Shown here: positions 1-32,000 of the stretch, piece after piece | Numbering within the stretch: the first letter of the stretch is position 1 | How the letters are laid out: each line of letters starts with the position of its first letter | Assembly: GCF_000008665.1 (NCBI RefSeq) | Contig: NC_000917.1 | Span: 2,100,001 to 2,132,000, forward strand | Origin: Archaeoglobus fulgidus DSM 4304 | GTDB lineage: Archaea; Halobacteriota; Archaeoglobi; Archaeoglobales; Archaeoglobaceae | DNA length: 32,000 nt | Reading direction: 5' to 3' | Notes under the pieces: generated by a model | What the model saw: the letters and a program-made list of their open reading frames with translations, nothing else | Databases searched by the model: none | Told to the model about the DNA's origin: nothing | Translations under genes and position numbers: made by a program

Positions 1-345
1 GTTTTCGTAAAGCCAGCAACCGTCTGGAAGGAGCTAAAACCGGGAATGAAGTTCGTTTTCTATCAGTCACACGAAGATACTGGTTTTGTTGGTGAGGCAA
101 GGATAAAGAGAGTTGTGCTGTCAGAAAACCCAATGCAGTTCTTTGAAACGTTTGGAGATCGAGTTTTTCTCACAAAGGATGAGCTTAAAGAGTACATGAA
201 GTCGCAGGAAAGGTGGGGAAGAAGAAGAGAAAGCAAAAAGAAAAAGCTCTGGATGGCCATAGAGCTTGAAGACGTCAAGAAATACGATAAACCAATCAAG
301 CCAAAGAGGCTCGTGCCAGTTGGAGGGCAGTATCTCAGAGAATGA
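1..345 (+). CDS. PUA-like / ASCH-type small beta-barrel protein; the 5' end is probably outside the window
   Basis: The frame of ORF 46..345 stays open back to nt 1 (VFVKPATVWKELKPG MKFVFYQ...). The pattern FVGEARIKRV ... LWMAIELEDVKKYDKPI ... VPVGGQYL resembles archaeal ASCH/DUF365-like PUA-fold proteins. Family call is from memory only. Confidence 0.4.
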   Translation, partial: VFVKPATVWKELKPGMKFVFYQSHEDTGFVGEARIKRVVLSENPMQFFETFGDRVFLTKDELKEYMKSQERWGRRRESKKKKLWMAIELEDVKKYDKPIKPKRLVPVGGQYLRE

Positions 346-1048
346 CCTCAACTTTCTTCAAATACTCTGTATTGCTACTTCCCGCTTTGATAAACTTAGC
401 CGCTTTCTTGACCAACTTCCAAACTAATACTCTACCAGTCGAACCCATCAACCTCTATCTTTCAAATTTTGTGCACTCAGATTTCTATCACCTTACAGGT
501 AACATAGTTGTATATATTGTCTCTGCTTTCCTCTCATTTATCTTCTTTAGGAATTCGGATATGAAAGGGTTTTCTGGATATCTTTTACCCTCATATTCAT
601 TTTTGTACCATATCTGACTTCAATTTCCACAATTTATTTCTTAAATCGGTCTTCAATAGGTTTCTCCGGAGTTGTTTCAGCTTTTATCGGGCTGTATGCT
701 TTTACAATTGTAATATTTCTAACTAAACACTCTGCGAACAGCGCAGTAAGCTTCTTGTTTGTTTTAATCATTGGTGCTGGTGTTATCTCTCTAACTTACA
801 GGGATTTCGTTTTTGGGGCATTATCAGTATCATTTGCAGTATTGATTGCACCAATATTGATGAGAAAGGTTGAATTTGACAGAAAAGAGTTAATACAGTT
901 AATATTGCTGATAGCTTTGTATATATTCTTTATGATTGGGATATTCCCACAGCAACTTGTTATTGGCAGGAATTTCGTAAACATTTTAGGCCACTACTTA
1001 GGATTCTTTGCAGGTTACATGATTCCATGGCTGTTGCGTAGATGGTGA
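342..1048 (+). pseudogene. Rhomboid-family intramembrane serine protease interrupted by a frameshift near 545-555
   Basis: Frame 0 (342-617) carries the TM2 motif FVHSDFYHLTGN (H..HL..N). Frame 2 is open from 551 to 1048 and carries the catalytic GFSGVVSAFIG (GxSG, 659-691) and NILGHYLGFFAG (TM6 His). The three rhomboid signatures occur in the correct order but are split across two frames. Confidence 0.65.
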
Positions 1049-1052
1049 TAAA

Positions 1053-1358
1053 ATGAGAATAGTATTCGTCTGCTCTCCCTTTCAGGGCAAAGCGGAAAAC
1101 ATCGAGAAAGCCAAGGAGTACTGCCGATTTGTCCTTGAGAAAGGCTGCATTCCCTTAGCCCCACACATCTACTTCAGCCAGTTTATGGATGACAACAATC
1201 CAGAGGAGAGAAGAAAGGCTCTGGAGATGAACAAAAGGCTGATGGAGTTCTGCGATGAGCTGTGGATTTTTGGAGAAGAAATAACGGAAGGAATGAAGGA
1301 GGAGATAGAGCACTTCAGGAAAATTATGGGAGAAAGCAGAATAAGGAAGATAGTTTAA
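1053..1358 (+). CDS. Small protein, tentatively of nucleoside 2-deoxyribosyltransferase-like fold (DUF4406-like, phage/element-associated)
   Basis: The pattern RIVFVCSPF...IPLAPHIYF...ERRKALEMNKRLMEFCDELWIFGEEITEGMKEEI resembles that family from memory. No catalytic assignment is possible. Confidence 0.3.
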   Translation: MRIVFVCSPFQGKAENIEKAKEYCRFVLEKGCIPLAPHIYFSQFMDDNNPEERRKALEMNKRLMEFCDELWIFGEEITEGMKEEIEHFRKIMGESRIRKIV

Positions 1359-1461
1359 GGTAGGGAAACACGATAAGCTCAAATCAAAGCGGAGGAAGGG
1401 TGATTCTCTAAAGATTATTTTTGTCGTAAAATTTAAATGTGTGATTAAATAAATTTGAAAT

Positions 1462-2273
1462 ATGAAGGTTCTTAGCATCTCTCTGATATTCTTTGCTTTG
1501 TTGCTTACTGGCTGCTCTCAGGTGGAAAAGATTGCACCTGACAACTTCAACAAAATTTTTGAAGAAGGAAAACAGTTCGTGGAAAATACCCAAACTGAAA
1601 TTGAAGATATTGATATAGAACAGTTGATTGAAAAAGCAAAAGAATTGGGATTCAATACGGAAATCCTTACCGCCCTATATGATGAATTAAAGAGAATCCA
1701 CTCAATCAGGAAATTATCGAATTGCTCAAATTCCATGTTACTGCCCTAATGGAAAAGAAATCAATTAATGAATCACATAAAAAACTTGCAGATTCGTTGG
1801 CCAAGGAAATAAAAGCCATAGGCCCGATTGATGAAACCTTCTTTGATGATTACAACACTTAAGAATTCGGAACGCAGTTCCCTGAATTTGACCTCTCTAA
1901 GGAGAGCTTTGCAGGAATTCAGGAGATCAGAAAGGCAGTTGGTTATTCAGCCCTCATCGATTCATACAACAAGCTATACGAATCAGCCAAAAAACTGCCA
2001 AGCGATAGAGATGAGGATTACTGGGAGTTTTACAAGAACCTCTTCCTGCTGATGGTGGATTTTTACTTCATAGAGGAAAAGGTTGCATACAGAGCAGCAT
2101 TTACTACAACTGGCAAAATTGCTGCAACACTGGGGTTGGCAAAAACTCAGGCAGTTCTCGGCCCTAAGGGGTATGGCCTGCTTTTGAATGAAATCCAATG
2201 GATGCTGAGAGGGGAGATAAACGAGGTGTGGGCTGGTTTGCTGGAAGCTCTCAGGAATAATTCGCTGATTTAA
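1462..2273 (+). pseudogene. Lipoprotein gene broken by one frameshift (between 1683 and 1749) and one in-frame TAA (1860-1862)
   Basis: The N-terminus MKVLSISLIFFALLLTGC is a signal peptide plus lipobox. Coding-looking sequence continues in frame 0 from 1683 (NQEIIELLKFHVTALMEKK...DDYNT), stops at TAA 1860, then continues in the same frame to 2273 (EFGTQFPEF...LEALRNNSLI). The track ORFs 1828..2052 and 2052..2273 are pieces of this. Confidence 0.5.
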
Positions 2274-2367
2274 TTTGATTTACAGCAAACTTCTATCACT
2301 TGTTAAGTTTCGATAAAAACAGAATAAACTATGATGAGAATGAAAACTTTATATCTTTTCAAATTGA

Positions 2368-3841
<1,474 letters not shown>

Positions 3842-3891
3842 AAGGATAAGGAGATTTCTTACTTTCCTATTTTAAGGTAGCTATTGCTGAA

Positions 3892-5070
3892 TTAAACCAA
3901 TTCATAAGCTTCCTTTGGTATCAGATGAACATCCTTCCAGCTCTCCATGTAAATCTGATATACGAATTCAGGGAGAGGGTGTTTGTAATGCTGCCAATCA
4001 ACACTTGAAACGTTATGGGTTAATATGTAGTTCTTGTTTGAAGTATCCCATTTGATTTTATCTGCCATTTGCTCTGCAAATTTCCTCAAATCTCCCAGAA
4101 CGAAATGGCGTTTATTCTTATCTTTGATTAGCTCTCCCTTTTCGAGAGGAATCATAGCTCTCTTAAGCTGTTGCCCACAGCTTTCATGCTCGAACATCAG
4201 TTTCCTCCCTTGCTTTTTCCTGATTTTCAGCAATTCCTTAAGGAAAGGAATCAAATCAGGATGCAAGGGAACGTAATGCTCCATTCTGATTTTATCCTGA
4301 TTGGCTTCAACGAGGAGCGTTGGCGGATTAATCTTTAAGGCTTCTTCAAATTGCTCCACTCTCAACTTACTTATTGTTTCAGGTCTCTGCCCAGTATAAG
4401 CTCCAAATAGAATCTGAGTTACATGTGAAAGTGCAGTTGCATAATCGAGCTTCCCTCTCCCCTTCTTTACAGTTTTCCATTTATTCACGAAATACCTTAC
4501 AGCGTTCTTAACATCATTCTCAGTAATTGCTCTATCAGTTGTTCTTTTCCTCTCCTTGATGCTCTTAGGCATCTCAAGGAAAAGCTCTCCCAAATCCCTA
4601 TAGCGGGTATCCATCCTCAGCTTTGAAAGCTCTCCCAAAAAGCTCTTTCCAAAGTTTAGAACTTTGCTCCATGCATCCCTTGAATCCCAGTTATTTAGAG
4701 TGAACTCCTTAAACTTGCTGAGAGTTTCAAAGCTTACAACTCCTTTAGTTTGCTCCCAAAAAGTTTCTGAAGCTTTTTCTATCCACCATTTGGTTTTCTT
4801 TGAAATTCCCGTTAATCTCTTTTCAGTATAAGCATCCAGCTCCTCTTTGGTATATCTTAGCTCAACATCCATAAGACTTCCTGATGACTGTTTTTTATGT
4901 TCACTTTCGGATAGATTTTTGTAAGACTCTTTAACAACTTCAGACTGCTCTCCTCCCTCCATTTGAACGTCGCCTTGACGAGGCGAAGGTCCCCGGTTCG
5001 AATCCGGGCGAGCCCATTTTTCTCTTGATATGCTTAATTTTGCTGCCTGTTCAGCTCTAAAAAAGCTCAA
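3892..5070 (-). CDS. int: Tyrosine recombinase / integrase. It is probably an Int(C) fragment (3892 to about 4967) whose ORF is fortuitously extended through attR
   Basis: Box I-like GAYTGQRPETISKLR; box II-like LGDLRKFAEQMA; C-terminal THNVSSVDWQHY (candidate catalytic Tyr). Codons 19-35 (WARPDSNRGPSPRQGDV) are the reverse translation of a tRNA T-arm and anticodon arm. Confidence 0.7.
   Translation of the reverse strand: MSFFRAEQAAKLSISREKWARPDSNRGPSPRQGDVQMEGGEQSEVVKESYKNLSESEHKKQSSGSLMDVELRYTKEELDAYTEKRLTGISKKTKWWIEKASETFWEQTKGVVSFETLSKFKEFTLNNWDSRDAWSKVLNFGKSFLGELSKLRMDTRYRDLGELFLEMPKSIKERKRTTDRAITENDVKNAVRYFVNKWKTVKKGRGKLDYATALSHVTQILFGAYTGQRPETISKLRVEQFEEALKINPPTLLVEANQDKIRMEHYVPLHPDLIPFLKELLKIRKKQGRKLMFEHESCGQQLKRAMIPLEKGELIKDKNKRHFVLGDLRKFAEQMADKIKWDTSNKNYILTHNVSSVDWQHYKHPLPEFVYQIYMESWKDVHLIPKEAYELV
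4968..5016 (+). tRNA. Partial (3' about 49 nt) copy of tRNA-Val(GAC). Not a functional gene; candidate attR
   Basis: Anticodon stem TCGCC/GGCGA with loop TTGACGA (anticodon GAC, 4977-4979). Variable region AGGTC. T-arm CCCGG-TTCGAAT-CCGGG. Acceptor 3' strand CGAGCCC plus discriminator A at 5016, followed by T5. No matching 5' acceptor strand or D-arm lies upstream. Confidence 0.75.
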
Positions 5071-5340
5071 TAATTTGTTTAAGGCTTCTGAAAAGTCGTT
5101 TACGGATTTTTCTTCGAATAAGATGATTCAGATTTTGTTCCAGATCGTTCCATGTAGAAAGTAGGTGAAAGTTAAGGATTTGTTAGGGGTAGGAAAGCTG
5201 AGACATGTTTCTCCTTTTAGTTAGCTGATAAAAGATTCTTTACCTTACTTAGATTGATCAGATGTTGATCAAGAGCATCGACTTCAATGATGAATTTGCT
5301 CGGAATTAATTTATGGTTAAGTTCATAAATCTTGAACTTA

Positions 5341-5525
5341 TCACCCCAGAATTGCATACGATATTGACTCTGTCAGCTTTTTGAAAGCTTTAGCAATTGT
5401 CTCCTTCAGTTCTTCTATACTCGGCGAGATATTTCTGAAACGAACCTTTTAACACTCTTCCAGACTTTTTCAATCGGATTCAGATCGGGAGAGTAGGGAG
5501 GGAGATAAACCAGCAAAATGTTCAT
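5341..5525 (-). pseudogene. C-terminal remnant of an IS630/Tc1-mariner family transposase, truncated and frameshifted
   Basis: The minus strand reads MNILLVYLPPYSPDLNPIEKVWKSVKRFVSE, the classic LPPYSP.LNPIE motif around the DDE glutamate. It stops at 5415-5417. A second frame continues SPSIEELKETIAKAFKKLTESISYAILG* to 5341. The N-terminal ~80% of a transposase is absent. Confidence 0.7.
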
Positions 5526-5684
5526 ACTTTTCTGGACTACAGAAAGCAAAAAACTTCAGAAAAAAGAGCTGAGAAGCTGTATAAAGTCTTAGGCAGGGTA
5601 AAGAAGTCAATTTGGAGAGTTTGAGAGAAGATTTCACGAACTCGCATGGTAATCTTTATTAACTACTACTCCAAAAAATGACCT

Positions 5685-5912
5685 ATGAAAGTAAAAGTTA
5701 CTAGGAATTTTCAGATTACTATACCTGCCGAAGTTAGGAGAAAGATGGGATTAAAGCTGGGCGATGTGCTTGAAGTTGAATACAACGAGGAGAAGGGAGA
5801 GGCCATTATAAGGAAGCTCGGTGGAGAGAGAAGGAAGCTGAAAGCGGGAAGAAAGCTTACGCCGGACGAGATAGAGGCGCTGATAGCTGAGGGAATGGGC
5901 GATAACTTATGA
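5685..5912 (+). CDS. vapB: AbrB/SpoVT-type antitoxin (VapB-like)
   Basis: MKVKVTRNFQITIPAEVRRKMGLKLGDVLEV is a swapped-hairpin AbrB/SpoVT signature. The gene overlaps the downstream PIN gene by 4 nt (ATGA). Confidence 0.8.
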   Translation: MKVKVTRNFQITIPAEVRRKMGLKLGDVLEVEYNEEKGEAIIRKLGGERRKLKAGRKLTPDEIEALIAEGMGDNL

Positions 5913-6313
5913 AAGCCGTCATAGATACAAATGTTATAGTCTACGACACCTTTGAAGACAGCGTTTTTCATCAGGAAGCCATGCAACTCCTCGATAGAAT
6001 TGATGTGTGGGTAATCCCTACGATAGTTATTCACGAGTATGTTTGGGTCCTCAAATCACTGAAGGTGGACGTGAAAGAAATCAAATACAAAGTGGAGGAG
6101 TATCTTAACCACTATAAAACGAAAATGGTTTCAGAAAATAAGCAAATCGTTTTGTCAGCACTGGAAAGAATTGTAGGTGGGGGATTAAGCCTTTCAAGGT
6201 ACAACGACGAGTTGATACTTGCTGTTGCTGGTAGGGAAAAAATAAGCCTTGCAACCTTCGACGAGAGGTTGAGAAGGCAGGCGAGAGCAAGAGGTGTAGA
6301 AGTAATTCCATAG
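5909..6313 (+). CDS. vapC: PIN-domain ribonuclease toxin (VapC-like)
   Basis: AVIDTNVIVY, IHEY, YNDELIL and TFDERL give the four conserved acidic positions of PIN domains. The gene is paired with the upstream antitoxin. Confidence 0.8.
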   Translation: MKAVIDTNVIVYDTFEDSVFHQEAMQLLDRIDVWVIPTIVIHEYVWVLKSLKVDVKEIKYKVEEYLNHYKTKMVSENKQIVLSALERIVGGGLSLSRYNDELILAVAGREKISLATFDERLRRQARARGVEVIP

Positions 6314-6329
6314 GAGAGCTGGGACAATT

Positions 6330-7205
6330 TTATTTCATAACCGGCAAATCGTTCAAAGTTCTGCAAACTATCCCTTCATTTTTCAGATGCTCCAGTAGTC
6401 TTTTTGACGGCTTTCCGTGGTAAAAAAGGACCTCCTCTGGCTCGCAGTGGTCTATCATCTCAAGTATCCCCCTGTAATCGAGATGGTCGCTGAGGGTTAT
6501 CCTCGGCCACCTGTAGAACTTATGGGCGGTGAGGATGTATCCACCACCGTAAAGAGGAAGGTTCCGGGGTGAGGCGATGAGAGGGCCGTCAGAGGGTTTC
6601 AGGCCGACTGCACTGCAAATCCTCGCAATCTTCTCCTCTGCAGAGAATCCAAACCCATCCTTACTCAGAATTTCCGCCACTCTCTGAGCCTTTCCGATGG
6701 GGTAAGCGCCAAAAACCGCTTTGTTTGATGAAGCGACCTTCAAAAGCTTCTCCACCTCTTCTTCAAAGATGTGGGAAGGGTGGCCGTAGGTTGCTTCGGT
6801 GACAAGAATTTTGCATTTCGGCAGCTTTGAGTAGTCCTTAACGTCTCCGGTAATCAGAATGTCGCTATCCTGAAAATAAAAAGCTGCGGAACCGTGCATG
6901 TGGTAGGTGGGGTAGGTTTTAATTTTTGTATCGCTGAGCCTTATCCTGCTCCCAACCTCAAAAGTAACTCCGGAGAATACTTTGCCTGTGCAGGCCTCAA
7001 GTATCGCCGCACTCTCTCTGCTCGCTACTGCCCTGCTGTTGTCCATGTTCCTCTGGCCGTAGTGGTCTGTGTGGGCGTGGGTGATGAGGTTCATCCCGTA
7101 ATCTGCCGGGGAGGTATCGACGTGGTAGTGCTGTCCCTCAATGCAGAGAGAAAGGTGGGGTCTGCAACCCCTACCGTATTTCCTTCTGTAAAACTCAATC
7201 TGCAC
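6330..7205 (-). CDS. Metallo-beta-lactamase-fold hydrolase, beta-CASP-like short exonuclease type
   Basis: ITHAHTDHYG (HxHxDH), TYHMHGSAAF, ITGDVKD, LVTEATYG. Confidence 0.6.
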   Translation of the reverse strand: MQIEFYRRKYGRGCRPHLSLCIEGQHYHVDTSPADYGMNLITHAHTDHYGQRNMDNSRAVASRESAAILEACTGKVFSGVTFEVGSRIRLSDTKIKTYPTYHMHGSAAFYFQDSDILITGDVKDYSKLPKCKILVTEATYGHPSHIFEEEVEKLLKVASSNKAVFGAYPIGKAQRVAEILSKDGFGFSAEEKIARICSAVGLKPSDGPLIASPRNLPLYGGGYILTAHKFYRWPRITLSDHLDYRGILEMIDHCEPEEVLFYHGKPSKRLLEHLKNEGIVCRTLNDLPVMK

Positions 7206-7225
7206 CTTTTCGCATTACCGGCAAG

Positions 7226-7235
7226 ATTTATAATA
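7226..7235 (+). promoter_or_regulatory. TATA-box-like element for the 7258 gene (leaderless spacing)
   Basis: ATTTATAATA is centred about 27 nt upstream of ATG 7258. No Shine-Dalgarno sequence lies between them. Confidence 0.35.
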
Positions 7236-7257
7236 CCTTCCCCCGATTATCACAGGA

Positions 7258-7743
7258 ATGAATCTGAGTGAGTTTGAAAGAGAGGTTAAAGAGCTGTTCG
7301 ATGCCGACCTTGTGGAGAGGGCAAAGAACCTCAAGAAGAGCGGGAACATATTCAACCCAATCTTCTACATCTTCTTCACGAGAATCGTGGAGTTATCGGC
7401 GATTATTAACGATATGGTGCTGCCAAACAGATATGAGCTGGAGGAGCTTTTCAGAACGCGAAAGGACTTCCTGCAGATAGACTACGGCACCATTGGAGAG
7501 ACTATAAGGAGGGCTTGGCTCTATGAGAGGGAGAGGGGTGTGGAGTTCACCTTCAGCAACAGCGTTGAGGACATGCTCTACCTGCTCTACAGGATGGGGA
7601 AGCTGCAGGGCAAGCTTGACAGAATCATAATGAAGTACGCTGAATGGGAGAAGAACAAGCTGGCTGAGCTTTACTTCACCATTCTAAAGATTCTGCTGGA
7701 GCTTGAGGACAGGATAAACAGGGAAATAAGAGAAGAGGCCTGA
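7258..7743 (+). CDS. Hypothetical helical protein
   Basis: A 161-aa ORF with coding-like composition. I recognise no motif. Confidence 0.4.
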   Translation: MNLSEFEREVKELFDADLVERAKNLKKSGNIFNPIFYIFFTRIVELSAIINDMVLPNRYELEELFRTRKDFLQIDYGTIGETIRRAWLYERERGVEFTFSNSVEDMLYLLYRMGKLQGKLDRIIMKYAEWEKNKLAELYFTILKILLELEDRINREIREEA

Positions 7744-7784
7744 ATCAAACCCCAAAAGAATTATGAATTTTCCAAAAACCCGAA

Positions 7785-9107
7785 TCAAACCCTTCCAAGC
7801 CTCTCAAGAACCCTCTTCTTTTTCTCCACAGCCTTCATCGCTGCTTCATCCACCTTCCTGCGCATTTCCTCGAAGTCGGGCGGTGTTTCCTCCCCAACAA
7901 CTTTCTTGAGGGGTGTGTATGCCGACTCCCTGAACCTCGGCTTTATCTCCCTAATCTCTCCACCCTCAACGACAAAAGCTCCTTTCCTTCCCTTCTCAAC
8001 CCAGCCAACCTCCTCAATCCTTACTCCTGCCTCTTTCACAGCACTTTTAACAAGCTCTGCCGTCTCAGCATCACATACAACCATCAAAGAGTCGATTGAG
8101 ACACCCATGAAGTCAATTTCAAGCTCTTCGAGCATTTTGAGCACCTTCGGATTCACACAGTTCCTGACCTTGTCGTAGTCGAAAATAAGGGCTAAACCTG
8201 AAACCTTGGCTATCTCCTCAGCATCCCCCCTTATTCCTCCGTTGGTGACATCGCTCATGGAGTGGATTCTTCTGACGAGGTCGGCTTTGAAAATGGCCCT
8301 CACAGCCTTGATAAAGTCAAGGTTGATTGTCTCCTCAACAATCTCGTGCATGCCGAAGTAAATGGCAGTTGTCGCAACAGTCCCTCCTCCAGCCCCCTCA
8401 GTCAGCAAAATTACGTCTCCATCCCTCACATTTCTGCGGGGGGTTATGTGCTTTGAAACCCCAACGCAGCCAACTCCGCCCGTCATCCTCTCCCCTATGA
8501 CCATGTCTCCTCCAATTCTCAGCGTGCTCCCGCTCACCAGCGGAACTTTTACAGCTTCGCAGACTGCTGTTATACCGGCTATGTGGTCGAAAATCTTGCT
8601 GACATCTCCATCATCCGCAATGTGGATGTCGGAGAAAACAGCTACAGGCTCAGCGCCCATGACGTAAACATCCCTCATTGCTGCTCTCGTTACGTGAAAT
8701 CCGGCAATAAAGGGAAACTCGCTCAGCCTCGAATGGATGCCGTCAATTGCAACGGAGATGTAGAAGTCCCCAAACTTCACCACTCCCGCATCATCCAAAT
8801 CCTTCGAAGAAACAACCGCCCCGGAGTCACCTATAACCTCCGCAATCTTCTCGTGAACGTAGAAGTCTCCCCTACCCCTCGAACCGACTCCAAACTCACC
8901 CATAGTGACTCCTGAGCGGTAGTAGTCCAGAAGCCAGTTTGTTTTGCCGTAGGCGTTCTTTACTTCAACGATAACGGCCTCAGCCCATCGCATTGCCCTT
9001 TCAAGGCTCCAGTTTTTAATTTCGGCTATTCTCTCCGCCAGGACCTTTTTAACCTCGTCTTCACCCATTTTTTCGAGCATCCTTCTCGCGTAGCCTTCAA
9101 TGTCCAT
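7785..9107 (-). CDS. PurM/AIR-synthase-related superfamily protein (HypE/ThiL/SelD-like, COG2144 type)
   Basis: LDDAGVVKF and AIDGIHS in the N-domain and a glycine-rich GGVGCVG / TEGAGGGTVAT segment are typical of PurM-like ATP-dependent enzymes. Confidence 0.6.
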   Translation of the reverse strand: MDIEGYARRMLEKMGEDEVKKVLAERIAEIKNWSLERAMRWAEAVIVEVKNAYGKTNWLLDYYRSGVTMGEFGVGSRGRGDFYVHEKIAEVIGDSGAVVSSKDLDDAGVVKFGDFYISVAIDGIHSRLSEFPFIAGFHVTRAAMRDVYVMGAEPVAVFSDIHIADDGDVSKIFDHIAGITAVCEAVKVPLVSGSTLRIGGDMVIGERMTGGVGCVGVSKHITPRRNVRDGDVILLTEGAGGGTVATTAIYFGMHEIVEETINLDFIKAVRAIFKADLVRRIHSMSDVTNGGIRGDAEEIAKVSGLALIFDYDKVRNCVNPKVLKMLEELEIDFMGVSIDSLMVVCDAETAELVKSAVKEAGVRIEEVGWVEKGRKGAFVVEGGEIREIKPRFRESAYTPLKKVVGEETPPDFEEMRRKVDEAAMKAVEKKKRVLERLGRV

Positions 9108-9209
9108 CGAAGCAATTTTTCCTGAGTGTTAATAAGGTTGACTGAGGCAATCCTTACACTCCAGGAAAACTCACGAAACATTAAATAGCTCAGGAAAGCG
9201 TTAACCATT

Positions 9210-9974
9210 ATGGGTGTGCTTAGAGTTGTTAACCTCGGAGTAAAGGTTGGTGAGAAAAAGATACTCAAAAACGTTAATCTCTTCATCAAAGAAGGGGAGA
9301 CCTTTGTGCTATTCGGCCCAAACGGGTCGGGCAAATCGACCCTTCTCAATGCCTTGATTGGGAACCCGTCGTACAAGGTTACAAGCGGTCGAATCCTGTT
9401 CAAAAAGGTGGATATCACAAATTTGCCCACCAACGAGAGGGTAAAGCTTGGAATTGGCATCGCTTTTCAGAATCCACCAAAAATAAGTGGGGTAAAGCTG
9501 ATTGACGTGCTGAGGTACTGCGCGAGAGTTGGTGGTTACGGAGAGGACAAAATCCTGGAGCTTGCGGAGAAAATGAGGATGACGGACCACCTGTATAGGG
9601 AAATCAACATGGGCTTCTCAGGAGGAGAGGTTAAGAGGTCAGAGCTGCTGCAGCTAATGCTGATGAATCCCGACCTGGTTCTTCTCGATGAGCCTGACAG
9701 CGGCGTTGACCTTGAGAATGTTGCATTAATCGGTGAGGCAATCAGAACTCTCCTCGAAAGGGATAAGGAAGAGGGGGAGAGGACGAAGTCCGGGATAATC
9801 ATAACCCATCAGGGACACATTCTGGATTACGTCGATGCTGATTATGCGGCCATTCTTTACAATGGCAGGATTGCCTGCATAGGCGAGCCGAAGGATATTC
9901 TGAACCAGATTAGAAACCACGGGTATGAGGGGTGTTTGGCGAAATGTCTGGCGAATATGGAGAACTCGGAGTAG
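9210..9974 (+). CDS. sufC: Fe-S cluster assembly ATPase SufC
   Basis: Walker A GPNGSGKST; signature FSGGEVKRSELLQL; Walker B LLDEPDSGVD; H-loop ITHQ. It is followed by an overlapping SufB/D gene. Confidence 0.85.
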   Translation: MGVLRVVNLGVKVGEKKILKNVNLFIKEGETFVLFGPNGSGKSTLLNALIGNPSYKVTSGRILFKKVDITNLPTNERVKLGIGIAFQNPPKISGVKLIDVLRYCARVGGYGEDKILELAEKMRMTDHLYREINMGFSGGEVKRSELLQLMLMNPDLVLLDEPDSGVDLENVALIGEAIRTLLERDKEEGERTKSGIIITHQGHILDYVDADYAAILYNGRIACIGEPKDILNQIRNHGYEGCLAKCLANMENSE

Positions 9975-11041
9975 ATAAGGAAAGGCTGAAGGAAGTCGGA
10001 ATTGAGCTTGACAAGTCCAAGAGGTCGGGAGTTTACCTGCAGGAAGACCAGGATGCTAAGACTTTCTCATCCTTCTTCGAAGGTGTGGAAGTGATGAGCA
10101 TAAAGCAGGCAATGGAGAAGTACGACTGGGTTAAGGACTACTTCTGGAAGATTCTGCGTAAGGATCAGGATGAGTTTACGAGAATGGCCGACACAGAGGA
10201 CGTCAACGGCTACTTCATCCGCTCTCTGCCAGGAGCAAAAGTTGAAATACCCGTGGAGGCTTGCCTTTACCTGAAAAAGGTTGAGAAGCAGAGAGTCCAC
10301 AACATTGTGATAGCTGAGGAAGGTTCGGAGCTCAACATCATTTCCGGCTGCACCTCTCATCCCGGCGTGGCGGGAATGCACATCGGTATATCGGAGTTTT
10401 TTGTTAAAAAGAACGCAAAGCTCTCCTTCACCATGATACACAGCTGGGATACAACTATAGAGGTGAGGCCAAGAACAGCGATAAAGGTGGAGGAGGGTGG
10501 AACCTTCATAAGCAACTACATCCTGCTCAATCCCGTAAAGCTCGTCCAGACCTACCCAACAGCCTATGTGGAGAAAGATGCGACTGCGATATTCAACAGC
10601 GTAATTGTTGCTCTTGAGGGCAGCGTCGTCGATTCTGGATCGAGAGCTGTTTTGATGGGTGAAAACAGCAGAGCTGAAATCATATCGAGAACCATAAGCA
10701 AAGGCGGGAAGATCATCGCAAGAGGACACATCATCGGAGATGCCCCTGAGGTTAAGGGACATCTCGAGTGCAAGGGTTTGATGCTGTCTGAGAGCGGGCT
10801 GATTGACGCAATTCCCGAACTTGAGGCGAGATATCCAAATGTTGAGCTGAGCCATGAAGCTGCCATAGGCAAAATTGCCGAGGAGGGGATATTCTACCTC
10901 ATGTCGAGGGGGCTTAGCAGAGACGAAGCAATTTCGGCGATAGTCAGGGGATTCATGGAAATAGAGATAAAGGGTCTGCCGGAGGCACTTCAGGAGGCAA
11001 TAAGGAGAACCATAGAGATGGCGGAGAGGGACTTGCTGTAA
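9944..11041 (+). CDS. sufB: Fe-S cluster assembly scaffold, SufB/SufD family
   Basis: The C-terminal ELSHEAAIGKIAEEGIFYLMSRGLSRDEA matches the conserved SufB/D HEA.(G/S)..d......YL.sRG motif. The start is taken at ATG 9944 rather than GTG 9932. It overlaps sufC. Confidence 0.8.
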   Translation: MSGEYGELGVDKERLKEVGIELDKSKRSGVYLQEDQDAKTFSSFFEGVEVMSIKQAMEKYDWVKDYFWKILRKDQDEFTRMADTEDVNGYFIRSLPGAKVEIPVEACLYLKKVEKQRVHNIVIAEEGSELNIISGCTSHPGVAGMHIGISEFFVKKNAKLSFTMIHSWDTTIEVRPRTAIKVEEGGTFISNYILLNPVKLVQTYPTAYVEKDATAIFNSVIVALEGSVVDSGSRAVLMGENSRAEIISRTISKGGKIIARGHIIGDAPEVKGHLECKGLMLSESGLIDAIPELEARYPNVELSHEAAIGKIAEEGIFYLMSRGLSRDEAISAIVRGFMEIEIKGLPEALQEAIRRTIEMAERDLL

Positions 11042-11137
11042 TCAGAGAGTACAGCCGTCATCATCGCCACGGCTCAGATCCTGCTAGATTCATCACCTAT
11101 TTTTGGTTGTTAAAGGAGAATTTAAGTTTTTTCTAAC

Positions 11138-11436
11138 TCAAGTTTCAAGCAATTGGAGTATTTCCTGTGTATTATAAACTTTAACAGCACTTTGCTCCTT
11201 TAATCTCCTGTCGTTTGACCAAATCGCACAGTTTAATTTTAATGCGAGTGCAAGGAAGGAATGTCGTCGGGGTCAGGAGAAATGTCCTTAGCCTCATAAT
11301 ACTTGTCCTGAAAGTCTTCAAACGGAATTGTTCTTCCAGAAAATTAAAAACGACCTCCAGTTGCAAAAACCCTGAATGTCCCACTTCTGGCAATAAGAGC
11401 AGCAAATAATACATTAGCATCTATCACCAGTAACAT
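11138..11436 (-). pseudogene. PIN-domain toxin gene degraded by at least two frameshifts
   Basis: Minus strand: MLLVIDANVLFAALIARSGTFRVF... stops after 30 codons. A second frame gives ...YYEAKDISPDPDDIPS. A third gives FLALALKLNCAIWSNDRRLKEQSAVKVYNTQEILQLLET*. Joined together they make a colinear PIN domain. Confidence 0.6.
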
Positions 11437-11609
11437 GCTTCCTGAACCTCTCTGCAATAGATTTGCTGACTTTCTCGCCAAGCTCTAAGGCATCTTTTTC
11501 CGGTTAAATTTTGAATTTCCTTTTCAATCATTCTTCTTATCGCTGGCGACCAATCAACACCAAGCTCATCCATCTTCCTCTTTAAGTCTTCGGGGATTTT
11601 AATTTTCAA
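11424..11609 (-). CDS. Small antitoxin-like protein (VapB-type partner of the decayed PIN gene); the C-terminus is possibly frameshifted
   Basis: MKIKIPEDLKRKMDELGVDWSPAIRRMIEKEI resembles archaeal antitoxins encoded upstream of PIN genes. An alternative frame after ...NLTGK reads DALELGEKVSKSIAERFRKHVTGDRC* and overlaps the PIN ATG. Confidence 0.5.
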   Translation of the reverse strand: MKIKIPEDLKRKMDELGVDWSPAIRRMIEKEIQNLTGKRCLRAWRESQQIYCREVQEACYW

Positions 11610-11950
11610 TTCGGCATATTTAATACAACTTCCTCATGGATATATTCCTTACTTTATCAGAGTCTTCCTTTGAGAGAAAAGTAGGGACTACAAGCTTCAT
11701 AAAGCTAACTTTAAAGGAAAATTGAGGAAAAAGCTTGCAGAATCCAAACCGCAAATTACTCTGCATCACCAGACACTATGCAACTTCAGGAGTTTACTAC
11801 AGAGAAGGTGGAGAAAGAGCTGAGATTGGCAGAACTCTCGAACTGACAAAGAAGGGAGAGGTAGCCGACATTTTTGGAGTTGTGTAGTATCTGACACCAT
11901 CCCAAACAAAACCAAACACCTTTAAATAACCCACTCCCCACACAAAACCA

Positions 11951-13072
11951 ATGAGGGAAGCAGCAAGACTCTCTCAGATTTCCACGTCGATGATTCGAAG
12001 GATGTTCGAAATTGTCGAAAGAGCAAAGAAGGAGGGCAGGGAAATCATCAGCTTAACAATTGGCGAGCCAGACTTTGATACCCCGCAGGAGGTCATTGAG
12101 AGGGCATGCAGAGCCATGAATGCCGGCTTCACTCACTACACCTCCAACTTCGGCCTTGAGGAGCTTCGAAGCGCCATTGCAGAGAGGTATGGAGTTGACT
12201 CCAGCAATGTGATGGTTACGGCTGGAGGCAGCGAGGCTTTGCTTAACGCATCTCTCGCTTTCATCGAGGAGGGAAGCAAGGTTGTTATCCCCTCACCCAA
12301 CTTTCTGAGCTACTTCACCTACGCCAAGATGTGTGGGGGCCAAATCGTTCAGCTCAGAACCCACAATAACGGCTTTCTGCCAGACGTCGAGAAGCTGAAC
12401 GAAATCATTGACAGGAACGTGAGCGTCATTTTCCTAAACTACCCCAACAACCCCACCGGGGCGGTAATTGACGAGAAGGATGCTAGGGCAGTTGTTGAAA
12501 TCGCCGCTGACAATAAAGCAATTGTAGTGAGCGACGAAATCTACGACCAGATATATTACGACGTCAAACCAACTTCCCTTGCCGGCTACGAAAACGTTGT
12601 GTGTGTTAATGGCTTCTCCAAATCCCTCTCCATGACCGGTTGGAGGATTGGTTTCACCATAGCCGATGAAAAGCTGCTCGACCCGATGCTGAAGGTCCAT
12701 CAGGTTAATGGCGTCTGCGCTCCTGCTTTCGCCCAGAAGGCAGTGGCTGAGGTTATGGCAGAAAGGTTGTTCGACTCCATCGTCTCAAGGATGGTCAAGG
12801 AGTTCAGGCAGAGGAGGGATTACCTTTACTCGGAGCTAAGCAAAATATACGACGTAGTTAAGCCTGAAGGGGCCTTCTACATGTTCGTAAACGTTAACCA
12901 GGACTGCATGGAGTATGCCGAGAACCTCATCAACCTTGGAGTTGCCGTCACACCCGGCCTGCCCTTCGGAGACGGAAATGAGACTTACGTGAGAATCAGC
13001 TACGCCAACTCCCTTGAAAACCTCAAGAAGGCGGCTGAGATAATCAGGGAGTATGAGAGTCAGAGAGCTTAG
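11951..13072 (+). CDS. Class I pyridoxal-phosphate aminotransferase (aspartate aminotransferase type)
   Basis: FSKSLSMTGWRIGF (PLP-lysine motif), NYPNNPTG, SDEIYD. Confidence 0.85.
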   Translation: MREAARLSQISTSMIRRMFEIVERAKKEGREIISLTIGEPDFDTPQEVIERACRAMNAGFTHYTSNFGLEELRSAIAERYGVDSSNVMVTAGGSEALLNASLAFIEEGSKVVIPSPNFLSYFTYAKMCGGQIVQLRTHNNGFLPDVEKLNEIIDRNVSVIFLNYPNNPTGAVIDEKDARAVVEIAADNKAIVVSDEIYDQIYYDVKPTSLAGYENVVCVNGFSKSLSMTGWRIGFTIADEKLLDPMLKVHQVNGVCAPAFAQKAVAEVMAERLFDSIVSRMVKEFRQRRDYLYSELSKIYDVVKPEGAFYMFVNVNQDCMEYAENLINLGVAVTPGLPFGDGNETYVRISYANSLENLKKAAEIIREYESQRA

Positions 13073-13619
13073 AGAAGAGGACGCGAGGGACGCCGTAAGA
13101 ATTCTCGTCCTTTCATTTGGCAGAGAGCTGAACGGGATTTTTGGTGACACAGAGCTGGCGAGGGAGCTTTTCTTCAAGTTTTTCTCCATCCACACTGAAG
13201 AGTGCCTTGTGGTTGAGGCTGAGAGAATTATCGGCTTCGCATCCTACTCCTTCAAACAGAGGCTCCCAATCTCCGATTTTCTTAAAAAGGAGCTTGGATT
13301 TGTCAAAGGGCTGAAGTTGTCAATGCTCATCCGCTACCTCTGCCCCAAGCCTAAGAAGGGAAAGGCGGTGATAAACTTCATCGCCGTCTCACCGCTGAGA
13401 AGGAACAGCGGAGCAGGTTCGGCGTTGCTTGAAAAAATCGTAGAAAGAGTGAAGGAGGGTGGGGGAAAGGAAATCGAGTGCTACGTTTCCGTTGACAACG
13501 ACGCTGGCATTGGCCTTCTGACAAAATTTGGCTTTGAAGTTGCCAAAATGCTCGACAACCGCTTTGCGGAAAAAAATTTTGGGGCGAGGCAGTGGTACCT
13601 CATGAGGCTCAAACTTTAA
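13053..13619 (+). CDS. GNAT-family N-acetyltransferase
   Basis: Motif A: FIAVSPLRRNSGAGSALLEKIV (R..G.G/A). It overlaps the aminotransferase gene by 20 nt. Confidence 0.7.
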   Translation: MRVRELREEDARDAVRILVLSFGRELNGIFGDTELARELFFKFFSIHTEECLVVEAERIIGFASYSFKQRLPISDFLKKELGFVKGLKLSMLIRYLCPKPKKGKAVINFIAVSPLRRNSGAGSALLEKIVERVKEGGGKEIECYVSVDNDAGIGLLTKFGFEVAKMLDNRFAEKNFGARQWYLMRLKL

Positions 13620-15304
13620 CCCTGCTTCCTCATCTCCTCTTCCCTGAGAACTCTCCTGAGAACTTTCCCCACAAGAGACTTCGGCAGCTCATCCCTGAAC
13701 TCTACAAGCTTGGGAACCTTGTAAGGAGCAAGCCTCTCCTTGCAGAACTTTATTATGTCTTCCTCCGTCACCTTTCCCTTCCATCCCGGCTTGAGCTCTA
13801 TGAAGGCCTTGACAGTTTCTCCCCTGTAGGGGTCTGGAATGCCAACAACAGCAGCTTCCGCAACCGCTGGATGTTCGTACAACACTTCCTCGATTTCCCT
13901 CGGGTAGATGTTGAACCCTCCAGCGATTATCATGTCTTTCTTCCTGTCCACGATGTAGAAAAAGCCGTCCTCGTCCATTTTCGCCATGTCTCCCGTTAAA
14001 AGCCATCCGTTGATTAGAGTGTTCTCTGTCTCCTCCTTGCGGTTCCAGTAGCCCTTCATTACCTGCGGCCCTCTTATTACAAGCTCCCCCACTTCTCCGG
14101 GCGGGAGGATGTTTCCCTCATCGTCAATCACCACTGCTATCGTGTCGGGATAGGGCAGCCCTACACTCCCCTCCTTATTCAGCCCGTATATGGGGTTTCC
14201 GTGAGTTATCGGCGACGCCTCGCTCAGCCCGTAGCCCTCAGTAATCCTCTTACCCGTAAGCTCCTCCCACCTCCTCTTCACCTCTATTGGCAGCGGAGCC
14301 GCTCCGCTCGTGCACACTCTCAGGGAGCTCAAATCGTAGCCGTTCTCCTCAAGAAGCTTCAGCATCCCGATGTACATCGTCGGCACGGCTGCGAGGGTTG
14401 TAACTTTAAAGGTCTGAATGGCCTGAAGAACCATCGGGTAGTTTCGGGGGTCGGGCATGGGGATAATTGTCGCACCTACAAGAATTCCAACGTTCATCAT
14501 CGTCATCCCGTAGCTGTGGAAAACGGGAAGCATGCCAATCCCCACATCGGCAGAAGAAGCTTTGGGGTCCCAGTTGGCAGCCTGATAGGCATTTGCTACA
14601 ATGTTGAAGTGGGTGAGCATAACCCCCTTGGGGAATCCGGTCGTCCCCCCAGTGTACTGCAGCATCGCAACATCCTCTTTCGGATTTATCTCCGCCCTCC
14701 TTTCAGTCTTCTCAGCCTCCATGACGTTCTTCCACGAGTAAAGCCCCTTTCTCTTCTCAGGCGGGTCGGGCATCGTAGCGCCAACCATGAAGTCCTGAAG
14801 GCTGCAGGTTATTACAGTATCAAGAGTGCCATCGTCAAGCAGCGGAGAAACGTTGGAGTACAGCATATCCATGCAGAACATCGTCTTTGCACCGCTGTCT
14901 TCAGCGAGAAACTTTATCTCTCTCTGAGTGTAGAGGGGGTTGCACTGCACTATGATTCCACCAACTTTCAGAATCCCAGCCATTATTGGGGCAGCATGGG
15001 GAGTGTTGGGAAGGGCAAAGATTACTCTATCCCCTTTCTCAATGCCAATGTCGAAGAGAAATCCCGCAACTTTGTCAGAAGCTTCCTTTGCCTGCCTGTA
15101 AGTAATCTGATTGCCAAAGAATATTGTTCCAACCTTGTTCCCATACTTTTCAGCAGCCATCTCAAGAATCCTGTAAGCGGGCATCACGGGATAATCGAGC
15201 CTGTCCCTCACGCCCTCGTCGTAGTGCTTCACCCAGATTCTGTTTATACCGCTACCATCGGTCTCTCGAATATTTTGCCCCTCAATACCAAGTATCCCAC
15301 TCAT
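13616..15304 (-). CDS. fadD: Long/medium-chain acyl-CoA ligase (AMP-forming, FadD-like)
   Basis: LQYTGGTTGFPKGVMLTH (AMP-binding signature), GYGLSEASP, TGDMAKMDEDGFFYIVDRKKDMI, and the C-terminal PKSLVGKVLRR. Confidence 0.85.
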   Translation of the reverse strand: MSGILGIEGQNIRETDGSGINRIWVKHYDEGVRDRLDYPVMPAYRILEMAAEKYGNKVGTIFFGNQITYRQAKEASDKVAGFLFDIGIEKGDRVIFALPNTPHAAPIMAGILKVGGIIVQCNPLYTQREIKFLAEDSGAKTMFCMDMLYSNVSPLLDDGTLDTVITCSLQDFMVGATMPDPPEKRKGLYSWKNVMEAEKTERRAEINPKEDVAMLQYTGGTTGFPKGVMLTHFNIVANAYQAANWDPKASSADVGIGMLPVFHSYGMTMMNVGILVGATIIPMPDPRNYPMVLQAIQTFKVTTLAAVPTMYIGMLKLLEENGYDLSSLRVCTSGAAPLPIEVKRRWEELTGKRITEGYGLSEASPITHGNPIYGLNKEGSVGLPYPDTIAVVIDDEGNILPPGEVGELVIRGPQVMKGYWNRKEETENTLINGWLLTGDMAKMDEDGFFYIVDRKKDMIIAGGFNIYPREIEEVLYEHPAVAEAAVVGIPDPYRGETVKAFIELKPGWKGKVTEEDIIKFCKERLAPYKVPKLVEFRDELPKSLVGKVLRRVLREEEMRKQG

Positions 15305-15344
15305 GATACGAAAAAATTGTGATTAACTTAAAAATTTTACGAAA

Positions 15345-16334
15345 TTAATCATCTACTTTTTGCTGCTGCTTATAATTATGATACTTTTCAAAAGCCTCCT
15401 TTGCCTTTTCTTCCTCACCAAGATACTGGTATGCCTCACCGACGTGCTTCCACCACATGGGGTCGTTTTCAGCTTCGCTTTCACAGTATGCGGCGAACTT
15501 CAGCATTGCCTCCCTTGCCTTCTCCGATTCTCCCAGCTTCTCGTAAATCTTCGTCACATCCTCCCAGAAAACCCCCTCCTCTTCAGCTTCCTCGATGTAG
15601 TACTCCAATGCCCTCTGCCATGCTTTTTTCGCATTTTCAGAATCTCCGATTTCCTCGTAAATCTTCGCGACATCCTCCCAGAACCACGGCTCCTCCTCGG
15701 CGTACCTCTCAAGGCACTCAGCAGCTCTTCTCATTTCACCGGCCTTTTTGTAGAACTCGTAAGCTTCTTTCCAGTAGTACGAGTCTCCCTTTTCGGCAGC
15801 AAGCTTCTCATAGATTTCAGCAGCCTTTGAGAATTCCTCAGCCTTCTCGTAGCACCATGCAGCCGACTCCTCCATCCCTGCTTTGAGGTAGCATTCTGCT
15901 GCACTCTTATAGTTTCCAGACTTTTCGTACTTTCTTGCCGCTGCCCTATATCTGCCGGCATTTTCAAGGGCCTTTGCACTCCTCAACCTCTCGTAGAGGG
16001 TCAGATCCGGCTCCGAAATCCACCAAAGTCCGAAGGCGAAGGCGAGGATGTAAGCCGCGGTGATGTACGCCACATGCATCGGATTCTCCCAGGTGTAGCA
16101 CTGATACAGGGCGTAAAGAGAGGCGATGAGCGAAAGCAGCGAGGGAAGTGTGTACTTCGATTTTGCGTATATCAGCACACCAGCCATTATTGCGGAGATT
16201 GCAGCAACTCCGAGGTATGCAAGGAACAGGATTAATCTGAGGAGGAAGAGCGGGGAGAAGAAGTAGGCTATCGCTCCCGCGGCGAGCAGAACAGTTGCCA
16301 AAAAGATTATGGCAAGGGCTGTGAACCTGTCCAT
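15345..16334 (-). CDS. Membrane-anchored acidic TPR/Sel1-like helical-repeat protein
   Basis: About 4 N-terminal hydrophobic helices. These are followed by ~18-aa half-repeats (A..YEK.G....AAECY.KA) and three 38-aa repeats (WFWEDVAKIYEEIGDSENAKKA / VFWEDVTKIYEKLGESEKAREA / MWWKHVGEAYQYLGEEEKAKEA). Confidence 0.55.
   Translation of the reverse strand: MDRFTALAIIFLATVLLAAGAIAYFFSPLFLLRLILFLAYLGVAAISAIMAGVLIYAKSKYTLPSLLSLIASLYALYQCYTWENPMHVAYITAAYILAFAFGLWWISEPDLTLYERLRSAKALENAGRYRAAARKYEKSGNYKSAAECYLKAGMEESAAWCYEKAEEFSKAAEIYEKLAAEKGDSYYWKEAYEFYKKAGEMRRAAECLERYAEEEPWFWEDVAKIYEEIGDSENAKKAWQRALEYYIEEAEEEGVFWEDVTKIYEKLGESEKAREAMLKFAAYCESEAENDPMWWKHVGEAYQYLGEEEKAKEAFEKYHNYKQQQKVDD
15541..15683. repeat. 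Internal 114-nt-period duplication inside the TPR-like gene
   Basis: 29 nt at 15541-15569 (tcgtaaatcttcgtcacatcctcccagaa) recur at 15655-15683 with 2 mismatches. The 114-nt spacing equals 38 codons. Confidence 0.7.
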
Positions 16335-16367
16335 GAAAGGTGTAGCACAGCGCGGATAAAATATTTT

Positions 16368-16757
16368 CTATTCCCTTAATTTTTTCAGCGCATCGACAAG
16401 CTTTTCAAGGGAATCTGAAAGAACTCTTACCTCCTCAACACTTCTTGACTCTACCATCATATCGCAGACCTTAGAAATGGCCATTTCAATCTTCTCCACT
16501 GCCTCATCATAATCTGCTTTCACTGCCGGCTTTGTGCTTTCCGGTGGTTTCTCTTCTGATTCGGCCTTAGCTGCCGAATCTTCCTCTATAACGACTTCCC
16601 TCCCACATGAAGGACAGAAGATTTTTCCATCCTTCTCGAAGAGAGGCATCTTGCACTCCGGGCAGCTATGGGCAAGCATTTTCGCCCCTTTGTAAAGAAG
16701 TTCTGCTGCACTTGCAATTCCCTTTTCCGAAATTTTTTTATCACTCACGATTTCCAT
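16368..16757 (-). CDS. Zinc-ribbon protein of the UPF0148 / autoantigen-p27-like family
   Basis: MEIVSDKK...LLYKGAKMLAHSCPECKMPLFEKDGKIFCPSCGREV (CxxC..CxxC ribbon). The internal ATG at 16757 is chosen because the longer track ORF (to 16973) is antisense to the UPF0147 gene. Confidence 0.65.
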   Translation of the reverse strand: MEIVSDKKISEKGIASAAELLYKGAKMLAHSCPECKMPLFEKDGKIFCPSCGREVVIEEDSAAKAESEEKPPESTKPAVKADYDEAVEKIEMAISKVCDMMVESRSVEEVRVLSDSLEKLVDALKKLRE

Positions 16758-16803
16758 TTGATTCCGAGCTATTAAAATTTTCCAGTTTTGCGAGGTGAGG
16801 AGC

Positions 16804-17058
16804 ATGGCGAAGAAAGGGCTTGAAGAGGTTCTGGAAACGCTTGATAGAATCATCCACGACGAGACCGTGCCGAGAAACGTAAGAAGAGTTGCAAGCGAGA
16901 TTAAGGAAAAGCTCACGACAACAGATGAAGTTTCACTTGAGGCTGCCTCGGCAATATCGGTTTTAGAGGACATCTCCGCTGATCCGAACCTGCCGATGCA
17001 TGTAAGAACGATGATCTGGAACCTAACAAGTCAGTTAGAGAGGATTTCCGTTGAGTGA
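16804..17058 (+). CDS. UPF0147-family small helical protein
   Basis: MAKKGLEEVLETLDRIIHDETVPRNVRRVASEIKEKL...DPNLPMHVRTMIWNLTSQLE resembles the conserved archaeal UPF0147 family, from memory. Confidence 0.6.
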   Translation: MAKKGLEEVLETLDRIIHDETVPRNVRRVASEIKEKLTTTDEVSLEAASAISVLEDISADPNLPMHVRTMIWNLTSQLERISVE

Positions 17059-17602
17059 GCTAAAGAAAGAGCTTCTCCGAAAATCCATTCATTTTTCCGG
17101 AATCGTTTACGTTCCGGCTTACCTTTATTTTGGAAAAGAGTTCGTGCTTATCGGTGTGACTTTAGCGCTGGTTTTCGCGGCTATTTTTGAGTTTTTTCGC
17201 CTGAGGTACAAGCTACTTTCTTGGTTGGTGAGGGATTACGAAAGGAACAGAGTTGGGGCTTACATCTACTTTGGCGTGGCGGTTCTTTTTGTTACGCTGC
17301 TTTTTCCGATGAACGCAGCAATTTCTGCGGTTCTCGTTGCTCTGCTTGGCGATGGTGTTGGTGGAGTTGTTAAGAGGTTGCCAGTAAGGAGAGCGGGTGA
17401 AATTGCCTTCTTTGCGATGCTTGTTGTCCCATTTGTGGCATCTCTGCCCCTGCTCTCTCCCATCCCATCTTTTGCTGCGTGTTTTGCAGGTGCGATTGTT
17501 GAGAGGATTGAGAAGATTGGCGGATACTATCTTCAAGACAACCTGACGGTGCCGGTAACTGCTGCTGTCGTATATTTCTCAGTAAACTACATATTGTCCT
17601 AA
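17051..17602 (+). CDS. Polyprenol (dolichol/phytol) kinase / cytidylyltransferase-family membrane protein (COG0170-like)
   Basis: LLRKSIHFSG, LLGDGVGGVVKR and DNLTVP motifs within a ~6-TM protein. A TTG start overlaps the upstream stop. Confidence 0.5.
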   Translation: MSELKKELLRKSIHFSGIVYVPAYLYFGKEFVLIGVTLALVFAAIFEFFRLRYKLLSWLVRDYERNRVGAYIYFGVAVLFVTLLFPMNAAISAVLVALLGDGVGGVVKRLPVRRAGEIAFFAMLVVPFVASLPLLSPIPSFAACFAGAIVERIEKIGGYYLQDNLTVPVTAAVVYFSVNYILS

Positions 17603-17615
17603 CCCTACGCCCATT

Positions 17616-18374
17616 ATGGATGAAAGGGATGCGCTGAGAATTTCGAGGGAGATTGCAGGAGAGGTCAGAAAGGCCATTGCGTCAATGCCCTTGAGGGAGA
17701 GAGTAAAGGACGTGGGAATGGGGAAGGATGGCACTCCAACCAAGGCAGCCGACAGAGTTGCGGAAGATGCTGCGCTTGAAATTTTGAGAAAGGAGAGGGT
17801 TACGGTGGTTACAGAGGAGTCGGGAGTTTTGGGGGAGGGAGATGTCTTTGTTGCCCTCGACCCCCTCGATGGAACCTTCAATGCTACGAGAGGGATTCCA
17901 GTTTATTCAGTCAGCCTCTGCTTCTCCTATTCGGATAAACTGAAAGACGCCTTCTTTGGCTACGTTTACAACCTCGCAACAGGGGATGAATACTACGCGG
18001 ACTCCAGCGGGGCTTACAGAAACGGGGAGAGGATTGAGGTGAGCGATGCTGAGGAGCTTTACTGCAACGCCATAATCTACTATCCCGACAGGAAGTTTCC
18101 CTTTAAGAGGATGAGGATTTTTGGAAGTGCTGCAACGGAGCTTTGCTTCTTTGCTGACGGCTCCTTTGACTGCTTCCTCGACATCCGCCCCGGAAAGATG
18201 CTTAGAATCTACGATGCCGCTGCGGGTGTTTTTATTGCAGAAAAGGCAGGAGGAAAGGTTACCGAACTTGATGGAGAAAGCTTGGGGAATAAAAAATTTG
18301 ATATGCAGGAAAGGCTCAATATCGTCGCCGCAAATGAAAAACTCCATCCAAAGCTGCTGGAGCTGATTAAATGA
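17616..18374 (+). CDS. suhB: Inositol monophosphatase / fructose-1,6-bisphosphatase family protein
   Basis: VALDPLDGTFNA, the metal-binding E..EES segment (VVTEESG), and WD-type C-terminal motifs. It matches my memory of A. fulgidus AF2372. Confidence 0.85.
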   Translation: MDERDALRISREIAGEVRKAIASMPLRERVKDVGMGKDGTPTKAADRVAEDAALEILRKERVTVVTEESGVLGEGDVFVALDPLDGTFNATRGIPVYSVSLCFSYSDKLKDAFFGYVYNLATGDEYYADSSGAYRNGERIEVSDAEELYCNAIIYYPDRKFPFKRMRIFGSAATELCFFADGSFDCFLDIRPGKMLRIYDAAAGVFIAEKAGGKVTELDGESLGNKKFDMQERLNIVAANEKLHPKLLELIK

Positions 18375-19120
18375 GGGCCGCAGTGGTTTACAAAACCGAT
18401 GGTCACGTGAAGAGGATTGAGGAAGCTTTGAAAAGGCTGGAGGTTGAGGTTGAGCTCTTCAACCAGCCTTCAGAAGAGCTTGAGAATTTTGACTTCATTG
18501 TGAGTGTTGGGGGAGACGGGACAATTCTGAGAATACTGCAGAAGCTGAAGCGCTGCCCGCCCATTTTCGGGATAAACACCGGAAGAGTCGGTCTGCTTAC
18601 CCACGCCAGCCCTGAAAACTTTGAGGTTGAGCTTAAAAAGGCGGTGGAGAAGTTTGAGGTTGAGAGGTTTCCGAGAGTAAGCTGCTCCGCAATGCCCGAT
18701 GTTCTTGCCCTCAACGAGATTGCCGTTTTGAGCAGAAAACCGGCGAAGATGATAGACGTCGCTTTGAGGGTCGATGGCGTGGAGGTGGACAGAATAAGGT
18801 GCGACGGCTTTATTGTTGCAACTCAGATTGGCTCCACAGGCTACGCCTTCTCTGCTGGAGGGCCGGTAGTTGAGCCCTACCTCGAATGCTTCATCCTCAT
18901 CCCCATTGCACCCTTCCGCTTCGGCTGGAAGCCCTACGTGGTCAGCATGGAGAGGAAAATTGAGGTTATTGCTGAGAAAGCCATTGTGGTGGCTGATGGG
19001 CAGAAGAGCGTGGATTTTGATGGTGAGATAACCATAGAAAAGTCGGAATTTCCGGCTGTGTTCTTCAAAAACGAGAAAAGGTTCAGGAACCTTTTCGGGA
19101 AAGTTAGGAGCATAGGTTAA
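18371..19120 (+). CDS. nadK: NAD kinase
   Basis: VSVGGDGTILR (GGDG motif), NEIAV, and IVATQIGSTGYAFSAGGPVV (conserved glycine-rich NADK motif). There is a 4-nt ATGA overlap with suhB. Confidence 0.85.
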   Translation: MRAAVVYKTDGHVKRIEEALKRLEVEVELFNQPSEELENFDFIVSVGGDGTILRILQKLKRCPPIFGINTGRVGLLTHASPENFEVELKKAVEKFEVERFPRVSCSAMPDVLALNEIAVLSRKPAKMIDVALRVDGVEVDRIRCDGFIVATQIGSTGYAFSAGGPVVEPYLECFILIPIAPFRFGWKPYVVSMERKIEVIAEKAIVVADGQKSVDFDGEITIEKSEFPAVFFKNEKRFRNLFGKVRSIG

Positions 19121-19124
19121 ATAT
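19117..19124 (+). promoter_or_regulatory. TATA-box-like element positioned for the H/ACA sRNA
   Basis: TTAAATAT overlaps the nadK stop codon. It is centred about 26 nt upstream of 19146-19147, where the first hairpin begins. Confidence 0.4.
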
Positions 19125-19144
19125 CAGTTTTGACTACTATTATT

Positions 19145-19360
19145 GTCCCCGATCGGGGAAGAGGCAGAGGTGGCAGTGCCGACGATGAAGCTTCTCTGCG
19201 AGCTCGGGGACACACCATGTCGATAGGTCCCCTTAGGAGTGAGGCGAAAGCCTTACGATGAGTATGGGGCAACCCGGACATGGGACAGCCCCCAGAGGTC
19301 AGCCACTCTGAGAGGGCAAAGCCTGCGATGAGGGGTGGTGTTACTCTGGGGGCAGATTTC
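19145..19360 (+). ncRNA. Three-hairpin box H/ACA pseudouridylation guide sRNA (candidate)
   Basis: - HP1: lower stem 19147-19152:19204-19209; upper stem 19160-19165:19190-19195; tandem GA/GA at 19167-68 and 19187-88 with a GAU bulge at 19184-86; ACA at 19210-12.
- HP2: lower stem 19215-19221:19277-19283; upper stem 19229-19235:19263-19269; GA/GA at 19237-38 and 19260-61 with a GAU bulge at 19257-59; 7-bp cap stem with a GAAA loop at 19246-49; ACA at 19285-87.
- HP3: lower stem 19289-19297:19344-19352; upper stem 19302-19309:19332-19339; GA/GA at 19310-11 and 19330-31 with a GAU bulge at 19327-29; AGA at 19354-56.
- In every hairpin the ANA box starts 14-15 nt after the upper stem. Confidence 0.7.
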
Positions 19361-19753
19361 TGCCGTCACGTTTTCGTAAATTTCATCGAAAGTGGGTATC
19401 TTCGGTTTTGTGGATATACTGTCACATACCATCTTGACAAGGTTCGGAATACTGCTGTCTCCCTGATTTTTCTGACCACAGCTGCTGCAGAAGAGTGGTC
19501 TTTCGTGAAGCTGGTAGATGACCCCTCACACTTTGGACCAGGAGGGATGACAGCAGATGGAACTAAGATAGTTTTCTCCAAACACACGGATGGGAGCTAC
19601 GCCACACACTGGGACGAAAAAGTATTTCTGATGGACCTCGAAACCAAGCAGGTAACGAGAGTAACAAGGAACATCTACTTCGACAGCTACCCGACCATTT
19701 CTCCTGAGGGTTCAAAGATTGCGTTCGTTGAGAGCGAACGGTTACAATTTTAG
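19280..19753 (+). pseudogene. 5' fragment (PD40 beta-propeller blades) of the cohesin-dockerin gene, in a different frame from the main ORF; the true start is unresolved
   Basis: It encodes a signal-peptide-like AVSLIFLTTAAAEEW and PD40-type blades (MTADGTKIVFS, TISPEGSKIAFVESE). The frame ends at 19753 while the homologous frame 0 opens at 19719. The first ~80 nt of the ORF overlap the H/ACA hairpins. Confidence 0.5.
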
Positions 19754-21239
19754 ACAAGATACACGACATTACGTTTATGTTGTCAGTCAGTCCAACAACT
19801 GGCAGCAAGGCCGCCACCTCATCGACGACCCCGGCAAATTCTACTTCGACCCGCTGCTGGATGAAAACGGAAACCACATTACTGTCAATTACTGGGTGTA
19901 TTTAGATGACTTCAACTGGCCAAACTTCATCGGGACTTACACAGCTACCGGTTCTGCAATTGGGGGAATAGAATTGGGGAAGTACGTATATGGCCCGGTT
20001 AGATCCCCGGATGGGAGTAAAATTGCCTTCTCGACCGTTCGTGGAGAAGGGGAACAAAGGGTGTCCGAGCTTTACGTGGGTGGTGTAGGTCAACCGCCTA
20101 AGATTATTTACTCCGACAGCGAGGGAAGAGCTGTGAGGCAATTCTCGGTCAGCAACGATGGGAAAGTTGCATTTTACCTTGAGGGAGACAGCAAGGGAAG
20201 AGAAGGAGTTTTCCTCTACCAGAACGGTAACATAATGCTTCTCAACAGCGATTTGCACTTCTGTAACCCGATGATAAGTGGAGACGGTCAGAAGCTCTAC
20301 TGCCTGTACAATGACCTCTTTGAATACAAGTTCTCACTTTACGAGATAGATATCAACGACGGAAGTTATGAGATGCTGGGAACATACAATGTCCATACAG
20401 GCTTATCACTCACGAACAACGATGGAAGCGTAATTGTGTTCAGGGGGTACAACGAAACAAATGGTTTCGGAATCTTCGCACTCGTTAAGGGAGAAGGTGT
20501 GACAATTCCGCCGATGCTCAACTTGGACCTCCAACCTATGCTTCCTCCGAAAACTACCATCATTGCCGGTTCTGCCGAAGCGCCCCAAGGAAGTGATATC
20601 CAGGTGCCTGTTAAAATCGAAAATGCTGACAAAGTGGGCAGCATAAATCTCATCCTGAGCTACCCGAATGTGCTTGAGGTTGAGGATGTGCTTCAGGGCT
20701 CTCTAACTCAGAACTCACTTTTCGATTACAATGTTGAAGGTAATCAAATTAAAGTTGGCATCGCGGACAGTAACGGGATTAGCGGCGACGGTTCGCTGTT
20801 CTACGTAAAGTTCAGAGTTACAGGCAATGAAAAAGCGGAGCAGGCAGAAAACGTTAAAGGTAAACTTAGGGGCTTGGGCCAACAGCTCTCTGAAATCACA
20901 CTCAGAAACTCTCACGCTCTCACCCTTCAAGGGATCGAAATCTACGACATTGATGGGAATTCTGTAAAGGTTGCGACGATAAATGGGACTTTCAGGATTG
21001 TCTCTCAGGAAGAAGCAAACAAGGGAGATGTGAATGGAGATGGAGAAATAAACAGTCTCGACGCTCTGCTTGCACTTCAGATGTCAATCGGGAAGGTTGA
21101 GCCGAACCCTGTAGCAGATATGGATGGGGATGGAAAGGTGCTTGCGAAGGATGCCACTGAAATCATGAAGATGGCAACAGACATGATGATCAGAAGAACG
21201 GCGGAAATTATAAGCCAGAATGGCTTACTGGGTAAGTGA
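19719..21239 (+). CDS. Secreted PD40/TolB-like beta-propeller protein with a C-terminal cohesin (about 20550-21002) and a type-I dockerin (about 21024-21179)
   Basis: PD40 blades: SPDGSKIAFSTVRGE, SNDGKVAFYLE, SGDGQKLYCLY. Cohesin: GSDIQVPVKIENADKVGSINLILSYPNVLEVEDV...GDGSLFYVKFRVTG. Dockerin F-hand pair: GDVNGDGEINSLDALLALQ and ADMDGDGKVLAKDATEIMK. There is no ATG at the 5' end of this frame; it continues the 19280 frame after a frameshift. Confidence 0.75.
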   Translation: MRSLRANGYNFRQDTRHYVYVVSQSNNWQQGRHLIDDPGKFYFDPLLDENGNHITVNYWVYLDDFNWPNFIGTYTATGSAIGGIELGKYVYGPVRSPDGSKIAFSTVRGEGEQRVSELYVGGVGQPPKIIYSDSEGRAVRQFSVSNDGKVAFYLEGDSKGREGVFLYQNGNIMLLNSDLHFCNPMISGDGQKLYCLYNDLFEYKFSLYEIDINDGSYEMLGTYNVHTGLSLTNNDGSVIVFRGYNETNGFGIFALVKGEGVTIPPMLNLDLQPMLPPKTTIIAGSAEAPQGSDIQVPVKIENADKVGSINLILSYPNVLEVEDVLQGSLTQNSLFDYNVEGNQIKVGIADSNGISGDGSLFYVKFRVTGNEKAEQAENVKGKLRGLGQQLSEITLRNSHALTLQGIEIYDIDGNSVKVATINGTFRIVSQEEANKGDVNGDGEINSLDALLALQMSIGKVEPNPVADMDGDGKVLAKDATEIMKMATDMMIRRTAEIISQNGLLGK

Positions 21240-21243
21240 GGTG

Positions 21244-21792
21244 ATGGTTTTGAGGCGATTTCTTCTGCTAACTCTCGTTGTCTTTATCCTCACAATGAGT
21301 GTTGCTTCAGCTGAAATGGTTGTTAAAATCCCGGATACCAGCGGGGCCGTTGGTGGGACTGTTGAAGTTCCAGTTGAGGTTGAGAATGCACAGAACCTCG
21401 GAAGCATGGATATCGTGATAGTTTACGACCCAACCATCCTGAAGGTTCAAAATGTTGGGAAAGGTGAGCTGAACAAGGGACTGCTGTCCTCGAACACAGG
21501 AGAGGGAATGGTGGCAATAAGCTTGGCTGATTCCAAGGGAATTAACGGAAAGGGGAGTGTTGCAGTAATCACTTTTCAAGTGCTTAAAGCCGGGTCAACT
21601 GACCTAACGATTCAGAGTGTAAAGGCCTATGACGTAAACACACATGTCGACATTCCCGTAAAGGCAGATAACGGTAAGTTTGAAGCTGTGAAAGGTGGGG
21701 CAGGAACAACTGGATCCACACCAGGGTTCGAGCTTCTTTTAGCAGTCTCCGCATTGATTGCTGTTGGGCTATTTAGGAAAAAGATTGGTTAG
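21244..21792 (+). CDS. Surface-anchored cohesin-domain protein with a PGF-CTERM-like sorting signal
   Basis: Signal peptide: MVLRRFLLLTLVVFILTMSVASA. Cohesin: VGGTVEVPVEVENAQNLGSMDIVIVYDPTILKVQNV...GKGSVAVITFQVLKAGS. C-terminus: TGSTPGFELLLAVSALIAVGLFRKK (PGF motif, TM helix, basic tail). Confidence 0.8.
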   Translation: MVLRRFLLLTLVVFILTMSVASAEMVVKIPDTSGAVGGTVEVPVEVENAQNLGSMDIVIVYDPTILKVQNVGKGELNKGLLSSNTGEGMVAISLADSKGINGKGSVAVITFQVLKAGSTDLTIQSVKAYDVNTHVDIPVKADNGKFEAVKGGAGTTGSTPGFELLLAVSALIAVGLFRKKIG

Positions 21793-21818
21793 TTTTTTAT
21801 TTTTATTTTTTAAATTTT
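21793..21818 (+). terminator. Oligo-T archaeal terminator region
   Basis: TTTTTTATTTTTATTTTTTAAATTTT lies immediately after the stop codon at 21790-21792. Confidence 0.5.
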
Positions 21819-21874
21819 AAACAATCCTCCGTTTTTTAGAAAAGCCTAAAAGTCTTGAGGTCACGCTTGCAAAC

Positions 21875-22231
21875 ATGAAGGTGTGCGTTCCGAGTTACAG
21901 AGGAGGATTGGACGATTACGTTTGCGAGCACTTTGGCAAGGCTGAAAGCTTCACGATTTACGATACGGAGACGGGAGAAGTTAAGGTTGTAAGGAACACG
22001 AGCGAGCATTTTGGCGGGGTTGGCTACCCTCCAGAGCTGATAAAATCTGCCGGTGCTGATGTTGTACTCTGCAGCGGAATGGGGGCGAGGGCGATAGCGA
22101 TGTTCAGGAGATTCGGGATTAAGGTCTACATGGGGGCAAGCGGAACTGTGAGAGATGCAATCGAGCAATTCCTTGCGGGAAAGCTGGTTGAGGCGGATGA
22201 GGCGATGGGCTGCTCGCATCATCACCACTAA
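21875..22231 (+). CDS. NifX/NifB-C-terminal-like (COG1433, Nitro_FeMo-Co domain) protein with a C-terminal CSHHHH tail
   Basis: MKVCVPSYRGGLDDYVCEHFGKAESFTIYDTETGEV...ADVVLCSGMGARAIAMFRRFGIKVY...VRDAIEQFLAGKL fits the family pattern (hFG.a..F.iyd ... v.cg.iG..a...L...GI.v). Confidence 0.75.
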   Translation: MKVCVPSYRGGLDDYVCEHFGKAESFTIYDTETGEVKVVRNTSEHFGGVGYPPELIKSAGADVVLCSGMGARAIAMFRRFGIKVYMGASGTVRDAIEQFLAGKLVEADEAMGCSHHHH

Positions 22232-22278
22232 ATTTTAGGCAATCCGAAAAGTTATATGCTTTAAGGCGAAGTAGGGTT

Positions 22279-22713
22279 ATGAGAATTGCAGCAACGACTC
22301 TAAAAGGGGGAATTGATGACATCGTAACACCGCAGTTTGGCAGAACTGCAACGTTTACGATTGTGGACTACGATGGCGGAGTGAAAAACGTGGAGGTTGT
22401 TGAGAACAGAGCAGCCTCGCAGTCAAGCGGTGCGGGGATTGCTGCTGCACAAATGCTGGTTGATAAGAAAGTGGAGGTCTTGCTTACAGGCCATGTTGGA
22501 CCGAAAGCCATGAACGTTCTGAGAGCTGCAGGAATAAGAGCTTTTGTTGCAGAAGGGCTAAGGGTCAGAGATGCTGTTGAGAAGCTATTAAAAGGCGAGC
22601 TGGAGGAAATTACAGCTCCGTCAAGTGGTATGGGCAAGGGCATGGGCAGAGGAATGGGCGGCGGTAGAGGCAGAGGAATGGGAGGTGGCATGGGAGGAGG
22701 CAGATGGAGGTAG
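22279..22713 (+). CDS. NifX/NifB-C-terminal-like (COG1433) protein with a Gly/Met/Arg-rich C-terminal tail
   Basis: MRIAATTLKGGIDDIVTPQFGRTATFTIVDYDGG...VEVLLTGHVGPKAMNVLRAAGIRAF...VRDAVEKLLKGEL, followed by GMGKGMGRGMGGGRGRGMGGGMGGGRWR. Confidence 0.75.
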   Translation: MRIAATTLKGGIDDIVTPQFGRTATFTIVDYDGGVKNVEVVENRAASQSSGAGIAAAQMLVDKKVEVLLTGHVGPKAMNVLRAAGIRAFVAEGLRVRDAVEKLLKGELEEITAPSSGMGKGMGRGMGGGRGRGMGGGMGGGRWR

Positions 22714-22961
22714 TGCTTCATCTCGCCGGCCACTGCATTGAAACCTCAGCCAAGAAAAGATACGAGATGCTTGTTCAGGAGCTGCTGAAAGAGGATGATG
22801 AAGAGAGGGAGAAAATACTGGCAGAGGAGCTTGAGCTTCTTCTCGATTTTTTGAAAAAAGCGGACTTTTCTGAGCTTCGAAGAAGAGGTTTTGACGGAAG
22901 CAGGGAAATGCGAGTGAGGGTTAAAAAGGTCGGAGAAGAGTTTGTAGTTGAAGAGATATGA
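22704..22961 (+). CDS. Small acidic hypothetical protein, translationally coupled on both sides
   Basis: An 85-aa ORF that overlaps the upstream gene by 10 nt and the downstream gene by 4 nt. It has a glutamate-rich helical core and no recognised motif. Confidence 0.4.
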   Translation: MEVVLHLAGHCIETSAKKRYEMLVQELLKEDDEEREKILAEELELLLDFLKKADFSELRRRGFDGSREMRVRVKKVGEEFVVEEI

Positions 22962-23746
22962 GGATCGCTGTTGCTTCCGGCAAAGGTGGAACGGGGAAAA
23001 CGACCGTTGCGGTGAATCTGGCTGTATTCAACCACATTGACCTTTTTGATCTGGACGTGGAGGAGCCGAACGACCGCATATTCATAAAGGGTGAAGCTGA
23101 GGAATGGCCAGCCTACAGAAAGGTTCCTGAGGTGAGGGAGAACTGCAACGCATGCGGAGTGTGCAAGGACGTCTGCCAGTATTCTGCCATCTACGTCATT
23201 GACAAAGCCTATCCTCTGCCGGAGCTGTGCCACAGCTGCGGAGCATGCATCTACCTCTGCCCGGAAAAGGCGATGGAGGAGGTGGACTACCAAACGGGAA
23301 AAATAGTGAGGGTGAAGTCGGACATCACTCTTACCTACGGAGAGATGAGAATCGGCGAAGCTTCAGCGGTTTTTCTGATAAAGCAGGTGAAGGAGCTCAT
23401 GGGGAAGAATGCAATCATCGACTCCCCTCCCGGAGCGTCCTGCCCTATGGTTGAGAGCGTTAGCGATGCAGATTACGTAATTCTCGTTGCCGAACCCACT
23501 CCCTTCGGTCTTCACGATTTGAAGATTGCAGCTGAAGTTGTTTCCGATTTGGGGCTGAAATTTGGAGTCGTTGTAAACAAGCACGGACTTCCCTTTGACG
23601 GAATTGAGAGGTACTGTAAAGAGGGGGGAGTTGAGATTCTCGGAAAAATACCCTTCAGCAAGGAAATCGCGGAAAAATACTCAAGAGGTGAACTTCTTCA
23701 CGACATGAAGGATTTCTTCGTGCAGCTTTACGAGGGGATAGCGTGA
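22958..23746 (+). CDS. MinD/ParA-superfamily P-loop ATPase with an inserted 2x[4Fe-4S] ferredoxin domain (COG1149 type)
   Basis: Deviant Walker A: ASGKGGTGKTT. Ferredoxin motifs: CNACGVCKDVC and CHSCGACIYLCP. Walker B-like: IIDSPPG. Confidence 0.8.
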   Translation: MRIAVASGKGGTGKTTVAVNLAVFNHIDLFDLDVEEPNDRIFIKGEAEEWPAYRKVPEVRENCNACGVCKDVCQYSAIYVIDKAYPLPELCHSCGACIYLCPEKAMEEVDYQTGKIVRVKSDITLTYGEMRIGEASAVFLIKQVKELMGKNAIIDSPPGASCPMVESVSDADYVILVAEPTPFGLHDLKIAAEVVSDLGLKFGVVVNKHGLPFDGIERYCKEGGVEILGKIPFSKEIAEKYSRGELLHDMKDFFVQLYEGIA

Positions 23747-24594
23747 AGCAGGTTGCGGTGATAAGCGGAAAGGGCGGGACGGGAAAAACAACTTTCTCAG
23801 CCACAATTCACGCCTTGGAGGGGGGAGTGGTTGCCGACTGTGATGTCGACGCCCCAAACCTTCACATTCTGCTGAAGCCCCAAATTCTGAAGGCAGAGGA
23901 CTTCATCGCTTCGAAGAAGGCAAGGATAATGCCGGAAAAGTGCTCCTCATGCGGCTTGTGCTATGACCTCTGCAGGTTTGGGGCGGTTGTGGCTGAGGAC
24001 GGCTATTACGTGGACGAGAAAAAGTGCGAGGGCTGCGCTTTCTGCTTCAACGTCTGCCCGGAAAGGGCGATAGAGATGGAGAATGTGAAAACAGGGGACC
24101 TTTACGTCTCTAAGACTGAGTGGGGATACTTCGTCCATGCAAGGCTCAAGCCGGGAGAGGAGAACACCGGAAGGCTTGTTACAGAGGTGAAGAACAGAGC
24201 GAAGGAGATTGCAGAGGAGAGTAATGCTGAATTCCTGATCGTGGACTCCGCCCCTGGAGTTGGCTGTCCCGTTATGGCCAGCTTAACGGGGGTTGATGCG
24301 GCGATAATTGTCACGGAGCCAACAGTTTCAGGGTTGAGCGACATGCTCAGGATTCTTGAGCTTTGCGAACACTTCAGAATCAGGCCTTTCGTTGTCGTGA
24401 ACAAGTTCGACTTAAATGTTAACATTGCTTCAGAAATTGAGAGTTACTGCTCTGAAAACGGAGTGGAGTTTGCCGGAAGAGTTCCGTTTGATAAGGCAAT
24501 TCCTGAGCAGATTGCGAATCTGAATTTTCCCTTCAGCGGTAAGGCTGCTGATAAAATGGTTGAAATCTGGAAAAAACTTAGGGAGGTGTTGTGA
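23743..24594 (+). CDS. MinD/ParA-superfamily P-loop ATPase with an inserted 2x[4Fe-4S] ferredoxin domain (paralog of the previous gene)
   Basis: ISGKGGTGKTT; CSSCGLCYDLC and CEGCAFCFNVCP; LIVDSAPG. There is a 4-nt overlap with the upstream paralog. Confidence 0.8.
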   Translation: MKQVAVISGKGGTGKTTFSATIHALEGGVVADCDVDAPNLHILLKPQILKAEDFIASKKARIMPEKCSSCGLCYDLCRFGAVVAEDGYYVDEKKCEGCAFCFNVCPERAIEMENVKTGDLYVSKTEWGYFVHARLKPGEENTGRLVTEVKNRAKEIAEESNAEFLIVDSAPGVGCPVMASLTGVDAAIIVTEPTVSGLSDMLRILELCEHFRIRPFVVVNKFDLNVNIASEIESYCSENGVEFAGRVPFDKAIPEQIANLNFPFSGKAADKMVEIWKKLREVL

Positions 24595-25359
24595 ATGCAG
24601 AAGAGGGTTACGGATGAGGAGATTAAGGAGAGGCTCGGCAAAATCAAGAGCAGAATTGCCGTGATGAGCGGCAAGGGCGGTGTGGGTAAATCAACCGTCA
24701 CAGCCTTGCTTGCCGTCCATTACGCTAGGCAGGGAAAGAAGGTTGGGATTCTCGATGCTGACTTTCTCGGCCCGAGCATCCCCATTCTCTTCGGCTTGAG
24801 AAATGCAAGAATTGCTGTCAGCGCTGAAGGGCTTGAGCCGGTGCTGACGCAGAAGTACGGGATTAAGGTGATGTCAATGCAGTTTTTGTTGCCGAAAGAG
24901 AACACGCCCGTTATCTGGAGAGGGCCTTTGATTGCGGGTATGATCAGGGAGTTCCTCGGCAGAGTTGCCTGGGGGGAGCTTGACCATTTGCTGATTGACC
25001 TTCCGCCGGGAACAGGAGATGCACCTCTCACAGTAATGCAGGATGCGAAGCCAACGGGAGTGGTGGTTGTGTCAACGCCACAGGAGCTGACGGCGGTAAT
25101 TGTCGAGAAGGCCATAAACATGGCTGAGGAAACGAACACTTCCGTTTTAGGGCTTGTAGAGAACATGAGCTACTTCGTCTGCCCCAACTGCGGGCACAAG
25201 AGCTACATATTTGGAGAGGGGAAGGGAGAAAGCTTGGCGAAGAAGTACAACATCGGATTCTTCACAAGCATACCAATAGAGGAGGAGCTGATAAAGCTTG
25301 CCGATAGCGGAAGGATTGAGGAGTACGAGAAGGACTGGTTTGAGAGCGCCCCCTTCTAA
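24595..25359 (+). CDS. mrp: Mrp/NBP35/ApbC-family Fe-S cluster carrier ATPase
   Basis: MSGKGGVGKST, LIDLPPGTGD, and the cluster-bridging motif CPNCGH. The ATG abuts the upstream TGA. Confidence 0.85.
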   Translation: MQKRVTDEEIKERLGKIKSRIAVMSGKGGVGKSTVTALLAVHYARQGKKVGILDADFLGPSIPILFGLRNARIAVSAEGLEPVLTQKYGIKVMSMQFLLPKENTPVIWRGPLIAGMIREFLGRVAWGELDHLLIDLPPGTGDAPLTVMQDAKPTGVVVVSTPQELTAVIVEKAINMAEETNTSVLGLVENMSYFVCPNCGHKSYIFGEGKGESLAKKYNIGFFTSIPIEEELIKLADSGRIEEYEKDWFESAPF

Positions 25360-25393
25360 CTATTTTTAGGATAAATTGCTGGCTAAATCTGAA

Positions 25394-25423
25394 TGGTTGA
25401 GGTTCACCTCACCGTCGATGCCG
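25394..25423 (+). repeat. 30-nt perfect direct repeat, copy 1 (partner at 31409-31438)
   Basis: tggttgaggttcacctcaccgtcgatgccg is identical at both sites. Weaker similarity continues for about 17 nt further (ETIDVL versus ETIAAL). Confidence 0.9.
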
Positions 25424-25440
25424 AGACGATTGATGTGCTC

Positions 25441-26046
25441 ATGAAATTAAAAATACTGTACGACAATGAAGCACTTCCGGGATTCAAAGCGGGCTGGGGC
25501 TTCTCAGCCTTACTATGCCCTAATGATGGTGCAATTCTTTTCGATACCGGTGGTGATGCTGTAAGACTCGATTTTAACGCAAGGAAGCTGGGAGTTAATA
25601 AAAGCAAAATCAAAGCATGTTTCATCTCACATAGACATGCTGACCATACGGGGGGTTTAGAATGGCTTGATGACAAGACGGAGGTGTTTTTCCCAGGAGA
25701 GTACAACCAAAGCTTTGACGAGATTGAGACGCTGTATTTTACTGAGCCTTTTGAAGAGCAGGCTTTAATTTACAAAAAAATTATGCTCATCGGCTGTTCT
25801 CATCCGGGAATTGTTAGGATAGCAAGAGTGGCTTTTGAGAGATTTGGAAAGCTCAAACTGATTGCAGGTGGGATGCATTTGTTTGGCACTCCTGAATATA
25901 GAATCGAGAGTATAGCAATGGAGCTGAGGAAATTTACTGATAAAATAGCTCCTTGCCACTGTACAGGTGAGAAGGGCAAGAGAATATTCCAGAACGTGTT
26001 CGGTAGCAGATTTATTGACGCGAAGGCTGGAACTGTGATTTTTTAG
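25441..26046 (+). CDS. Metallo-beta-lactamase-fold protein (COG1237 type)
   Basis: MKLKILYDNEALPGFKAGWGFSALL..., SHRHADHTGG (HxHxDH), and CHCTG near the C-terminus. The start is taken at ATG 25441 because the 48 nt upstream copy an internal CDF gene segment. Confidence 0.65.
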   Translation: MKLKILYDNEALPGFKAGWGFSALLCPNDGAILFDTGGDAVRLDFNARKLGVNKSKIKACFISHRHADHTGGLEWLDDKTEVFFPGEYNQSFDEIETLYFTEPFEEQALIYKKIMLIGCSHPGIVRIARVAFERFGKLKLIAGGMHLFGTPEYRIESIAMELRKFTDKIAPCHCTGEKGKRIFQNVFGSRFIDAKAGTVIF

Positions 26047-26236
26047 GCGCTCAATAAAGGATTAGTGCAGTCAAATTTAATAATTTTCTTTTTGTCTTTT
26101 AAGTGATTAGCAATTAAATATAACTCAGTATTCTCAATTTTAGGTAATAACCTATAAACTTTTTGCAATTTCCACGTTATTTATAATTTCATCAGCACCG
26201 CAAAGTTCTTATTAAATAAAATCAAAAAAACACTGT

Positions 26237-28705
26237 ATGGTTACAAGAAGGGATTTTCTCAAAGCTACGGCCTTAACAGCAACTGCCATTTCCGCTGGCA
26301 TCAAGTTTCAGCCAAAATCATACGCTGAGGCAACAGCTGCAAGCGGTGAGGTGAAATTTGTACCCAACATATGTGCAATGTGTCCTGCAGCCTGCAGCAT
26401 ACAGGTCGAGGTCAGGGATGGAAAAGTTCACAGAATCCACGGCACTCCCGATCATCCGATAAACAACGGCAAAATCTGCGCGAGAGGAAATGCAGGAGTG
26501 CAGAGGGTTTACAACCCCGACAGGCTGAAAAAACCTCTCATAAGGACGGGTGAGAAAGGCACGTGGAGCTTCAGGGAGGCAAGCTGGGAGGAGGCTTTGT
26601 CGCTGATTGCGAGCAAGGTGAAGGAGTACCGCGAAATGGGGCATCCGGAATACATCGGCATGCTGGGAGGCTGGCTACCTTGCACCTACTACAAGCCGTT
26701 CTTCAAAGCTTTTCTGGCTGCCCTTGGCACTCCAAATGGAGGAGGAGTGCCTGAGGCTCTCTGCTTCCTCTCCAAGGCACTTGGCTGGAAGTCTGCCTAC
26801 GGCTTCGGGGCGCATCCGGAGCTTCTGACGGACTACGAGAATGCCAGATACGTCATAATGCTCCGTAGAAACGTTGCAGGTAGCATAAGCGTCGTCCATG
26901 GGTGGAGGCTGGGACAGAACAGGAGGAAGTTCAAGCTCGTCGTTCTGGATCCGAGATATAGTGAGACAGCTGCGAAAGCTGACGTGTGGCTGCCAATCAA
27001 GCCCGGCACGGACTTGGCGTTCCTTCTGGCAATGATGAACGTAATAATCAATGAGAAGCTCTACGACTCCAACTTCCTTGCAAAGTACTCCAACGCTCCG
27101 ATGCTGCTGAAAGACGGCAAGCCCTTCAAAGTGTGGGATGAGAATGGCAAGAAGAAGTACCTCGTCTTTGACCTCGCAAAGGGAGCTGCTGTTGAGCACG
27201 ACTCTGCGATGCTTCCCGCCCTTGAGGGGGAGTATGAGGTTGAAGGTGAGAAGGTAATTCCTGCCTTTGAGGCTCTGAAGAGGAGAGTCGCTGAATACAC
27301 ACCGGAGTGGGCTGAGGGCATTACGGACATTGAAGCGAAGAAGATAAGGGAGATTGCGAGGGAGTTTGCGCTGCGGAGGGGTGTAATCGACTCCGGATGG
27401 CACGGACCAAAGTACAGGAACAGCCTGCTGACATGGAGGGCTGCGGCAATTGTAAACGCCCTTGTCGGCTCTGTGAACAACGACGGGGGTTTGCTTTTCA
27501 CGGGCCTCGCCCAGTTTGTAACATCCAAAGAATCAACAACCGAGGCACCAAGCCAAAGCGTGCTGAGAATGTGGGCGGAGAAGAGGGGGATTGCAACAGC
27601 CTTCCTCGGACACACGGTTCAGGCGTTCTACGATGCGATTGTCAACGAAGACCCCTACCCGATAAAGATGCTCTTCGTCGTCGGGCACAACCTCCTGATG
27701 AACATGCCCGAGAGGCAGAAGTGGGAGGAGGCGTTGAAGAAGCTTGACTTCATGGTGGCTGTTGACATTCTCCCGCAGGACCACCTGTATTACGCTGATG
27801 TTGTTCTTCCCGAATCAACGTACATCGAAAAGGATGATCCACTTTTCCCGATCGCCTACGCCCCCGCATTCGGATTCCACACGAGAGTTAAGGCAATAGA
27901 GCCGATTTACGACACCAAGCACGTCATCGAGATGATGGTTGAGATTGCCTCAAGGCTTGGAACGGAGGACACCTTCTTCAAGGCTCTCAGCAAAGGCCTC
28001 GGCGTTGATGCTGAGAAGCTGAAAAGCTACTACCACGGAGAAGGTGTTGCGGGGATAAGGAGGGCTCAGGCAGAGGCAAAGGGCGTAAACTACAACGAGC
28101 TACTCTCGAAGGGCTATGTGCTGAAGGCAGGGAGGGACAAAATTGTTTACAACATGCCTTACAAGCAACCCCTTCCAACTCCAACGGGGAAGGTTGAGAT
28201 ATTCAGCTTCATGCTCGCCAACTTCGCATCGAAAGCGAGCGAGCCTTACTGGGATGCGTTGATTAAGTGGGTGCCGCCGAAGGTAAGCGAGAGAAAGCTG
28301 GGGAGCAATGAGTTCTATCTTGCCTACAGCCGCAGCCCATTCACAACTCACAGCTCAACCTCGGACAATCCATTGCTGGCGAAGCTTATAGATGATGCGG
28401 AACTCTACTACAAGGGCATCTGGATAAACAGCGAGAGGGCTGCTGAGCTTGGAATAAGGAACGGGGACAGAGTGGTTGTCGAGTCGGTCTTCACGGGGGA
28501 TAAAACCGAAGCGATAGCCTTCGTCAACGAGCTTGTGAGGAAGGACACAATTTTCACGGTTTCGGGATTCGGTCAAAGCAGTGAGAGGCTGACAAACATT
28601 CCCCAGAGAGGAATGACGATGATGAGGTTGATTCCTCTGCAGTTCGACACGCTCAGTGGCACAATAATGAGTCAGGAGACAATTGTGAGGATTACCAAGG
28701 CGTGA
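26237..28705 (+). CDS. Tat-exported molybdopterin (bis-PGD) oxidoreductase catalytic subunit, Psr/Phs/Ttr-like
   Basis: Twin-arginine signal: MVTRRDFLKATALTATAISAG. N-terminal [4Fe-4S] motif: CAMCPAAC...C(ARG). 822 aa. It is followed by FeS and NrfD-like subunits. Confidence 0.8.
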   Translation: MVTRRDFLKATALTATAISAGIKFQPKSYAEATAASGEVKFVPNICAMCPAACSIQVEVRDGKVHRIHGTPDHPINNGKICARGNAGVQRVYNPDRLKKPLIRTGEKGTWSFREASWEEALSLIASKVKEYREMGHPEYIGMLGGWLPCTYYKPFFKAFLAALGTPNGGGVPEALCFLSKALGWKSAYGFGAHPELLTDYENARYVIMLRRNVAGSISVVHGWRLGQNRRKFKLVVLDPRYSETAAKADVWLPIKPGTDLAFLLAMMNVIINEKLYDSNFLAKYSNAPMLLKDGKPFKVWDENGKKKYLVFDLAKGAAVEHDSAMLPALEGEYEVEGEKVIPAFEALKRRVAEYTPEWAEGITDIEAKKIREIAREFALRRGVIDSGWHGPKYRNSLLTWRAAAIVNALVGSVNNDGGLLFTGLAQFVTSKESTTEAPSQSVLRMWAEKRGIATAFLGHTVQAFYDAIVNEDPYPIKMLFVVGHNLLMNMPERQKWEEALKKLDFMVAVDILPQDHLYYADVVLPESTYIEKDDPLFPIAYAPAFGFHTRVKAIEPIYDTKHVIEMMVEIASRLGTEDTFFKALSKGLGVDAEKLKSYYHGEGVAGIRRAQAEAKGVNYNELLSKGYVLKAGRDKIVYNMPYKQPLPTPTGKVEIFSFMLANFASKASEPYWDALIKWVPPKVSERKLGSNEFYLAYSRSPFTTHSSTSDNPLLAKLIDDAELYYKGIWINSERAAELGIRNGDRVVVESVFTGDKTEAIAFVNELVRKDTIFTVSGFGQSSERLTNIPQRGMTMMRLIPLQFDTLSGTIMSQETIVRITKA

Positions 28706-28715
28706 GGTGGTTGAG

Positions 28716-29264
28716 ATGGCAAGATACGGCATGGTCATAGACCTTGAGAAGTGTCTCGGCTGTGAGGCGTGCGTTACGGCATGCATCGAGGAGAACAACG
28801 TTCCCTACGAGACGGGGCTGAGAACCCAGGTTCACAGGGTTGTTACCGGCAAGTTCCCCAACGTCTCGACGATGTACATGCACAGAATATGCCAGCACTG
28901 CGAGCATCCCGGCTGTGTTCACGTATGCCCTACTGGGGCGAGCTACGTAAACGAGGATGGCATAGTTCTGATAGACTACGACCTCTGCATCGGGTGCAAG
29001 TACTGCATGGTCGCATGCCCTTACCTGGCAAGATATATCCACCCAGAGAGGCACACACCTGACAAGTGCACTTTCTGCGTTCACAGGGTTAAGGAGGGGA
29101 AGCTTCCGGCTTGCGTTGAGACTTGTCCAGCTAACGCGCGAATCTTCGGAGACCTCGATGACCCGAACAGCGAGGTGGCGAAGCTGGTGGCGGAGAACAG
29201 AGCTATCCCTATTGGCGCGGAGTACGGTACGAAGCCGAAGGTGTTTTATATAAGACCGAGGTGA
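28716..29264 (+). CDS. Four-cluster [4Fe-4S] ferredoxin-type electron-transfer subunit (PsrB/TtrB-like)
   Basis: MARYGMVIDLEKCLGCEACVTAC, CQHCEHPGCVHVCP, CIGCKYCMVACP, CTFCVHR...CVETCP. GAGGTGG lies 5 nt upstream of ATG 28716. Confidence 0.85.
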   Translation: MARYGMVIDLEKCLGCEACVTACIEENNVPYETGLRTQVHRVVTGKFPNVSTMYMHRICQHCEHPGCVHVCPTGASYVNEDGIVLIDYDLCIGCKYCMVACPYLARYIHPERHTPDKCTFCVHRVKEGKLPACVETCPANARIFGDLDDPNSEVAKLVAENRAIPIGAEYGTKPKVFYIRPR

Positions 29265-29268
29265 TAGC

Positions 29269-30186
29269 ATGCTCATCCTGAATCCCCAGCATTATTACCT
29301 CCTCCAGCAGCCCTGGTGGGGAATACTGATTGCATTCTACCTCTTCCTCGGCGGTTTGGGAGCGATGGCCTTCTGCATCAGCTTCTACTTCTGGAGGCAG
29401 AAGGGAAGCCAGTCGCTGGTTGTGGGAGGTTCGCTGCTCGGACTGATAGCTGTCTTAATCGGTACGCTTTTCCTGATCCTTGACCTCGGACATCCGGAGA
29501 GGTTCTACTTAGTCCTTCTGAGCCCGAGGCTCAACCCCTCATCCTGGATTGTGATAGGCTCAACGCTTCTCTCTGCGTTCATGCTGTTCGCAGCGCTCTT
29601 TGTCGCTCCAATGCTCCGCTGGTTCAAATGGGTGCCATGGGCAAAAAGCGAGGCTGCAATCAGAGCGTTCGGATGGCTTGCCTTCATCACAGGAATCGGC
29701 GTTGCTGCATACACGGGCATACTCATAGGAATTGTCTTCAACATCCCCTTCTGGAACGCTCCTGCTCTACCGGTGATATTCATGATTTCAGCCCTCTCAA
29801 CAGGCTTAGCATCGCTGATACTGCTGATGCTCGTGGTTGACAGAGAGGCTCATGAAATTCACGTGATGGCAAAAACAGACGGCTTCGTAATGATCTTCGA
29901 GCTGATAGTTCTGTCGATATTCCTGCTGATTAGGAGCTACGGGCCGGTTGCTGCCATAGAGTCTGTGAACACAGTCCTTTTCGGATGGCTCGCCCCCTAC
30001 TTCGTTGGAGGAGTGCTATTGATGGGCCTCGCCATTCCGATAATGCTCATATTCGGCTACGAGGTAAAAAGACCGGGAGTAACGGCGGTGACAGTGATAT
30101 CGGCAATATTCGTCCTGGTTGGCGGAGCTTTGCTGAGGTACGTCGTTCTTGAGGCGGGAATACTGCAGATTCCCTGCTGCATCTAA
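29269..30186 (+). CDS. NrfD/PsrC-type integral membrane quinone-interacting anchor subunit
   Basis: A 305-aa protein with about 8 hydrophobic helices, placed immediately after the FeS subunit. The N-terminus WGILIAFYLFLGGLGAMAF is typical of the NrfD family. Confidence 0.75.
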   Translation: MLILNPQHYYLLQQPWWGILIAFYLFLGGLGAMAFCISFYFWRQKGSQSLVVGGSLLGLIAVLIGTLFLILDLGHPERFYLVLLSPRLNPSSWIVIGSTLLSAFMLFAALFVAPMLRWFKWVPWAKSEAAIRAFGWLAFITGIGVAAYTGILIGIVFNIPFWNAPALPVIFMISALSTGLASLILLMLVVDREAHEIHVMAKTDGFVMIFELIVLSIFLLIRSYGPVAAIESVNTVLFGWLAPYFVGGVLLMGLAIPIMLIFGYEVKRPGVTAVTVISAIFVLVGGALLRYVVLEAGILQIPCCI

Positions 30187-30228
30187 TTTCAAAAATTTTT
30201 AATTTTTTATGGCAGTTTTTACGAGGAT

Positions 30229-30663
30229 ATGACGAAAGGACATGCAATTGGACATGCCATATTCGCAACCCTCTACGTGATACAGGTAGCGGTTTCTGTT
30301 GTCTTTTTCAACTCTGCGGGTTTATGGTGGTTGGTTTATGCGGGTTGCATCACCTTTGCGTTTGGTCTAATCCTCCTTCTCTGGGCGAGCAGGGCACGAA
30401 GGAGGGGAGGGTTCGTTACTTCCGGTCCCTACGCTTTGGTCCGCCATCCTGAGTTTCTTGGGCACATTCTCGTGATCGTCTCACTTATACTTTTAGCCCA
30501 GCATGCAATGAGCCTGATAACAGGTGCAGTTCTGATTACTCTGCTGTACTTCGCGATGATTGAAGAGGAAAGAAGGAACGTGGAAAAGTTTGGAGACGCC
30601 TATTTGGAATACATGAAAAGAGTTCCGAGGGTGAATTTGTTGAAAGGGCTTAGAAAGTTTTGA
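30229..30663 (+). CDS. Isoprenylcysteine carboxyl / phospholipid methyltransferase-family membrane protein
   Basis: LVTSGPYALVRHPEFLGHIL ... EEERRNVEKFGDAYLEYMKRVP (ICMT/PEMT family signature). Confidence 0.7.
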   Translation: MTKGHAIGHAIFATLYVIQVAVSVVFFNSAGLWWLVYAGCITFAFGLILLLWASRARRRGGFVTSGPYALVRHPEFLGHILVIVSLILLAQHAMSLITGAVLITLLYFAMIEEERRNVEKFGDAYLEYMKRVPRVNLLKGLRKF

Positions 30664-30696
30664 GGAAGTTTTTATGTAACCGAAACGAATTGGCTT

Positions 30697-31851
30697 ATGG
30701 ATGAAGCTCTAAGAGCGGGAAAAATCTCAGCTTTTGCCAATGTCGTTTTAACCGCCCTCAAGGTAGCGGCGGGAATTTTCGCGAATTCAACGGCTCTCAT
30801 TGCTGATGGTGTCCACTCCTTGGTCGACGTTCTCGGCTCGGTCCTCGTCTGGCTGGGGATAAAGGTTGCTGAAAGGCCTGCTGATGCAAGCCACCCATAC
30901 GGGCACTTCAAGGCTGAAAGCCTTGCTGAGATGGCGGTTGGGCTGATAATAATCCTTTCATCCCTCCTCATTATGCATGAAGCCATTTCGAGCGTCATCA
31001 ACGCTTCCGTGCCCACCTTCGAGCTTTACGCCGTAGCAGTAGCCATGCTTTCAGCCGTTGCAAATGAGCTCCTCGCGAGGTACAAGATAAGGGTCGGTTT
31101 GAAAACACGCTCGACATCTCTCATTGCGGAGGGAAAGCACTCCAGAGTTGACGTGCTCTCCTCATTAGCTGTTGTTGTCGGCTTCTTTTTCGTCTACTTC
31201 GGCTACTGGTGGGCCGATAGCGTCGTGGCGATAGCAATATCCGTTGTGATTTTGCAGATTGGCGGTTCGGTGCTGAAGAACTCCATAGACGTTCTCATGG
31301 ACAGGGTTGATGAGGAATTGGCGCTGAAAGTTAGGTCTGTAATTGAAAAGATTGATGGAGTGAAGTCCGTGGACTTCATAGGGACAAGGGGAACGATGAA
31401 GAGCAGGGTGGTTGAGGTTCACCTCACCGTCGATGCCGGAATGGATGCCGAGACCATCGCTGCACTGCAGAGGGAAATTTCAGAGGAAATAAAAGAGAGA
31501 ATTCCGGGTGTTGTTAACGTAGTTACTGTCGTAAACGTAACAAAGCCGAAGGTTCTCGCAATTCCGGTTGACTTGTATGGACACTACACGGGCGAACTCG
31601 ACTCCCCGAGGTTCGTCGTGGTGAACCTTGAGAGCGGGGAGAGAATGGTTGTGGAAAATGAGCACTACAGGGCTGAGAAGAGGAAGGGGTACCTGATTTC
31701 CGAGCTACTTGAGAAGCACGGGGTGAGCATGGTTGCCGTGAGAAAGGATGGAGAGGGGGCGAAAGCTCACCTCAAGAGCAGAGGCATACTGGTGAAAGTC
31801 ATTGACTCTGGGTTGAGGGATGTTGAGGATGTTTTGATGGCAGTTTCGTAA
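30697..31851 (+). CDS. Cation diffusion facilitator (CDF) metal efflux transporter fused to a C-terminal NifX-like domain (about 31549-31848)
   Basis: CDF motifs: ADGVHSLVDVLGS (TM2) and EGKHSRVDVLSS (TM5), plus a cytoplasmic domain EVHLTVDA...AETI. The tail then reads VLAIPVDLYGHYTGELDSPRFVVVNLESGE...HGVSMVAVRKDGEGAKAHLKSRGILV, which matches the COG1433 pattern. Confidence 0.75.
   Translation: MDEALRAGKISAFANVVLTALKVAAGIFANSTALIADGVHSLVDVLGSVLVWLGIKVAERPADASHPYGHFKAESLAEMAVGLIIILSSLLIMHEAISSVINASVPTFELYAVAVAMLSAVANELLARYKIRVGLKTRSTSLIAEGKHSRVDVLSSLAVVVGFFFVYFGYWWADSVVAIAISVVILQIGGSVLKNSIDVLMDRVDEELALKVRSVIEKIDGVKSVDFIGTRGTMKSRVVEVHLTVDAGMDAETIAALQREISEEIKERIPGVVNVVTVVNVTKPKVLAIPVDLYGHYTGELDSPRFVVVNLESGERMVVENEHYRAEKRKGYLISELLEKHGVSMVAVRKDGEGAKAHLKSRGILVKVIDSGLRDVEDVLMAVS
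31409..31438 (+). repeat. 30-nt perfect direct repeat, copy 2 (inside the CDF gene; partner at 25394-25423)
   Basis: The same 30-mer as at 25394-25423. Here it encodes VVEVHLTVDA of the CDF cytoplasmic domain. Confidence 0.9.
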
Positions 31852-31925
31852 ACAACATTTCTCGTAGCAGTTTAGACTCCAATCTGAAAAGCCACGAAAG
31901 GTTTAACTGGAACAATGCTAAGAAA

Positions 31926-32000
31926 ATGACCATGCCAGGACTTGAGTCCTTGCTGAGGGAGGAGCGAGTTTTCTACCCTCCCAAAGAGCTCGCCGAAAAC
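31926..32000 (+). CDS. 5' end of an acetyl-CoA synthetase-like (AMP-forming) gene, truncated by the window edge
   Basis: MTMPGLESLLREERVFYPPKELAEN resembles the N-termini of archaeal and bacterial Acs proteins. Only 25 codons are visible. Confidence 0.35.
   Translation, partial: MTMPGLESLLREERVFYPPKELAEN

Follow-up and report, generated by a model that had tools for sequence, protein, structure and literature searches.

What is encoded in the G+C-rich gap that follows nadK? In the window (the whole 32,000-nucleotide stretch of DNA analyzed here), an earlier note, made from the sequence alone, had read this gap as an unannotated H/ACA-type guide RNA of three hairpins and had regarded the start, at 19280, of a 157-aa open reading frame (ORF) as probably wrong. 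The nadK product of the window shares 100% sequence identity with the NAD kinase of A. fulgidus whose structure has been determined (PDB 1SUW). We conclude that the gap is almost certainly the gene for the three-hairpin box H/ACA guide sRNA Afu-4, and that the RNA of this locus is an orthologue of Pyrococcus Pab40/Pf7/HgcG (RF00064).

Family, fold, and identity of the RNA

A covariance-model search of the window with RF00064 (HgcG/Pab40, H/ACA), the check that the earlier note had proposed, gave a match at 19089-19361 of the plus strand with 95.9 bits (E 4.9e-25; gathering score, 77). The alignment spans model positions 1-276 of 276, the first ~56 of which correspond to the 5' flank of the sRNA gene. 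A full-length match above the gathering score agrees with the earlier reading of a multi-hairpin H/ACA guide with L7Ae-type K-turns. The core of the gene (19145-19356, 212 nt) has a G+C content of 61.3%, compared to 47.3% window-wide, and is the segment of this length with the highest G+C content in the 32-kb window. A second G+C-rich segment (~14090-14400) was considered as an RNA and dropped; it sits within a 562-aa ORF.

RNAfold folded the plus strand of 19140-19380 into three successive hairpins (-110.8 kcal/mol, z = -4.72), and none of 200 shuffles was as stable, while the minus strand of the same region gave a z of -2.3. All three hairpins follow the archaeal H/ACA rule of a lower stem, a pocket, an upper stem, and an ANA box 14-15 nt away (Table 1); the distance from the pocket-closing pair to the box is 14, 15, and 14 nt in hairpins 1, 2, and 3, respectively. 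At the level of sequence, each hairpin also carries a predicted apical K-turn (GA...GAUGA), defined as tandem sheared G.A/A.G pairs plus a 3-nt bulge, ~9-10 stacked layers above the pocket, with the GATGA motifs at 19184, 19257, and 19327. The earlier note had given the same architecture, the exact positions of these motifs, and the ACA, ACA, and AGA boxes with their spacing, and its pocket coordinates agree within 1-2 nt with those re-derived here. A multi-hairpin H/ACA guide of archaea can thus be recognized correctly from the bare sequence, down to the pockets, the K-turns, and the spacing of the ANA boxes.

Table 1. Coordinates of the features at the locus (positions of the window)
Feature	Position	Strand	Remarks
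TATA-like box TTAAATAT	19117-19124	+	overlaps nadK stop codon (19118-19120)
Afu-4/HgcG-family box H/ACA sRNA gene	19144-19360 (approximate ends)	+	RF00064, conservation in relatives
Hairpin 1	19145-19211	+	fold, RF00064, covariation
Hairpin 1 stems	lower 19145-52/19204-11; upper 19160-65/19190-95		
Hairpin 1 pocket	5' guide 19153-58; 3' guide 19198-19203		closing pair A19159-U19197; C19196 bulged
Hairpin 1 predicted K-turn	G19167 A19168 / G19187 A19188; bulge 19184-86		tandem G.A/A.G; 3-nt bulge GAU
Hairpin 1 cap stem-loop	19169-83		
ACA box, hairpin 1	19212-19214	+	starts 14 nt past U19197; alternative ANA 19210-12 = ACA
Hairpin 2	19215-19283	+	fold, covariation
Hairpin 2 stems	lower 19215-21/19277-83; upper 19229-35/19263-69		
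Hairpin 2 pocket	5' guide 19222-28; 3' guide 19269/70-19276		
Hairpin 2 predicted K-turn	G19237 A19238 / G19260 A19261; bulge 19257-59		tandem G.A/A.G; bulge GAU
Hairpin 2 cap stem	19239-45/19250-56		GAAA loop
ORF 5' extension	19280-19391	+	upstream part of the 157-aa ORF as called, through hairpins 2-3; judged not a real coding segment
ACA box, hairpin 2	19285-19287	+	starts 15 nt past G19269; invariant, 9 sequences
Hairpin 3	19288-19353	+	fold, RF00064, covariation
Hairpin 3 stems	lower 19288-96(97)/(44)45-53; upper 19302-09/19332-39		
Hairpin 3 pocket	5' guide 19297-19301; 3' guide 19340-44		closing pair G19302.U19339
Hairpin 3 predicted K-turn	G19310 A19311 / G19330 A19331; bulge 19327-29		tandem G.A/A.G; bulge GAU
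Hairpin 3 cap	19312-26		
AGA box of hairpin 3, then TTT	19354-19359	+	conservation; starts 14 nt past pocket-closing pair

Muller et al. (2008; PMC2377435) described Afu4 as the A. fulgidus three-motif counterpart of Pab40/Pf7/Pho40 and credited the RNomics identification of A. fulgidus H/ACA sRNAs to Tang et al. (2002). That this locus may be one of the RNAs of Tang et al., as the earlier note had suggested, is supported by the organism, the Afu4 architecture (PMC2377435), and the target sites. Afu-4 comes from the same organism and has three H/ACA motifs with K-turns, and its published targets in 23S rRNA (the site in helix 89, either 2601 or 2632, and 1970; PMC2377435, PMC4652768) agree with the candidate targets found here, no difference having been detected. 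Its probable identity with our RNA is thus drawn from the organism, the family, the architecture of three motifs, and the agreement of the candidate targets, and not from direct sequence comparison. The RNA might alternatively be a genuine HgcG-family member that is a paralogue or strain-specific variant of Afu-4 with other targets, but we consider this highly improbable: a single three-motif H/ACA sRNA has been described in A. fulgidus (PMC2377435), the pockets yield exactly the published Afu4 target set (on the Haloarcula proxy rRNA introduced below), and the window contains a single HgcG match, as does each of the nine related loci that gave any. With regard to the six-frame track the term "unannotated" may be accurate, but it does not apply to the RNA itself, which belongs to a described, curated family (RF00064), so that nothing at the locus is novel. 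Since the RNA, its family, and its targets have already been published, the finding has little scientific consequence.

The full-length RF00064 match and the identical motif order relate the Afu-4 RNA to Pab40/Pf7/Pho40 of Pyrococcus and Thermococcus, and it shares the HgcG guide strands UGCGA (motif 1), GGGNAACCC (motif 2), and GGU(U/C)AG and UGUUAC (motif 3). Compared to the RF00064 consensus, its stems are rebuilt through compensatory changes; the lower stem of motif 3, for example, is GCCCCCAGAG/CUCUGGGGGC in A. fulgidus and ggCCCGcCcG/cGgGCGGGcc in the consensus. Motif 1 of Pab40 has been described with a K-loop, whereas that of the A. fulgidus RNA has a predicted K-turn and a cap stem.

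Conservation, covariation, and probable transcript boundaries

Eight to nine further Archaeoglobaceae loci each contain one HgcG match of 90-99 bits. In the alignment of these relatives, standard pairs occupy 99.2% of the pair cells, and 11 double-change pairs were observed, where shuffles gave 1.7 and slid controls 0-2. RNAalifold, run independently, returned three hairpins with 13 compensatory pairs. The compensatory changes in related Archaeoglobus genomes, whose absence the earlier note had named as a ground for refutation, are therefore present at 11-13 stem pairs, including five to six pairs in the lower stem of hairpin 3. Because of this covariation and the RF00064 match (E 4.9e-25), the possibility that the hairpins arose by chance was rejected.

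The distribution of the conserved positions among nine sequences is that of an H/ACA guide, in which the stems covary while the guide strands remain constant. Invariant positions make up 38 of the 39 guide-pocket positions (with no variation at all in the guide strands of hairpin 1), all 15 of the K-turn positions scored, other bulge bases being variable, and all six of the ANA-box A's. The lower stems (32/48 invariant) and the cap regions (23/48) are less conserved. In the ANA box of hairpin 1, the A's are fixed and the middle base varies; that of hairpin 3 reads AGA, AAA, or ACA in the relatives, and the ANA form is thus kept. Sequence conservation begins near 19140 and ends directly after the AGA box and TTT.

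The RNA lies directly 3' of nadK in most Archaeoglobus loci, and the putative TATA box TTAAATAT overlaps the nadK stop codon. These two observations would fit a reading in which the hairpins belong to a neighboring gene, as a structured 3' UTR or terminator in the case of nadK or as a 5' leader in that of the downstream gene, and do not form an independent guide RNA. In A. neptunius, however, the same RNA is located at a distance of 2 kb, following a gene for an amino-acid permease, and its TATA-like box is equally spaced, the A/T-rich box being retained even though nadK is not adjacent. The downstream genes vary between loci, and the H/ACA model match, the invariant K-turn, ANA, and guide elements, and the rRNA complementarity would have no role in a UTR. 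We therefore give the UTR explanation very little credence. No HgcG match was obtained at the nadK neighborhoods of Geoglobus acetivorans and two others (L044, L047, and L048); in these distant relatives the RNA, if present, is located elsewhere in the genome.

As for an independent guide RNA gene, the TATA-like sequence that the earlier note had pointed out upstream of the first stem recurs as an A/T-rich box 22-30 nt 5' of that stem in all eight distinct homologous loci, suggesting that TTAAATAT is probably the sRNA promoter. The T-runs noted after the third hairpin were likewise found, 3' of its ANA box, in eight of the nine sequences, and the TTT following the AGA box is probably the 3' end or termination signal.

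Guide pockets and candidate 23S rRNA targets

The pockets were scanned against the rRNA of Haloarcula marismortui (Hm), carried on plasmid pHMA288, as a proxy for the host rRNA. The proxy was obtained with an archaeal-type 16S query against plasmids, which returned haloarchaeal plasmids bearing rRNA operons; a plasmid search with a helix 69-71 query gave only bacterial sequences as the top matches. The best match of hairpin 1 was 23S Hm 2531 (equivalent to E. coli 2496), with 7+7 bp. Hairpin 2 matched 23S rRNA in two pocket registers, one with 6+7 bp at Hm 2590 (E. coli 2555) and the other with 7+4 bp at Hm 2621 (E. coli 2586). The best match of hairpin 3 was in 23S helix 69 at Hm 1956 (E. coli 1915), GUAAC-U-A-UGACC, with 5+5 Watson-Crick pairs. 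With fixed pocket registers, these scores on the proxy rRNA were equalled by shuffled guides in 2-60 of 1000 trials; with free pocket boundaries, 12/200, 33/200, and 30/200 shuffles equalled them, and the matches then stand only modestly above those of shuffled guides.

The proxy matches coincide with the published Afu4/Pab40 sites, namely Pab 2588, Afu 2601 or 2632, and Afu 1970/Pab 2016 in stem-loop 69 (PMC2377435, PMC4652768). In vitro activity of Pab40 motifs 1 and 3, whose targets agree with the candidate targets of the A. fulgidus RNA, has been reported at 2588 and 2016, respectively (PMC2377435). The literature disagrees on some targets: 16S 1167 is given for Af4.1 (PMC4652768), and for motif 2 one group gives 2601 and another 2632 (PMC2377435, PMC4652768). 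The most likely target of hairpin 1 is the helix 89 site (P. abyssi 2588, equivalent to E. coli 2496). For hairpin 2 it is the A-loop uridine at A. fulgidus 2601 (E. coli 2555), A. fulgidus 2632 (E. coli 2586), or both, and for hairpin 3 it is A. fulgidus 1970 in helix 69 (E. coli 1915). A target pattern TCGCAN{1,4}CCTCGATGTCGGCTC for hairpin 1 was discarded as being in the wrong register; its scan of genome contigs gave 17 bacterial matches and no archaeal one. The corrected predicted target CTCGCTACCTCGATGTCGGYTC, scanned against metagenome contigs, gave 12 matches, all of them in bacterial 23S rRNA and none archaeal.

The two sites of motif 2 are treated in the literature as alternatives and not as a dual specificity (PMC2377435, PMC4652768). 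Both registers of hairpin 2 were among the top matches on archaeal 23S rRNA (the Hm proxy), and the pocket and flanking bases that both require are invariant across the Archaeoglobaceae. It is conceivable, though we think it rather unlikely, that hairpin 2 serves as a two-register guide for both 2601 and 2632; its pocket-closing pair would then shift by one or two positions and present either uridine to Cbf5. If so, two sites of functional importance in the peptidyl-transferase region would be served by hairpin 2 alone. The Archaeoglobaceae orthologue set could help to choose between the two proposed targets. Motif 2 of the P. abyssi RNA is directed to 23S 1932 instead, owing to a G-to-U change (PMC2377435), whereas the A. 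fulgidus motif 2 retains its predicted K-turn and a pocket of the 2601/2632 type.

From the literature and what is known of the family, we infer the expression, protein binding, and catalysis of the RNA as follows. The sRNA (~215 nt) would probably be transcribed from its own TATA-box promoter just 3' of nadK. L7Ae would bind the K-turn of each hairpin, and Cbf5-Nop10-Gar1 the lower stem and ANA box; binding of these proteins has been reported for Pab40 and other archaeal guides (PMC2377435). The internal-loop strands would pair with 23S rRNA on both sides of one uridine. This uridine and the base following it would sit unpaired at the top of the pocket, at a distance of ~14-15 nt from the ANA box, and Cbf5 would isomerize the uridine to pseudouridine. 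Eukaryotic box H/ACA snoRNAs follow the same guide logic: the pocket is bipartite, the uridine lies 14-16 nt from an ANA/ACA box, and Cbf5/dyskerin is the catalyst; helix 69 is likewise a target (e.g., of a yeast helix 69 guide). The archaeal form differs in that its hairpins number from one to three and every one of them carries an ANA box and an L7Ae-binding K-turn or K-loop; it also lacks the H box and the fixed two-hairpin hinge architecture.

The overlapping 157-aa ORF

The ATG at 19280 opens a 157-aa ORF, and gene callers have chosen this start in several contigs that come from metagenomes and represent the same strain. If the sequence from 19280 onward were the translated N-terminus of a TolB/PD40-like protein, the hairpins would be incidental. 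The reading frame, however, is not kept in relatives: in six related loci the ORF in this frame runs for just 12-49 aa before its stop, and in strain L039 for 80 aa, while the RNA elements are conserved. The substitutions within 19280-19356 are compensatory stem changes, and conservation ends at the ANA box. Furthermore, a search of 5.8 billion proteins gave a single homologue, a 120-aa form whose start corresponds to the GTG at 19392 and whose N-terminus resembles a signal peptide. Translation from 19280 is therefore most improbable, and the suspicion voiced in the earlier note appears justified: as judged from these comparisons, the start at 19280 is an artefact. The annotation error deserves to be flagged, as the 157-aa ORF should not reach into the sRNA gene. 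The true start is probably GTG 19392. Relative to L039, the window has a 1-nt deletion between 19458 and 19459, which probably disrupts the gene in this strain and therefore makes gene callers reach upstream for a start.

Identity and fold of the RNA downstream of nadK

The earlier note had proposed an unannotated three-hairpin H/ACA-type guide RNA in the gap after nadK, and had suggested a covariance-model search and RNAfold prediction of 19140–19380. When the whole window was scanned with the Rfam models, two matches exceeded the gathering score, and one of them is a full-length match (model positions 1–276 of 276) to the H/ACA family HgcG. RNAfold of 19140–19380 on the plus strand gave three hairpins in succession (−110.8 kcal/mol, z = −4.72), and none of 200 dinucleotide shuffles was as stable; the z-score of the minus strand was −2.3. 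The core of the RNA has a G+C content of 61.3%, compared to the window mean of 47.3%, which is the highest of all 212-nt stretches in the 32 kb. Each hairpin has a lower stem of 7–10 bp followed by an internal loop, an upper stem with tandem G.A/A.G pairs at its end, facing a GAU bulge of 3 nt, a short stem with a cap, and a 3′ ANA box, which starts 14, 15, and 14 nt past the pocket-closing pair in hairpins 1, 2, and 3, respectively. All the features listed in the earlier note (the GATGA motifs, TATA-like box, hairpins, K-turns, and ANA spacing) were found in the sequence.

Over 249 residues, the NadK ORF matches the A. fulgidus NAD kinase structure 1SUW with 100% identity, which identifies the window as A. 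fulgidus. Three H/ACA motifs have been described in Afu4, and likewise in Pab40, Pf7, and Pho40 (Muller et al. 2008, PMC2377435). Pab40 corresponds to HgcG/RF00064, and Af4.1, Af4.2a/b, and Af4.3 (23S 1970) have also been discussed (Toffano-Nioche et al. 2015, PMC4652768). The H/ACA reading of the earlier note is correct, and the RNA is the already known Afu-4/HgcG/Pab40 guide, matched to Afu-4 by its published description. The data require no new explanation.

Features in the window around the guide RNA and elsewhere
Feature	Position	Strand	Remarks
NadK ORF	18371–19120
RF00064 HgcG (Pab40), H/ACA family	19089–19361	+	95.9 bits (gathering 77), E 4.9e-25
TATA-like box	19117		TTAAATAT
G+C-rich core	19145–19356
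GATGA motifs	19184; 19257; 19327
ANA boxes	ACA 19212–14; ACA 19285–87; AGA 19354–56	+	read from pairs
157-aa ORF (PD40/TolB-like segment)	19280–19753		start in lower stem of hairpin 2
GTG codon	19392		equivalent to start of 120-aa homologue
TGA codon	19464–66		stop of GTG frame
PD40-cohesin-dockerin protein	19719–21239
C/D-box sR2 (RF01139)	11040–11100	−	47.7 bits (gathering 42), E 1.3e-07
562-aa ORF	13616–15304	−
G+C-rich stretch	~14090–14400		~59% G+C

The other Rfam match, the C/D-box sR2, adds another small guide RNA gene to the window; it has a recognisable C box (GUGAUGA) and D box (CUGA). The second highest G+C stretch falls within the 562-aa ORF and showed no Rfam or tRNA match in the window scan; it is probably just coding sequence.

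Conservation among the Archaeoglobaceae

Contigs of other Archaeoglobaceae were reached through NadK homologues. RF00064 matches of 90–99 bits were found directly downstream of nadK in loci L036, L037, L039/L040, L041, L042, L043, and L046. In Archaeoglobus neptunius (L038), the match lies 2 kb off, at 6719–6996, behind an amino-acid permease gene. No RF00064 match was found in the nadK neighbourhoods of Geoglobus acetivorans and two more distant genomes (L044, L047, and L048). An A/T-rich TATA-like box is located 22–30 nt ahead of the first stem in every locus, even in A. neptunius, where the upstream gene differs, which argues for a putative independent transcription unit.

The RNA is 79–98% identical among genomes whose NadK proteins are only 57–86% identical. 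Compensatory changes in the stems, whose absence from relatives the earlier note would have counted against the RNA, were present. With the structure written down from the window sequence, standard pairs account for 99.2% of the pair cells, and 11 pairs changed on both sides, compared to 1.7 ± 1.2 in shuffles and 0–2 when the 3′ partners were slid by 1–3 columns. RNAalifold independently predicted the same three hairpins from nine sequences, with 13 compensatory pairs. Invariant positions amount to 38 of 39 in the guide pockets, 15 of 15 in the K-turns, and 6 of 6 for the A positions of the ANA boxes (middle base, 1 of 3), with 32 of 48 in the lower stems and 23 of 48 in the cap regions. This constraint pattern is that of a guide RNA, and conservation stops right past the third ANA box and a short T-run.

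Complementarity to rRNA

The rRNA operon of the Haloarcula marismortui (Hm) plasmid pHMA288 (L045, locus positions 5152–10213) was used as a proxy for the host rRNA; in metagenome contigs scanned with the predicted hairpin 1 target sequence, only bacterial 23S genes matched. PLSDB contains at least 30 haloarchaeal "plasmid" records with complete rRNA operons. The scan covered every U of Hm 16S and 23S, and all reasonable boundaries of the pockets were allowed. The top sites were 23S Hm 2531 for hairpin 1 (7+7 bp; E. coli 2496), Hm 2590 for hairpin 2 (6+7 bp; E. coli 2555), and Hm 1956 for hairpin 3 (7+5 bp; E. coli 1915), and the second site for hairpin 2 was Hm 2621 (7+4 bp; E. coli 2586). 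Hm helix 69 reads GGGGGUAACUAUGACCCUC, exactly as predicted from the hairpin 3 pocket, with the 3′ guide pairing as GUUAC:GUAAC, U-A unpaired, and the 5′ guide pairing as GGUCA:UGACC. The E. coli equivalents are presumed positions, and the Hm numbering rests on a 23S start that we assume to be at locus position 7029. This assumed offset is supported by the fact that two proxy sites are 665 nt apart, which equals the spacing of 1956 and 2621, the guide positions in Haloferax volcanii (PMC4652768).

The complementarity score by itself is weak evidence, since shuffled guides reached the observed scores in 2–60 of 1000 trials with fixed pocket registers and in 12–33 of 200 trials with free registers. 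The weight of the target evidence lies in the agreement of the proxy sites with published ones, which have in part been validated experimentally. Motifs 1 and 3 of Afu4 have been assigned the same targets as those of Pab40, P. abyssi 23S 2588 and 2016, and for motif 2, Tang et al. proposed A. fulgidus 23S 2601 and Muller et al. prefer 2632 (PMC2377435). The best proxy sites correspond to these: Pab 2588, Afu 2601 or 2632, and Afu 1970/Pab 2016 in stem-loop 69. The literature on the targets is not fully consistent; 16S 1167 is listed as the Af4.1 target (PMC4652768), and the search of the Hm proxy rRNA did not support it. Hairpin 2 may serve one or both of its two candidate sites. From family membership and the published work on orthologues, we infer that the K-turns would be bound by L7Ae, and the lower stems and ANA boxes by Cbf5-Nop10-Gar1; the RNA would then probably direct pseudouridylation in helices 89 and 69 of 23S rRNA and in its A-loop/PTC region.

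The 157-aa ORF and the downstream gene

The doubt raised earlier about the start of the 157-aa ORF was borne out. Its sole homologue among 5.8 billion proteins is one 120-aa protein, which begins at the GTG corresponding to 19392 with a signal-peptide-like sequence. Between window positions 19458 and 19459, the JGI contig of the strain encoding this homologue (L039) carries an additional C, which is lacking in an ENA contig (L001) as in the window. Because of this missing C, the GTG frame of the window stops after 24 codons, whereas that of L039 continues into a PD40/TolB-like protein with a signal-peptide-like N-terminus. Gene callers therefore extend the ORF upstream to the ATG that lies within the sRNA. 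Among the other relatives, the ORF in the ATG frame ends after 12–49 aa (80 aa in L039). The broken-off ORFs and the GTG-started homologue show that the 5′ extension is an annotation artefact, and a frameshift appears to affect the gene that follows the sRNA in this strain.

Spurious 44–49-aa ORFs (MGQPPEVSHSE...) were also called on hairpins 2–3 in L041 (8927–9076) and L042 (9017–9151), both opening at this same ATG of the hairpin 2 lower stem. This RNA thus repeatedly causes mis-calls of this kind. In the window, the PD40/TolB-like segment and the PD40-cohesin-dockerin protein are two separately called ORFs that overlap or adjoin each other, and the same region is split into three ORFs in another contig of the same species (L002). 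The pattern suggests either a single beta-propeller-cohesin-dockerin gene interrupted by frameshifts or two genuine genes.
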